Virus record (IMG/VR): IMGVR_UViG_2703718859_000024 | Direction: 5' to 3' (one strand) | DNA: 7,944 nt | Source of the DNA: a virus | Lineage: Duplodnaviria; Heunggongvirae; Uroviricota; Caudoviricetes | Part shown: positions 1 through 7,944 of the stretch, one piece after another | Position numbering within the stretch: the stretch's first letter is position 1 | Layout: each line of letters opens with the position of its first letter | Program-made: the position numbers and the translations under genes | Notes under the pieces: generated by a model | The model's input: only the letters and a program-made list of their open reading frames with translations | Database searches by the model: none | Told to the model about the DNA's origin: nothing

Positions 1-40
1 ATGCTGGTTGATGTGGCGCTCTGTGGCGCTCGTTTTGGTG

Positions 41-68
41 TGCTGGTGGCGGGGGTCGAACCCGCATA
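41..68. repeat. Direct repeat copy 1 (28 bp), resembling a tRNA T-arm plus acceptor 3' strand on the minus strand; candidate att core
   Basis: tgctggtggcgggggtcgaacccgcata at 41-68 versus tgctggtggtgggggtcgaacccacata at 146-173, 26 of 28 identical. Minus-strand reading GCGGG-TTCGACC-CCCGC-CACCAGC-A is a perfect 5-bp stem, a 7-nt T-loop of canonical form, and a 7-nt acceptor 3' strand. Confidence 0.6.
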
Positions 69-122
69 CATGATCAGCCTGTACAGGCTGGCACCGACTC
101 TACCCGTTGAGCGTACACCAGC
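41..122 (-). other. tRNA-like cloverleaf (non-canonical; possible tRNA pseudogene or displaced att-associated remnant)
   Basis: Minus-strand 82 nt: GCTGGTG (1-7) pairs perfectly with CACCAGC before the discriminator A. D-arm-like GCTC-AACGGGTA-GAGT has the conserved GG. Perfect T-arm GCGGG/TTCGACC/CCCGC. The central arm is a perfect 16-bp palindrome CAGCCTGTACAGGCTG (plus 75-90) giving a 5-bp stem with only a 6-nt loop. There is one extra nucleotide after position 9, and the 3' end reads CAC rather than CCA. Confidence 0.25.
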
Positions 123-145
123 AAAAAAGCGATGAGGTTGTTGGC

Positions 146-173
146 TGCTGGTGGTGGGGGTCGAACCCACATA
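146..173. repeat. Direct repeat copy 2 (28 bp), a degenerate second copy of the tRNA 3'-end-like sequence
   Basis: Same 28-mer with two substitutions, 105 bp to the right of copy 1. Minus-strand reading GTGGG-TTCGACC-CCCAC-CACCAGC-A. The upstream tRNA-like body is more degenerate than in copy 1. Confidence 0.55.
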
Positions 174-318
174 AACATCCCGCTTTCTGGAAGCTATACA
201 AGCGGGTGCCGCTTTACCGATTAAGAGTACACCATACAGCCAGGCAAAATAGTAATCATGCGTTATGTGCGGGTAAAGTCTGTTTCGTCTGGTAGCACCA
301 GATGAACGGGTATCATTA

Positions 319-394
319 TTTCACCTGATTTCACGTGATTTCGCTTAATTTCACAAAAATCACCTTCTTTCACCTTCTTTCACCTTCTTTCACA
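319..394. repeat. Helically phased array of eight TTTCAC-type 10-bp repeats, including three perfect tandem copies of CACCTTCTTT
   Basis: TCAC/TCGC cores begin at 321, 331, 341, 351, 360, 370, 380 and 390, each exactly 10 bp apart; CACCTTCTTT x3 sits at 361-390. The array is bounded by A runs and lies in non-coding DNA between the tRNA-like repeats and the Mor-like gene. Confidence 0.6.
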
Positions 395-528
395 AAAAAA
401 CAAATCATCATTAAAGCGCCTGATTCGCTCTCTGATGCGTTTTGGTGTTTTGTGGCGTCCGTGATGCCCTGAAAGGGGATTTTTTGCGATAGCGGCGCAA
501 ATATAACGGTTGCTGCTGGTATCTGTGG

Positions 529-936
529 TTAGTCTTGCGTGATTTTATTGGCGTGCTTCTTTCTCAGGCGTCGTATGATGTCGTAAATATGGGTTTCGGA
601 TATTGCGTACTCTTTGCGTAATGTCTGCAATTTTTCGCCGTTATCCCACCTGTAGTAAATCTCGTATTCGCGCAATGCTGCGAAAAGTGATCTGCCTGTT
701 GGAAGGTAAAGACTTCGCCCACCAGCATAGAAGGCGATTGCAGCGACAACCCGCTTTGCGATTCTGAAAGCGTCTGCCTCCTCCATGCCATTACGGGTAA
801 GCTCCGCTACTGAATGCGACACGATATCAGCAAGCGAATCACACCATGCATCACCTGGTTTATCTCCGTTGTCTATGGCGTCGATGAATTTAAGCCGCTC
901 GATGTCTTTTGGTACGTGATGGGTTTGCTCGTTCAT
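529..936 (-). CDS. Mor/C-family transcriptional activator (Mu middle/late operon regulator family)
   Basis: 135-aa ORF, ATG at 936-934 preceded by AAGAGG, stop TAA at 531-529. The C-terminal half (AFYAGGRSLYLPTGRSLFAALREYEIYYRWDNGEKLQTLRKEYAISETHIYDIIRRLRKK) aligns motif for motif with the Mu Mor region as I recall it (...LGGGQVYIPRGQALDSLIRDLRIWNDFNGRNVSELTTRYGVTFNTVYKAIRRMRR): GG, Y-x-P-x-G, NG, and the terminal IRR-x-R HTH. Confidence 0.65.
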   Translation of the reverse strand: MNEQTHHVPKDIERLKFIDAIDNGDKPGDAWCDSLADIVSHSVAELTRNGMEEADAFRIAKRVVAAIAFYAGGRSLYLPTGRSLFAALREYEIYYRWDNGEKLQTLRKEYAISETHIYDIIRRLRKKHANKITQD

Positions 937-1049
937 CCGGTAGCCTCTTGCGTTGGTGTATCTGGTCCTACCAGTTTAATTTAACGTCGCAATAAAACGA
1001 TATACACGCACACAATCAGAAAAACCGTCTGACTGTTCCGGTCCTGTGC

Positions 1050-1322
1050 TTACTTCTGGTAGCTACGCCAGATTTTTTTACATCTCCCTCCTATCCCCAT
1101 TTCTGCGTATGTGCGGTTTACTGCTTTCCTCAGGTCTGCGTAGTTCTCCTCTGGCGGCTCCGGTGGCCTCTGTGCCTTCCCGTAACACTCTGCCCTGCGC
1201 ATTGCCACCCGTTCGCGTTCCCTGTCTGTCTCCACCAGCATCATCACTTCGGCCCATCGCGCCGCCGTTCTCCGGTAAAAGCCTTTCGACTCCAGTTCTT
1301 CCGCTATGCGGTCATGTACCAT
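1050..1322 (-). CDS. Hypothetical protein, about 90 aa (ORF-track entry 1050..1442 trimmed to the internal ATG)
   Basis: ATG at 1322-1320 preceded by GGGGAG about 5 nt upstream, starting 10 nt after the SSB stop (TGA 1335-1333). Stop TAA at 1052-1050. The longer form would overlap the SSB C-terminus by about 110 nt. No family recognised. Confidence 0.45.
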   Translation of the reverse strand: MVHDRIAEELESKGFYRRTAARWAEVMMLVETDRERERVAMRRAECYGKAQRPPEPPEENYADLRKAVNRTYAEMGIGGRCKKIWRSYQK

Positions 1323-1332
1323 CGTTCTCCCC

Positions 1333-1743
1333 TCAGAACGGAATATCATCACCATAAGGGTCATCGCCTCCCGCTGGTGGCTGATTACCCTGTGTGCCTG
1401 TGGTCCTGCGTCTGCTGCCACCTGGTTGCGCCGTTTTCGCACTGATTACGCTGTCTGCAATAACCTGATAACCCTGCCGCGTTTCCCCGTTCTGTCCGGT
1501 CCACTGGCTGACCTGCATCACGCCGGATACGCTGATTACGTTGCCTTTCTCATGGTGTGCCAGTTGGTCGGCCTGTTTGCCAAATGCCAGGACCGACAGC
1601 CATAACGTCGCCTGCCCGTCCTGCGCCTGACTGCATGGCAGTGATACCGCCATACGCGCCAGCGTCATCGGTGTGCCCTTACTGGTCTGTTTTGTCTGCG
1701 GGTCGTCAATCAGTCGCCCGTAAGCTGCTATCTGTGCTGTCAT
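1333..1743 (-). CDS. ssb: Single-stranded DNA-binding protein (SSB) with conserved acidic C-terminal tip
   Basis: 136-aa ORF, ATG at 1743-1741 preceded by GGAGAGGTGG. The N-terminal ~110 aa fit the SSB OB-fold pattern (AYGRLIDDPQ...LWLSVLAFGKQADQLA...KGNVISVSGVMQVSQWTGQNGETRQGYQVIADSV), followed by a Gly/Pro/Gln-rich linker and a terminal DDIPF identical to the bacterial SSB tail. Confidence 0.85.
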   Translation of the reverse strand: MTAQIAAYGRLIDDPQTKQTSKGTPMTLARMAVSLPCSQAQDGQATLWLSVLAFGKQADQLAHHEKGNVISVSGVMQVSQWTGQNGETRQGYQVIADSVISAKTAQPGGSRRRTTGTQGNQPPAGGDDPYGDDIPF

Positions 1744-1981
1744 GATTCCACCTCTCCGGTTTTAACGTTGATGGTTGTTACCTGTTCCGCTTCTGCAATC
1801 TCCCGCTCTGTCAGCGTGGTAAAGTTTGTCGCTGCTGTGCTCATGAATGCACTTATCAGCCAGGGGGCTTTCGCGTGTCTTTCTGCCGTGTTGTGGCCCT
1901 TCGTTCACGAGCAAAACACTTAAATAAAAATAAAGTGATTTTCTGTGTTTTCGTGCTGCTCTGCTCTGTTTTTTTTTGCCG

Positions 1982-2181
1982 TTTACTCACCACTACTCAC
2001 TTTTTTTACTCACTTTTTGGAATCGCTCACTTCGTCTCACCTGAGATTTTTGGTGTTTTTATGTGTATGTTTTATAAGTGGTTTTTTACTGCTCACTTTT
2101 TTGCCTATATACAGGTGAGAAAGTGAGTAATTTTGTTAATTTTTTGTAAAATTACTCACTTTACTCACTTTTGCTCCTCAC
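1982..2181. repeat. Iteron array flanking an A+T-rich stretch: putative replication origin
   Basis: Nine direct copies of the core CTCAC (mostly as TTACTCACTTT) starting at 1986, 1996, 2009, 2026, 2036, 2092, 2155, 2164 and 2177, plus two inverted copies (GTGAG) at 2115 and 2123. Several are about 10 bp apart. They flank a T-rich segment at about 2041-2090, directly downstream of the replication gene stop at 2186. Confidence 0.55.
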
Positions 2182-2185
2182 TTTT

Positions 2186-3583
2186 TTACAGCGGTACTAC
2201 GTCATCGCCGTCAATGCGTATAGTCTCGTCTTTCTCCAGTTTTGCTAACCATCGCCGCATGTTTTTCACGTCATACCCAAGCCGTTTCATGTCGTCGCGC
2301 AACAACGAAATAGTGCACTTGTCGCCGTGCTGTGTGCGTGACCGGATGCACCCCCATAGCGCGGTATGGTTTTCCGTCTTGTTCCCTGCCTCCTCGATGC
2401 GCTCCTGTTCAACGGGAGGACGCGGCTTATCAACCACCACCAGCGACGTAATTAACTCCCCGTCAGCGTCGGTAAAAAGCTCCACCACGCGTAAGTCATA
2501 TGCTGCTTCTTTGAGTTCCTCCGCGTCCTTCATTTTGGTACATGAGATAACCAGCGCTTCGCTGCCTGCGTCCTCCCTGCGTATCCGGTATTCGGCGTCC
2601 AGTGATGCACGAAATGCACTGGAACCGCGCGCGCCTTTCGTCTCATCCTTGCCGGAATGGTGAACCACCAGCACCGTGGCCCCTGTGCGCCGTTTAAGCT
2701 CGTCACACCCACGGATAAACGCCCCCATATCACGGGAATCATTTTCATCATTGCCGCCAAAGCAACGCGCCAGCGTATCCAGAATAATCATGCGTACAGG
2801 TTTACCCGTTTCCCGCTCCACCTGGCGGGCAGCGATAACCATTTCATCAACATCAAGCGGGACAGCCGGAAAGATGGGACGGTTTACCAGATACAGATTT
2901 TTCACCTGCTCACCGTGCACAACCTCCCAGGCTTTTACACGACGCGGAACGCCGATACCTCCTTCACCAACCACATAGAGAACCGCACCATGCGCCACCC
3001 TGCGGCCTCCCCACTGGCGCCCCGTGGAAACGTGACACGCCCACGAACCCGCAAGGAACGATTTATAGGAACCGCTCGCCCCGTATATGCTGCATAGCGA
3101 CGATGCCGGAATAATCCCCTTTACCACGTAATCAAGTTGTGTATCGTATCCGGCAGAACCAACGCTCATCGGTAGCTTTGTTTTGCGCTGGTGGCCTTTT
3201 TCTTCCTGCTTTTCCCCGCGCTCCCGTTCCAGATATTCGCGCCAGTTCTCCCGCTTCTGGCTGTGCATCCCATCGGGGTAATAATTCGCATCCTGTACAC
3301 CTGCCGCTGCCAGCTTGTGCGCAATGGCATTAATATTTGATGGTCTGATATGGCCTGCCTTGTACAGCCGGACGCAATAGCGGCCCTCGTCGATGATTCT
3401 CATGTCTGTCAGTTCTGCCAGTTGCTGCTCCCCAAGCCATACAGGTGGCACATTATCGCCAGCAAGTCGGCCCTCCTGCTCCTGCCACTGCTTCGCGTGT
3501 GCCCAGGCATCACTACCCGCAAAAATAATGACCTCGGTCATTTTGTCGTAAGGCTGTTTTTTTAAGTTCGGTGCGCTTTTCAT
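2186..3583 (-). CDS. Replication protein: primase/helicase-like with RecA-fold (RepA/DnaB-like, AAA_25-type) ATPase domain
   Basis: 465-aa ORF, ATG at 3583-3581, stop TAA at 2188-2186. Deviant Walker A YGASGSYKS, Walker B-like MIILDTLAR, and VLVVHHSGKD (the hhhHHxGK motif typical of RepA/DnaB-type RecA-fold ATPases). An iteron array lies immediately downstream. The C-terminal ~100 aa could be a DNA-binding domain; that is inference. Confidence 0.8.
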   Translation of the reverse strand: MKSAPNLKKQPYDKMTEVIIFAGSDAWAHAKQWQEQEGRLAGDNVPPVWLGEQQLAELTDMRIIDEGRYCVRLYKAGHIRPSNINAIAHKLAAAGVQDANYYPDGMHSQKRENWREYLERERGEKQEEKGHQRKTKLPMSVGSAGYDTQLDYVVKGIIPASSLCSIYGASGSYKSFLAGSWACHVSTGRQWGGRRVAHGAVLYVVGEGGIGVPRRVKAWEVVHGEQVKNLYLVNRPIFPAVPLDVDEMVIAARQVERETGKPVRMIILDTLARCFGGNDENDSRDMGAFIRGCDELKRRTGATVLVVHHSGKDETKGARGSSAFRASLDAEYRIRREDAGSEALVISCTKMKDAEELKEAAYDLRVVELFTDADGELITSLVVVDKPRPPVEQERIEEAGNKTENHTALWGCIRSRTQHGDKCTISLLRDDMKRLGYDVKNMRRWLAKLEKDETIRIDGDDVVPL

Positions 3584-3879
3584 TTCTTGCCCCTGAATGC
3601 GTTAATCATCTTTTTCATCTTCTGTATTTTTGCCAGTGCCTTTACGTTGCTGGTGGGCACGTTACGCGGTACCGCCTGCACCAGAGAAAAATCACGGGAA
3701 AACTGATAAACAGGCATCACGCAATCATATTCGTAGCCTTTACGGCGGTAGGTGACGCACCGCCCCGCCACGCCCTTAATCATTACCGTGCCGCCGTACT
3801 GGTCGCGGTAAATATCACCGCGCTTAAATTCAGGGCGAGGCTTGCCGCTGGCAGTTAAGCCAGTTTTTTTCATGTTCAT
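3580..3879 (-). CDS. Hypothetical protein, 99 aa, translationally coupled to the replication gene
   Basis: ATG at 3879-3877 with AAGGA about 9 nt upstream. Its stop TGA (3582-3580) overlaps the ATG (3583-3581) of the downstream replication gene in an ATGA arrangement. Basic protein, no family recognised. Confidence 0.5.
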   Translation of the reverse strand: MNMKKTGLTASGKPRPEFKRGDIYRDQYGGTVMIKGVAGRCVTYRRKGYEYDCVMPVYQFSRDFSLVQAVPRNVPTSNVKALAKIQKMKKMINAFRGKK

Positions 3880-3952
3880 TTTTTTATCCTTTGTTCTGGT
3901 CAGTTACGCCGTTGCTGCATAAATGCGGTTAGCTGTGACTGTCGTTGCCTTA

Positions 3953-4267
3953 TCACGAATGGCGATAATCAGTACTGATATCTCCGTTACGGCAACGCCA
4001 GTTGTACACCTCCACAACCTCACTGAATCCGGCCACAAGTTCAGCCGTAACAGCGATGGAATCGCCCAGGCTGCGCAGTTCGTCCATGTCAGGATCAATG
4101 CTGTCACTCATGCCAGAAAGTAAGCGCCCTGTGATAGCCAGCCCTTCAAGCAATTTGCGGGCGTAGAAGTCAGCATCATCAAACATCGCTCTCGCTTCCC
4201 GTGCGTCAGCTGCTTTTATGGTTGTAACCAGTTGTTCAAGTATTCTGGTGTTACACACATCACGCAT
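3953..4267 (-). CDS. Hypothetical protein, about 104 aa (ORF-track entry 3953..4297 begins at TTG; the internal ATG is preferred)
   Basis: ATG at 4267-4265 preceded by GGGGGGA and overlapping the stop of the 154-aa gene by 8 nt, the same geometry as the junction between the two paralogs. Stop TGA at 3955-3953. No recognisable motif. Confidence 0.45.
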   Translation of the reverse strand: MRDVCNTRILEQLVTTIKAADAREARAMFDDADFYARKLLEGLAITGRLLSGMSDSIDPDMDELRSLGDSIAVTAELVAGFSEVVEVYNWRCRNGDISTDYRHS

Positions 4268-4724
4268 GACGTCCCCCCTGACGAATACGGGCGACAAAAA
4301 TCAGATGGGTATGCGGAAGTTGTGCGCGGGTTTCGCGTTCTGTTGCTGCCGTGGCGGTAAAGGGTGAGGCTTGTTTTTCATGGCACTGCATAAAGCGCCA
4401 GACAAAGTAAGGGCGTGCGGATACAGCCATGTGAAAGGCTCCTGTAGTGAAATTAAGGAGTCTCGCTACTACGCTGCTAAACATGGTGGCGAGACGTAAC
4501 GGGGTTAGCAGACTGGCACTACAGGAACCAGCGAGCGCAAAGGCTCCCCCGTTACGCCCCGCCATAATGCGGGTATGGGTAGGTTTACGGACGCAAAAAA
4601 ACCGCATATCGGAATGTAAGCGGCTGTCCGCTGTAGTATTCAGGCTGCTAAACCCGGTCGCCATGTGGGCGACTCCGGCATCATACAGCCCGAAAGAAGA
4701 GGCGATCAACATGTTTTTAAGCAT
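4260..4724 (-). CDS. Hypothetical protein, 154 aa; downstream member (A) of the tandem paralog pair
   Basis: ATG at 4724-4722 preceded by GGGGGTGAG and overlapping the 3' end of the upstream paralog by 8 nt; stop TGA at 4262-4260. C-terminus ...FVWRF...TERETRAQ...IFVARIRQGGRHA parallels ...FIWRF...TEREARNR...VFAARIRQGVSHA of the 181-aa protein. Confidence 0.5.
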   Translation of the reverse strand: MLKNMLIASSFGLYDAGVAHMATGFSSLNTTADSRLHSDMRFFCVRKPTHTRIMAGRNGGAFALAGSCSASLLTPLRLATMFSSVVARLLNFTTGAFHMAVSARPYFVWRFMQCHEKQASPFTATAATERETRAQLPHTHLIFVARIRQGGRHA

Positions 4725-5262
4725 GACTCACCCCCTGACGAATACGGGCAGCGAATACAGCGACACAACCGGACGGGCAACGGTTACGCGCTTCGCGTTC
4801 CGTCCAGGCGGTTACGTGGATAATTTGACGTTCTGACGTGCCAAAGGTGATAAAACGCCAGATAAAGGCAGTCTGAGAATGTACGAGGGCTGGGGTAGTA
4901 GCCATGATGGCAGCCTCCTTTATCGTTGGGATATACCCACCGCTGGAGGTTCCAATCTCGCTGGCGGTGGACTGCACGGAGTTGGAACTACTGGCGATAA
5001 AGGAAACCAGCCTGACCGAAGTCAGCCCCATACAGCCCACCATTGATAAGGTGTGCGTGTGCGCCGATACAAAAAAAGACGCGTTCGGCGTCTGTATCGC
5101 CTTTATCTCCAGCGGGGTTCCAATCCCGACACCCGTTTTATAAGGTGCGCGGGAATCATAGCCATTTTTGATACTGGCGATCAACTGATTTTCTCTGGCG
5201 GGTATTTGGCGCGGATGCCTGTTGCCTGTGACAATATGCACACGACTGTATACAATACACAT
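4717..5262 (-). CDS. Hypothetical protein, 181 aa; upstream member (B) of a tandem paralog pair
   Basis: ATG at 5262-5260 preceded by AAGGAG at about 8-nt spacing; stop TAA at 4719-4717. Homologous over its length to the next gene (shared N[MQ]LIAS, YD, FF, THT, WRF, TERE and C-terminal ARIRQG..HA). The corresponding plus-strand ORF is not preserved in the other copy. Confidence 0.5.
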   Translation of the reverse strand: MCIVYSRVHIVTGNRHPRQIPARENQLIASIKNGYDSRAPYKTGVGIGTPLEIKAIQTPNASFFVSAHTHTLSMVGCMGLTSVRLVSFIASSSNSVQSTASEIGTSSGGYIPTIKEAAIMATTPALVHSQTAFIWRFITFGTSERQIIHVTAWTEREARNRCPSGCVAVFAARIRQGVSHA

Positions 5263-5436
5263 CGGTTAACTCCTTATATTACGTTAATGGCCCGTAGTGT
5301 TATTGCATTGCGGGTATTTTTTTACCTGCCGTTAATTGAATGCGGCAAGGCATCACGATGGTTAACCCGTTTTGCATAACGTGAGGCGTTTTATTTTCTG
5401 CGCTGGTGGCTTTTATATGTCACACATGGAAATTTA

Positions 5437-5640
5437 TTATTCCTGCTGATAACGCTCCTCTACTTTCTTCTCAAGCCATGATTTCACCTCATCCTCAAAC
5501 CAGCCAACGCGACGCAATCCACGCTTAAAGCCAGGAATAAACTCACCAGCCTTAACCATTGTGTCAATGCTTGTTGTACTAAGGCGAAGAAGATTTGCGA
5601 CTTCTCGTTTTGTAAGGATTTTCTTTTCTGTGATGTTCAT
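5437..5640 (-). CDS. alpA: AlpA-family phage transcriptional regulator / excisionase-like HTH protein
   Basis: 67-aa ORF, ATG at 5640-5638 preceded by AAGGAAAG RBS, stop TAA at 5439-5437. Sequence ...LLRLSTTSIDTMVKAGEFIPGFKRGLRRVGWFEDEVKSWLE matches the AlpA/Xis-type pattern (HTH then conserved VGW...E...WL). Confidence 0.75.
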   Translation of the reverse strand: MNITEKKILTKREVANLLRLSTTSIDTMVKAGEFIPGFKRGLRRVGWFEDEVKSWLEKKVEERYQQE

Positions 5641-5730
5641 GCTTTGCTTTCCTTTTGTTTCAGGCGATAACTTGCCTAAACTTGCTTAAGGATATGCAAA
5701 CATGGTTAATGTCGGTATTGCGCAATATTA

Positions 5731-5756
5731 CGAAAAAAGCCCGTAATATTACGGGC
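5731..5756 (-). terminator. Rho-independent terminator candidate after the 298-aa gene
   Basis: Perfect 18-bp palindrome GCCCGTAATATTACGGGC at 5739-5756, followed on the minus strand by a run of six T (plus-strand A run 5733-5738). It lies about 20 nt downstream of the stop at 5778. Confidence 0.5.
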
Positions 5757-5777
5757 GGTCATGTGTTCAGAAGTCTG

Positions 5778-6674
5778 TCAGTCGTCAACGTCTGCAAGCC
5801 ACTTACCAACAGATGAAGGGGTTGCGCCAATTTCAACCCCTGCTTTGGTTAGTGCGCGGCTTAACTTGCTGTGACCGTTCTCAAGCGCTCTTCTTGGGTT
5901 TGCTGCCTCTTCTTCTCCGGCTATGGCGGTGATTAGTCTTTTGATAACTCTGGCCTGAAGATTGGTTGTTTTCTTACTCTGCGAATGCGACAAGGCGTGT
6001 TTATCTGAAAAATCCTTTACCATATCTCCTGGTTGTCTGCCGCCGTTCATTACTATTTTTATCTCTTCTTTTGAGATGAAAATGTCACTAATATTTATTG
6101 TTTTGCCATATAAATTTATTGTTATCTTTGGTTCTTTTCCTTTATCTGCTATAACGATGCGTCGCACATAACAATCTGTGACGTCATTTGATAGATTCTC
6201 TATATCAATGCTTGTATTAAATACCTGTAAAAGTCCTGAAGCCACAACCCTGATTTTATGTGGTAACTGTGTTCTGATTTTTCTTTGTTTATATCCATGA
6301 TAGTTGTATATAAAAATATCTGTTTCAGAATAACCGCCACAGCAATTAAAAAATATCTTTTCCGTTAGCTGTTCTTCATCGGTTATTATTTTTTCACCAA
6401 AAGATGAGGATTCAAGTAATTTTAATATGTCGGTTGCTCTGATGAATACGCCTTCATCATTTTCATAATAATAATCTGATGCTGATACACTATTAAATGC
6501 GTTTTTATAATTATGTAATGTCAAAACCTCGTCTATGTGATGACGGTACCAAAAACACATCTTCCCTGTAGCGATGAAGTGAATCAAATCATCAACGTCA
6601 CACCCAAGCCTTCTGGCTGCCTTGTCTAACGGGTAATAATCCCTTTCAGGAAGGTTTATCTTTTTGTTTGTCAT
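5778..6674 (-). CDS. Hypothetical protein, 298 aa, with helix-turn-helix-like N-terminal segment; A+T-rich 5' two-thirds, ordinary-GC 3' end
   Basis: ATG at 6674-6672 lies 4 nt downstream of the integrase stop, on the same strand; stop TGA at 5780-5778. Residues ~13-38 (YYPLDKAARRLGCDVDDLIHFIATGKM) fit an HTH pattern. Hand counts of 60-nt stretches inside 6000-6360 give roughly 25-40% G+C, versus ~50% or more in neighbouring genes. I recognise no family for it. Confidence 0.6.
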   Translation of the reverse strand: MTNKKINLPERDYYPLDKAARRLGCDVDDLIHFIATGKMCFWYRHHIDEVLTLHNYKNAFNSVSASDYYYENDEGVFIRATDILKLLESSSFGEKIITDEEQLTEKIFFNCCGGYSETDIFIYNYHGYKQRKIRTQLPHKIRVVASGLLQVFNTSIDIENLSNDVTDCYVRRIVIADKGKEPKITINLYGKTINISDIFISKEEIKIVMNGGRQPGDMVKDFSDKHALSHSQSKKTTNLQARVIKRLITAIAGEEEAANPRRALENGHSKLSRALTKAGVEIGATPSSVGKWLADVDD

Positions 6675-6678
6675 GCCC

Positions 6679-7944
6679 TTAACCGTTAACCATTTTTAAC
6701 CCACGATAGCCACCTGTGGCGCTTACGCTCCCGCTTGCGGCTGCCTCTACAAAATTCCCCCACCACGCCATTAACGGGCGTCGCTGCTCGAGATAGGTTG
6801 AGCGGTTGTACGCGCGGCGAACCTCGTTTTTGTCTATGTGTGACAATGCCGCCTCGATTACGTCAGAGTCAAAACCTTGCTCGTTAAGTGCGGTACTTGC
6901 TATTGAGCGCAAGCCATGAGCAACCAGCCGCCGACCAAAACCCATGCGTTTTATTGCTGCGTTTGCTGTTTGTGTGCACATAGGGCGCTGCGGGTCGCTG
7001 TTGTGTGGAAATATAAACTCACGATGCCCGCTTATTGGCTTCATGACATCCAGAATGGCTAACGCCTGCTTTGAGAGTGGTATTACGTGTTCCCTGCGTT
7101 GTTTAAGTCTGTGCTCTGGTATGCGCCATTCCTTCGCCTCAAAATCAATCTCACACCAGCGCGCGCCAGCTGCTTCACCTGGTCGGCAAATTGTCAGTAA
7201 CTGCCACTCAATAACCAGCCGCGTTTGTCGTTCCACTCGTGCCGTTGCCAGCTTCTGCATAAAATCGGGGAGTTCTTCAGGGCGTATTGCTGGCATGTTC
7301 TTAGCGCTCGGCGCGTTAAATGCCTTGTTTATCTGTGATGCCGCATTCGCGGTAATCATTCCGGTATTAACGGCGTAATACATGACCTCATTGATTCGCT
7401 GCGCCGTTCTTCTGACGGTATCTAATTTCCCCTGGGCGGCTAATGGTTTTAATGCTTCGATGAAGTTGCTTGCGATCAGGTCTGCTACTGGTCTGTTGCC
7501 GACTGACGGGAATACATTACGCTCCAGCGAGCGCCATGTATCGCGTAGTGTGCCTTCTGCGAGTCCTTGCCCTTTTTTAAGTTCAAACCAAAGCGTAGCT
7601 ACATGCCTGAAGGTGTTCTCTCTCTTCATCACTTCACTAAGGCGCTGTTTCTCTCTGTGCTCTTTTGGGTCAATGCCACCAGAAAGAAGCGCCCTGTATT
7701 CGTCTTTTATCTTTCGCGCGCCCGCAATGCTTATTTCTGGATATGCGCCAATGCTTAACATGGCCCGTTTTTTTGTGTGTGGCTTGTAGTAGCGGTAACG
7801 CCACAAGCAAGAGGCGCTTTTGTGCTTAATCACCAGTTCCAGCCCTTCGCCGTCAGTGATGAAAAGGTCCTTTTTTTCGTTGCTGGCTTTTCGCTGGAGG
7901 CTTTTTATCGCTGCTGGTGATAAGGACTTAGTTTTTTTGGTCAC
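6679..7944 (-). CDS. int: Tyrosine recombinase, P4-family phage integrase; first codon GTG lies on the window edge, so the N-terminus may continue beyond the window
   Basis: 421-aa minus-strand ORF ending in TAA at 6679-6681. C-terminal catalytic region shows box I arginine (ICRPGEAAGARWCEID), box II HGLRSIASTAL...LSH and the tyrosine-bearing RRAYNRSTY. N-terminal region (GEGLELVIKHKSASCLWRYRYY...IGAYPEISIAGARKIKDEY) looks like the arm-binding domain of P4-type integrases. Confidence 0.9.
   Translation of the reverse strand: MTKKTKSLSPAAIKSLQRKASNEKKDLFITDGEGLELVIKHKSASCLWRYRYYKPHTKKRAMLSIGAYPEISIAGARKIKDEYRALLSGGIDPKEHREKQRLSEVMKRENTFRHVATLWFELKKGQGLAEGTLRDTWRSLERNVFPSVGNRPVADLIASNFIEALKPLAAQGKLDTVRRTAQRINEVMYYAVNTGMITANAASQINKAFNAPSAKNMPAIRPEELPDFMQKLATARVERQTRLVIEWQLLTICRPGEAAGARWCEIDFEAKEWRIPEHRLKQRREHVIPLSKQALAILDVMKPISGHREFIFPHNSDPQRPMCTQTANAAIKRMGFGRRLVAHGLRSIASTALNEQGFDSDVIEAALSHIDKNEVRRAYNRSTYLEQRRPLMAWWGNFVEAAASGSVSATGGYRGLKMVNG

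Follow-up and report, generated by a model that had tools for sequence, protein, structure and literature searches.

A compact PICI-type phage satellite of Escherichia coli with a Mu-like Late zone

Introduction

Gram-negative PICIs (GN-PICIs) follow a four-zone plan of Integration, Bro/immunity RNA, Replication and Late zones (PMC10111431). Matches to C4 and isrK, which are relatives of CI and seqA, have been reported for several GN-PICIs, some PICIs target tRNA-Ile2, and helper late genes have been captured by PICIs (PMC10111431). AlpA acts as a helper-induced activator in GN-PICIs, and PmCI172 of Pasteurella multocida has a Mu-like helper (PMC6092414). Other described satellites are the capsid-forming PICIs (cf-PICIs), which are mobilized by the lambdoid helpers HK106 and HK446 (10.1101/2022.09.08.507074), and the PICMIs, minimalist islands of Vibrionaceae (PMC10803314).

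Here we analyzed a stretch of 7,944 nucleotides (IMGVR_UViG_2703718859_000024; hereafter, the window) for which a preliminary description had been made from the letters of the sequence. By comparison with homologous copies, the window can be assigned firmly, at the level of the family, as ~95% of a GN-PICI-type phage satellite, ~8.35 kb in length, of E. coli, and its membership of the PICI family is highly probable.

Results

Near-identical copies of the element extend ~210 bp past both window edges, where core genes begin, and are inserted either within mdtP or adjoining tRNA-Ile (ileX). L046 matches the window at 99.99% identity, and both there and in L001 an element of ~8.35 kb lies within mdtP; the two halves of the interrupted gene exactly reconstitute the full gene, and a direct repeat, CCGGGATGnnnTTGAACTG, is present. 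The right boundary of the element, previously thought not to be visible, was recovered from these two copies. In ileX-sited copies, which carry an integrase variant 96% identical to that of the window, the junctions mimic the tRNA-Ile 3′ end, and the att core likewise mimics the ileX 3′ end. Homology and anatomy show that this P4-type integrase uses the 3′ end of tRNA-Ile ileX or a look-alike secondary site within mdtP. The intact tRNA sought next to int is present in ileX-sited copies only and not beside the window variant, which is sited in mdtP. A single genome holds two copies, one at each of these sites, and a third lineage, with an integrase 28% identical, lies at yicC/dinD. The exact 298-aa protein of the window was found in 545 blocks of an assembly collection, with an mdtP location in 8 of the 8 places listed. 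Carriers of the element were mainly STEC. The flanks of homologous copies (L001, L002, L003, L004, L042, L045-L052, and L067) consisted of mdtP halves or of nfeF and tRNA-Ile/mug, and no capsid or terminase gene was found in them outside the element.

Across the whole window, every supportable gene is on the minus strand (Table 1), no plus-strand ORF had any support, and the ORFs are all intact across homologous copies. Profile searches (Pfam, PHROGs, and NCBIfam) agreed with the preliminary description on minus-strand gene content and order, including the integrase, replication protein, SSB and Mor calls, and structural genes were absent both from the window and from the surroundings of homologous copies. 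Its view that the locus is no prophage but a satellite or PICI-like island is borne out by core-gene flanks at both sites, a segment ~85% identical to cf-PICIs, and the four-zone order. A scan of the window for sigma-70-type promoters found 6 where 8.7 were expected, which is not above chance.

Table 1 Features of the window, listed from int toward the Late zone
Feature	Position	Strand	Evidence
P4/CP4-57-type tyrosine integrase, 421 aa	6679-7944	-	Pfam Arm-DNA-bind_3 + Phage_int_M + Phage_integrase
Orphan ORF, 298 aa	5778-6674	-	No family match
Terminator-like hairpin + T-run, end of int-orf298 unit	5739-5756	-	Consensus match only
AlpA-family HTH protein, 67 aa	5437-5640	-	Pfam Phage_AlpA 7.5e-5 (above cut-off) + HTH_17
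Immunity unit 1	4717-5184	-	Rfam, promoter/terminator scan, NCBIfam, codon-position test
Unit 1 promoter-like site	5155-5184	-	Promoter scan
Unit 1 isrK/seqA-like leader	5072-5148	-	Rfam isrK 61.5 bits
Unit 1 terminator-like site, inside leader	5077-5093	-	Terminator scan
Unit 1 C4/CI-type antisense RNA	4960-5047	-	Rfam C4 77.6 bits
Unit 1 Icd-like ORF, 62 aa	4717-4905	-	NCBIfam phage_ICD_like 3e-15
Immunity unit 2 (tandem duplicate)	4260-4709	-	Rfam, NCBIfam
Unit 2 promoter-like site	4680-4709	-	Promoter scan
Unit 2 isrK-like leader	4595-4673	-	Rfam isrK 36.6 bits, below gathering
Unit 2 c4-a1b1 target-type match, overlaps leader	4637-4686	-	Rfam 32.4 bits, below gathering
Unit 2 C4 RNA	4482-4569	-	Rfam C4 73.5 bits
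Unit 2 Icd-like ORF, 56 aa	4260-4430	-	NCBIfam phage_ICD_like 4e-11
104-aa ORF	3953-4267	-	Gene call in all homologous copies
DUF4222 protein, 99 aa	3580-3879	-	Pfam DUF4222 1.8e-23
RepA-type (AAA_25) replicative helicase/initiator, 465 aa	2186-3583	-	Pfam AAA_25 2e-43
Iteron-type origin, AT-rich	1980-2186	.	CTCACTT repeats at 1996-2183
SSB, 136 aa	1333-1743	-	Pfam SSB 1e-15; TIGR00621 above cut-off
PerC-family regulator, 90 aa	1050-1322	-	Pfam PerC 2.2e-37
Mor/C-family transcription activator, 135 aa	529-936	-	Pfam Mor 3.9e-23
GTGAAA-type array, ~8 units, 10-bp phase	311-408	-	Repeat analysis
tRNA-like t2	146-240	-	CM R1 74 bits; PGAP 'tRNA-OTHER' in homologous copies
tRNA-like t1	41-122	-	Rfam tRNA 35 bits (gathering score 29); CM R1 82 bits

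The Integration zone comprises int, an orphan ORF, and alpA. The integrase matched NCBIfam PRK09692 with 525 bits. No match to the 298-aa ORF was found in Pfam, PHROGs, PADLOC, or NCBIfam, its AlphaFold model (pLDDT 65) was without a fold match, and its relatives numbered only 11, in E. coli and Salmonella. The slot that it occupies between int and alpA is variable and low in GC (31–37%); a 52%-identical ORF variant occupies it in L003/L004, and L009 has an unrelated ORF of 317 aa there. The AlpA-family protein, which also matched phrog_66 (4.7e-12), is expected to be the PICI activator/excisionase by analogy with the role described in PMC6092414.

Downstream lies what had been described as a paralog pair, at 4717–5262 and 4260–4724. 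The tandem duplication is real, but matches to Rfam isrK and C4 and a codon-position test show a different content: by its sequence features the pair is a duplicated P4/P1-type RNA-immunity unit, made up of an isrK/seqA-like leader, a C4/CI RNA, and a small Icd-like ORF. Relative to cf-PICI homologues, substitutions in the 5′ two-thirds of the pair ORFs were distributed evenly over codon positions (23/19/19), with 19 indel positions, and third-position bias was limited to the 3′ Icd-like part (2/2/10, zero indels). L004 carries three such units. The 104-aa ORF had no family match in Pfam or PHROGs.

The Replication zone consists of DUF4222, the RepA-type helicase, the iterons, and SSB. The DUF4222 gene overlaps the helicase start, and its product is kept in cf-PICIs at 71–79% aa identity; the helicase matched phrog_2850 over its full length (4e-253) and is 94% aa identical to the cf-PICI homologues of L005/L006. 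The origin (GC 0.41), with eight direct and two inverted copies of the CTCACTT iteron, falls inside a block ~88% identical to cf-PICIs, and the SSB C-terminus has an acidic tip, DDIPF. As a whole, window positions 1086–5192, from the first immunity unit to PerC, share ~85% DNA identity (81–88%) with islands that lie between phoQ and roxA and have the published cf-PICI layout. The preliminary description could not match the layout to a named element; it fits the GN-PICI family with a cf-PICI backbone, and the element is therefore less unplaceable than had been held.

The small gene noted between SSB and Mor is indeed present and can now be named as a member of the PerC family; it was called as a 90-aa gene in every copy. 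Past PerC lies a ~1-kb Late zone of regulatory and cis/RNA parts only, namely the Mor/C activator, a phased GTGAAA array, and two to three tRNA-like genes, and this zone very probably derives from Mu-like phages. Sp18-type Mu-like prophages, which have a single Mor/C gene, gave in it the best phage match of the Mor protein (47% aa identity; 6e-24 by tblastn against a phage collection and 1e-33 by pairwise BLASTP), and Mu C is 31% identical to it. An identity of 47% to the phage protein points to an old, maintained acquisition, and of all the parts the Mor/C gene hints most strongly at a Mu-like helper. The Mor–array–tRNA-like zone is retained with three swapped replication modules (AAA_25, Toprim+DUF927, and D5_N+DUF5906), and it recurs across three different integrases or sites.

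In Mu, pac is at the left end of the phage. When the array, whose unit number differs between copies (L067), was compared with 3190 windows of a 40-kb Mu-like prophage, its top match was the extreme left end (score 32 vs 24), with 19/21 identity to TTTTAGTGAAAGGAGGTGAAA in packaging orientation, a short match that was spotted before being tested. This left-end block is conserved in ~23 Mu-like contigs, including variants with diverging neighbouring sequence. The array is thus a candidate mimic of the conserved block at the pac position of Mu-like prophages, and we only tentatively propose that it works as pac. The GTGAAA motif is also a strong Shine-Dalgarno-like sequence and occurs elsewhere for unrelated reasons. 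No promoter motif common to helper late-promoter regions and the element was found.

The direct repeats at the end of the window, formerly read as resembling tRNA 3′ ends, proved to be two complete tRNA-like genes without an anticodon loop (Rfam and PGAP). We rejected them as att-type remnants of a target tRNA, as they are cargo genes and the ileX-like att core lies ~210 bp outside the window. ARAGORN made zero tRNA calls in the window, and PGAP labels in homologous copies were tRNA-Tyr and tRNA-OTHER. The t1 RNA has acceptor, D, and T arms and a closed hairpin in place of the anticodon loop, a structure for which covariation was analyzed as support, and is 86% identical to the RNA in the F–G gap of Sp18-type Mu-like prophages. 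The t2 gene, a hybrid of a t3 5′ part and a t2 3′ part, likewise has no anticodon loop, its acceptor stem is imperfect, and it is ~81% identical to the F–G-gap RNA of Mu-like prophages in L010/L011; the ancestral t3–t2–t1 order is seen in three-copy arrays of L002/L067. Together with the third type from these arrays, the t1 and t2 types match alleles of one Mu-like F–G-gap RNA gene. Searches with the three tRNA-like patterns found ~45 Mu-like contigs, whose F proteins were as little as 38% identical to the reference, and the gene lay in the F–G gap in all of them; Pasteurella phage Pmp9 has the same placement. Outside Mu-like phages, the only context found was the element, except that a small number of large, unrelated viral contigs gave weaker matches. 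The tRNA-like allele of the Mu-like prophage in strain 48 (type 3) matches neither copy in the element that this strain carries. Our best guess is that a protein reads the hypervariable tip of these RNAs, which would thereby act in specificity or interference.

Among the 14 genomes that carry the module, at least 10 also had a Mu-like F–G region, compared with 226 of 5426 genomes (4%) overall (Fisher p = 1e-11; p = 3e-4 at an assumed 25% background), a comparison that is confounded by STEC ancestry and by the near-clonality of several of the 14 carriers. At least two, and up to four, of the carriers were without a Mu-like prophage.

Discussion

We propose a minimal PICI that exploits Mu-like phages as the best model for this element, one that we hold to have about an even chance of being correct. 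Sp18-type Mu-like prophages hold the closest or only counterparts of the activator, the array, and the tRNA-like genes, which makes these phages the probable helper, an identification that we favor by a little. By analogy with other GN-PICIs, a Mu-like helper, whether induced or infecting, would turn on alpA, and transcription starting at alpA would overcome the block that the C4/CI RNA imposes on the leftward operon. The element would then excise, and iteron replication would generate concatemers. The satellite P4 carries Delta, a homologue of the late activator Ogr of its helper P2, and by this analogy the C-like activator of the element might cross-talk with C-dependent late promoters of the helper. 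The Mu-type headful machinery of the helper would use the GTGAAA array as a pac site, in which case several tandem copies would be expected per helper capsid, as in PICMIs. The element has no protein that would control capsid size or redirect terminase, so packaging would depend wholly on this putative cis site. The tRNA-like RNAs would be structured, expressed RNAs copied from the helper.

Alternatively, the element could be a PICI-type satellite with a lambdoid or other non-Mu helper, in which the Mu-derived Late zone is accessory cargo and not packaging equipment; such cargo might mediate interference with or defence against Mu-like phages, by mistimed late activation or RNA mimicry, or reprogram host genes via PerC and Mor. 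HK106 and HK446 mobilize cf-PICIs of the same core, accessory genes are commonly found at PICI ends, and PICI PerC homologues act on host LEE genes. The carriers that lack any Mu-like prophage and the mismatch of tRNA-like alleles with the resident prophage in strain 48 point the same way, and several allelic tRNA-likes suit interference or immunity as well as hijacking. However, Pfam, PHROGs, and DNA comparison detected nothing that resembles the terS, rpp, ppi, or cos of cf-PICIs or any other packaging module, the three Late-zone parts, including a cis block from the Mu pac position, indicate one phage type, and co-occurrence with Mu-like prophages is strong; we consider a non-Mu helper rather unlikely.

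Two further readings take the resemblance to cf-PICIs as their starting point, and both appear very improbable to us. As a hyper-satellite, the element would share core regulation and replication with cf-PICIs, be co-induced with them, and be packaged in their capsids, which would accord with 81–88% DNA identity from the immunity units to PerC and with a length (8.3 kb) nearer the capacity of a small cf-PICI capsid than that of a Mu head. Yet no similarity to the packaging region of cf-PICIs or to any cos-bearing segment was detected, its alpA and int are unlike those of the cf-PICIs examined, and the three Mu-derived parts would be left unexplained. Equally, the backbone is clearly that of a cf-PICI relative whose packaging module is missing, and t2 of the window is recombinant and its acceptor stem imperfect, as might be expected of a decaying, non-transmissible cf-PICI remnant that lost its capsid module by deletion and gained Mu-like DNA by chance recombination. 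Decay is at odds with ORFs that are all intact across copies, a Late zone that persists over three integrases or sites and three replication modules, two copies at different sites in one genome, a variant present in hundreds of assemblies, and a Mor protein divergent enough from its phage counterpart to mark an old, maintained acquisition. An ordinary prophage end, with structural genes beyond the window, might have been read from an integrase and phage-type regulators and nothing more, but the host genes that bound the element ~210 bp from the window edges refute this reading, leaving it practically no probability.

Among known satellites, the element shares with cf-PICIs (prototype EcCIEDL933) a unidirectional backbone in the order C4/Icd unit, DUF4222, RepA-type helicase, iterons, SSB, and PerC, with alpA after int. 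It differs in lacking the defining capsid, protease, portal, connector, HNH, TerS, and TerL genes (~7.5 kb), in its integrase, site (ileX or mdtP vs phoQ–roxA), and alpA allele, and in having the ~1-kb Mor/array/tRNA-like Late zone where cf-PICIs have the capsid/terminase module. Like GN-PICIs of the EcCICFT073 type, it has the four-zone order, an inward int, alpA, C4/isrK, and a Late zone apparently captured from a helper; it is smaller, however (8.35 kb vs about 10–20 kb), is without Rpp, TerS, or a capsid-morphogenesis gene, and has a Late zone of activator, repeat array, and RNA genes. With P4 it has in common a P4-type integrase, an AlpA/Vis homologue, CI/C4 RNA immunity that includes a seqA/isrK-like leader and a small nested ORF, and a late activator homologous to that of the helper (Delta vs Ogr in P4; Mor/C here). 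Unlike P4, it has an AAA_25 helicase as its replication protein, and instead of P2 a transposable Mu-like phage is its putative helper; searches of Pfam and PHROGs found no alpha primase-helicase, psu, sid, or delta in the element. PICMIs resemble it in a reduced gene set without capsid-remodelling genes and in concatemer packaging in helper-sized capsids, which for the element is a prediction, but they show no sequence relationship to it and combine a fis site with virulent helpers, whereas the element uses ileX or mdtP and a different replicon. Finally, although PmCI172 encodes a capsid homologue and forms small capsids, PmCI172/PmCI86 offer a precedent for a PICI that exploits a Mu-family myovirus.

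Gene content, boundaries and mobility

The ORF listing and profile searches bore out, with corrections, the minus-strand gene set of the preliminary description (see table): the supported genes are wholly unidirectional, and no plus-strand ORF of the window was supported. The match of the putative late activator to the Mor/C family (PF08765) scored 81.9 bits against a Pfam gathering threshold of 24.9. PADLOC returned nothing for the 298-aa orphan ORF or for any other window protein. AlphaFold modelled the 298-aa protein with mediocre confidence (pLDDT 65), and Foldseek gave no PDB match with E below 0.1; the protein is predicted to have a helix-turn-helix-like segment at its N-terminus, a middle rich in beta structure and helices at its C-terminus. 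The protein was found in E. coli and Salmonella only, its exact sequence being listed in 545 blocks of the assembly collection. In sister elements this slot is occupied either by a 52%-identical variant or by an unrelated ORF of 317 aa, which makes the low-GC orphan a candidate for accessory or defence cargo.

Features of the window
Feature	Position	Strand	Evidence or remark
P4-type integrase	6679-7944	minus	Arm-DNA-bind_3, Phage_int_M, Phage_integrase
298-aa ORF	5778-6674	minus	no family match; GC 31-37%
AlpA/HTH_17	5437-5640	minus	Pfam Phage_AlpA and HTH_17; downstream of int, same orientation
Two overlapping long ORFs	4717-5262 and 4260-4724	minus	over the RNA-immunity units
Immunity unit 1	isrK 5148-5072; C4 5047-4960	minus	Rfam; 61.5 and 77.6 bits
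Immunity unit 2	isrK-like 4673-4595; C4 4569-4482	minus	Rfam; 36.6 and 73.5 bits
104-aa ORF	3953-4267	minus	no family match
DUF4222	3580-3879	minus	Pfam
AAA_25/RepA-type helicase	2186-3583	minus	Pfam, phrog_2850
AT-rich gap with CTCACTT iterons	1980-2186		8 direct, 2 inverted copies
SSB	1333-1743	minus	Pfam
PerC	1050-1322	minus	Pfam
Mor family	529-936	minus	Pfam PF08765
GTGAAA-type array	311-408		~8 units, 10-bp phase
tRNA-like gene t1	41-122		Rfam tRNA, 35 bits

The window matches chromosomal segments of E. coli JNEC-KY203 (96.7% identity) and GCA_000937715.2 (99.99% identity), in both of which the element is inserted in mdtP, the gene for the MdtNOP efflux system's outer-membrane component. 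The two mdtP fragments (11397-11789 and 20136-21209 in L001, the JNEC-KY203 copy; 7452-8546 and 16892-17278 in L046, the GCA_000937715.2 copy) sum to an intact gene, which is presumably inactivated by the insertion; mdtO of L001 has an internal stop as well. The mdtP junctions bear the direct repeat CCGGGATGnnnTTGAACTG and delimit an element of ~8.35 kb, of which ~210 bp are missing from the window on each side. Near-identical copies, with an integrase 96% identical, adjoin the tRNA-Ile gene ileX, between nfeF and mug, and the junction sequences show that attP mimics the 3' end of ileX and that the mdtP site is a look-alike. A third lineage, whose integrase is 28% identical, lies between dinD and yicC, and core genes flank the element at every site. 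JNEC-KY203 (NZ_AP045179.1) carries two copies at different sites, L001 in mdtP and L042 at the primary tRNA-Ile site ileX, which implies that the integrase was active recently and that a secondary site is used once the primary one is filled. Tandem GTATGCCTTTTT repeats in the same orientation occur near both ends (L001 11858-11883 and 19985-20012), outside the window and ~70-150 bp inside each element end; these are likely arm-type integrase binding sites.

A duplicated RNA immunity region

The genes previously described as a paralog pair are actually a duplicated RNA immunity region, in which Rfam recognizes two tandem copies of an isrK-like leader and a C4 antisense RNA. Both C4/CI RNAs (RF01695) exceed the gathering threshold of 45 bits; the isrK/seqA-like leader (RF01394) lies above its threshold of 50 in unit 1 and below it in unit 2. 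An identical promoter-like TTGATC-18-TATGAT precedes each unit and a terminator-like hairpin closes the unit 1 leader, but the promoter assignments are weak, because the sigma-70 scan of the window as a whole showed no enrichment over shuffles. In a codon-position test of this region against homologues from capsid-forming PICIs (cf-PICIs), the 5' two-thirds of the 181-aa ORF showed no bias (23/19/19 substitutions by codon position) and 19 indel positions, and its 3' Icd-like part showed 2/2/10 and no indels. Since the pattern is coding only in the 3' part, what is conserved as protein is the two small Icd-like ORFs (4905-4717 and 4430-4260; NCBIfam phage_ICD_like).

The Pfam Phage_ASH match sits over the RNA genes. 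In the two long ORFs, Phage_ASH and phrog_29966 matches overlie isrK-like and C4 RNA genes, and because the substitution pattern there is non-coding, RNA genes read as protein may make up most of these "protein families"; counter to this reading, the P4 CI region has a real nested eta/kil arrangement (PMC10111431). The C4 and isrK profiles pick up relatives of P4 CI and seqA and match several PICIs of Gram-negative type (GN-PICIs) (PMC10111431), so this immunity feature is already known for that family. Copy number differs among otherwise near-identical elements for all three repeated parts (L004 10249-11351; L002 5833-6132; L067 10520-10982): they have two or three immunity units (three in the relative L004), two or three tRNA-like genes, and different numbers of GTGAAAGAAG array units.

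A GN-PICI on a cf-PICI backbone

We identify the element as a GN-PICI built on a cf-PICI backbone, its Late zone being minimal and of Mu-like phage origin. Its own integrase lies at one end, direct repeats mark the mdtP and ileX junctions, and alpA lies downstream of int in the same orientation. The gene and RNA map follows the GN-PICI zone order Integration, Bro/immunity, Replication and Late (PMC10111431), and the AAA_25 helicase, CTCACTT iterons and SSB would together make up a replicon of its own. Pfam, PHROGs and NCBIfam searches found no packaging or interference module (terS, rpp, ppi or capsid-size genes), a feature otherwise expected of PICIs. The satellite interpretation of the preliminary description is thus supported by the zone plan, the core-gene flanks and the cf-PICI-like core.

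About 1800 E. coli genomes match window 1086-5192 only, at ~85% identity. In two examples examined, the islands L005 and L006, genes for major capsid, HK97 protease, portal, head closure, connector, HNH, TerS and TerL come after this core, another alpA and another int come before it, and the insertion lies between phoQ and roxA. This arrangement corresponds to the published cf-PICI layout (10.1101/2022.09.08.507074). RepA is 94% identical to its cf-PICI homologues, and DNA similarity ends exactly after PerC. The capsid, protease, portal, connector, HNH, TerS and TerL genes present in L005 and L006 are absent from the element and its flanks.

The replication module varies by lineage, consisting of an AAA_25 helicase, Toprim with DUF927, or D5_N with DUF5906 (L009 13939-16801; L067 7018-8763). 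Despite the swap, the Mor, array and tRNA-like zone is in place in L009 and L067, as are neighbours of the module: DUF4222, SSB and PerC in L067, and a frameshifted PerC and an SSB fragment in L009. The IMG/VR contig L080 has a Mu-like left end (~433) ~9 kb from PICI-type PerC and RepA homologues (9657-12191), which could reflect chance insertion or physical association.

The Late zone: activator and repeat array

Among 50,697 phage records, the best match of the Mor protein came from an Sp18-type Mu-like prophage, whose only Mor/C gene stands immediately ahead of the lysis genes (47% identity; 6e-24 by tblastn, 1e-33 pairwise); identity to C of phage Mu is 31%. A search for C-boxes, as k-mers common to the element and the putative helper's late-promoter regions upstream of lys and the protease gene, yielded nothing convincing. 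Sp18-type Mu-like prophages (L039, LC727881.1 35677-75644; L040, from about 1815) sit inside other prophages: one is in a Stx2c phage, the other interrupts a lambdoid tail gene.

When compared with the 3190 windows of a 40-kb Mu-like prophage, the array found its best local match at the extreme left end, on the inward-reading strand (score 32 vs 24), although the match is short and the motif is also Shine-Dalgarno-like. The density of GTGAAA-type motifs likewise peaks at the left end. The matching block, GGGTTTTAGTGAAAGGAGGTGAAATCACCTG...CAGGTGAT (nt 30-92), lies between TTTGATACC transposase-type repeats and is kept in ~23 Mu-like contigs, in which the adjacent sequence falls into at least five variants. 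In Mu, pac, the cis sequence that the terminase recognises, lies close to the left end, between L1 and L2 at ~nt 32-54. The shared motif (A)AGGAGGTGA / AAGAAGGTGA (window 360-400; nt 38-60 of the L039 left end) complements the anti-Shine-Dalgarno sequence of 16S rRNA, and for this reason a pattern scan with it also matched ordinary ribosome-binding sites in unrelated phages.

tRNA-like genes shared with Mu-like phages

ARAGORN found no tRNA in the window; the tRNA-like genes came to light only in PGAP's annotation of homologous copies and in searches with Rfam and a custom covariance model. The first, t1, shows 86% identity to a "tRNA-OTHER" annotated in ~160 E. coli genomes; in the Mu-like prophages there, this gene separates the F (gp30)-like gene from the G-like gene and is antisense to both. 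The second, t2, whose acceptor stem is imperfect and which is a recombinant of t3 and t2, matches a different allele from this position, and a third allele (from the Mu-like prophage L040) matches the extra copy of three-copy arrays (L002, L067, L009). IMG/VR pattern scans and covariance model R1 placed a tRNA-like RNA in the F-G gap of every Mu-like contig found (~45), including contigs with F proteins 38-54% identical to the reference used and Pasteurella phage Pmp9 (58 bits). Other pattern matches, in unrelated large viral contigs, were weaker (43-47 bits) and are possibly genuine tRNAs, and a scan of genome contigs gave one locus only, from Leminorella.

The F-G gene (L008 11996-12075, minus strand; L010 9000-9087; L040 19787-19867; L041 10105-10183; L031 4243-4323; and many IMG/VR loci) is antisense to the late operon, is publicly annotated as "tRNA-OTHER" or not at all, and ranges from E. 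coli to Leminorella and Pasteurella. It does not extend to phage Mu, where F and G overlap. Equating it with the strong gyrase site of Mu was rejected, as that site lies between G and I in a phage with neither F-G gap nor tRNA-like gene. The preliminary description had seen tRNA 3'-end-like repeats here; an att role for them, as remnants or as attB for this integrase, does not hold, because the attP core mimics the 3' end of ileX and not those of the tRNA-like genes.

The tRNA-like genes have canonical acceptor, D and T arms with conserved G18G19 and TΨC. Covariation supports all three stems (94% of cells paired, seven pairs with double changes), none of 500 shuffles reached the observed percentage paired, pairs or cells with double changes, or covariation score, and U-G pairs fall on the tRNA-sense strand. 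The usual 5-bp stem with its 7-nt anticodon loop is replaced: every allele folded is predicted to have, in the anticodon-arm region, a closed hairpin with a hypervariable inner part, made up of an outer stem and an inner short stem/tetraloop in most alleles and with a longer insert in type 2. ARAGORN either made no call on these alleles or assigned no proper anticodon. The Mu-like alleles read have a TAAAAT box ~5-12 nt ahead of the RNA's 5' end. The conservation, likely promoter box and hypervariable tip suggest an expressed RNA that would be read by a protein, and the satellite's arrays of different alleles suggest a role in specificity or interference. In the literature searched we found nothing relevant on tRNA-like RNAs in Mu-like phages or satellites, and the F-G RNA appears not to have been described there.

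Co-occurrence with Mu-like prophages

The Mor-array module was present in 14 of 5426 complete genomes. A query spanning F, the tRNA-like gene and G matched 231 records, 227 of them with the full Mu-like region; by these counts at most four module carriers lack a Mu-like prophage, and STEC17-183 and JNEC-KY179 were confirmed to do so. At least 10 of the 14 carriers have a Mu-like prophage, compared with 4.2% overall (Fisher p = 1e-11, and 3e-4 even at a 25% Mu-like background), a figure inflated by STEC ancestry and near-clonal isolates.

Proposed mechanism and alternative explanations

AlpA is a helper-induced activator needed for PICI induction, and a Mu-like phage can serve as PICI helper (PMC6092414). 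CI/C4 RNA terminates or represses the downstream operon, and PICIs take late genes from helpers (PMC10111431). We tentatively propose, as a possibility that falls short of probable, that the element is the first E. coli satellite specialised on Mu-like phages, in which a copy of the late activator, an amplified mimic of the pac block and an allelic array of helper RNA take the place of any packaging protein. The helper RNA would be an L-shaped tRNA mimic, encoded in the F-G gap from Enterobacteriaceae to Pasteurellaceae, that sets helper-satellite specificity or interference. In the mechanism that we infer, a Mu-like phage would act as helper, cross-talk between the element's activator and the helper late promoters would resemble that between P4 Delta and P2 Ogr, and the GTGAAA array would act as a pac mimic. 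By headful packaging, which is described for Mu-type phages (PMC5557969), concatemers of ~4-5 element copies might be packaged, as in PICMIs. With the array oriented as it is, packaging that began in situ would proceed away from the body of the element, which would therefore have to excise and replicate.

It is also conceivable, if somewhat doubtful, that the helper is not Mu-like and that the Mu-derived module serves as anti-Mu or regulatory cargo. The cf-PICI-like core might instead mark a hyper-satellite of cf-PICIs, which we ranked low because a search of the element revealed no similarity to the cf-PICI cos region or packaging genes; we consider this very unlikely. The element might also be a decaying remnant; however, the Late zone persists across three integrase lineages and three replication modules, every ORF is intact and one genome holds two copies, which makes decay similarly improbable. 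That the window is an ordinary prophage end, as capsid or terminase genes just outside it would have indicated, is refuted by the core-gene flanks found everywhere.

Implications and comparison with known satellites

In satellite surveys, SatelliteFinder for example, packaging genes are part of the definition of PICIs and cf-PICIs. Such surveys would overlook a PICI whose Late zone consists of regulatory and RNA parts only, or would grade it as degraded, yet the element described here is intact and multi-copy and occurs in hundreds of E. coli assemblies, including many from STEC. In pathogenic lineages it presumably inactivates mdtP and carries a PerC-family regulator along. If the link to Mu-like phages is true, satellite parasitism in E. 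coli reaches transposable phages, by a third hijacking route, an activator homologue with a pac mimic, beside capsid remodelling and self-made capsids. As a by-product, the analysis brings to light a tRNA-like RNA gene of Mu-like phages that is unannotated and deeply conserved.

Searches of Pfam and PHROGs gave no matches to psu, sid, delta or the alpha primase-helicase of P4-like satellites. The element shares with those satellites a P4-type integrase, Vis/AlpA and CI-type RNA immunity, whereas in replication it differs from them, the alpha primase-helicase of P4-like satellites standing against a protein with AAA_25 only.

What the first reader, a model, noticed from the sequence alone, without database searches (positions are those of the whole stretch)
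41..173. Two copies of a tRNA 3'-end-like 28-mer and an 82-nt tRNA-like cloverleaf at the far end from the integrase
The repeats carry a canonical T-arm and acceptor 3' strand on the minus strand, the same strand as the integrase. If the element sits in a tRNA gene to the right of the window, this is the orientation expected for displaced or duplicated att cores. Two copies 105 bp apart suggest successive integrations or a decayed tandem array. Copy 1 extends into a near-complete cloverleaf with a 6-nt loop resembling a tRNA-Tyr anticodon loop (UGUACA versus CUGUAAA), so it may be a tRNA pseudogene.
Basis: seen in the sequence. Interest (0 to 1): 0.5.

Follow-up and report, generated by a model that had tools for sequence, protein, structure and literature searches.

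The report
Two anticodon-less tRNA-like RNA genes
The two repeats are not integration scars but the tail ends of two genes for tRNA-shaped RNAs that lack an anticodon loop, and in Mu-like phages the same RNA gene always sits next to a predicted RNA-cutting domain of a head protein, so this island probably carries them as decoys against that enzyme.

Summary
The 28-mers at 41-68 and 146-173 are 26/28 identical, and their two differences are the two sides of one T-stem base pair. Each is the 3' part of a complete tRNA-shaped gene on the minus strand (41-123 and 146-240). They are not att cores. In relatives of this island the crossover is an 8-bp overlap at the 3' end of ileX, or inside mdtP, and lies outside the window. 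The genes belong to an apparently undescribed RNA family. It has a covarying acceptor stem, D, T and arm-base stems and intact elbow nucleotides. It has no anticodon loop: 39 of 49 distinct arms end in 3-4-nt loops. No CCA is encoded. In Sp18-type Mu-like phages the gene lies antisense between head genes F and G, with its own sigma-70 promoter. It occurs where F's C-terminal MuF-C domain (a predicted BECR-fold RNase) keeps an H-x-[DN]-S-x-[KR]-H motif. Motif-positive F genes have the F-G gap in 46 of 46 cases, motif-negative ones in 2 of 18. Phage Mu lacks both. The island has one copy of each of two phage types, a Mor homologue, and co-resides with such prophages in 12 of 14 genomes. My inference is that they are orphan tRNA-mimic antidotes to the MuF-C RNase. 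Their shared acceptor sequence also encodes Chi.

The parts
41..123 (-). tRNA-like RNA gene, copy 1 ('type 1'). It has an 8-bp closing/acceptor stem, UAC, a D arm, an extended arm (3 bp + 1x2 internal loop + CAGCC/GGCUG with UGUACA), a 4-nt variable loop GUAU and a T arm GCGGG-UUCGACC-CCCGC. It has no 7-nt anticodon loop and no encoded CCA.
   Evidence: Rfam tRNA 35.0 bits at 41-122. Family model R1 gives 87.8 bits at 41-123. The fold is a cloverleaf. It is 86% identical over 73 nt to the RNA gene of the Sp18-type Mu-like prophage. RefSeq labels it tRNA-Tyr.
146..240 (-). tRNA-like RNA gene, copy 2 ('type 2'). It has the same core as copy 1, but its arm is a 10-bp stem with a 14-nt loop. Its closing stem can extend to 12 bp with one bulged A (142-242).
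   Evidence: R1 gives 70.9 bits at 146-237. RefSeq labels 146-240 tRNA-OTHER. It is 80-83% identical to the RNA genes of other E. coli Mu-like prophages, which also lie between F and G. The arm fold is, and the extended stem was read from the sequence.
41..68 (+). 28-mer repeat, copy 1. It is the complement of the T arm plus the acceptor 3' strand of RNA gene 1.
146..173 (+). 28-mer repeat, copy 2. It is the complement of the T arm plus the acceptor 3' strand of RNA gene 2.
42..49 (+). Chi octamer GCTGGTGG, the complement of the acceptor 3' strand CCACCAGC of copy 1.
   Evidence: The window holds 10 Chi sites against 0.23 expected. The phage homologues have other acceptor sequences.
147..154 (+). 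Chi octamer GCTGGTGG inside the acceptor stem of copy 2.
249..277 (-). Weak sigma-70-like promoter, TTTACC (277-272) - 17 nt - TACTAT (254-249). Its -10 element ends 8 nt before the 5' end of copy 2. Copy 1 has no promoter of its own and would be co-transcribed.
   Evidence: My own scan scores it 8/12. It falls below the threshold of the tool's scan, which found nothing. Homologous phage genes have a promoter of at least 8/12 at this position in 36 of 38 distinct upstream regions, against 5% of control positions.
124..145 (-). 22-nt spacer between the two RNA genes, ending in a U run before copy 1.
   Evidence: read from the sequence
529..936 (-). Context: gene for a Mor-family activator. Apart from the tRNA-like RNA it is the only feature the island shares with the Mu-like prophage.
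   Evidence: RefSeq annotation. tblastn against L156 gives 47% identity over 116 aa, E = 1e-28.

Best explanation
Shown: the two 28-mers are the 3' parts of two paralogous genes for non-decoding, tRNA-shaped RNAs on the minus strand. They belong to a conserved RNA family. The family keeps the tRNA 'top half' and elbow: a closing stem of at least 8 bp, U8, A14, G18-G19, A21, a T loop UUCGAYC and a 4-nt variable loop. It replaces the anticodon arm with a hairpin of variable length and sequence, usually capped by a 3-4-nt loop.

Shown: in Sp18-type Mu-like phages this RNA gene lies antisense, abutting the stop codon of head gene F, and has its own sigma-70 promoter. Its presence tracks an H-x-[DN]-S-x-[KR]-H motif in F's C-terminal MuF-C domain. 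Pfam assigns that domain to PF18819. Iyer et al. 2017 predict it to be a BECR-fold RNase that is active in Mu's orthologues and inactive in Mu.

Inferred: the RNA is the cognate partner of that virion-delivered RNase. Most likely it is a substrate mimic with no cleavable anticodon loop, which binds and neutralises the enzyme and so plays the role of an immunity gene.

Inferred: the island carries orphan copies of two phage types. It has no F gene, it has a Mor homologue, and it co-resides with these prophages. With both types, a cell holding the island, or a recipient that gets the island inside a helper capsid loaded with F, would be protected from either RNase variant.

Inferred: the two copies share one acceptor sequence because that sequence encodes Chi, in an island under strong selection for Chi.

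My confidence in each step: tRNA-like family and not att, about 0.95. Non-decoding, about 0.9. Functional coupling to MuF-C, about 0.75. Antidote or decoy mechanism, about 0.4.
For: Structure. On 25 sequences, 91.8% of cells are paired and 14 of 20 pairs show double changes. None of 500 shuffles reaches this, and slid controls give 40-53%. On 37 further distinct sequences, 95.8% are paired and 18 of 20 pairs covary. There are 47 G.U pairs against 3 A.C pairs, which fixes the RNA strand.

No anticodon. Among 49 distinct arms the loop sizes are 3 nt (11), 4 nt (28) and 7 nt (only 2, and neither has U at the second loop position).

Position. The gene lies between F and G, antisense, in every Mu-like locus examined, down to 43% F identity. 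Its 3' end is within -9 to +28 nt of the F stop codon. A promoter is present in 36 of 38 distinct upstream regions.

Coupling. Among 65 distinct F C-termini, 46 of 46 measurable motif-positive ones have an F-G gap of at least 88 nt, and 42 of all 47 motif-positive ones give a model hit. Of the motif-negative ones, 16 of 18 have a gap under 21 nt and no RNA. Fisher p = 3e-13. Motif-less lineages (67%, 58%, 52% ... identity to L004 F) interleave with motif-bearing ones. Mu, D108 and vB_YpM_23 have a 7-aa deletion of the motif and overlapping F/G genes.

Cassette. In near-identical phages the swapped block is the last ~250 nt of F plus the RNA gene. RNA distance tracks C-terminal distance (rho 0.885 where the N-termini differ by less than 10%).

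Island. It shares only Mor (47% aa identity) and the RNA with the prophage. Twelve of 14 island genomes also carry the Mu-like G gene, against 216 of 5412 others (Fisher p = 2e-15).
Against: Nothing here shows that the RNA is made, that MuF-C is an RNase, or that the two interact.

The motif-RNA association and the co-varying cassette are not corrected for shared ancestry. Both could partly reflect physical linkage, because the RNA gene is adjacent to the C-terminal coding region.

Five motif-positive loci lack a model hit. Two of them (L224, L229) hold a different structured RNA, one (L239) holds a tRNA-like RNA by my reading, and two (L228, L231) were not read.

The island promoter is weak (8/12), and the standard scan does not call it.

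The additional matches counted were verified as Mu-like head regions in only three island genomes.

A positive role for the RNA (cofactor, packaged partner, processing signal) fits the same genetics.

No RNA antidote to a BECR-fold enzyme is known to me.
Confidence: 0.45

Rival explanations
1. The 28-mers are displaced or duplicated att cores left by successive integrations into a tRNA gene, and copy 1 is a decaying tRNA pseudogene.
For: They lie at the end of the island far from the integrase and on its strand. In L001 the island does sit at ileX. Both sequences contain TGGTGGC, as does the 3' end of ileX.
Against: The junctions in two relatives define a different core and different island ends, all outside the window. 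In register only 14 of 25 positions match ileX. Both copies are full-length genes whose homologues covary in all four stems. The same island also sits inside mdtP, where no tRNA is involved.
Confidence: 0.02
2. They are working decoding tRNAs, as RefSeq labels them (tRNA-Tyr with anticodon GUA, plus an undetermined tRNA). The island would supply them for translation or as nuclease-resistant replacements.
For: The RefSeq labels. The Rfam tRNA match above its gathering score for copy 1. Phages are known to carry tRNA-Tyr against a retron/Septu tRNA-Tyr nuclease (abstracts of bioRxiv 10.1101/2023.03.15.532788 and PMC13096335, listed).
Against: There is no 7-nt loop. GUA sits in a 6-nt loop of a perfect palindrome that folds as a tetraloop. 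The closest homologues have UCCG or UUCG tetraloops there. ARAGORN rejects both copies. There is no long variable arm, which bacterial tRNA-Tyr has (my own knowledge), and no encoded CCA. The closing stem is 8-12 bp.
Confidence: 0.03
3. The RNA is a positive partner of F rather than an inhibitor. It could be a cofactor, a chaperone or a co-packaged RNA bound by MuF-C. A satellite would then supply its own copy in order to be packaged or piloted by the helper's F.
For: The same genetic coupling as for the best explanation. Iyer et al. suggest RNA binding for MuF-C. F is annotated as a 'DNA pilot' in several phage records.
Against: The RNA is lost exactly where the catalytic-type motif is lost, while the rest of the domain is kept. 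That pattern is expected for an antidote and less so for a structural partner. Standalone copies next to CRISPR arrays have no F nearby.
Confidence: 0.2
4. The tRNA shape serves RNA processing or antisense control, not MuF-C. The RNA would be an RNase P/3'-exonuclease handle or a stable 5' cap for a transcript that runs antisense into F. Alternatively it would be a trans-antisense RNA against the helper's F-G mRNA junction.
For: The gene is antisense, abuts the F stop codon, and no intrinsic terminator was found downstream of the RNA inside F in L004. Its promoter overlaps G's ribosome-binding site. The island copy is 86% complementary to the helper mRNA. From my own knowledge, the P1 C4 and P4 CI RNAs are RNase P substrates, and the island has C4-like RNAs.
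Against: Antisense pairing does not need conserved elbow nucleotides or covarying stems. The acceptor and arm sequences differ freely between phage and island. It does not explain the link to the MuF-C motif, or the standalone chromosomal copies that have their own terminator.
Confidence: 0.15
5. The repeat matters mainly as DNA. The two 28-mers are kept alike because they carry Chi sites that protect the island's DNA from RecBCD.
For: Both copies start with a perfect Chi octamer. The window has 10 Chi sites against 0.23 expected. The islands have 1.2-1.7 per kb, against 0-0.3 per kb in the flanks and none in 40 kb of the Mu-like prophage.
Against: Chi explains 8 of the 28 bases. The other 20 are the T arm, which is conserved in phage homologues that lack Chi. 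This accounts for the shared acceptor sequence, not for the genes.
Confidence: 0.05

Closest known systems
Canonical and phage-encoded tRNA genes (Rfam RF00005)
   Same: A cloverleaf with acceptor, D and T arms. U8, A14, G18-G19, A21, the UUCGA T loop and the G53-C61 pair are conserved. Copy 1 passes Rfam's tRNA gathering score.
   Different: There is no 7-nt anticodon loop in the family. The closing stem is 8-12 bp. There is an extra nucleotide before the D stem (UAC). No CCA is encoded. ARAGORN is negative. True tRNAs score 20-47 bits with the family model, against at least 70 bits for the close family members.
tRNA 3'-end direct repeats at the ends of tRNA-integrated islands (attL/attR)
   Same: A T arm plus acceptor sequence lying near an island end, on the integrase strand.
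   Different: It does not match the target tRNA. It is not at the junction. It is embedded in full-length genes. The real att overlap is an 8-bp sequence elsewhere.
Non-decoding tRNA mimics: the tRNA-like domain of bacterial Y RNA (YrlA), the tmRNA tRNA-like domain, plant-virus tRNA-like structures, mascRNA
   Same: RNAs that keep the tRNA elbow and acceptor-T helix and have no decoding function.
   Different: Rfam YrlA and tmRNA give only chance-level matches (13.8 and 7.8-10.5 bits). The topology is not permuted as in YrlA. There is no mRNA-like domain. The genomic setting (Mu-like head operon, satellite-like island) is different.
Immunity genes downstream of MuF polymorphic toxins, and immunity proteins of the BECR-fold tRNases colicin D and E5
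   Same: A small gene immediately downstream of the effector-domain coding region. It swaps together with that domain. It is absent when the domain is inactive. Orphan copies occur elsewhere.
   Different: Here the downstream gene is an RNA, it is antisense, and it resembles the presumed substrate. Known immunity factors are proteins. The activity of MuF-C is only predicted.
RNA antitoxins of type III toxin-antitoxin systems (ToxI-ToxN) and RNA decoys such as RNA anti-CRISPRs (my own knowledge)
   Same: A structured RNA that would neutralise an endoribonuclease or a nucleic-acid-guided enzyme by binding it as a pseudo-substrate.
   Different: There are no tandem repeats processed by the toxin. 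The protein fold is different. The partner is a domain of a virion structural protein. None of this was tested here.
Phage tRNAs used against anticodon nucleases (for example T5 tRNA-Tyr against retron Eco7/PtuAB; bioRxiv 10.1101/2023.03.15.532788, abstract)
   Same: A mobile element carries tRNA-type genes in a conflict that involves tRNA cleavage.
   Different: Those are functional replacement tRNAs. These cannot decode.

Membership tests
Canonical tRNA | Match to the Rfam tRNA covariance model above its gathering score | tested here: inconclusive
   Copy 1 scores 35.0 bits against a gathering score of 29. Copy 2 scores only 20.6 bits, and through an internal alternative alignment.
Canonical tRNA | Anticodon arm with a 5-bp stem and a 7-nt loop (U33, purine 37) | tested here: not met
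   Copy 1 has a 6-nt loop inside a 16-nt palindrome. Copy 2 has a 10-bp stem with a 14-nt loop. In the family, 39 of 49 distinct arms have 3-4-nt loops.
Canonical tRNA | Recognised by a tRNA gene finder with an assignable anticodon | tested here: not met
   ARAGORN finds no genes in the window or in homologous loci. RefSeq labels are tRNA-OTHER for copy 2 and for all phage homologues seen.
Canonical tRNA | Aminoacylation and 3' CCA | not testable with these tools
   No CCA is encoded after either copy. Charging needs an experiment.
att-site duplicate of the target tRNA | Sequence identity to the 3' end of the tRNA next to the integrase | tested here: not met
   14 of 25 positions match in register with ileX, all at generic tRNA positions.
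att-site duplicate of the target tRNA | Lies at the island-chromosome junction as one of a pair of flanking direct repeats | tested here: not met
   The junctions were mapped in L001 against the K-12 empty site, and in L155 inside mdtP. The duplicated overlap is 8 bp, and the island ends lie outside the window.
F-G tRNA-like RNA family of Mu-like phages (model R1, defined here) | High score with the covariance model built from phage and genome members | tested here: met
   87.8 and 70.9 bits, against 20-47 bits for true tRNAs. Caveat: both window copies were among the 25 training sequences, so their scores are partly by construction. An independent check is the 86% identity of copy 1 to the phage gene.
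F-G tRNA-like RNA family of Mu-like phages (model R1, defined here) | Antisense position abutting the stop codon of a motif-bearing F gene | tested here: not met
   The island has no F gene. The window copies are orphans beside mor and the iterons, so they are members by sequence and structure but not by context.
YrlA / tmRNA | Rfam model above its gathering score | tested here: not met
   YrlA scores 13.8 bits (gathering 69), and only across both copies. tmRNA scores 7.8-10.5 bits (gathering 47).
MuF-C / PBECR RNase domain (the proposed partner, in the phages) | Pfam PF18819 above its cut-off, with the conserved His-containing motif | tested here: met
   L004 F scores 29.5 bits and L010 F 30.2 bits, against a cut-off of 27.6. 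Mu gp30 scores 21.0 bits, below the cut-off, and has the motif deleted.
MuF-C / PBECR RNase domain (the proposed partner, in the phages) | BECR fold and RNase activity | tested here: inconclusive
P4-like satellite | Core genes psu, sid, delta and alpha primase-helicase | tested here: not met
   The RefSeq annotation of the homologous islands lists integrase, HTH, Ash, Icd, DUF4222, RepA helicase, SSB, PerC and Mor, but no psu, sid or delta. I did not run my own HMM check.
Phage satellite of Mu-like helpers (proposed) | Mobilisation and packaging by the helper | not testable with these tools
   There is only indirect support. The island has a Mor homologue and shares the RNA with the prophage. 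It co-resides with the prophage in 12 of 14 genomes against 4% elsewhere.

The most novel reading that the evidence does not exclude
An anticodon-less tRNA mimic is the dedicated RNA antidote ('immunity RNA') of a virion-delivered BECR-fold tRNase, the MuF-C domain of head protein F, in a large clade of Mu-like phages. Satellite-like islands carry orphan copies as protection. This window holds two, one for each of two RNase variants. Some host chromosomes also carry orphan copies, abutting the trailer ends of CRISPR arrays.
Probability: 0.35. Interest if true: 0.85.

Novelty: new variant of a known kind. Interest (0 to 1): 0.72.

Why it matters
Three things would follow if this is true.

1. 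It would give a function to a set of genes that genome annotation currently files as 'tRNA-OTHER' or, wrongly, 'tRNA-Tyr'. At least 177 of 5426 complete E. coli genomes carry such a gene.

2. It would make a prediction from 2017 directly testable. That prediction is that the C-terminal domain of the Mu-family head protein F is an RNase injected with the DNA. The proposed test is a natural inhibitor, a two-allele specificity system and a natural inactive control (phage Mu).

3. It would be a case of immunity to a protein effector provided by a substrate-shaped RNA. It would also be evidence for satellite-like islands that depend on transposable Mu-like phages.

Independently of the mechanism, the result corrects the att-site reading. 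It also gives the true attachment overlap of this island family.

Tried and rejected
- ARAGORN on the window and on seven homologous loci found no tRNA-like gene.
- Rfam at permissive thresholds gave only the generic tRNA model. The YrlA and tmRNA hits are at chance level. The beta_tmRNA hit at 3902-3966 has no T loop and I consider it spurious.
- I first took the perfect 24-nt direct repeat GTATGCCTTTTTGTATGCCTTTTT as the att site. I dropped this after the mdtP insertion showed the same repeats inside both island arms, with a different 8-bp duplicated overlap. They are more likely arm-type integrase sites.
- The genome-contig scan with the T-arm pattern returned mostly genuine tRNA-Leu genes of Xanthomonas, Rhizobium and Acidobacteria. 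Only four hits were family members.
- A head-protein-specific or structural role for the RNA looked unlikely. The RNA type switches between phages whose G and portal genes are about 97-99% identical and whose F genes are 81-93% identical.
- His identity through G-1:C73 is not universal. The window copies have U-1:A73.
- I examined a permuted fold across the two copies, suggested by the YrlA hit. I dropped it because the phages carry a single copy.
- Literature searches found no description of this RNA. I searched for tRNA-like with Mu-like, satellite, decoy or anti-defence terms, and for the T-arm sequence itself.
- A PDB sequence search with MuF-C found nothing.
- The search for homologous proteins returned only 14 close, partial proteins, so the structure model rests on a shallow alignment.
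- I did not use the metagenome scan or the representative-protein search.
Full report
WHAT IS THERE

The window is most of an ~8.3-kb integrative island. Its integrase reads leftwards from position 7944. At the opposite end, TGCTGGTGGCGGGGGTCGAACCCGCATA (41-68) recurs at 146-173 with two mismatches. No third copy exists, and none arose in 200 shuffles.

Read on the minus strand, each 28-mer is a T arm (GYGGG-UUCGACC-CCCRC) followed by CACCAGCA. The two mismatches are the two sides of one T-stem pair.

Both copies continue upstream into complete tRNA-shaped units. Copy 1 (41-123) matches Rfam's tRNA model at 35 bits, above the gathering score of 29, and folds as a cloverleaf. Copy 2 (146-240) is called tRNA-OTHER in RefSeq relatives, and copy 1 is called tRNA-Tyr. 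ARAGORN calls neither. The 'anticodon' GUA of copy 1 lies in a 6-nt loop within a perfect 16-nt palindrome. Copy 2 has a 10-bp arm with a 14-nt loop.

NOT ATTACHMENT SITES

The window itself holds neither island end, so I used near-identical islands from complete E. coli genomes. They are 96-97% identical over the whole window and 99.5-100% over 30-250.

In strain OkiPb01678 the island lies between ileX (tRNA-Ile CAU) and nfeF. In K-12 these two genes are 53 bp apart. In strain JNEC-KY203 the same island splits mdtP.

Comparing the four junctions gives the following:
- The duplicated overlap is 8 bp: CCCTGCTG at ileX and CCGGGATG in mdtP.
- The island ends read 'tctttgaactgaatgc...' and '...cgatttggtggc'.
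- attP imitates the 3' end of ileX.
- These ends lie about 220 bp left of window position 1 and about 190 bp right of position 7944.
- A perfect 24-nt repeat (GTATGCCTTTTT twice) lies inside both arms in both insertions. It is more likely an arm-type integrase site than the crossover.

In structural register the 28-mers share 14 of 25 positions with the ileX 3' end, and those are generic tRNA positions.

A CONSERVED RNA FAMILY WITHOUT AN ANTICODON

Pattern scans of IMG/VR and of one genome per species, followed by a covariance model (R1), recovered homologues in more than 45 loci.

On a MAFFT alignment of 25 sequences with a structure I specified (8-bp closing stem, 4-bp D stem, 3-bp arm base, 5-bp T stem):
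- 91.8% of cells pair.
- 14 of 20 pairs show changes on both sides.
- No shuffle out of 500 reaches the observed values.
- Sliding the partners by 1-3 columns drops pairing to 40-53%.

A second, model-fitted alignment of 37 further distinct sequences gives 95.8% pairing, with 18 of 20 pairs covarying. That alignment leans towards the structure by construction. G.U pairs outnumber A.C pairs 47 to 3, so the selected structure is RNA on the tRNA-sense strand, which is the window's minus strand.

The tertiary-contact nucleotides of tRNA are kept: U8, A14, R15 with U48, G18-G19, A21, U54-U55-C56, A58 and G53-C61.

The region between the D and T arms is a hairpin of 4-17 bp. Its terminal loop is 3 nt in 11 of 49 distinct arms, 4 nt in 28 and 7 nt in only 2, and neither of those two has U at the second loop position. 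Tetraloops such as UCCG, UUCG and GCAA are common. No CCA is encoded, and closing stems run from 8 to 12 bp. In a Klebsiella copy the closing stem is followed directly by a U run. These RNAs cannot decode.

Rfam 15 has no specific family for them. Five literature searches found no description.

WHERE THE FAMILY LIVES

In Sp18-type Mu-like prophages the gene always lies between head genes F (MuF/gp30) and G (gp31), on the opposite strand. This holds down to 43% F identity. Its 3' end is within -9 to +28 nt of the F stop codon, and usually within 3 nt.

A sigma-70-type promoter is placed so that transcription would start a few bases before the RNA. It is present at 8/12 or better in 36 of 38 distinct upstream regions, against 5% of control positions.

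Phage Mu, D108 and Yersinia phage vB_YpM_23 have overlapping F and G genes and no such RNA.

COUPLING TO THE C-TERMINAL DOMAIN OF F

Between phages whose flanking DNA is 94-100% identical, the RNA type switches together with the last ~250 nt of F and nothing else. A control phage with a different mosaic block inside F keeps both.

That part of F is Pfam MuF_C (PF18819). Iyer et al. [quoted passage not shown] They state that Mu's own copy is inactive, while its orthologues are probably active RNases (PMC5512222).

Every RNA-bearing phage has H-x-[DN]-S-x-[KR]-H at the start of this domain. Mu, D108 and vB_YpM_23 have a 7-residue deletion that removes it.

I then examined 80 further F loci from IMG/VR, which gave 65 distinct C-termini:
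- All 46 measurable motif-positive ones have an F-G gap of at least 88 nt.
- 42 of all 47 motif-positive C-termini give a model hit.
- 16 of the 18 motif-negative ones have a gap under 21 nt and no hit.
- Fisher p = 3e-13.

I read three of the five motif-positive gaps that lack a hit. L239 holds a tRNA-like RNA that the model missed, and L224 and L229 hold a different structured RNA.

The motif-less lineages (67%, 58%, 56%, 54%, 52%, 51%, 48%, 47% and 42% identity to the reference F) interleave with motif-bearing ones. This points to repeated joint loss. I did not run a phylogenetically corrected test. Adjacency alone could explain part of the cassette pattern.

THE ISLAND

Against a complete Mu-like prophage, the window shares only two things: the RNA (86% over 73 nt) and a Mor-family activator (47% over 116 aa).

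Copy 1 is of the type found in O157-type prophages. Copy 2 is of the type found in other E. coli Mu-like prophages. A second island family, with a different integrase and replicase, carries the same PerC-Mor-iteron-RNA-RNA end.

Of 5426 complete E. coli genomes, 14 carry this end module. Twelve of the 14 also give at least one further match to the combined island-plus-G query. The equivalent figure for the other genomes is 216 of 5412 with the Mu-like G gene (Fisher p = 2e-15). I verified the further match as a Mu-like head region in three of the 14. Strain relatedness is not corrected for.

The island has no F gene.

In the phages the acceptor sequences vary freely. In the island both copies read CCACCAGC, the complement of Chi. 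The window holds 10 Chi octamers against 0.23 expected. The islands have 1.2-1.7 per kb, and the Mu-like prophage has none in 40 kb. Selection for Chi in a freely variable stem explains why the two 3' ends look like one repeat.

MOST LIKELY MECHANISM

Shown:
- There is a non-decoding tRNA-shaped RNA family.
- Its gene is tightly associated with a motif-bearing MuF-C domain.
- Orphan copies of two types lie in an island that co-resides with the phages.

Inferred: the RNA is the partner of a virion-delivered RNase. Most simply it is a substrate mimic that lacks the cleavable loop and so inhibits the enzyme. In that role it occupies the position that immunity genes hold downstream of MuF toxins (PMC5576092). 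The island's copies would then protect its host cell from the RNase of either phage type. They would equally protect a recipient that receives the island in a helper capsid carrying F.

I put the coupling at about 0.75 and the antidote mechanism at about 0.4. The main rivals are a positive cofactor or packaging role, and a processing or antisense role unrelated to MuF-C.

OTHER CONTEXTS

Standalone copies abut the trailer ends of a type I-E CRISPR array in Klebsiella spallanzanii (16 nt away) and of a type I-F array in Alishewanella aestuarii (about 128 nt away). Both are convergent with the array.

A reduced Mu-like element also keeps one copy. It encodes a repressor, a transposase, a MuB-like ATPase, an AAA_13 protein, Mor and a gpT capsid protein.

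These placements fit a role in genetic conflict but do not prove one.

Noticed in passing
window 42, 147, 1373, 3187, 3649, 5402 (+) and 719, 1232, 2437, 2665 (-): The window holds ten Chi octamers (GCTGGTGG) in 7.9 kb against 0.23 expected. Two island families have 1.2-1.7 per kb, the flanking chromosome 0-0.3 per kb, and the Mu-like prophage none in 40 kb. This suggests the island exposes double-strand ends to RecBCD and has no inhibitor of its own.
   Followed up: partly
window 4482-4569, 4960-5047 (C4); 4595-4673, 5072-5148 (isrK); 4637-4686, 5109-5161 (c4-a1b1); all on the minus strand: There are two C4-antisense-RNA matches above the gathering score. Each is followed by an isrK-like RNA and a target-like site, within a ~457-bp tandem duplication that also carries two Icd-like ORFs. 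This looks like a duplicated P1/P4-type RNA immunity module.
   Followed up: no
window 311-408 and 1994-2186: There are two iteron clusters. One is of the TTTCACC type with 10-nt spacing, next to the RNA genes. The other is of the TACTCAC type with a 15-nt perfect inverted repeat, just upstream of the RepA-helicase gene. Both are candidate replication origins.
   Followed up: no
L001 8779-8883 and 16985-17134; L155 1290-1385 and 9480-9650: The same island sits at the 3' end of ileX in one strain and inside mdtP in another, each time with an 8-bp duplicated overlap. attP imitates the ileX 3' end. A 12-mer, GTATGCCTTTTT, occurs twice in tandem in both arms and is a likely arm-type integrase site.
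   Followed up: yes
L045 4065-4135 (-); L067 4456-4527 (+): Standalone tRNA-like genes lie 16 nt and about 128 nt beyond the last repeat of a type I-E CRISPR array (Klebsiella spallanzanii) and a type I-F array (Alishewanella aestuarii). Both are convergent with the array. The Klebsiella copy has its own -10 element, and a U run follows its closing stem.
   Followed up: partly
L135 1-14830; L146 1-9180: This is a reduced Mu-like element. It encodes a CI-type repressor, an rve transposase, a MuB-like ATPase, a 786-aa AAA_13 protein, Mor, a gpT major head protein, DUF2971 and a tRNA-like RNA gene. No other head or tail genes are in the stretch held. It may be a transposable satellite or a defective prophage.
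   Followed up: partly
L224 2829-2950; L229 2829-2935: Two motif-positive F genes are followed by a ~110-125-nt gap that holds a different structured RNA. It has an 8-9-bp closing stem and no UUCGA T loop. This may be a non-homologous replacement in the same slot.
   Followed up: no
L039, L049, L064, L066, L069, L072, L079, L082, L088, L097, L102: Several Rhizobium species carry a tRNA-Leu-like gene that ARAGORN rejects. The anticodon-arm region appears shortened (…GGTAAGAAAATCCCTCGG…), while the variable arm, the T arm and the CCA are intact.
   Followed up: no
window 3902-3966 (+): A weak Rfam beta_tmRNA match (22.5 bits, gathering score 84). The sequence has no T loop, so I consider it spurious.
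   Followed up: yes
window 1050-1442 / L001 10039-10308: The island encodes a PerC-family regulator next to Mor. From my own knowledge, PerC/Pch proteins activate the LEE virulence locus in EPEC and EHEC, and many carriers of this island are STEC.
   Followed up: no

Follow-up and report, generated by a model that had tools for sequence, protein, structure and literature searches.

What is a gene for a Mor/C-family transcription activator doing at the end of a small integrase-bearing island, and whose promoters would its product serve? The gene lies in a viral stretch of 7,944 nucleotides (IMG/VR record IMGVR_UViG_2703718859_000024; "the window" means this whole stretch). A sequence-only reading had proposed that the ORF at 529–936 encodes a Mor/C-family activator at the distal end of a satellite-like island, which might turn on late genes of a Mu-like or other helper, as P4 Delta does for P2, or activate island genes in response to helper infection.

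The family assignment was confirmed by the profile search against Pfam Mor (PF08765) that this reading had called for, which gave 81.9 bits against a curated cut-off of 24.9 (E 3.9e-23) and covered profile positions 3–102 of 107. The protein also matched PHROG 532, "late transcriptional activator" (E 3.3e-28), and the structures of both Mu activators, i.e., late activator C (9l0x/9vw8; phmmer E 5e-14, with satellite Mor residues 17–131 aligned to C residues 15–128) and Mor (1rr7; E 3e-7). The GGRSLYLP linker and the HTH line up in the family alignment, and the protein, with 135 aa, is within the ~130–140 aa of the family and homologous to Mu C/Mor over the full length, from the N-terminal dimerisation region through the beta-strand linker to the C-terminal HTH. 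The Mu C residues listed as essential in a cryo-EM study (bioRxiv 10.1101/2025.05.02.651988) are kept in the alignment, both in the beta-strand (R72, Y75, P77) and in the HTH (S110, Y115, R120), and the RNAP-contacting R48 and R122 are identical. A Pfam scan at E <= 0.1 returned only Mor, with no Ogr/Delta zinc-finger domain. Judged by sequence, satellite Mor is closer to late activator C than to Mor, and ORF 529–936 is a real Mor/C-type activator gene, descended from the late-gene activators of Mu-like phages.

The surroundings of the gene are those of an island, with the following features up to and including mor:

6679–7944, minus strand: tyrosine integrase with a P4-type arm-binding domain (Pfam Phage_integrase, Phage_int_M and Arm-DNA-bind_3)
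5778–6674, minus strand: 298-aa protein with no match in Pfam or PHROG
5437–5640, minus strand: AlpA-like HTH regulator/excisionase (Pfam Phage_AlpA and HTH_17; PHROG 66)
4260–5262, minus strand: duplicated P1/P4-type immunity region with Icd-like/Ash-like ORFs (Rfam, RefSeq annotation)
4482–4569 and 4960–5047, minus strand: two C4 antisense RNAs (Rfam C4, 77.6 and 73.5 bits)
4595–4673 and 5072–5148, minus strand: two isrK-like RNAs (Rfam isrK, 61.5 and 36.6 bits, of which only the first exceeds the gathering score of 50)
3580–3879, minus strand: DUF4222 protein (Pfam E 1.8e-23)
2186–3583, minus strand: RepA-family (AAA_25) replicative helicase (Pfam PF13481, E 2e-43; PHROG 2850)
1990–2190, no strand assigned: probable replication origin with ACTCACTTT iterons and an inverted repeat, directly 3' of repA
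1333–1743, minus strand: single-strand DNA-binding protein, SSB (Pfam SSB, E 1e-15)
1050–1442, minus strand: PerC-family regulator directly upstream of Mor (Pfam PF06069, E 2.2e-37, and annotation)
529–936, minus strand: Mor/C-family transcription activator gene (ATG-to-stop ORF, 135 aa)

The island is ~8.3 kb long and runs in the order int, AlpA-like HTH, ash, C4-RNA/Icd immunity, RepA helicase, SSB, PerC, Mor, and its end lies ~200 bp past the window start. The AlpA-like protein is presumed, from the PICI literature, to be the master activator of the island operon, and the region at 1990–2190, which holds repeat families D2 and D4 and inverted repeats I1 and I10, is the probable replication origin by analogy with the usual PICI layout. 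With its RefSeq start, PerC has 89 aa (1050–1319). Small pseudogene fragments lie between repA and ssb. In the copy of E. coli JNEC-KY203, which is 96.7% identical, the island lies within mdtP, which it splits in two, and a direct repeat, CCGGGATG..TTGAACTG, marks both junctions; the integrase sits at one end and Mor closes the series of protein genes towards the other, where the only genes beyond it are two tRNA-like ones. Other island copies lie beside nfeF and at the yicC-dinD site. An integrase, an AlpA-type regulator and a replication gene in a small element, inserted site-specifically and with no annotated lysis or tail genes, identify it, on gene content, as a PICI-type satellite, and both the "satellite-like island" and the "distal end" of the earlier reading proved apt. 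Mor/C genes of Mu-like transposable phages lie between the early region and the lysis/late genes; this one was found in an integrase-type island, after PerC and before the tRNA-like genes, a difference of context and not of the protein.

The regulation and replication half of the island (ash, Icd, DUF4222, RepA, SSB, PerC) is 85% identical to cf-PICIs, and two such relatives (L003 and L004), which have PerC at the same position, continue after it with capsid, portal, terminase and HNH genes. None of the cf-PICI genes (major capsid, protease, portal, head-tail adaptors, HNH, terminase) is present in this island, nor is any other packaging gene found among its annotations, Pfam or PHROG matches: the capsid/packaging block of the relatives has been replaced by Mor, a GTGAAA array and two tRNA-like genes. 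One might suppose that this stretch is debris of recombination between a cf-PICI and a Mu-like prophage, and the island a defective deletion derivative, given the missing capsid module, the pseudogene fragments between repA and ssb, and the damage to both PerC and SSB in one copy (L007). We consider this very improbable. The mor reading frame is intact in all copies examined, and dN/dS between the mor alleles of two different island backbones is 0.10 (14 synonymous versus 6 non-synonymous); the module is under purifying selection and the gene is not decaying. Moreover, the SSB-PerC-Mor-array-tRNA-like module recurs at ~93% identity on a second E. coli backbone, which has a different integrase and a Toprim/DUF927 primase, and in diverged form, with a Mor 41–44% identical, in a Salmonella satellite; it is mobile between backbones. 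The 47% identity of Mor to its best phage match (see below) also means that the gene is not a recent capture.

The module was found in 14 of 5,426 complete E. coli genomes, most carriers being STEC, and one genome holds three island copies at separate sites; the named E. coli mor alleles alone account for >2,000 contigs. Mor and the module had no match in a protein-pattern scan and a DNA scan of GTDB representatives (one genome per species). A word-indexed protein search for Mor retrieved E. coli clusters only, and in an exhaustive search the E. coli Mor lineage stood alone in its own 50% identity cluster.

Beyond mor, the distal end contains four features:

311–408, minus strand: array of ~8 GTGAAA units in 10-bp phase (repeat family D1)
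378–398, minus strand: 19/21 match, inside the array, to nucleotides 35–55 of the Sp18-type phage left end (TTTTAGTGAAAGGAGGTGAAA)
146–240, minus strand: tRNA-like gene 1, annotated by RefSeq as "tRNA-OTHER" in a homologous copy (L001)
41–122, minus strand: tRNA-like gene 2, RefSeq "tRNA-Tyr" (Rfam tRNA, 35 bits against a gathering score of 29)

The array reads GTGAAA on the gene-sense strand (TTTCAC on the plus strand), and its copy number differs between island copies in steps of 10 bp. It is kept with the module in L001, L006 and L007 and is absent from the cf-PICI relatives L003 and L004, and the Salmonella satellite has an analogous GTGGAATC array after its Mor gene. When the first 100 nucleotides of the Sp18-type phage were compared with the window, the best local match, that at 378–398, scored 32, against a shuffle mean of 21.9 +/- 2.3, and 0/300 shuffles reached it. 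The left-end 16-mer occurs a single time in the 45 kb of L005, at the left end, and all of the IMG/VR matches of the left-end motif (22/22) are Mu-like left ends. The independent Salmonella satellite matches the same phage segment downstream of its own Mor, one copy at 21/24 positions (L008; 0/300 shuffles reach this) and another at 22/24 (L009; read by eye). The matched segment falls in the region of left-end nucleotides 32–54, which we take to be the pac site of Mu; work by Groenen and van de Putte in 1985 and by Harel et al. in 1990 is said to have located pac at the Mu left end. The array is a candidate mimic of the helper packaging signal, or a candidate binding array for an activator. 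Other roles were considered and rejected. For a replication origin there are separate iterons 3' of repA (1990–2190), and the cf-PICI relatives, with an 85% identical RepA, do without the array. Integrase arm sites are better sought in a different repeat, GTATGCCTTTTT, which is present in two copies, at both island ends. For Mu transposase sites, the Sp18 end repeats have TTTGATACYRA in common, and the single GATACC beside the array in the window was judged to be within chance.

The two tRNA-like genes, when aligned across four satellites, show a hypervariable central arm. Elements 80–83% identical to gene 1 are annotated tRNA-OTHER, and two of these elements lie ~6 kb from an Sp18-type activator/lysis region in the same genome. 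Gene 2 has a canonical acceptor and T arm, and the hairpin in the anticodon position has a loop of only 4 nucleotides in the predicted fold; ARAGORN called no tRNA here. Sp18-type prophages have an element 86% identical to gene 2, in antisense orientation, in the intergenic gap between F and G. In L002, neither ARAGORN nor Rfam made a call for the tRNA-like element, though the sequence is present, and its tRNA likeness is weak. A sigma-70 promoter for these genes was also sought and set aside: by eye, TTTACC, 17 nucleotides and TACTAT end ~7 nucleotides before gene 1 (8/12 matches), and no candidate passed a sigma-70-like promoter scan of positions 1–1500.

Several further observations connect the module to one type of Mu-like phage. 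Among 50,697 phage records, the best match of Mor is the Sp18-type late activator (47% identity over 116 residues), whereas Mu C itself is only 31% identical. The Sp18-type phage has a single Mor-family gene, which occupies the late-activator position, with gemA/gp16 on one side and the lysozyme gene on the other. The near relatives P0006 and P0008 are in Mu-like phages, P0008 directly upstream of lysis and head genes, and all close relatives of Mor whose context could be read belong to Mu-like phages or to satellites of the same kind. The Sp18-type activator gene was detected in 12 of the 14 complete E. coli genomes that bear the module and not in the other two, versus 193/5,412 of the remaining genomes (3.6%); the resulting association (Fisher p = 5e-16, odds ratio 162) owes part of its strength to shared ancestry and to the frequency of both elements in STEC lineages. 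According to published work (PMC2669165), Sp18 is intact, undergoes spontaneous induction and is packaged efficiently. The island appears, on these comparisons, to parasitise Sp18-type Mu-like phages. The sequence-only reading thus stood as to protein family and PICI-type satellite, and its guess of a Mu-like helper gained strong circumstantial support from the homologue, the co-occurrence (12/14), the left-end match and the tRNA-like genes.

The same observations bear on whether Mor could be a cargo regulator, i.e., an accessory factor that changes the expression of host or virulence genes and plays no part in the satellite's transfer cycle, as may hold for PerC. The gene does sit at the accessory end next to PerC, most carriers are STEC, and an effect on LEE expression has been demonstrated for a PerC homologue from a PICI (PMC11773190). 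Nevertheless, we regard this as improbable, since the close relatives with readable context are all from Mu-like phages or the same kind of satellite, mor travels with a phage-derived array and tRNA-like genes, and it co-occurs specifically with one phage type.

On which promoters, then, would Mor act? The residues that determine specificity in Mu C (positions 98, 113 and 116) and its loop residues R30 and R33 are not conserved in satellite Mor. The equivalents of the base-contacting Q113/Q116 of Mu C are H/D in satellite Mor and Q/T in the Sp18 activator; the recognition helix reads SETHIYDIIRR versus SETQIYTVIRE; and the minor-groove loop is RWPRS in Mu C, NWPRT in Sp18 and AWCDS in satellite Mor. 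Because both the base-contact residues and the minor-groove loop differ from those of the Sp18 activator, identical promoter specificity cannot be assumed. From the regions upstream of lys and of protease/scaffold we derived an Sp18 late-promoter motif, CCGCAAARCCNGCC, ~18 nucleotides and TAYGCT, which is provisional in that it comes from only two promoters, the clearest ones. The window contains only chance-level matches to it. Reciprocal control of the island by the helper was accordingly rejected, as nothing indicates that the helper activates the island in return.

The divergence of the DNA contacts would suit a Mor that serves only the satellite's own promoters, e.g., those of the tRNA-like genes, perhaps through the GTGAAA array, and not those of a helper. 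The array occupies the gap between Mor and the tRNA-like genes, and the Salmonella lineage has a different Mor recognition helix as well as a different repeat unit (GTGGAATC versus GTGAAAT), as expected if protein and site co-vary. We think such self-regulation unlikely, though it is the most credible of the alternatives: the promoter scan of 1–1500 was blank, the array contains a phage left-end match, and the strong co-occurrence with Sp18 and the phage late-activator homologues would go unexplained unless the tRNA-like RNAs act on the helper. Somewhat less likely again is that Mor interferes with the helper, as a decoy homologue which, through mixed oligomers or competition for sites, mistimes or dampens late transcription to the benefit of the satellite or the host population. 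A 47% identical paralogue could poison the tetramers of intertwined dimers that Mor/C proteins form, the minor-groove loop has lost its arginines (AWCDS), and other satellites, SaPI2 (PtiA/PtiM on LtrC) and PLE (CapR), reportedly target helper late transcription. In contrast, R48, R122, R72, Y75 and Y115 are all kept, as an active activator would conserve them, and a satellite with no capsid genes of its own needs the late genes of its helper on.

The explanation that we prefer, and to which we give a little less than an even chance, is that Mor is a functional Mor/C activator, the last gene of a capsid-less PICI-type satellite, within a compact helper-exploitation module. This module would consist of the activator, the array with its copy of the Sp18-type left end (a candidate pac mimic) and the tRNA-like genes. 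We infer the expression timing, promoter targets and packaging as follows. Once the island is induced, an AlpA-driven leftward operon would be read through to Mor. A Mor tetramer would then, by analogy with Mu C, bind just upstream of promoters that have no -35 element, from about -30 to -55 as in its family, and recruit sigma-70 RNA polymerase. Its most likely targets would be the operons for lysis, head and tail of an Sp18-type helper, either resident or co-infecting, in the logic of P4 Delta acting on P2, and the headful terminase of the helper could subsequently package satellite DNA from the pac-like array. A Delta-like action of Mor in trans on the helper's late genes would be plausible, with indirect support from the homology to the activator of the putative helper and from the co-occurrence. 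We would like to note that a helper in lytic growth makes its own activator, and the need for a second one is not self-evident.

A bolder form of the proposal, which we hold more doubtfully, is that the island represents the first known family of satellites that prey on transposable Mu-like phages, by means of a portable three-part hijack cassette. In such a cassette, a diverged copy of the late activator would switch on the helper's morphogenesis and lysis genes, an amplified left-end packaging signal would capture its headful terminase, and a pair of tRNA-like RNAs with a hypervariable arm, derived from an antisense element in the helper's head-gene cluster, would target either the helper or the defences of the host. 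The satellite families characterised so far (P4, SaPI/PICI, cf-PICI, PLE, PICMI) are known to exploit P2-like, lambdoid/P22-like, siphovirus or ICP1-type helpers, and our literature search found no report of a satellite that uses a Mu-like transposable phage or carries a Mor/C activator. If the proposal is true, the strategy of P4 Delta has arisen twice, on the second occasion from an unrelated protein family, and an 8 kb element that replicates freely could hijack Mu-type packaging, which normally starts from integrated copies. Some of the >6,000 "Type C" PICI-like islands that are passed over by current satellite finders (PMC10085698) would also gain a function. Since Sp18-type phages are active in well-studied STEC strains, the helper hypothesis is directly testable.

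Compared with Mu C/Mor (PF08765; PDB 9l0x, 9vw8, 1rr7, 9l0y), satellite Mor is homologous over essentially its full length, has the same size, and keeps the GGRxxYxP beta-strand linker, the C-terminal HTH and the key DNA- and RNAP-contacting residues. It differs from Mu C in overall identity (31%), at positions 113 and 116 and in the minor-groove loop, and it is encoded by an integrase-bearing satellite in which no lysis genes follow, whereas Mu is a transposable phage. The Sp18-type late activator (e.g., that of O157 Sakai Sp18) is the closest phage homologue and occurs in the same genomes, and the array and tRNA-like genes of the satellite resemble sequences of the Sp18-type phage. With P4 Delta and P2 Ogr the island would share the logic of a satellite that holds a diverged copy of its helper's late activator, and it has in common with P4 a P4-type integrase, an AlpA/Vis-like regulator, C4/CI-type antisense RNA immunity and an Ash-like gene. 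In contrast to P4, its activator is a Mor/C HTH protein, unrelated to the Ogr/Delta zinc-finger family, it has no sid or psu capsid-size genes, and its putative helper is a transposable, headful-packaging phage where that of P4 is P2. The integrase, alpA-type regulator, replication gene, PerC (a recurrent PICI gene), size of ~8 kb and site-specific insertion are shared with PICIs and cf-PICIs (EcCICFT073, EcCIEDL933, EcCIMP1). Where cf-PICIs have capsid, portal, terminase and HNH genes, this island has Mor, the array and the tRNA-like genes, and where the known PICI helpers are lambdoid or P22-like phages, the putative helper here is Mu-like.

The ORF at 529-936 on the minus strand, which runs from an ATG to a stop codon and encodes 135 aa, belongs to the Mor/C family of transcriptional activators, as the sequence-only reading had claimed. 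The Pfam Mor profile (PF08765), the search which that reading proposed as a check, is covered nearly in full with a score of 81.9 bits (E 3.9e-23) against a curated cut-off of 24.9 bits, and the ORF also matches PHROG 532, "late transcriptional activator" (E 3.3e-28). Residues 17-131 match structures of the Mu late activator C (9l0x and 9vw8) with an E value of 5e-14, compared with 3e-7 for Mu Mor (1rr7), which places the protein nearer to C than to Mor. A cryo-EM study that covered both Mu C and Mor identified the residues touching DNA and RNA polymerase, and mutation of R72, Y75, Y115, R48, or R122 of Mu C abolished or strongly suppressed activity (bioRxiv 10.1101/2025.05.02.651988). When aligned to Mu C, all five of these residues, as well as P77, S110, and R120, are identical in the window protein, whereas R98 is replaced by E, Q113 by H, and Q116 by D, and the minor-groove loop reads AWCDS vs. 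RWPRS in Mu C. Because the key residues are kept and three sets of positions are changed, the protein appears to be an active member of the family, and its DNA specificity cannot be deduced from Mu C. On its own, the protein is an ordinary member of the Mor/C family.

All of the window's major ORFs lie on the minus strand. From the integrase end, the features accompanying the Mor gene are:

6679-7944, minus strand: integrase
5778-6674, minus strand: 298-aa protein between int and alpA, without a Pfam or PHROG match
5437-5640, minus strand: AlpA-like HTH protein
between the AlpA-like HTH and the 114-aa protein, minus strand: Ash/Icd-like ORFs
4482-4569 and 4960-5047: two C4 antisense RNAs (Rfam C4, 77.6 and 73.5 bits)
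4595-4673 and 5072-5148: two isrK-like RNAs within the Ash/Icd region
3953-4297, minus strand: 114-aa protein after the Ash/Icd region, without a Pfam or PHROG match
between the 114-aa protein and RepA, minus strand: DUF4222 gene
2186-3583, minus strand: RepA-family helicase
1990-2190: iterons just 3' of repA
between RepA and PerC, minus strand: SSB gene
1050-1442, minus strand: PerC, followed by Mor
311-408, gene-sense strand: GTGAAA array of about eight 10-bp-phased units
146-240, minus strand: tRNA-OTHER (RefSeq), after Mor
41-122, minus strand: tRNA-Tyr (RefSeq), after Mor

The earlier description of a satellite-like island with Mor at its distal end agrees with this layout: the integrase, AlpA, and RepA set is that of a Gram-negative PICI, and, since only two tRNA-annotated genes come after it, Mor is the final protein-coding gene, on the side away from the integrase.

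The 298-aa and 114-aa proteins are conserved island proteins, and an unannotated gene of similar size also lies between int and alpA in the islands of L007 (a second E. coli backbone) and L008 (a Salmonella satellite). The C4 antisense RNA/isrK/Icd-like immunity unit is tandemly duplicated in the window, and C4 is also present twice in the Salmonella satellites and on the second E. coli backbone. A P1/P4-type RNA immunity is housed here in a PICI-like island. The iterons are the likely replication origin; the ssb-repA gap that they overlap (1745-2186) has no intact gene, with a small pseudogene fragment annotated by RefSeq in homologous copies and two small ORFs in the cf-PICI relatives. A copy in E. 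coli JNEC-KY203 (L001) is 96.7% identical to the window, spans about 8.3 kb, and is flanked by the two parts of an interrupted mdtP gene; a short direct repeat marks both junctions. The att core CCGGGATG..TTGAACTG is part of mdtP, the gene that the insertion disrupts. Close to each island junction, beyond the window (L001 5862-5885 and 13988-14011), are two copies of GTATGCCTTTTT that probably serve as arm-type sites of the integrase. In this genome (NZ_AP045179.1), the Mor module (Mor, array, and tRNA-like genes) is present in three copies, and the two inspected, L001 in mdtP and L006 beside nfeF, are complete islands at different sites with different integrase alleles.

The window is matched by 1,841 E. 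coli records, most of them only over ~1095-5192 (ash to PerC) at ~85% identity. In the two relatives inspected among these matches, PerC is followed by genes for a major capsid protein, protease, portal, head-closure protein, connector, HNH protein, and small and large terminase, and both are capsid-forming PICIs (cf-PICIs). In the window's island, Mor, the repeat array, and the tRNA-like genes replace this capsid/terminase block. The replacement stretch (window 240-1050) is present in 14 of 5,426 complete E. coli genomes, six of which match at just 93-94% identity; one such copy, when inspected, lay on a different backbone, with another integrase (yicC-dinD site) and a Toprim plus DUF927 primase instead of RepA. 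A word-indexed protein search with Mor retrieved E. coli clusters only, whose listed alleles are found on over 2,000 contigs of public assemblies, almost all bearing the label E. coli. Between two E. coli backbones, the Mor gene has 14 synonymous and six non-synonymous differences (dN/dS 0.10). That the module is a decaying remnant is unlikely in view of this purifying selection, its presence on different backbones, and its copy number.

When 1.8 billion cluster representatives were searched exhaustively, 455 Mor relatives were found at E <= 0.001, with no companion of the E. coli protein within 50% identity. The nearest representative, P0005 from Salmonella enterica, is ~41-44% identical (41% in the search, 44% in protein alignment A3) and is also distal in a capsid-less island, with int, AlpA, Ash, C4/isrK, Toprim, DUF927, and the yicC site. 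Downstream of its gene are a GTGGAATC repeat array, a TTTTAGTGAAAGGCGGTGTAATCA stretch, and two tandem tRNA-like genes (in the Salmonella satellites, the pairs lie at L008 11394-11575 and L009 11215-11392). As the E. coli and Salmonella islands have the same layout, the arrangement of Mor, array, and two tRNA-like genes has been kept across a deep divergence. Two other near relatives lie in Mu-like phages: P0006 adjoins a second Mor-family gene, and P0008 is immediately followed by genes for holin, transglycosylase, Gp27, portal, and Mu F.

A search of 50,697 phage records gives as the closest match to Mor, at 47% identity, a gene of a Mu-like phage that is found inserted in Stx phages. This phage is of the Sp18 type of O157 Sakai, found in 231 of 5,426 genomes, and its sole Mor-family gene sits between gemA/gp16 and the lysozyme gene, the position of a late activator. 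The E. coli and Salmonella satellite proteins are each 47% identical to the Sp18 activator, at least as high as their identity to each other. Sp18 itself is reported to be intact, to undergo spontaneous induction, and to be packaged efficiently (PMC2669165). For co-occurrence, a chimera of 811 bp of the island and the 426-bp Sp18 activator gene was used as the query, and places matching the island only were subtracted. At least one Sp18-type activator gene was found in 12 of the 14 module-bearing genomes vs. 193 of 5,412 others (Fisher's exact p = 5e-16, odds ratio 162, both inflated by clonal relatedness and by the frequency of the two elements in STEC). Even with an assumed phage frequency of 25% in STEC, 12 of 14 would be very unlikely. 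The other two carriers have no detectable Sp18-type activator gene.

The window's tRNA-like genes have 80-86% identical homologues, annotated tRNA-OTHER, in many E. coli genomes, and those that could be placed lie within a few kb of an Sp18-type activator/lysis region. In the one fully inspected Sp18-type prophage, the homologue (L005 22119-22198, minus strand) is antisense in the gap between head genes F and G, on account of which the RNAs of the satellite would have partial complementarity to the late transcript of the helper. The T-arm pattern occurs in 18 IMG/VR contigs, four of which also carry the left-end motif described below. Across four satellites, the acceptor, D, and T arms of the pair are conserved and the central ("anticodon") arm is different in each lineage. 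The predicted fold of gene 2 has a central-arm loop of just 4 nt, which makes a role in decoding improbable.

The array varies in length in 10-bp steps, with three GTGAAAGAAG-type units in the window and two in L007 (~11075-11145), and the L001 array (~6311-6398) is 10 bp shorter than the window's, which suggests slippage inside a functional phased array. The top local match in the window to the first 100 nt of the Sp18-type phage is 378-398, 19/21 identical to phage nt 35-55, with a score of 32 that 0 of 300 shuffles reached (mean 21.9 +/- 2.3). The same test on Salmonella satellite L008 chose the identical phage segment (21/24; again 0 of 300 shuffles). A 16-mer of the match occurs once in the 45 kb of L005, which holds a whole Sp18-type prophage, at the left end. 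The 22-nt motif has 22 IMG/VR matches, each equally distant from a TGTAACC terminus past which the sequences diverge, and these matches are Mu-like left ends. It was not found in the cf-PICI relatives. Small terminase subunits typically bind to phased repeat arrays, and together with the left-end match this makes the array a candidate amplified pac mimic. Mu pac presumably occupies nt 32-54. It lies in the left end, and Mu is packaged by the headful mechanism from a start just outside it (PMC5557969).

The sequence-only reading had suggested that Mor might hijack a Mu-like or other helper, and this is borne out in part: the Sp18 homologue, the co-occurrence, the left-end match, and the tRNA-like genes speak for a Mu-like helper. 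In the best-supported reading, Sp18-type Mu-like phages are the helpers of this satellite, and Mor is one part of a helper-exploitation cassette. Judged by its homologues, Mor would bind as a tetramer upstream of promoters without a -35 element and bring in sigma-70 polymerase. Its place in the single leftward operon of the island suggests that it would be expressed late. The simplest targets would be the helper's lysis, head, and tail operons, because the satellite, having lost its own genes for capsid and terminase, depends on those products, and its DNA would be packaged by the helper.

Upstream of the Sp18-type lysozyme and protease/scaffold genes (L005 14895-14980 and 22830-22890) is a shared CACTT..CTGA.A..CCGCAAARCCYGCC, followed after ~18 nt by TAYGCT, a candidate binding site and -10 element of the Sp18-type late activator drawn from two promoters only. 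This motif, common to the two clearest Sp18 late promoters, is absent from the window island. Its absence, the changed base-contacting residues, and the two exceptional carriers count against targeting of helper late operons, and the claim is weakened further by a lytic helper already making its own activator. For these reasons, we keep three other readings besides the unlikely remnant. Mor may act on the island's own tRNA-like genes or array, in favor of which the repeat unit and recognition helix co-vary between the E. coli and Salmonella lineages; it may interfere with the helper through mixed oligomers or site competition; or it may be a host-directed cargo regulator, like the neighboring PerC.

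In full-text searches, we found no paper tying Mor to satellites or naming a Mu-like phage as a satellite helper. The authors of SatelliteFinder report that over 6,000 PICI-like islands of "Type C" were left unclassified (PMC10085698), among which the window's island would probably fall; it has the genomic features of a Gram-negative PICI but, unlike a cf-PICI, no capsid genes of its own. What appears new is the setting of Mor, in a capsid-less satellite cassette tied to Mu-like phages by four independent sequence lines. The proposed action on the helper would follow the same logic as that of P4 Delta on P2, although the window Mor lies outside the Ogr/Delta family and resembles Delta in logic only.

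Follow-up and report, generated by a model that had tools for sequence, protein, structure and literature searches.

A bacterial-type SSB ending in the E. coli tip motif, encoded beside the putative replication origin of a PICI-type phage satellite

[quoted passage not shown] We infer this role from the domain plan of the protein and the position of its gene. The window, that is the whole stretch of 7,944 nucleotides analysed, comprises nearly all of an ~8.1-kb island inserted in mdtP. The reading frame runs from the ATG at 1743-1741 to the TGA at 1335-1333 and is intact, giving 136 amino acids with the C-terminus ...GGDDPYGDDIPF. A Shine-Dalgarno sequence, GGAGAGG, was located by inspection at 1751..1757 (minus strand), 7 nt upstream of the ATG. 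The preliminary description of this DNA had placed the gene at exactly these coordinates but omitted its strand, which the list of open reading frames gives as minus. Plus-strand reading frames within 1306-1745 are unsupported, being antisense to the profile-supported SSB gene. An identical protein, containing PF00436 and named SSB, is already public.

The SSB consists of an N-terminal OB-fold domain, a linking region and a short acidic tip. Its assignment as a short SSB with the OB-fold profile, proposed beforehand together with the proviso that a mismatch to that profile would refute it, is borne out by the profile and structure comparisons. The profile is matched above cutoff by both Pfam PF00436 (58.1 bits, E 9.9e-16; cutoff 26) and TIGR00621 (56.9 bits; cutoff 53.95), and 26 SSB chains in the PDB match at E<=0.01. 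A Foldseek search of the PDB with the AlphaFold2 (AF2) model gives SSBs throughout the best 50 matches listed, with a best E of 3.4e-9. The predicted ssDNA-binding domain spans residues 1-102 (1438..1743, minus strand), is modelled with a pLDDT of 84-93 and resembles SSB crystal structures in Foldseek. It contains strands at residues 2-11, 16-19, 25-36 and 44-54, a helix at 55-62, and two further strands at 69-82 and 88-101. The model then continues with residues 104-136 at pLDDT <50, which is read as disorder. Residues 103-127 (1363..1437, minus strand) form the linker, which is rich in Gly, Gln, Pro and Arg and is the site of indels among homologues.

Aligning the OB domain with that of E. 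coli K-12 SSB by BLASTP gives an identity of only 25%. The equivalents of E. coli W54, F60 and W88 are present as W48, F54 and W81. The position of W40 is non-aromatic in both alignments, with the loop alignment uncertain at 25% identity, and the equivalent of H55 is a leucine. As equivalents of W40 and H55 are not seen in the alignments, the DNA-binding mode and tetramer formation of E. coli SSB cannot be assumed for the island protein. The profile of enterobacterial chromosomal SSBs, NF006533, scores 23.7 bits (cutoff 260) and that of conjugative-plasmid SSBs, NF010292, scores 20.1 bits (cutoff 265). These values, with the low identity to the chromosomal protein, rule out both a copy of the host ssb gene and a plasmid-type SSB. 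The predicted product is a bacterial-type SSB that is neither an orthologue nor a recent copy of host ssb. It nevertheless has several features in common with E. coli SSB (b4059, 178 aa), namely the OB fold, the W54/F60/W88 equivalents, a Gly/Gln/Pro-rich disordered linker and the terminal DDIPF. The linker is the shorter of the two, with ~25 residues as opposed to ~55 in the E. coli protein.

The acidic tip, DPYGDDIPF (residues 128-136; 1336..1362, minus strand), matches K-12 MDFDDDIPF at five of nine residues, all of which lie in the terminal DDIPF, while positions -6 to -9 differ. By a naive estimate a five-residue C-terminal identity would arise by chance at ~20^-5, and as the tip is kept across homologues whose linkers vary by indels, the identity is not due to chance. 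The pattern DDP[YF][GS]D[DNG]IPF is conserved across all linker-length alleles of the family (136, 140/141, 146 and 149 aa). The final residues are themselves allelic. Among the 120 closest homologues, taken as cluster representatives, DDIPF is found in 77 and DNIPF in 26; DNIPF belongs to the 140/141-aa forms, DGIPF is seen in O157:H7 PA20 and YDDDF in Klebsiella. The earlier claim that the tail is the DDIPF of the host therefore holds for this protein, in all five terminal residues, but not for the family as a whole. The host-like tail of the island protein is the usual tip conserved among SSBs. In E. coli SSB it is recognised by host proteins such as Pol III chi, DnaG, PriA, RecO, RecQ and ExoI, and SSBs with host-type tails on mobile elements have long been a known theme. 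The tail has been described as a docking site for host genome-maintenance proteins (PMC5928155; bioRxiv 10.1101/2020.04.14.041095).

A tip identical to that of the host over five residues could fill the same binding pockets, which opens the question, raised in the preliminary description as competition for partner proteins, of whether the satellite SSB displaces host SSB or titrates tip-binding proteins, slowing host or helper replication and adding to PICI interference. With an OB domain only 25% identical to that of the host, the protein could conceivably enter mixed nucleoprotein complexes or form competing ones. Strong interference with helpers is a known trait of PICIs, as is harm to the cell when their induction is uncontrolled (PMC6092414). 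The genes to which interference has been mapped in EcCICFT073 are, however, others, c1499 and c1500 (PMC6092414). Moreover, a pure titrator would need no conserved, selected OB domain, and the constant position of the SSB gene next to the origin, whatever the type of replicase, points to replication. Interference as the function of the protein is hence unlikely.

The SSB family is already known, being large and annotated, and the SSBs of PICIs have been noted before (PMC10111431). Of 5426 complete E. coli genomes, 1136 have a BLAST match to it, O157:H7 and Nissle 1917 among them. This census was taken from the E. coli genome BLAST and a look-up of the exact protein, in place of a single-protein search of genome contigs, which gave 3 Klebsiella loci. 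A tblastn search of 50,697 phage records returned 12 distant SSBs with identities of <=35% and no member of the family above that value, which rules out recent capture from a sequenced phage. Purifying selection on the family is evident from dN/dS values of 0.09-0.29 overall and of 0.08-0.29 for the OB domain taken alone.

The gene can also be lost, as follows from a premature TAG at SSB codon 18 in the closest complete-genome copy (NZ_AP045179) and from a cluster of 111-aa truncated forms. Such losses would be expected of a dispensable passenger, left over from an ancestral replication module and carried along with no present role in a minimal 8-kb island without packaging genes. That the small gene upstream is already a remnant, that capsid and terminase genes were not found in the island, and that SSB lies outside the essential genes reported in PMC10111431 would fit the same idea. 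The copy in the window is nevertheless intact and has a good Shine-Dalgarno sequence, the assembly collection has 571 blocks with the exact protein, and the family retains its tip at a dN/dS of 0.1-0.3, so that a protein devoid of function is improbable.

The gene context argues instead for the accessory replication role. The gene upstream (2186..3583, minus strand) encodes a predicted RepA-family helicase, which is taken as the island replicase. It matches Pfam AAA_25 (E 2e-43) and phrog_2850 over its full length, is annotated by PGAP as a 'helicase RepA family protein', and shows weaker matches to helicase/primase PHROGs and weak matches to RadA. No primase catalytic domain was detected in this replicase, whose type differs from the described pri-rep alleles. 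It is followed by an AT-rich iteron array (1982..2187), the putative replication origin of the island. The repeat AGTGAGYA occurs in 6 copies within 1994-2169 against 0.36 expected, a number attained in none of 200 shuffles, and the GC content of the array is 32-35% compared with 54-59% for the flanking genes. From the array to the SSB gene further downstream, the distance is 240-440 bp. Iterons are found in the equivalent position in other PICIs, with a sequence that is specific to each element.

Between the array and the SSB gene lies the 3' remnant (1740..1865, minus strand) of a small gene found ahead of SSB in other PICIs. The translation of this remnant, ...LISAFMSTAATNFTTLTEREIAEAEQVTTINVKTGEVES*, is interrupted by stops upstream, matches the C-terminus of an intact 83-aa protein of O157:H7 PA20, and ends at a TGA overlapping the SSB start codon (ATGA). 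PGAP treats the homologous sequence as a pseudogene truncated at its N-terminus. The remnant marks a recombination scar at the boundary of the replicase and origin cassette.

The order replicase, iterons, small gene and SSB recurs in the capsid-forming PICI (cfPICI) of O157:H7, in the E. coli Nissle PICI and in Klebsiella islands, and the replicases adjacent to SSB homologues are of four unrelated types (AAA_25; DUF927; D5_N/DUF5906; and Zn-ribbon/Toprim/DUF927). As the tip is constant beside all four, partners from the host or helper are likelier than a cognate island replicase. On this comparison, replicase-and-origin cassettes are exchanged among PICIs and the neighbouring SSB is retained, which helps to delimit the units of satellite recombination.

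The same comparison bears on whether the tip recruits a Red-beta/RecT-type annealase of the helper, or the RecA-fold AAA_25 protein of the island, for recombination-dependent replication or the formation of packaging concatemers. The precedent is the SSB of phage HK620, the last six residues of which are required for Sak4 loading (PMC5928155). Red-beta reads at least seven C-terminal residues of E. coli SSB (bioRxiv 10.1101/2020.04.14.041095), of which the island protein matches five (YGDDIPF against FDDDIPF). The core of the island helicase is RecA/RadA-like, its RadA matches being weak, but four unrelated replicases in the company of one SSB family speak against any fixed island partner, and no annealase gene was found in the island with Pfam or PHROGs. 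Mediation of annealing is accordingly a very unlikely role.

The satellite nature of the island is apparent from its gene order, which runs integrase, AlpA, Ash/Icd zone with P4-type C4/isrK RNAs, DUF4222, RepA-type helicase, AT-rich iterons, SSB, PerC and Mor, with all genes identified on one strand. In five of five public contexts examined mdtP is split by the island, and in one that was checked a 24-nt direct repeat flanks it. The preliminary description had placed the SSB on a mobile island, though it recognised neither the PICI type of the island nor the annotated SSB family, and the insertion in mdtP, the direct repeat, and the integrase, AlpA and replicase on the same strand corroborate this. 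The P4-type tyrosine integrase of 421 aa (6679..7944, minus strand) contains the Pfam domains Arm-DNA-bind_3, Phage_int_M and Phage_integrase and scores 525 bits with NF007246. An AlpA-type HTH regulator (5437..5640, minus strand) matches Phage_AlpA at 23 bits (cutoff 21), HTH_17 and phrog_66. Tandem Ash/Icd-like genes, the 'Bro zone' (4260..5262, minus strand), are recognised by PGAP ('ash family', 'Icd-like') and Phage_ASH and contain Rfam matches to C4 (77.6 and 73.5 bits) and isrK (61.5 and 36.6 bits). The reading of this zone as a P4-style immunity region follows PMC10111431. A DUF4222 protein (3580..3879, minus strand; E 1.8e-23) is the conserved partner upstream of the replicase, and its gene is placed likewise in the PICIs of O157:H7 and EcN.

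On the other side of SSB, a PerC-family regulator (1050..1319, minus strand; Pfam PerC E 2.2e-37) is given 89-90 aa by PGAP and gene calls. Its ATG at 1319, which is the start in public annotations, lies 13 nt past the SSB stop, and the two genes are probably co-transcribed. A 130-aa GTG-started reading frame at 1050-1442 that overlaps the 3' end of SSB is an artefact of ORF extension, with the PerC domain beginning at its residue 41. PerC alleles are borne by PICIs (PMC6092414). A Mor-family transcription activator (529..936, minus strand) matches Pfam Mor (E 3.9e-23) and a PHROG annotated 'late transcriptional activator'. A scan of both strands over 400-2300 revealed no sigma-70-like promoter, and the four terminator-like matches in the same region are all on the plus strand, with none on the minus strand. 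ARAGORN finds no tRNA in the window, but the corresponding stretch is annotated by PGAP with tRNA-Tyr and tRNA-OTHER; the Rfam score of the first element is 35 bits.

With reference to the criteria for Gram-negative PICIs (Fillol-Salom et al., 2018, PMC6092414) and SatelliteFinder (PMC10085698), the island is by its gene content a PICI-type phage satellite, with an integrase and attachment site at its end, an AlpA-type regulator and co-oriented genes. No capsid, terminase or redirecting families were found among the scanned island ORFs with Pfam and PHROGs. SatelliteFinder would class it as a 'Type C' PICI-like element, packaging and capsid-hijacking genes not having been found.

The preliminary idea that the SSB supports the island's own replication fits this context, in which the gene lies downstream of the helicase and putative iteron origin in an arrangement recurrent in PICIs. 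A helper phage would induce the AlpA-driven leftward operon and the island would excise. The RepA-family helicase would then open the adjacent AT-rich origin, and the island SSB, made from the same transcript as the helicase, would coat the exposed single strands. The disordered linker would present the tip ...DPYGDDIPF, the motif that host proteins read on E. coli SSB, allowing satellite ssDNA to be handled by the host replisome even with host SSB limiting or occupied by the replicating helper phage. Fold, disordered linker, tip, closeness to the putative origin, PICI synteny and purifying selection are what the analysis shows, while single-stranded DNA binding, oligomeric state, co-transcription, the partners of the tip and a benefit to satellite replication are inferred. 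The host's own SSB, being plentiful, may be enough for the satellite, which counts against the accessory replication role. According to PMC10111431, which cites earlier work, the genes essential for induction and transfer of PICIs are int, alpA and pri only, and as SSB is absent from this set it would be at most accessory. In the literature searched, mention of a PICI SSB was found in PMC10111431 and its preprint only, and no functional study of one was found.

A wider reading of the tip alleles treats PICI SSBs as conflict factors, in which a satellite-specific OB domain is combined with a tunable tip (DDIPF, DNIPF, DGIPF or YDDDF) and the alleles set the spectrum of partners. This is a speculative proposal and quite improbable. 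If true, host SSB clients could be selectively taken over, helper replication and recombination starved or redirected, or SSB-sensing defences (Retron-Eco8, DARNA, Hna) triggered or evaded. A direct part in defence, in which the non-host SSB serves as trigger or decoy for SSB-sensing systems (Retron-Eco8, DARNA, Hna, DRT10) and so shapes satellite-helper-host conflicts, is extremely unlikely. Several defence systems detect the SSBs of phages but not that of the host (PMC13402713), and the OB domain of the island SSB is indeed distant from that of the host. However, the sensed SSBs described (e.g. T7 gp2.5) are from other families, no island feature ties the SSB to an effector, and its context is a replication module. 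PADLOC gave no match for SSB, the helicase, PerC, Mor or two unannotated ORFs.

For the accessory replication protein favoured here, the practical value is one of annotation, in that the gene can be assigned to a PICI-type satellite replication module and is neither a host gene nor a new system. Satellite SSBs of this family occur in roughly one complete E. coli genome in five, and it is worth knowing whether they promote satellite replication, whether the tip allele alters the set of host proteins recruited and whether SSB-sensing defence systems detect them.

The closest known systems are PICIs and cfPICIs such as the cfPICI of O157:H7 PA20, next to roxA, and the PICI of E. coli Nissle at tRNA-Pro, whose SSBs form one protein family with the island SSB. 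Identities are 80-89% for DNA and, in the protein clusters that match, ~82-88% for protein, and domain plan and tip are alike. Both share a slot of DUF4222, replicase, iterons, small gene and SSB, with PerC next in O157:H7. Tommasini, Mageeney & Williams (2023, PMC10111431) place PICI SSB together with Primase and DUF5906 next to mapped origins. The compared elements have a DUF927 or D5-type primase-helicase in place of the RepA/AAA_25 helicase, and the small gene truncated in the island is not so in them. The island also differs in lacking identifiable capsid, terminase and redirecting genes, and ends in PerC, Mor and two tRNA-like elements. Satellite phage P4 resembles the island in its P4-type integrase, AlpA/Vis-like HTH protein, C4/isrK-type immunity RNA region and size of ~8-11 kb. 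P4 is not known to encode an SSB, and its psu, sid, delta and alpha primase-like families (capsid size, late activator, primase) have no match in the island with Pfam and PHROGs.

Phage HK620 similarly encodes a mobile-element SSB with a C-terminal tail in E. coli. The terminal hexapeptide of this SSB, NDYPPF, serves as a functional docking tail for Sak4, an ATPase with a RecA core whose loading depends on it (PMC5928155). The HK620 tail deviates from that of the host and serves a cognate annealase encoded adjacently, whereas the island tail is of host type. The Ssb of F-type conjugative plasmids (NF010292) is likewise a bacterial-type SSB of a mobile element with an acidic tail, from a different lineage. 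That an element's own SSB supports its ssDNA phase is an idea from conjugative plasmids (PMC8406263). Plasmid SSBs are encoded in the leading region, act on transferred ssDNA and suppress mating-induced SOS, whereas the island SSB is encoded next to a putative theta-type iteron origin in a phage satellite.

The SSB gene of the island (1333–1743, minus strand) encodes a protein of 136 amino acids. In the ORF list its ATG lies at 1743–1741 and its C-terminus reads ...QPPAGGDDPYGDDIPF*, and a Shine–Dalgarno sequence, GGAGAGG, is found 7 nt 5′ of the ATG. Residues 5–99 match the Pfam SSB family (PF00436; 58.1 bits, E = 9.9e-16) and the ORF scores 56.9 bits against TIGR00621, for which the cutoff is 53.95. 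In the PDB, 26 SSB chains match the sequence at E ≤ 0.01; Thermus-type two-OB SSBs and the Thermotoga SSB rank highest, and E. coli SSB reaches 3e-5. In an AlphaFold2 model, for which the input alignment contained 23 family members, residues 1–102 form a confident OB barrel (pLDDT 84–93) and residues 104–136 are without structure (pLDDT below 50). The best 50 matches listed when this model was compared with the PDB by Foldseek are all SSB crystal structures. Three of the four aromatic DNA-contact positions of E. coli SSB are retained in an alignment at 25% identity. The protein thus has the profile, the fold, and the linker and acidic C-terminal tip of an SSB; tetramer formation and DNA binding are putative. 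The preliminary description had named a missing match to the SSB OB-fold profile as the outcome that would speak against it; since the profiles, the model and Foldseek all return this fold, that outcome did not arise. Its coordinates for a short SSB are exact, and its reading of the protein is essentially correct in substance.

The host comparator was E. coli K-12 SSB from NC_000913. Alignment confirms the host-identical tip that had been claimed, as the final five residues of both proteins are DDIPF; over the final nine (DPYGDDIPF in the island protein, MDFDDDIPF in K-12 SSB) five are identical. Between the OB domains, BLASTP identity is only 25%. A copy of host ssb was rejected on this identity and on the score against NF006533, the enterobacterial chromosomal SSB family (23.7, cutoff 260), and a plasmid-type SSB on the score against NF010292 (20.1, cutoff 265). 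The protein therefore belongs to a separate SSB lineage with a generic bacterial tip, and it is not orthologous to chromosomal or plasmid SSBs. F-type plasmids are described as encoding and even transferring their own SSB (PMC8406263).

Within the family, the 23 aligned members are 70–96% identical and their linkers fall into several indel-defined alleles, giving proteins of 136, 140/141, 146 and 149 amino acids. The C-termini of all 23 conform to DDP[YF][GS]D[DNG]IPF, and the tip is thus the conserved portion of the C-terminal region. Among the 120 closest homologues listed, taken as representatives of 90%-identity clusters, 77 end in DDIPF and 26 in DNIPF; the 140/141-residue alleles pair with DNIPF and the 136- and 149-residue alleles with DDIPF. 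The homologue of E. coli O157:H7 PA20 has DGIPF. Klebsiella homologues (9001–9444 in each of the loci L003 and L004; 56–69% identical) end in ...P(L/Y)YDDDF, a tip that is acidic and keeps the terminal Phe but has no Ile-Pro. Ends resembling D-x-[ILV]-P-F are frequent in representatives at ≤50% identity (290 proteins, E ≤ 1e-10, many entries being fragments). Judged from these sequences, ‘host-type DDIPF’ holds for the window copy and the majority allele and is not invariant in the family.

Every gene identified in the window is read from the minus strand. First in transcription order is a P4-type integrase (6679–7944; NF007246, 525 bits), followed by a 298-residue ORF (5778–6674) for which Pfam, NCBIfam, PHROG and PADLOC give no match. 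This ORF is conserved in those public copies of the island that were examined, and satellites typically carry cargo or defence genes at this position. An AlpA-type HTH gene (5437–5640) is succeeded by two tandem paralogous Ash/Icd-like genes (4717–5262 and 4260–4724). Inside this pair a P4/P1-type immunity RNA module is duplicated, with Rfam C4 (77.6 and 73.5 bits) and isrK (61.5 and 36.6 bits) elements at 4482–4569, 4595–4686, 4960–5047 and 5072–5148, all on the minus strand, and there is also a c4-a1b1 target-like match. An ORF of 104–114 residues (3953–4297; no family match, 104 residues in public annotations) fills the gap to a DUF4222 gene (3580–3879), and a RepA-family AAA_25 helicase follows (2186–3583). 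On the 3′ side of the SSB gene lie PerC (1050–1319) and then Mor (529–936); these activators (529–1319) occupy the place of the capsid or terminase genes of other PICIs, and their possible targets are promoters of a helper phage or LEE-type promoters of the host. Activation of LEE by PerC alleles carried on PICIs is mentioned in PMC6092414. Between Mor and the far end, about seven (T)TTCAC motifs are spaced at about 10 nt (319–393), with TCACCTTCTT three times in tandem, and might bind a regulator or serve in packaging. At the far end are two tandem tRNA-like elements (41–122 and 146–240, minus) that share the T-arm/acceptor 3′ half GGTTCGACCCCCRCCACCAGCA. The first scores 35 bits against Rfam tRNA (gathering score 29) and the second 20.6 bits; ARAGORN calls neither, and PGAP labels the homologous places tRNA-Tyr and tRNA-OTHER. 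Possible readings are cargo tRNAs and remnants of earlier tRNA attachment sites.

In public genomes the island is about 8.1 kb long and is inserted in mdtP, with mdtO and fdhF on either side. It splits mdtP in all five public contexts examined, for example at 11397–11789 and 20136–21209 of L001 (the locus of NZ_AP045179) and at 2521–3615 and 11961–12347 of L009, another such context. In L001, the one locus checked for repeats, a 24-nt direct repeat, GTATGCCTTTTTGTATGCCTTTTT, flanks the island at 11860 and 19988. The insertion inactivates mdtP; a target that is not a tRNA gene is unusual for a P4-type integrase. Carriage of the SSB by a mobile element, as first proposed, is borne out by the integrase, AlpA, the replicase and this insertion.

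In the 200 bp that follow the helicase stop, an AT-rich iteron region (approximately 1982–2187; 32–35% GC, against 54–59% in the flanking genes) forms a candidate origin. It contains six exact AGTGAGYA motifs where 0.36 are expected, a number reached in none of 200 shuffles, together with degenerate copies in both orientations. PICI origins lie 3′ of the replicase (PMC6092414, PMC10111431), the arrangement seen here. Neither strand of 400–2300 gave a sigma-70-like promoter in the scan, and the four terminator-like matches there were all on the plus strand, none on the minus strand. The PerC ATG lies 13 nt past the SSB stop, which together with these results is consistent with a single helicase–SSB–PerC–Mor transcript.

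The SSB probably assists replication of the satellite as an accessory protein. AlpA-dependent induction would produce it along with the helicase, it would coat ssDNA at the adjacent origin, and its host-type tip would pass the coated DNA on to the replisome and the repair proteins of the host. The fold, disorder, tip, synteny, origin and selection on which this reading builds are all observed; expression, ssDNA binding, oligomeric state, partners and a benefit to the satellite are presumed. RecO, PriA and further genome-maintenance proteins bind to the acidic tip of bacterial SSB (PMC5928155), and the host-like tip of the window protein is this conserved docking motif. That the protein acts instead as a competitor or interference factor is considered unlikely. 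The last six residues of the phage HK620 SSB load Sak4 (PMC5928155), and Red-beta recognises at least seven C-terminal residues of E. coli SSB (bioRxiv 10.1101/2020.04.14.041095); a recombination mediator with a phage or island partner is distinctly unlikely. Retron-Eco8 is activated by phage SSBs and not by host SSB (PMC13402713); a defence trigger or decoy is very improbable here. A literature search yielded no work on the function of any PICI SSB, and the remaining interest lies in the function of these proteins and their tip alleles.

Counted against the accessory role are loss-of-function copies, the non-host tip alleles and the abundance of host SSB, as is the absence of SSB from the genes reported essential (PMC10111431). 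The nearest complete-genome copy, NZ_AP045179 (96.7% identity over the whole window), has an SSB gene at 13320–13730 of L001 with a DNIPF tip and a premature stop at codon 18 (CAG to TAG), and PGAP therefore calls a 111-residue protein from an internal Met; clusters of such N-terminally truncated 111-residue forms occur among the homologues. Nei–Gojobori comparison of the window gene with the O157:H7, E. coli Nissle (EcN) and Klebsiella homologues gives dN/dS of 0.09–0.29 for the whole gene and 0.08–0.29 for the OB domain, and thus purifying selection. The gene is kept in the family yet dispensable in individual strains; that it is merely a dispensable passenger is improbable. DNA matches occur in 1136 of 5426 complete E. 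coli genomes, 717 of them covering at least 80% of the gene. The exact protein is present in 571 blocks of the assembly collection, with the same island at all four places returned, and NCBI records already label it ‘single-stranded DNA-binding protein’. Some small enterobacterial plasmid records carry the family, and 50,697 phage records hold no match above 35% identity, only 12 distant ones. The window SSB is ordinary and already annotated, and the satellite SSB family to which it belongs is very common.

The same family is found in other satellites. The capsid-forming PICI of O157:H7 PA20 is ordered int, HTH, Icd-like, DUF4222, DUF927 replicase, 83-residue gene, SSB and PerC, then major capsid, protease, portal, connector, HNH and terminase. 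The classical PICI of EcN at tRNA-Pro has a D5_N/DUF5906 primase, a 92-residue gene, SSB, capsid, decoration protein and small terminase, and in Klebsiella the SSB lies 3′ of a Zn-ribbon/Toprim/DUF927 primase-helicase of 920–942 residues. The iterons between replicase and SSB are element-specific: TACTCAC in the window, TGCGGGTTA in O157, GGTAGAC in EcN and TGAACCAAC in Klebsiella. Comparison with the intact 83-residue gene of PA20 (L006, 9408–9659) shows that the small pre-SSB gene is reduced in the window to its final ~35 codons (1740–1865), with a stop that overlaps the SSB ATG; PGAP treats the matching stretch as a truncated pseudogene. This remnant and the element-specific iterons and replicases therefore indicate that replicase and origin were exchanged as a cassette and the SSB(–PerC) unit stayed, with 1740–1865 a recombination scar and the breakpoint immediately 5′ of SSB. 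Four unrelated replicase types, each with its own iterons, adjoin one SSB family with one tip, which argues that the tip serves constant host or helper partners and not the cognate island replicase.

For Gram-negative PICIs, Tommasini et al. assign ‘Primase, SSB and DUF5906’ to replication, beside mapped origins, and note C4/isrK-type immunity RNAs in the ‘Bro zone’ (PMC10111431). Fillol-Salom et al. define GN-PICIs, with AlpA as activator and PICI-borne PerC alleles (PMC6092414), and in SatelliteFinder int, AlpA and replicase alone constitute a ‘Type C’ PICI-like element (PMC10085698). The island has an integrase with a specific site and AlpA, has a replicase-plus-iteron origin in part, and shows no packaging or hijacking gene among the ORFs scanned with Pfam and PHROGs. 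From its gene content it would work like a minimal PICI or P4-style satellite, and it is not filed as a full PICI or P4-like element.

Follow-up and report, generated by a model that had tools for sequence, protein, structure and literature searches.

A RecA-Type Rep Gene and Its Adjoining Iterons Very Probably Form the Replication Module of a PICI-Type Satellite at tRNA-Ile in Escherichia coli

A helicase-like gene that ends within a few nucleotides of a dense cluster of short repeats raises the question of whether gene and repeats together make up a replication module and, if so, for what kind of element. We asked this of positions 1982 to 3583 of a 7,944-nt stretch of DNA (the window) recorded as a virus of the Caudoviricetes (IMG/VR record IMGVR_UViG_2703718859_000024). 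The segment very probably serves a PICI-type satellite, integrated at tRNA-Ile in E. coli, as its replication module, with a self-loading Rep and an iteron origin. Since this arrangement of an origin is already published, we regard the finding as correct but ordinary, and its value as one of confirmation and refinement, not of discovery. The new support offered here comes from sequence comparison of about 80 relatives, namely, the conservation of the repeats and the covariation of a Rep residue with the repeat core.

Gene order of the island

The window holds an island of ~8 kb that adjoins tRNA-Ile and carries an integrase, AlpA, a DUF4222 protein, Rep, the putative origin, SSB, and PerC. The rep, ssb, perC, int, and alpA genes all lie on the minus strand, and the genes that frame the module are the following.

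6679-7944, minus strand: int, intact
5437-5640, minus strand: alpA, intact
3580-3879, minus strand: DUF4222 gene (Pfam DUF4222, E = 1.8e-23); its stop overlaps the rep start (ATGA)
2186-3583, minus strand: rep, open reading frame for a putative initiator-helicase of 465 aa (AAA_25; PHROG 2850; homology to EcCI042 Rep)
1740-1865, minus strand: remnant of an 83-aa ORF whose N terminus is lost, as seen in alignment with EcCI042 and L093
1333-1743, minus strand: single-strand DNA-binding protein gene (ssb), downstream of the origin (Pfam SSB, E = 1e-15); intact

This order is that of EcCI042 and EcCICFT073, which likewise have int, alpA, Icd-like genes, DUF4222, rep, a gap of ~200 nt, (the 83-aa ORF), ssb, and perC, with ssb in an identical position in both. 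Upstream of PICI rep genes, whether of the RecA or the SF3 type, DUF4222 is a constant partner. In E. coli PICI origins as published, rep is followed at once by two sets of iterons with an AT-rich stretch between them (Fillol-Salom et al. 2018, PMC6092414). A first-pass annotation of this DNA had called the arrangement typical of satellite and PICI origins, and the match to both named elements and to the published layout bears this out. Several features of a PICI module are found here. The origin directly adjoins the 3' end of rep; it has five direct repeats in the distal set and three in the proximal one, with two AT-rich stretches and additional single repeats in between. Rep is homologous to the Reps of named PICIs, and the island context fits, with an integrase and alpA, genes that run in one direction, an attachment site of its own, and a length near 8 kb, for a range of about 8-15 kb in PICIs. 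The tRNA-Ile site is absent from the sites in Table S1 of PMC6092414.

The likely integrase arm sites, TGTATGCCTTTTT, are located at the island ends. An array of TTTCAC at 305-395 was considered both as a set of arm sites and as a second iteron set and was rejected: the arm repeats differ from it, and the array is missing from all other loci.

Repeats downstream of rep

Of the 19 CTCAC copies on the two strands of the window, 11 fall inside 1986-2181 (196 nt), nine of them on the plus strand at the positions listed below and two on the minus strand (2115 and 2123). The longer form, CTCACTT, is confined to the cluster (8/8 copies in the window). An iteron reads AAAGTGAG on the gene strand and CTCACTTT on the plus strand. 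The features of the segment, from distal to proximal with respect to rep, are these.

1982-2040, minus strand: distal iteron set, five direct repeats (CTCAC at 1986, 1996, 2009, 2026, and 2036)
2041-2091, no strand: A+T-rich stretch of ~50 nt, T-rich on the plus strand, between the two main repeat sets (72% A+T)
2088-2102, minus strand: single direct iteron (CTCAC at 2092-2096); position conserved in relatives
2106-2119, minus strand: conserved non-iteron element CACCTGTATATA (gene strand), which covers the inverted CTCAC at 2115-2119
2120-2134, plus strand: inverted iteron (GTGAG on the plus strand at 2123-2127); relatives carry one of their own class here
2128-2152, no strand: AT-rich spacer with head-to-head repeats on either side; least stable duplex of the origin
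2148-2185, minus strand: proximal iteron set, three direct repeats (CTCAC at 2155, 2164, and 2177); positions match in relatives

The last repeat core ends at 2181 and the rep stop codon occupies 2186-2188, a gap of 5 nt, which is why the original description of the iterons as starting within about 10 nt of the stop was right. Its count of nine direct and two inverted iterons stands as a count of CTCAC and of its positions, but the inverted copy at 2115-2119 probably belongs to a different conserved element. The CACCTGTATATA element that contains it is kept in relatives with GTGGGG or GTGCGG repeats, and we read this copy as probably separate from the iterons of GTGAG specificity.

Could such a cluster arise by chance in low-complexity DNA? 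The segment is T-rich and 68% A+T overall, which might favor spurious repeats. At the rate outside the cluster, however, only 0.21 CTCAC would be expected in 204 nt (Poisson P(>=11) ~8e-16), and dinucleotide shuffles of the 204-nt segment gave a mean of 0.37 copies, with 0/5000 of these composition-matched shuffles above 4 copies, compared to 11 observed. In the ~80 relatives compared, moreover, repeats occupy the same positions as here, and every such position is filled in this origin. Together, the shuffles and the positional conservation refute a chance cluster, the probability of which we consider negligible. Among the 74 relatives from Enterobacterales that made up the repeat-density set, there were 20 repeats per kb in the 300 nt past the rep stop, compared to 0.44 per kb elsewhere in the loci.

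Operators, too, might be expected where the repeats lie, with rep on one side and the downstream genes of the same co-directional operon on the other, and autoregulation is common among plasmid iteron-binding initiators. Rep or another island protein might thus bind them mainly to regulate either its own operon or the ssb-perC-mor genes further downstream. Against this, a search of both strands of 1700-2300 found no promoter-like site, and the layout is that of the working origins of EcCICFT073 and SaPIs; we therefore consider it quite improbable that the repeats are mainly operators. As regulation could coexist with origin function, the two roles are not strict alternatives.

AT-rich stretches and candidate melting sites

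The T-rich stretch singled out in the first-pass annotation as the likely unwinding site is real (2040-2099 is 72% A+T and 55% T) and partly conserved in sequence with EcCI042 over 2041-2091, but the spacer at 2128-2152 is less stable and is the better candidate. A 30-mer at 2125-2154 has a nearest-neighbour energy of -29.8, the third least stable of the window (mean, -41.1; sd, 3.7), compared to -31.7 for the 30-mer at 2059-2088, and a perfect 15-nt inverted repeat (2120-2134/2148-2162) flanks the spacer. By duplex stability and by analogy to SaPI origins, 2128-2152 is more likely to be the melting site, and 2041-2091 is a possible second unwinding region.

A search of 1900-2249 found no DnaA box, IHF site, Fis site, or GATC; the lack of DnaA boxes, IHF sites, and GATC fits a self-contained initiator. 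Rfam reported no structured RNA in the origin. A terminator within the origin was considered and rejected, as the sole candidate hairpin is encoded by the wrong strand and does not exceed chance.

Domains of Rep

Rep matches PHROG 2850 over its full length, is named "helicase RepA family protein" in RefSeq, and is 92% identical to EcCI042 Rep, again over the full length. Three domains can be delimited.

3209-3583, minus strand: N-terminal domain, aa 1-125; Toprim-like fold without a primase signature
2642-3145, minus strand: RecA-type helicase core, aa 147-314; Walker A GASGSYKS (K174), Walker B D269
2189-2383, minus strand: C-terminal winged-helix domain, aa 401-465; predicted recognition helix 442-451; N441 covaries with the repeat core

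The protein had been described as a RecA-fold replication protein, and this is upheld by the Pfam AAA_25 match on residues 147-314 (E = 2e-43) and by the best solved relative of the motor, the RSF1010 RepA helicase (1g8y; aligned over residues 147-320). The motor has no D5_N, DUF5906, or MCM match and is thus not of the SF3/SF6 AAA+ kind. Foldseek on the Rep model returned T7 gp4, Rad51, and RadA; the search with the full-length model was noisy and confirmed the RecA-type core alone, and the helicase core was modelled at low confidence. K174 and D269 are invariant among 25 homologues, and Rep has all of the family-invariant residues. Its Walker A motif deviates in having Tyr in the usual place of Gly (GSYKS); the deviation is also seen in a homologue from a Vibrio phage, annotated there as a DnaB-like helicase, and in short forms that have Phe.

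The C terminus is modelled as helix-helix-helix-strand-strand (pLDDT, 81 to 93), and it is most likely this predicted winged helix that reads the iterons. At the other end, the 125 N-terminal amino acids are 68% identical to those of EcCICFT073 Rep. Unlike the long relatives, which in Xenorhabdus and Pectobacterium have a full Zn-ribbon and Toprim_3, Rep has no Pfam Toprim or Zn_Ribbon_Prim match. The positions at which one would expect acidic residues are occupied by invariant Ala22 and Ala76-Gly77, as read from an alignment and not from a superposition, and a comparison of the N-domain sequence to solved structures gave nothing below E = 0.2. The idea that this domain is a diverged form of the long relatives' Toprim domain was discarded, as hhalign aligned residues 133-466 alone. 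By these sequence comparisons, Rep lacks a recognizable primase domain.

Covariation of the repeat core with Rep residue 441

Among loci with at least three repeats (12 further loci had fewer than three copies of any class), the tripeptide before the recognition helix matched the repeat core without exception, in counts that are inflated by shared ancestry: KN(F/M), with Asn as the key residue, was found with GTGAG (22/22 loci), KKF, with Lys, was found with GTGGGGGA (26/26), KHF, with His, was found with GTGGGG (10/10; core GTGGG(G)), and K(S/G)F, with Ser or Gly, was found with GTGCGGCA (8/8). When the repeat core was foretold from the protein alone in four further loci, the key base agreed in all four. 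In the near-isogenic pair P0017/P0007, the winged helices have four differences, the N/H difference among them, and the origins differ by A/G in every repeat. Independent support for covariation at the sequence level comes, in our view, from this pair and from distant lineages in which the Asn and His classes recur. Directly ahead of the recognition helix lies Asn441, whose most likely role is to recognize the A of GTGAG. A covariation of one residue with one base amounts to a simple, testable rule for matching initiators to origins, and it could be used for compatible satellite-based vectors.

Satellites carry packaging sites, and repeats can mark such sites, so a cos/pac or recombination site might also present as a repeat cluster. 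What the repeat core follows, however, is a residue of the adjacent Rep, rather than a terminase or an integrase; the probable integrase arm sites have another repeat sequence, and no cos-like sequence was found in the window. We consider a packaging or recombination site highly improbable.

The first-pass annotation had also noted that the core does not resemble the P4 ori repeat and had proposed a different specificity. The former is accurate: the annotated type 1 repeats of P4 are TGTTCACC, with single-base variants in crr, and TGTTCACC does not occur in the window, nor CTCAC in P4 ori or crr. The specificity does differ from that of P4 in this respect, but it is not unusual, as the GTGAG core is also used by EcCI042 and by Xenorhabdus relatives. 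We also asked whether the repeat classes might be incompatibility groups. Elements that reside together in a single genome often have repeats of the same class, and the classes are thus not simply incompatibility groups.

Comparison with characterized satellites and plasmids

The closest named element is EcCI042, whose "Pri-Rep" is one of four alleles (PMC6092414). It shares the order DUF4222-rep-gap-ssb-perC and a CTCACTT core at the same positions, but it integrates at tqsA instead of tRNA-Ile, its repeat flank is CCCTCAC instead of TTACTCAC, its 83-aa ORF is degraded here, and its capsid genes are replaced here by a Mor gene and tRNA-like genes. In EcCICFT073, the 3' end of rep is again directly followed by the origin, in which iterons flank AT-rich DNA; DUF4222 lies upstream, and ssb and perC lie downstream. 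The Rep motor of EcCICFT073 is an SF3 AAA+ (D5_N, DUF5906, Pox_D5), whereas that of Rep here is RecA type, and the repeats of EcCICFT073 are of the GGTAGA type. The rep-ori segment of EcCICFT073 maintains a plasmid, and the replication assay of that study was run on this SF3-type Rep (PMC6092414).

SaPI Reps are self-loading helicases in which a C-terminal winged helix binds iterons that lie directly downstream of rep and have an AT-rich center (PMC9371898). The module shares with them an initiator and helicase in one protein, the C-terminal winged helix, and repeats right after the gene, and it shares with the SaPI origin an AT-rich center with oppositely oriented repeats on either side. SaPI Reps differ in having an SF3 or SF6 (MCM-like) AAA+ motor that moves 3'-5' and have no sequence similarity to the Rep of this island. 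P4 is a satellite with a multifunctional, repeat-binding replication protein and has crr directly downstream of the alpha gene. However, it needs two separated sites, ori and crr, and its alpha protein combines a Zn-ribbon, Toprim, D5_N, SF3 helicase, and Pox_D5 and is unrelated to Rep (hhalign probability, 0.5%).

RecA-type helicases, such as RSF1010 RepA, DnaB, and T7 gp4, move 5'-3'. RSF1010 (IncQ) has in RepA the closest solved relative of the motor, with Pfam AAA_25 in both, but assigns iteron binding (RepC) and priming (RepB') to separate proteins; in Rep, a single polypeptide combines the DNA-binding domain with the helicase, and the window has no separate RepC- or RepB'-type genes and no primase. 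T7 gp4 and Twinkle also have a Toprim-like N-terminal fold ahead of a RecA-type helicase. Unlike them, Rep has neither a zinc ribbon nor a sequence-detectable Toprim signature, and it has an added winged helix that is predicted to bind the origin.

A model for initiation

From the anatomy of the locus, its homologies, the conserved positions of its repeats, and the covariation of the repeat core with Rep, all of which are shown above, we infer how DNA binding, melting, helicase polarity, and the supply of primase would fit together in an active copy. Rep would be a self-loading initiator-helicase whose C-terminal winged helix recognizes the iterons that start 5 nt past its own stop codon, with Asn441 most likely reading the A of GTGAG. 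Bound Rep would assemble on both repeat sets and the head-to-head pair and open the neighboring AT-rich DNA, most likely at 2128-2152 and possibly at 2041-2091. The RecA-type motor, similar to that of RSF1010 RepA and T7 gp4, would then be loaded as a ring on single-stranded DNA. Because Rep has no working primase signature, priming would be expected from host DnaG or a helper phage, and the unwound strands would be covered by the island's own SSB.

A further reading, that Rep represents a third class of satellite motor, that it embodies a one-residue origin code, and that its N-domain is a docking module, is offered jointly and tentatively, and we think it somewhat doubtful as a whole. If it is true, a RecA-type (SF4-like) 5'-3' ring would stand beside the AAA+ SF3/SF6 rings of the SaPI and P4 proteins studied to date. 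The origin code would be Asn to A, His or Lys to G, and Ser or Gly to C, reprogrammable by single substitutions, and the Toprim-like N-domain, common to RecA-type and SF3-type PICI Reps, would dock the host primase or the DUF4222 partner.

State and distribution of the island

Might the segment be a relic, origin-like in sequence but in a copy that no longer replicates? The 83-aa ORF beside the origin is a pseudogene in RefSeq, within an island that is 98.8% identical, and an ash-family gene is likewise a pseudogene. Pfam detects no capsid or packaging/terminase genes in the window, while relatives carry capsid genes, and the window also lacks a lambda-type cos. O157:H7 genomes, in addition, have a partial origin and no annotated RepA. 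Judging from the pseudogenes and the missing capsid genes, the island may be decaying. On the other side, the island has intact copies of int, alpA, ssb, and rep, the last with its family-invariant residues in place, and all of the repeat positions known from relatives are occupied; it is also reported that PICIs commonly lack packaging genes (PMC11773190). We consider it unlikely that the module is a relic.

With regard to the tRNA-like genes of the island, ARAGORN found no tRNA, and Rfam and RefSeq report tRNA-like genes.

Origin DNA had 0 matches among 50,697 phage records. Among 5,426 complete E. coli genomes, 1,346 had matches to the Rep-region DNA and 590 had origin-like DNA. The module is thus widespread, and its origin and specificity rule can aid the annotation of satellites that are usually labelled defective prophages. 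The same rep-origin module is carried by a circular 17-kb Klebsiella record, which is suggestive of, and consistent with, an episomal form.

A repeat cluster and candidate melting sites directly follow rep

Of the 19 CTCAC pentamers in the window, 11 (nine direct and two inverted) fall within 1986-2181, where 0.21 would be expected; in 5000 dinucleotide shuffles of the segment we never obtained more than 4. The final repeat core lies 5 nt from the stop codon of rep, the gene for the 465-aa Rep protein. Our recount agrees with the coordinates and repeat numbers of the first-pass annotation, and the T-rich stretch it described is real (72% A+T). On the gene strand, starting at the rep stop codon, the origin is laid out as follows.

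Three direct repeats
AT-rich spacer of 25 nt, 2128-2152
One inverted repeat
Conserved element CACCTGTATATA, about 2106-2117, gene strand
One direct repeat
A+T-rich stretch of about 50 nt, 2041-2091
Five direct repeats

The mid-origin element CACCTGTATATA, in which inspection revealed no full LexA box, is kept by relatives irrespective of their repeat class. Because it persists alongside other repeat classes, the inverted CTCAC at 2115-2119 is probably part of this element and not an iteron, so that of the two inverted iterons proposed earlier both motifs are present but one is probably misassigned.

Duplex stability in the origin is lowest at 2125-2154, which is flanked by head-to-head repeats, and in SaPI origins the AT-rich melting region is flanked by oppositely oriented repeats (PMC9371898). 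On these two grounds we rank 2128-2152 as the leading candidate melting site, ahead of the T-rich stretch previously favored for unwinding, which is still a candidate. We found no DnaA box, IHF site, GATC or promoter-like site in the origin. In many E. coli O157:H7 chromosomes (hits H90-H103) the match to the origin is partial, covering query bases 9-153 at 77% identity, and no RepA gene is annotated beneath it; these chromosomes may carry the module in decayed form.

Rep combines a RecA-type motor with a predicted winged helix

Rep residues 147-314 match Pfam AAA_25 (E = 2e-43), the closest solved relative is the hexameric helicase RSF1010 RepA, and a fold search with the full Rep model returned T7 gp4, Rad51 and RadA, bearing out the RecA fold originally assigned. 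In the Walker A motif, G-A-S-G-S-Y-K-S (residues 168-174, window 3062-3082), Tyr replaces the usual Gly before Lys, and an aromatic here is invariant (Tyr, or Phe in short forms). A Vibrio phage protein annotated as a "DnaB-like helicase" also has the aromatic variant; in relatives from mycobacteriophages and Caulobacter phages the residue is Gly. Residues 401-465 are predicted, confidently in the model, to form a helix-helix-helix-strand-strand winged helix.

As the N-terminal domain neither matches the Pfam Toprim and zinc-ribbon models nor aligns with the primase region of the longer relatives, we treat it as a Toprim-like domain that probably does not act as a primase. The Rep of EcCICFT073, an E. 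coli phage-satellite island (PICI), has an N-terminus 68% identical to this domain but an unrelated motor, an SF3 helicase. This 125-aa domain is common to RecA-type and SF3-type PICI Reps, at 68-80% identity:

Window, 3209-3583
Comparison locus L003, 5542-5916
Circular record L092, 3725-4078

DUF4222 is encoded directly upstream of the Rep in each case, which points to a partner or docking function common to these Reps. Long Rep relatives carry a full zinc ribbon plus Toprim_3 and short relatives lack the N-domain entirely; the family is modular.

Repeat class covaries with the winged helix

We examined 80 Enterobacterales loci encoding Rep relatives, together with further loci found by exact protein look-up. 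Nearly all have a repeat family within 300 nt past the stop codon, mostly direct with one or two inverted copies, and a locus's own repeat reaches 20 per kb there versus 0.44 per kb across its remainder. Repeats of all classes share AAGTG, and the bases that follow vary with the tripeptide immediately before the recognition helix. KN[F/M] accompanies GTGAG (22/22 loci), KKF GTGGGGGA (26/26), KHF GTGGGG (10/10) and K[S/G]F GTGCGGCA (8/8), counts that are inflated by shared ancestry and leave out 12 loci with fewer than three copies of any repeat class.

Because of that shared ancestry, we sought independent support. The Asn class is found in both E. coli and Xenorhabdus, and the His class, present in E. 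coli and Salmonella, recurs in Pantoea, Kluyvera and Kosakonia, where the C-terminal sequence is otherwise different. Predicting the class from protein alone gave the correct key base at all four further loci. In the near-isogenic relatives P0017 and P0007, the winged helices differ at four positions, Asn/His among them, and the origins align base for base, except that all repeats of one origin are GTGAGGA and all those of its counterpart GTGGGGA. Such covariation is what a contact between residue 441, Asn in Rep, and the fourth base of the repeat core would be expected to produce.

Two loci, L091 (CP018459.1, 16,971 bp) and L092 (NZ_CP148328.1, 10,790 bp), were deposited as circular plasmids and resemble excised satellites that carry capsid genes as well as int, alpA, rep and ori. 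L091 pairs a Rep of the window's family with AAGTGCGGCA repeats; L092 pairs an SF3-type Rep with CTGTTCACC repeats, whose core is that of the phage P4 type 1 repeats.

A self-loading initiator-helicase is the best-supported reading

The best-supported reading is that Rep is a self-loading initiator-helicase. Its winged helix would bind the repeats, the bound molecules would assemble and open AT-rich DNA, and the RecA-type ring would be loaded on the opened DNA. RSF1010 RepA and T7 gp4 move 5'-3', and by analogy the same polarity is expected of Rep. No primase gene is encoded, and priming may fall to host DnaG or a helper. The constant neighbors of rep, the island SSB gene and the translationally coupled DUF4222 gene, probably encode accessory factors.

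We propose the same mode of working as for the SaPI and EcCICFT073 Rep-ori modules, although their motors are AAA+ SF3 or SF6 rather than RecA-type. RSF1010 RepA has its motor in common with Rep, but only in Rep is the origin-binding function fused to it. P4 alpha is unrelated, although P4 crr lies directly downstream of alpha as the repeats do of rep. The P4 repeats TGTTCACC are absent from the window, in keeping with the earlier remark that the iteron core differs from theirs.

The island carries a known PICI module

All long ORFs of the window lie on the minus strand.

6679-7944, minus: P4-type integrase
Between integrase and AlpA, minus: 298-aa protein without family match
5437-5640, minus: AlpA
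4260-5262, minus: two copies of a module of isrK-like RNA, C4-like RNA and Icd-like ORF
5072-5148 and 4595-4673, minus: isrK RNAs
4960-5047 and 4482-4569, minus: C4 antisense RNAs
Between the Icd-like module and DUF4222, minus: 114-aa ORF
3580-3879, minus: DUF4222
2186-3583, minus: 465-aa Rep
Between rep and the SSB gene: repeat region
1333-1743, minus: SSB
1050-1320, minus: PerC
529-936, minus: Mor-family protein

Rep is 92% identical to the Rep of EcCI042, a PICI named by Fillol-Salom et al. 2018 (PMC6092414), who count the EcCI042 protein among four Pri-Rep alleles. Gene order in EcCI042 is the same (DUF4222, rep, a gap of roughly 200 nt, an 83-aa ORF, ssb, perC), and its gap likewise contains CTCACTT repeats. 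Gram-negative PICIs have their origin directly 3' of the initiator gene, always with an AT-rich region between two iteron sets, and a plasmid can be maintained by the rep-ori segment of EcCICFT073 unless rep or ori is lost (PMC6092414). Since Rep, gene order and repeats match EcCI042 and this published layout, the island is, on sequence grounds, a further carrier of an already known module. The initial finding of a RecA-fold replication protein followed by an iteron origin (1982-3583) is correct and its interpretation supported, for a kind of replicon already published; our additions are a clear rule of covariation between protein and DNA and the recognition of a RecA-type motor in a widespread PICI Rep allele.

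One E. coli chromosome has a 98.8% identical copy of the island between tRNA-Ile (ileX) and nfeF, a tRNA-Ile site absent from the attachment-site table of PMC6092414, and 1346 of 5426 complete E. coli genomes match the rep-region DNA. The capsid genes of relatives are absent; the Mor-family activator and PerC genes occupy their slot, and a link between PerC-like genes of PICIs and regulation of the LEE virulence island has been reported. The P4/P1-like immunity-type module at 4260-5262 is a tandem duplicate. Pseudogenes adjoin the origin: the 83-aa ORF found 3' of it in relatives is truncated here, its start and N-terminal half missing, which leaves a shorter in-frame remnant (1740-1865, minus) that overlaps the ssb start.

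Features at the island ends

Between the Mor gene and two tRNA-like sequences at the far end, the 10-nt unit TTTCAC(C/G)T(G/T)(A/C) is repeated in tandem about eight times at 305-395 (plus). This array has three perfect TTTCACCTTC copies and the 98.8% identical island two, so the copy number varies; no comparable cluster (at least four TTTCAC within 120 nt) occurs in the other loci compared. The tRNA-like sequences (41-122 and about 146-240, minus) are labeled tRNA-Tyr and tRNA-OTHER by RefSeq in the near-identical island, and the first scores 35 bits against Rfam tRNA; ARAGORN called neither. The tandem repeat TGTATGCCTTTTT, probably integrase arm-type sites, occurs at both island ends outside the window (L001, a comparison locus, 10020-10050 and 18144-18175), which puts the island's far end about 150 nt outside the window, past its start.

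Follow-up and report, generated by a model that had tools for sequence, protein, structure and literature searches.

The left operon of P4 runs from PLE through seqA, the CI RNA and seqC to the nested kil and eta genes, epsilon and alpha (summarised in PMC10111431 after Forti et al. 1999 and Sabbattini et al. 1995). The same summary describes the translation of eta, its translational coupling, and the passage of ribosomes as what matters over the peptide (PMC10111431). In P1, icd is apparently required for the expression of ant (PMC8201110).

In the isrK-orf45-anrP region of Gifsy-1, activation by IsrK was shown experimentally, the translational coupling of orf45 to anrP was shown by mutation, and the homology to seqA/CI was noted. 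The small ORF of that region is conserved in nucleotide sequence but not in amino-acid sequence (PMC4825925). Gram-negative PICIs are laid out in integration, Bro, replication and late zones, and the Rfam C4 and isrK models match several of them (PMC10111431). We found no published account of heteroimmune units in tandem or of a relay through junctions.

The window analysed here is a stretch of 7,944 nt from the virus IMGVR_UViG_2703718859_000024, in which all genes discussed lie on the minus strand. The region is likely the early/immunity operon of a small island that integrates and resembles a satellite; it follows the plan of the P4 left operon, with two tandem immunity units.

The gene order of the island is int, orf298, alpA, the immunity zone, the replication genes, ssb, perC and mor; int, alpA, the RepA-like gene and ssb were all found in it. 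Its edges were seen in a 96.5%-identical E. coli locus, which has a tRNA-Ile on the int side and, past mor, two tRNA-like genes followed by nfeF (PGAP). An ARAGORN scan of the window was negative for tRNAs, although tRNA-like genes do appear in Rfam and PGAP. The weak Rfam matches (isrL, tmRNA fragments and beta_tmRNA) were all far under their gathering scores.

The AlpA/Vis-like HTH gene (5437..5640; Pfam Phage_AlpA and HTH_17) takes the position of P4 vis (orf88), upstream of the cassettes. On their other side lies orf104 (3953..4267), a conserved hypothetical gene in the position of P4 epsilon. It belongs to no Pfam or PHROG family, had no match in the phage collection and gave no BLASTP alignment to P4 epsilon. 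It is followed by a DUF4222 gene with its own SD (3580..3879; PF13973, 1.8e-23) and by the replication protein, a RepA-like helicase of the AAA_25 type (2186..3583; Pfam 2e-43, phrog_2850, 'helicase RepA family' in PGAP).

Relatives were collected with a profile search based on the Icd alignment, which gave 80 usable loci from viral contigs and one from genome contigs. Roughly one in four complete E. coli genomes (1430-1439/5426) matched parts of the region, and the tandem junction was present in 115 of the 5426.

Two RNA cassettes and their specificities

Two ORFs of 181 and 154 aa had been taken for paralogous proteins in the first-pass annotation. About 100 codons of each proved to be an isrK/seqA-like RNA plus a C4/CI RNA (Rfam). 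As read from their sequences, neither is an ordinary protein gene, and both are complete immunity cassettes of the P4 type. The elements follow the same order in both units: a predicted promoter, the isrK/seqA-like RNA, the C4/CI RNA, two target sites and a Kil/Icd-like gene.

In unit 1, consensus matching placed a PLE-like promoter site, P1, at 5155..5184 (-35 TTGATC 5184-5179; -10 TATGAT 5160-5155). P1 is embedded in conserved 'NQLIA...GYD' codons, and it was conserved in 32 unique relatives with differing upstream flanks. The isrK/seqA-like RNA 1 (5072..5148) scored 61.5 bits with RF01394 (gathering score 50). It contains target sites a1 (5123-5117) and b1 (5107-5100) and a predicted intrinsic terminator, a hairpin (5093-5077) with a T run behind it.

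The C4/CI antisense RNA 1 (4960..5047) matched RF01695 over its full length with 77.6 bits (gathering score 45). Its fold presents the b' loop at 5004-4995 and a' at 4988-4982, and two AUGs in frame lie at 5043 and 5031. The downstream targets (4914..4955) are a2 (4955-4949) and b2 (4925-4916), the latter overlapping the short gene's SD, AAGGAGG (4920-4914).

Unit 2 repeats this plan. Its promoter-like site, P2, was placed by consensus match at 4680..4709 (-35 TTGATC 4709-4704; -10 TATGAT 4685-4680); relatives carry TTGCAA-17-TATGCT at its position. The isrK/seqA-like RNA 2 (4595..4673) gave 36.6 bits with RF01394 and 32.4 bits with RF03163, both under the gathering scores, and the homologous element of relatives exceeded that of RF03163. 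It holds a1 (4651-4645), b1 (4637-4631) and a hairpin and T run with a long loop. The C4/CI antisense RNA 2 (4482..4569) again matched RF01695 at full length (73.5 bits; gathering score 45), with the b' loop at 4526-4517, a' at 4511-4505 and an in-frame AUG at 4565. Of its downstream targets (4439..4480), a2 lies at 4480-4474 and b2 at 4449-4440, overlapping the SD AGGAG (4443-4439).

Both promoter-like sites thus read TTGATC-18-TATGAT, a sigma-70-like arrangement with the -10 ending 7 nt ahead of the isrK model start. In P4, promoter-like hexamers, which we take to be PLE, are found 6 nt before the model start. The CI RNA of P4 scored 74.9 bits with RF01695, and the same Rfam matches lie inside eta of P4 and the 'immunity region' ORFs of SfV.

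The Pfam Ash family (Phage_ASH) corresponds to the translated promoter-isrK-C4 cassette, and the long N-terminal extensions of related ORFs contained only Phage_ASH and Icd-like segments by Pfam and PHROGs. In annotation pipelines and recent satellite surveys the ORFs are entered as accessory proteins named 'Ash' and 'Icd-like', and recognition of the cassette would change the annotation of a whole class of islands. In compact form, one sequence is promoter-like site, regulatory RNA, RNA target and open frame.

Specificity was scored by perfect complements between loops and targets and not by duplex energies. Cognate and non-cognate pairs could not be told apart by RNA duplexfold energies, which the long stems dominate. 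The perfect complements of C4-1 were 10 + 7 nt downstream and 8 + 7 nt in isrK-1; those of C4-2 were 10 + 7 nt downstream and 7 + 7 nt in isrK-2. Matches across the units to the a and b target sites were at most 6 nt long. One longer match across the units (8 nt) was between the stem of C4-1 and isrK-2, outside the loops.

Among the relatives, the loop, the upstream site and the downstream site covaried three ways, and in unit 2 this covariation spanned at least six b and two a specificities. The 34 unique modules contained 22 distinct loop cores. Cognate complements were always at least 7 nt long, and non-cognate downstream complements of at least 9 nt occurred in 4% of comparisons. Judged by these complements, the two units differ in RNA specificity and form a tandem heteroimmune arrangement. 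Since they carry different loop and target sequences, each RNA should govern its own unit only.

Long frames and start-stop junctions

An eta-like long frame of 181 codons (4717..5262) passes through P1, isrK-1 and C4-1 into the first Kil/Icd-like gene. It aligned with P4 Eta in one frame over aa 66-174 (BLASTP E=4e-6). Its ATG at 5262 has the SD AAGGAG (5275-5270), with an in-frame TAA at 5268-5266. The eta-like long frame of unit 2 (4260..4724; 154 codons, by ORF call) was open in all relatives.

Each long frame has a short gene nested in it. Kil/Icd-like gene 1 (4717..4905; 62 aa) is exactly the ORF that PGAP called 'Icd-like' in the 96.5%-identical locus, and it has the 'EAAIMATT' context and the RBS in common with P4 kil. 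Kil/Icd-like gene 2 (4260..4430; 56 aa) was 43% identical to it over 49 aa.

Over 81 codons, the Icd frame had no stop in any of the 34 unique modules, whereas the other two frames averaged 2.5 and 5.1 stops and were free of stops in 4/34 and 0/34. In the unit 2 frame of the relatives, two independent +1/-1 frameshift pairs were found, both compensated, and indels elsewhere came in threes. In one relative (L007), the long frame is cut short by a frameshift without compensation. At other loci, ORFs of up to 819 codons were fused in frame upstream of the cassette.

Diversity at third codon positions showed no excess in the RNA part and an approximately twofold excess in the Icd part; the coding substitution pattern was restricted to the C-terminal 62 and 56 codons, the Kil/Icd-like genes. 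The RNA part is thus open without a third-position excess, and the passage of ribosomes, rather than the peptide, appears to be what is selected there. Part of the openness could come from the nucleotide conservation of the RNAs. The idea that the two ORFs are spurious frames over RNA genes was rejected in view of the universal openness, the compensated frameshifts and the nesting of kil in eta in P4.

Since the predicted starts from P1 and P2 fall downstream of the ATGs at 5262 and 4724, the long frames should be translatable only from transcripts that start further upstream. By analogy with P4, such transcripts would begin upstream of alpA and not in the 174-bp gap that follows it. The gap had been proposed as the place where transcription starts; a crude consensus scan found no sigma-70 match in it. 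Promoter prediction was also negative for the sequences upstream of ATG 5262 and of alpA.

Four overlapping junctions had been reported in the first-pass annotation, and all four read as described. J1 (4724-4717, ATGCTTAA) sets the stop shared by the 181-aa ORF and Icd-like gene 1 over the ATG of the unit 2 long frame, with GGGGGTGAG 3 nt upstream. J2 (4267-4260, ATGCGTGA) sets the stop of the 154-aa ORF and Icd-like gene 2 over the ATG of orf104, the 104-aa ORF. J3 (3583-3580, ATGA) joins the DUF4222 stop to the start of the RepA-like helicase, and J4 (1743-1740, ATGA) the stop of a 34-aa ORF to the start of SSB.

Three of the four junctions are conserved far beyond chance. In 69 of 71 unique relatives, the Icd-like stop was overlapped by an ATG or GTG at the head of an ORF of 40 codons or more. 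This overlap was 8 nt in 43, 11 nt in 20, 4 nt in five and 14 nt in one, and the C-terminal residues of Icd varied, yet the overlapping start was retained. The ATG of J1 was kept in all of the unique tandem relatives (16/16). The DUF4222 stop overlapped the next start as ATGA or GTGA in 58/60 unique loci, where the next ORF had 451 to 710 codons. At the 8-nt junctions, an SD of the GGRGG type lies 4-6 nt ahead of the ATG in the window, P4, SfV and freshwater metagenome elements. A start of orf104 at ATG 4267 agrees with the lengths of its 49 homologues, almost all of 103-105 aa.

These features support translational coupling through the junctions, and at junctions of just this type coupling has an experimental demonstration in Gifsy-1 (PMC4825925). 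The idea of one coupled unit from the 181-aa ORF to the replication protein holds for the co-oriented genes and the conserved SD-start-stop overlaps, but not as one simple transcription unit, as a promoter-like site lies inside each cassette. Nor is the chain continuous: orf104 and the DUF4222 gene do not overlap and are separated by 73 nt (3952-3880).

The 34-aa ORF (from ATG 1844) had been read as a leader of ssb. It belongs to the truncated 3' remnant (1740..1865) of an 81-83-aa gene, identified by phrog_1231, PGAP and an E. coli homologue, so that the fourth junction follows a truncated gene. The remnant comprises the 41 C-terminal residues; it was 88% identical to residues 41-81 of the intact E. 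coli copy, matched positions 43-83 of the 83 in phrog_1231, and was labelled a partial pseudogene by PGAP in the 96.5%-identical locus. The intact E. coli copy likewise overlaps ssb by ATGA.

A proposed ribosome relay and its alternatives

By analogy with the described systems, expression of the replication genes probably depends on the hand-over of ribosomes from one overlapping gene to the next. The most likely mechanism is drawn by homology from P4, P1 and Gifsy-1, and its P4 details follow in part the summary in PMC10111431.

In the quiescent state, the internal promoters would give short transcripts that are processed to the C4 RNAs. Each C4 RNA would pair with its own targets and block translation of its own kil/icd-like gene, and the untranslated transcript would be terminated ahead of the replication genes; in P4-type regions such immunity-dependent termination relies on Rho and is relieved by translation. 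Once the element is induced, transcripts initiated upstream, most probably those that begin with alpA, would include ATG 5262, which lies outside the control of C4. Ribosomes starting there would cross isrK-1, C4-1 and the targets and re-initiate at ATG 4724 (J1); unit 2 would be crossed in the same way, with re-initiation at ATG 4267 (J2). Both RNA locks would be bypassed because ribosomes read through the units and re-initiate at J1 and J2, and transcription would extend to the DUF4222 gene and repA, linked by J3.

A wider proposal is offered tentatively, and the odds are somewhat against it. Satellites may stack two, and sometimes more, P4-type units with orthogonal codes, in which the constitutive promoter inside each unit would be silenced by that unit's RNA. 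The conserved SD-ATG-NN-stop junctions would relay ribosomes, so that one upstream induction bypasses every lock. The loop/target triplets, which diversify very fast (22 loop variants in 34 modules), would serve as an RNA 'immunity barcode' for the coexistence or exclusion of related satellites or phages, and a tandem array would widen the range of competitors that a resident element silences in trans. If the orthogonal tandem units and the hypervariable loop/target code act in the proposed way, they would provide a testable system for RNA-based immunity and satellite competition, and a natural set of orthogonal antisense switches.

Three other readings were weighed against the proposed relay. 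According to one, which we consider unlikely, nothing is real except the RNAs and the short Kil/Icd-like genes. Ribosomes would never read the frames 5262-4906 and 4724-4431, J1 would be a side effect of the conserved Icd C-terminus, and J2 and J3 would be the sole functional couplings. PGAP gave unit 1 of the 96.5%-identical locus a pseudo 'ash' fragment and the 62-aa Icd-like gene in place of one long gene, the amino acids of the RNA part are not conserved between the units, and the missing third-position excess and the location of ATG 4724 upstream of the predicted P2 start also point this way. Against it stand the stop-free frame of all unique modules, the indel pattern with its paired frameshifts, and the large upstream fusions in frame. 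SfV shares 38% aa identity with 92% of the 181-aa ORF in one frame, and P4 Eta is described as translated (PMC10111431). As a by-product of the Icd C-terminus, J1 is also hard to reconcile with overlapping starts that persist while that terminus varies.

Quite unlikely is a second reading, in which the locus works as in Gifsy-1: the isrK-like RNA would be a trans activator that opens an inactive read-through transcript, and translation would begin at the AUG of the C4 5' end (5043 or 4565) and be coupled downstream. IsrK activation and the orf45-anrP coupling have an experimental basis (PMC4825925). isrK-1 is over its gathering score, the two in-frame AUGs at the C4 5' end of unit 1 are 12 nt apart, like those of orf45, and the C4 AUG was in frame with Icd in 47/50 unique C4 copies. 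In the window, however, the orf45-like frame continues into Icd and has no stop at the next start. In three relatives the C4 AUG is out of frame and the long upstream frame is still open, and the architecture, with its nested Kil homologue and replication genes further down, is closer to P4 than to Gifsy-1. A Gifsy-1-like mechanism and one of the P4 type need not exclude each other.

An ordinary polycistronic operon of protein genes, including the 181- and 154-aa paralogs, with one promoter in the 174-bp gap and overlaps that only balance protein amounts, is very unlikely: the co-orientation, the real junctions, the good SD at ATG 5262 and the Pfam and PHROG models that match the long ORFs agree with it, but two full-length C4 RNAs and the isrK-like elements fill most of both ORFs, the protein alignment of the two covers only their last 49 residues, the RNA part lacks a coding pattern of substitutions, promoter-like sites were found inside both ORFs and not in the gap, and the loop/target covariation indicates selection at the RNA level.

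Comparison with described systems

The proposed relay is closest to P4. The order is shared: an AlpA/Vis gene, a long frame with an internal promoter-like site, isrK/seqA and C4/CI, a nested short Kil gene whose SD adjoins a CI target, an 8-nt overlap and a replication gene. Eta (214 aa) aligns in one frame with the 181-aa ORF, the Kil/Icd proteins are homologous, and the kil RBS is near-identical (GGAGGCTGCCATCATGGCTAC). The nested frames of P4 run from 8812/8362 to 8168, and those of the window from 5262/4905 to 4717 and from 4724/4430 to 4260. P4 has 8-nt overlaps at eta/epsilon and epsilon/orf151, and its downstream CI/C4 target, too, is placed at the RBS of the gene that is translated first.

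On the other hand, P4 has one unit and the window two complete tandem units of different specificities, joined by 8 nt. The vis and eta ORFs overlap in P4, whereas a gap of 174 nt separates alpA from the long frame here. orf104 stands in the place of epsilon without detectable similarity, and a RepA-like AAA_25 helicase follows DUF4222 where P4 has the alpha primase-helicase. The window also differs in lacking sid, delta and psu; no Pfam or PHROG match to these or to an alpha-type primase was found among its ORFs.

With immI of P1 and P7, the units share C4 a'/b' loops that pair with a1/b1 and a2/b2, and a downstream target at the icd RBS. The heteroimmunity of P1 and P7 depends on a specificity set by a few loop bases, and so it would be for the units of the window. 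The P1-like phage D6 has an overlap of 1 nt between the stop of icd and the start of ant. In the window no antirepressor (ant) follows icd and the controlled genes would be replication genes; the units are in tandem, and a long upstream frame passes through the RNAs.

The likeness to Gifsy-1 lies in an isrK RNA with a terminator, a C4/CI-like RNA (STnc1160 in Gifsy-1) under a small ORF with two in-frame AUGs, and a stop of the small ORF that overlaps the next start. Here, however, the small ORF (AUG 5043 or 4565) has no stop of its own and is fused in frame to the Kil/Icd-like domain; a further, longer frame has its start ahead of the promoter-like site, and the next gene is not an antirepressor.

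The PICIs share int, alpA, a zone of Phage_ASH/Icd ORFs and replication genes with SSB. They differ from this island in packaging and late genes: searches with Pfam, PHROG and PGAP found no terS, capsid, packaging or late gene in it. The system is of a known kind, the P4 type, in a tandem, heteroimmune arrangement for which we found no earlier account.

Gene order and RNA cassettes within the long ORFs

All the genes discussed lie on the minus strand. The integrase gene (7944-6679) is followed by a 298-aa ORF, an AlpA-like gene (5640-5437), a 181-aa ORF (5262-4717), a 154-aa ORF (4724-4260), a 104-aa ORF (orf104; 4267-3953), a DUF4222 gene (3879-3580) and repA, encoding a RepA-like AAA_25 helicase (3583-2186). 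An iteron field lies between repA and a 34-aa ORF (1844-1740), after which come the SSB gene (1743-1333), PerC and a Mor-like gene.

Rfam models revealed two tandem sets of RNA genes within the 181-aa ORF (unit 1) and the 154-aa ORF (unit 2). In unit 1, isrK-1 (5148-5072) scored 61.5 bits against a gathering score of 50, and the C4-1 antisense RNA (5047-4960) scored 77.6 bits against 45. In unit 2, the isrK-like isrK-2 (4673-4595) scored 36.6 bits, below the gathering score, and the C4-2 antisense RNA (4569-4482) scored 73.5 bits. Downstream of each C4 RNA, a strong SD precedes a short ORF, Icd-1 (62 aa, ATG at 4905) or Icd-2 (56 aa, ATG at 4430), named 'host cell division inhibitor Icd-like' by PGAP. 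The two long ORFs had been taken for paralogous proteins, but their protein alignment was confined to the last 49 residues, the Icd-like part; what they contain are two RNA cassettes.

Scanning the minus strand from 1000 to 5800 gave only two sigma-70-like sites, both TTGATC-18-TATGAT (5184-5155 and 4709-4680), each ending 7 nt before the isrK match of its unit. Both lie inside the ORFs, which argues against the single promoter in the 174-bp gap proposed by the first-pass annotation.

PGAP was inconsistent at the 96.5%-identical E. coli locus (L001, 4938-5940). Unit 1 was divided between a pseudo 'ash family' fragment and an Icd-like gene of 62 aa, unit 2 was given as a single 154-aa 'Icd-like' protein, and the ncRNA annotation was absent. 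The segment of the 181-aa ORF that matched Pfam Phage_ASH (PF10554; 4876-5160, minus strand) coincides exactly with the stretch from the -10 hexamer through isrK-1 and C4-1 to the a2/b2 sites (the downstream C4 targets), and the full model was matched best by Eta of satellite phage P4. Because of these two matches, the 'Ash protein family' looks like a translated RNA-immunity cassette, conserved largely at the level of RNA and promoter.

C4-1 has a 10-nt perfect complement at 4925-4916, overlapping the SD (AAGGAGG) of Icd-1, and a shorter one of 7 nt at 4955-4949; within isrK-1 its complements are 8 and 7 nt long. The equivalent complements of C4-2 in unit 2 are 10 + 7 and 7 + 7 nt. Across the units, no match to the a/b target sites exceeded 6 nt; a longer match of 8 nt, between the C4-1 stem (5015-5008) and isrK-2 (4647-4640), lies outside the loops. 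At the level of sequence, these were shown to be two self-contained immunity units, each with its own code. The same logic of loop and target specificity underlies P1/P7 heteroimmunity.

In alignments of unique relatives (32 of the unit 1 type and 16 of the unit 2 type), the C4 loop covaried with the upstream and downstream sites. Cognate C4/target pairs kept at least 7 nt of complementarity in every one of 34 unique modules, among which there were 22 different loop cores. Non-cognate downstream complements of at least 9 nt occurred in 4% of the comparisons. Judged from this covariation, the alignments show both units to be under selection as RNA regulators.

The modules upstream of Icd-like genes in the IMG/VR loci (L004-L083) were hypervariable in the C4 loop and both targets, and the a and b sites were recombined in varying combinations. 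This variability, with its three-way covariation and many loop variants, suggested rapid diversification of immunity specificity.

Junctions and the openness of the long frames

The four start-stop junctions were as claimed. J1 (unit 1/unit 2; 4724-4717) is the 8-nt overlap ATGCTTAA, J2 (unit 2/orf104; 4267-4260) the 8-nt overlap ATGCGTGA, and J3 (DUF4222/repA; 3583-3580) and J4 (34-aa ORF/SSB; 1743-1740) are ATGA. The 34-aa ORF at J4, previously described as a leader, is instead the tail of an 81-83-aa gene, the intact form of which overlaps ssb by ATGA.

Of 71 unique relatives, 69 had a start overlapping the stop of the Icd-like gene, in one of four geometries, and the ATG of J1 was kept in all 16 unique tandem relatives. 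In 58/60 unique loci the DUF4222 stop overlapped the start of the replication gene that follows, an ORF ranging from 451 to 710 codons across unique loci. At each 8-nt junction, GGRGG(TG) precedes the ATG by 4-6 nt. Experiments on Gifsy-1 have shown orf45 and anrP to be translationally coupled across a junction of this kind (PMC4825925). With these conserved overlaps, SD motifs and precedent, the earlier idea of translational coupling is supported.

The ATG at 4267 is supported as the start of orf104, because its homologues are almost all 103-105 aa long. In other contexts orf104 has an 8-nt overlap with the preceding Ash/Icd ORF and another at its end. The protein is conserved in E. coli, Salmonella, Klebsiella, Citrobacter, Lelliottia and Plesiomonas, and no known family was found for it. 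Its gene is always flanked by the immunity cassette on one side and the replication genes on the other, the place of epsilon in P4. Two distantly related freshwater metagenome contigs (L089, 1013-3818; L090, 3-1578) contain five consecutive 8-nt ATGNNTRA overlaps. A GGRGG motif stands upstream of each, and both an Ash ORF and a homologue of orf104 belong to the chain of genes. The junction cassette thus joined to different genes seems to be a modular connector.

The assumption that the long frames are not real was rejected on the comparative data on frame openness. In the 81 codons that precede the Icd ATG, all 34 unique modules lacked a stop in the Icd frame; the two remaining frames contained on average 2.5 and 5.1 stops and were stop-free in 4/34 and 0/34. 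Two independent pairs of compensated frameshifts left the frame from the J1 ATG open: +1 then -1, both in isrK-2, and -1 in the isrK-2 terminator loop then +1 in the C4-2 loop. An indel in the isrK-1/C4-1 spacer is 3 nt, and the SfV alignment stays in one frame over 92% of the 181-aa ORF.

The same frame extends upstream up to 819 codons in other loci. In many related elements, among them L012 (730-3189), L018 (892-3189), L005 and L024, it stays open beyond the RNA cassette for another 400-819 codons on the upstream side. These N-terminal regions matched no Pfam family, and PHROG only the Icd-like segment beside the cassette.

Third-position excess was absent from the RNA part (nucleotide diversity 0.20/0.21/0.25 and 0.21/0.17/0.17) and roughly two-fold in the Icd part (0.055/0.073/0.126 and 0.109/0.115/0.225). 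Such a pattern is expected of a frame in which the passage of ribosomes counts and the amino-acid sequence is of no importance. By the comparative data, the long frame is kept open, though apparently not for its peptide. This echoes Gifsy-1 orf45, in which the nucleotide and not the amino-acid sequence is conserved (PMC4825925).

AAGGAG lies 7 nt upstream of the ATG at 5262, and both long-frame ATGs are upstream of the predicted internal transcript starts. We propose that the internal promoters would feed the C4 RNAs, which would block kil/icd translation and cause premature termination. On transcripts from upstream, ribosomes would enter at 5262, traverse unit 1, re-initiate at 4724, traverse unit 2 and re-initiate at 4267. 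Both locks would be bypassed, and DUF4222 and repA would be expressed next.

Island limits and distribution

In the 96.5%-identical E. coli locus, tRNA-Ile adjoins the start of the island, and at the island's opposite end are two tRNA-like genes followed by nfeF. PGAP placed a 'tRNA-OTHER' and an 82-nt tRNA-Tyr at this integrase-distal end. The positions concerned are 41-122 and about 160-255 of the window (minus strand) and 9946-10145 of L001. Rfam gave a tRNA-like sequence a score of 35 bits; ARAGORN found no tRNA in the window. These genes could be cargo, decoys or att-site remnants.

At least eight copies of a AAAGTGAGTA-type repeat (minus-strand reading) occupy 1982-2187, from the repA stop to the truncated gene before ssb. 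This field probably serves as the island's iteron origin, and may be the reason for the lost 5' half of that gene. Downstream of the Mor-like gene (about 300-400, minus strand), three tandem GGTGAAAGAA units, followed by several GTGAAAT(C/A) repeats, make up a second iteron-like or protein-binding array.

Parts of the region matched 1439/5426 complete E. coli genomes, and 115/5426 contained the tandem junction (Icd-1 end, J1, the promoter-like site of unit 2 and isrK-2). About a third of 54 non-redundant IMG/VR locus clusters had the tandem form, with Icd-1-type and Icd-2-type genes. isrK-2 alone (positions 140-211 of the 4590-4800 query) matched several hundred places on E. coli plasmids, presumably P1-like phage-plasmids with elements related to a1/b1, the upstream C4 targets.

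Comparison with satellite phage P4

'Icd' and 'ash' figure among the accessory proteins in recent surveys, and matches of the C4 and isrK models to PICIs were already noted (PMC10111431). No description of tandem heteroimmune units or a junction relay was found in the literature searched, with the older P4 literature mostly outside it.

In P4, the same Rfam models matched isrK at 8692-8615 and C4 (CI RNA) at 8507-8420, both inside a single frame of 214 codons (8812-8168), the final 65 of which open with 'MATTLTPSHPEF...'. We take the whole frame to be the long gene eta and its last 65 codons to be kil, the short gene nested in it, both reportedly described by Forti et al. in 1999. The nesting of eta and kil is also summarised in PMC10111431. 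Kil is translated on read-through, and Eta only from an upstream late promoter, its translation preventing termination (PMC10111431).

The 181-aa ORF aligned with P4 Eta in a single frame (residues 66-174, E=4e-6). The P4 short gene is preceded by GGAGGCTGCCATCATGGCTAC, almost identical to the Icd-1 RBS. The promoter-like hexamers TTGCCT ... TATAGT, taken to be PLE, end 6 nt before the start of the P4 isrK model, a geometry shared with the window (7 nt). Overlaps of 8 nt, as at J1 and J2, occur at eta/epsilon and epsilon/orf151 of P4, and also at orf37/orf38 of SfV.

Follow-up and report, generated by a model that had tools for sequence, protein, structure and literature searches.

A conserved integrase-coupled gene of three modules, a candidate regulator at the int/alpA boundary of enterobacterial phage satellites

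Gene organization of the island

The window analyzed in this study is the whole 7,944-nt stretch of the IMG/VR virus record IMGVR_UViG_2703718859_000024 (Caudoviricetes). It represents an island of approximately 8 kb which is found in complete E. coli genomes with the gene order int-X-alpA-ash-icd-DUF4222-RepA-SSB-PerC-Mor-tRNAs. The features of its integrase-proximal part, with gene X at the center, are the following:

6679-7944, minus strand: P4-type tyrosine integrase with Arm-DNA-bind_3, Phage_int_M and Phage_integrase domains, the upstream partner of X
5778-6674, minus strand: gene X, the int-contiguous open reading frame of 298 aa taken from the ORF list, member of a family without annotation
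6540-6674, minus strand: N-terminal module of X (aa 1-45) with the conserved motif LP.R.YYPL..AA..L.C...DL.H, predicted to be winged-helix-like
5979-6539, minus strand: central hypervariable, A+T-rich module (aa 46-232), beta-rich, a candidate specificity or sensor domain
5778-5978, minus strand: C-terminal module (aa 233-298 and stop codon) of five helices, the last being an HTH-like motif G..P....V..WL
5733-5756, minus strand: terminator-like hairpin of the intrinsic type with T6, the end of the int-X transcription unit
5742-5753, no strand assigned: palindrome 1, CGTAATATTACG, perfect, doubling as the stem of the terminator hairpin
5721-5732, no strand assigned: palindrome 2, CGTAATATTGCG in gene orientation, 21 nt start-to-start from palindrome 1
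5437-5640, minus strand: alpA (AlpA/HTH_17 family), the satellite master activator or excisionase-type gene, 137 nt downstream of X

The role given for alpA follows earlier reports (PMC6092414, PMC10803314). An initial annotation, made from the sequence alone, had placed the 298-aa reading frame 4 nt past the integrase stop, and it is present there on the minus strand. It had also described the first ~700 nt as A+T-rich with a return to ~50% G+C at the 3′-end, and the measured profile is indeed not flat: the first 700 nt of X have a G+C content of 0.341 (34%) and the last 197 nt one of 0.497 (50%), with 0.493 for the whole window. The terminator which had been ascribed to X is credible, consisting of the hairpin GCCCGTAATATTACGGGC and T6, 22 nt 3′ of the X stop codon, with a predicted folding energy of -13.4 kcal/mol (z = -3.0).

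The rest of the window, entirely on the minus strand, comprises ash/icd-like ORFs, DUF4222, a RepA/AAA_25 helicase, SSB, PerC and Mor. Within the ash/icd-like ORFs lie two sets of P4-type immunity RNAs (4482-4569, 4595-4673, 4960-5047 and 5072-5148, minus strand). The two C4 antisense RNAs score above the gathering score (77.6 and 73.5 bits) and each is accompanied by an isrK-like element, one of 61.5 bits and the other, below threshold, of 36.6 bits, so that the island seems to use RNA-based immunity as in P4. Transcriptional activators of the Mor family (529-936) and of the PerC family (1050-1442) are both encoded on the minus strand of the island, and an effect on the expression of LEE virulence genes has been reported for PerC homologues on PICIs (PMC11773190). 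Two repeat regions are candidates for a replication origin or packaging site: a 10-nt repeat, TTATTTCACC, present 7.9 times at 316-393 between Mor and a tRNA-like gene, and an A+T-rich stretch at 1900-2200 (G+C 0.32-0.35) with TTACTCACT and TACTCACTTTTTT repeats between the SSB and helicase genes. The tRNA-like gene (41-122, minus strand, and just past the window start; 6174-6369 in L001) matches Rfam with 35 bits and was not called by ARAGORN. As RefSeq also annotates ‘tRNA-OTHER’ and then tRNA-Tyr at the int-distal island end, the satellite appears to carry tRNA genes.

The island is inserted within mdtP in strain STEC17-183 and adjoins tRNA-Ile/mug in other strains. Integrases which are 96-99.8% identical are found at both sites, the split mdtP with its two pseudogene halves and the position beside tRNA-Ile/mug (L001 and L036 versus L002, L003 and L038); this could reflect a secondary att site or a change of specificity through few residues. 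The replication module is 80-89% identical to that of many E. coli PICIs, including capsid-forming ones, and the PICIs sharing it have another integrase and an empty int-alpA slot. The late genes differ from those of P4-like satellites.

Distribution of the X family and its link with the integrase

Of 5,426 E. coli genomes, eight carry gene X, and the same eight, with no others, carry the integrase. A word-indexed search of 5.8 billion proteins found 11 clusters only, from E. coli and Salmonella, and a full profile search of 1.84 billion representatives yielded 181 relatives at E <= 1e-3. These are mostly 240-320 aa long and match in two stretches, about 45 residues at the N-terminus and about 70-100 at the C-terminus. 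The named hosts are Salmonella, Yersinia, Klebsiella, Raoultella, Enterobacter, Hafnia, Citrobacter, Providencia, Morganella, Serratia, Pectobacterium and Pasteurella; all named members are labelled ‘hypothetical’, and the members sampled came from Enterobacterales and Pasteurella only.

X belongs to no family in Pfam, NCBIfam, PHROGs or PADLOC, 56 of its relatives had no match in Pfam, and the isolated N- and C-terminal modules returned nothing usable from the family libraries including Pfam. None of the PADLOC-DB v2 defense models matched X, and the 56 relatives gave a single weak, sub-threshold-looking PADLOC match (MzaE, E = 0.0048). No relatives were detected by tblastn in phage and plasmid collections. 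A first profile scan of genome contigs with the X alignment gave no confirmed locus, and a large protein search with the 45-aa N-terminal module as query gave one fragment only.

Distant members of the family were looked up at eight loci from Salmonella, Yersinia, Klebsiella, Hafnia, Citrobacter and metagenomes, and at each of them a P4-type integrase and alpA flank the gene. The gene usually overlaps the integrase stop by the 4-nt sequence ATGA (gene start 8001, int end 8004). The replication genes differ among these loci (Toprim_3 and DUF927, D5_N/DUF5906, or AAA_25), as does the presence of capsid genes. A second sample was drawn with a second integrase clade as bait and one genome per species, giving 15 usable loci. 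In 14 of them, the base that closes the integrase match is also the first base of an ORF, which therefore abuts or overlaps the end of int, and alpA comes next. The X family accounts for eight of these ORFs; the other six, one of them frameshifted, represent an unrelated family of about 250-290 aa, whose islands have integrases 65-98% identical to those of X-family islands. The fifteenth locus was left unassigned. This second slot family (L018, L020, L024, L026, L029 and L033) shows the motifs ...NSWDVIRRKIIDYNIIPYIDL...GVLAVSLFP.GEKD.FAIAQTIKPF...

The low G+C content is a trait of the whole family in every host, with 0.29-0.39 in the central part of X and 0.45-0.54 in int; it is therefore no sign of recent import, and an explanation by recent horizontal transfer was rejected. 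The initial annotation had proposed accessory or defense cargo at a variable hotspot. However, X is carried uniformly with its integrase (8/8 genomes) in a conserved synteny, which had been named beforehand as the observation that would speak against cargo, and this reading therefore fails. X is probably a conserved partner of the integrase in phage-satellite islands and not an exchangeable defense gene.

Three modules with different evolutionary histories

In six of the eight E. coli genomes, X is represented by a second allele (B) of exactly the same length. At the DNA level, allele B is 88-97% identical in the 5′ ~120 nt and 81-95% identical in the 3′ ~180 nt, whereas the centers of A and B share about 33% of their amino acids in a gapped alignment, retaining the motifs GLL.V...D...LS and DIFIS..E...NGGR; between these centers, synonymous sites are saturated and dN is 0.77. 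Among A-type alleles, dN/dS amounts to 0-0.1 in the N-terminal module, 0.06-0.22 in the C-terminal module and 0.39-0.53 in the center. Both ends of X are under purifying selection and the center is fast-evolving; with dN/dS below 1, the elevated value in the center falls short of proof of positive selection.

Synonymous divergence between the window and P0003 is 0.014 in int, 0.04 in the N-terminal module, 0.24 in the center, 0.57 in the C-terminal module and 0.05 in alpA. Since the values within X lie far above those of the neighboring genes of the same pair, X is a recombinational mosaic with several breakpoints. The E. coli alleles are thus mosaic, as had been suspected. The accompanying idea of an exchanged cassette on a conserved 3′ anchor was right about the anchor but incomplete, as a conserved 5′ anchor (aa 1-45) is present too.

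The N-terminal module has a weak fold-level match to the MerR/Xis-like winged helix, and the HTH-like N-terminus noted in the initial annotation agrees with this match. Its alignment with the AlpA alignment in hhalign has a probability of 0.1%, and the C-terminal module showed no relationship to it in hhalign either. The C-terminal module, with a mean pairwise identity of 36%, has a predicted structure with pLDDT of ~97. Three profiles searched against PDB sequences returned nothing beyond a marginal match of the C-terminal motif to residues 177-202 of the P-element transposase (E 0.016-0.1), and Foldseek found no match in the PDB for either model. No XRE-type (HTH_3) domain was matched by Pfam in X or its 56 relatives, and X has no effector-like or catalytic domain.

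Paired palindromes follow the C-terminal class of X

The 137-nt spacer between X and alpA contains the two palindromes listed above. The same pair, referred to here as type 1, is found 20-21 nt apart in the E. coli allele-B islands and in Salmonella, Klebsiella and Hafnia. It starts 0-24 nt past the X stop codon, and the remaining spacer is unrelated among the loci. Shuffled sequences give 0.38 single matches (<=2 mismatches) per 7.9 kb. The pair is absent from the X-less PICIs L004 and L005, and a third X-less PICI (L006) has one copy with 2 mismatches inside int, which is taken as chance. A further match in the window at 5272-5283 (2 mismatches) was rejected as chance, not being conserved in the allele-B islands. 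The tandem ‘doubled motif’ TGTATTGC at attP of helper-embedded PICIs (PMC10111431) was discarded as a counterpart, being another sequence in another place.

Other C-terminal classes of X are accompanied by other sites. The classes are the following, with one locus (L031) left out:

C-terminal class NPR, ‘..G-V-x-V..’: CGTAATATTACG pair; E. coli A and B, Salmonella, Klebsiella, Hafnia
C-terminal class ‘...QTW.KYLGRK’: [A/T]GTGATATCAC[A/C] pair; 5/5 loci (L016, L023, L025, L027, L030)
C-terminal class NPR, ‘PSGK’: TGGAAnTTCCA-like pair; L015, L032
C-terminal class ‘...NEERGTGE...’: long inverted repeat over the alpA Shine-Dalgarno sequence; L009/L010, L014, L017, L019

Pairs of the GTGATATCAC type are 21-22 nt apart and have the TGA stop codon of X inside the first copy. 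Each repeat pair is unique in its locus of 8-17 kb, and when the rule drawn from the first ten loci was applied to new ones, it predicted their sites correctly.

Across genera, the site type tracks the C-terminal class of X and not Int or AlpA. The Klebsiella, Citrobacter and m15 loci have Int proteins 82-84% and AlpA proteins 83-92% identical, yet three site types, and Int of Hafnia is 85-89% identical to that of the Yersinia group with differing sites. E. coli and Klebsiella, in turn, have a common site type despite identities of 25% in Int and 28% in AlpA. Because the sites border directly on the C-terminal coding region, part of their association with the C-terminal class is due to linkage; the exclusion of AlpA and Int as determinants of the sites is independent of linkage. 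The type-1 12-mers have been preserved while the C-terminal module diverged to 35% identity, which demonstrates selection on them. On these sequence grounds, we infer that X itself may be the protein which binds the palindromes.

The region upstream of alpA

No consensus sigma-70 promoter was detected in the X-alpA spacer. A weak CCGACA-N17-TATCCT, read by eye, is a putative promoter with which the palindromes would come to lie immediately 5′ of the -35 element, in an activator-like position. A 10-nt direct repeat, AACTTGCCTA (TAGGCAAGTT in gene orientation), occurs 2.1 times at 5669-5689, 30-50 nt upstream of the alpA start; it is largely conserved in the allele-B islands and may be a site of AlpA autoregulation or an element of the promoter.

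Eleven loci (L011, L013, L015, L016, L018, L025, L026, L027, L029, L030 and L033) have a conserved hairpin with a T-run 2-6 nt upstream of the alpA ATG and no visible Shine-Dalgarno sequence. Its stems show compensatory changes (GCCCTCG/CGAGGGC, GCTCTC/GAGAGC, CCACCTG/CAGGTGG, GTCCTCG/CGAGGAC and GCCCTTGTT/AACAAGGGC). The hairpin is present whichever protein family occupies the int-alpA slot and is absent from the clade of the window; it looks like a leader terminator or attenuator, or a structure blocking translation.

Discussion

The slot between int and alpA was named by Barcia-Cruz et al. in the PICMI satellites of Vibrio, where an integrase-overlapping gene (iolg) overlaps int by 1, 4 or 13 nt and an integrase-contiguous gene (icg) adjoins it (PMC10803314). 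Thirteen ‘distinct’ families occupy this slot, int and iolg are constitutive and alpA is phage-induced, and deletion of iolg abolished helper-induced excision and transfer, complementation being done with int and iolg together (PMC10803314). X resembles these genes in the order int, gene, alpA on one strand of a small phage satellite, in the ATGA overlap of most relatives (X of the window, with its 4-nt gap, being of the icg type) and in representing one of many highly diverged families with undescribed function. By position and coupling, X is thus the enterobacterial counterpart, by analogy, of iolg/icg of Vibrio. In contrast to Vibrionaceae as the source of iolg/icg, the X family was seen in Enterobacterales and Pasteurella only, and the published account makes no mention of a domain architecture, of cognate DNA sites or of a hypervariable center (PMC10803314). 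In the literature searched (including PMC6092414, PMC10111431, PMC10803314 and PMC11773190), we found neither the three-module architecture nor class-specific paired palindromes nor a swapping of modules described.

A second comparison concerns the Stl and Rpr regulators of SaPIs and Gram-positive PICIs, in which the variable region of Stl binds helper-phage proteins (PMC6092414, PMC9638917). Like these, X lies beside int and in the same direction, combines a DNA-binding end (predicted in X) with a variable region, and has putative operators between the regulator gene and the induction genes. Unlike Stl/Rpr, X is co-directional with alpA with a terminator in between, and not divergent from the induction or lytic operon; it has no recognizable XRE-type HTH in itself or the 56 relatives, and no relationship in sequence or fold was found. 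If X acts as IOLG does, it would be needed for induction, the opposite of a pure repressor such as Stl/Rpr.

Other resemblances are more limited. X differs from the MerR and excisionase winged-helix proteins (AlpA/Vis, Xis, TorI, GlnR/TnrA) in lacking a Pfam MerR/HTH_17 or NCBIfam match and a long dimerization helix after the wing, and it is 4-5 times larger than an excisionase. With domain-shuffled satellite proteins it shares a modular build and domains exchanged between elements, but it has no Bro-N, ANT or KilA domain and is located in the ‘integration zone’ instead of the ‘Bro zone’. For EcCIMP1_002 (PMC11773190), a small ORF between int and alpA wrongly named UvrB-like, the likeness noted is one of position. 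The genes of P4-like defense hotspots (PMC9122126, PMC13586616) are likewise integrase-proximal in a satellite, undescribed in function and low in G+C; in the slot of X, by contrast, the content is constant among close relatives, only an internal domain varies, and no defense model matches.

Taken together, we consider it slightly better than an even chance that X is a core, integrase-coupled DNA-binding regulator of three modules in a PICI-type satellite, acting at the int/alpA boundary, which comes close to the repressor-like regulator that the initial annotation had kept as its fallback. X would be co-translated with Int, by termination and reinitiation over the 4-nt gap or through the ATGA overlap. 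Its C-terminal HTH-like module may bind both 12-bp palindromes as a dimer of dimers, the two sites facing the same side of the helix where the X gene ends, immediately upstream of alpA, and the N-terminal winged-helix-like module may serve a family-wide function, for instance by contacting Int, RNA polymerase or DNA. Specificity would be set by the hypervariable center, most plausibly through recognition of a product of the helper phage. Presumably made constitutively with Int through translational coupling, X would hold the int/alpA boundary and/or switch on alpA. Two options are conceivable: X may keep alpA insulated or repressed as long as no helper product is bound to the variable center, or it may activate alpA upon sensing the helper. 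If the genes are functionally equivalent, the lack of excision in a PICMI without iolg favors the activator option, and the P4-type C4/isrK immunity RNAs of the island argue against X as its sole repressor. The anatomy, the family, the synteny, the mosaicism, the pattern of selection and the conserved palindrome pairs with their co-variation with the C-terminal class of X are observed, and DNA binding, regulation of alpA and sensing of phage are what we infer. As a bolder and rather doubtful extension, X may be the helper-phage sensor of Gram-negative PICI-type satellites, made constitutively with Int and residing on the paired operators, where binding of a helper protein by its center would turn on alpA.

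Three other explanations have to be weighed. X could be a structural recombination cofactor which joins Int and AlpA in an excision complex, as proposed for IOLG (PMC10803314), and takes no part in transcription control, the palindromes belonging to another factor or to the control of alpA. We regard this as unlikely: X has no associated conserved DNA sites other than those ~2.2 kb away from the island end next to int, a position not within an att arm; the modules of X do not vary together with Int, the same N- and C-terminal classes occurring with Int proteins only 25% identical; and a hypervariable center has no obvious reason in such a cofactor.

Still less probable is that the palindromes are operators of a helper-phage or host regulator which switches on alpA, that they travel with the 3′-end of X through linkage, and that X has its role elsewhere. 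Palindromes of 12 bp spaced by two helical turns do resemble phage operators in general, helper phages turn on the transcription of alpA through a factor still to be named (PMC6092414, PMC11773190), and linkage is expected for sites that physically adjoin the C-terminal coding region. However, in every class the first palindrome lies at, includes or is just past the X stop codon, and the sites have remained class-specific over long divergence, the E. coli and Klebsiella C-terminal modules being 35% identical with the same 12-mer. Such an explanation would also require four host or phage factors among closely related hosts.

Finally, it is very improbable that X is an anti-phage or abortive-infection gene with its variable center as the phage-recognition domain: the hypervariable center with elevated dN/dS, the A+T-rich composition, the lack of a known function in any library and the defense genes that satellites carry beside integrases (PMC9122126) would fit, but the constant presence with the integrase, the synteny conserved across genera, the lack of a convincing PADLOC or effector match, the family-wide low G+C and the absence of relatives from phage and plasmid records disfavor it.

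To return to the preferred reading of X as an integrase-coupled regulator, integrase-proximal A+T-rich satellite genes without a known function should not be tallied as defense cargo, and a protein family of at least 181 representative clusters, so far without annotation, merits a database entry. The mechanism by which Gram-negative PICIs and PICMIs are induced by their helpers is recognized as an open question; earlier work has asked by what means the helper activates the early regulon and in which way AlpA, Int and IOLG act on one another (PMC10803314). If X is indeed a sensor, the activation of alpA would lead to excision, replication and transfer, and swapping of the center or, separately, of the C-terminal module with its operators would re-target satellites to new helpers. 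The integrase-coupled gene now has a concrete anatomy with two conserved end modules, a swappable center and a candidate operator pair upstream of alpA, and X provides a specific and testable candidate for what connects the helper phage with the induction of alpA in satellites of Gram-negative bacteria.
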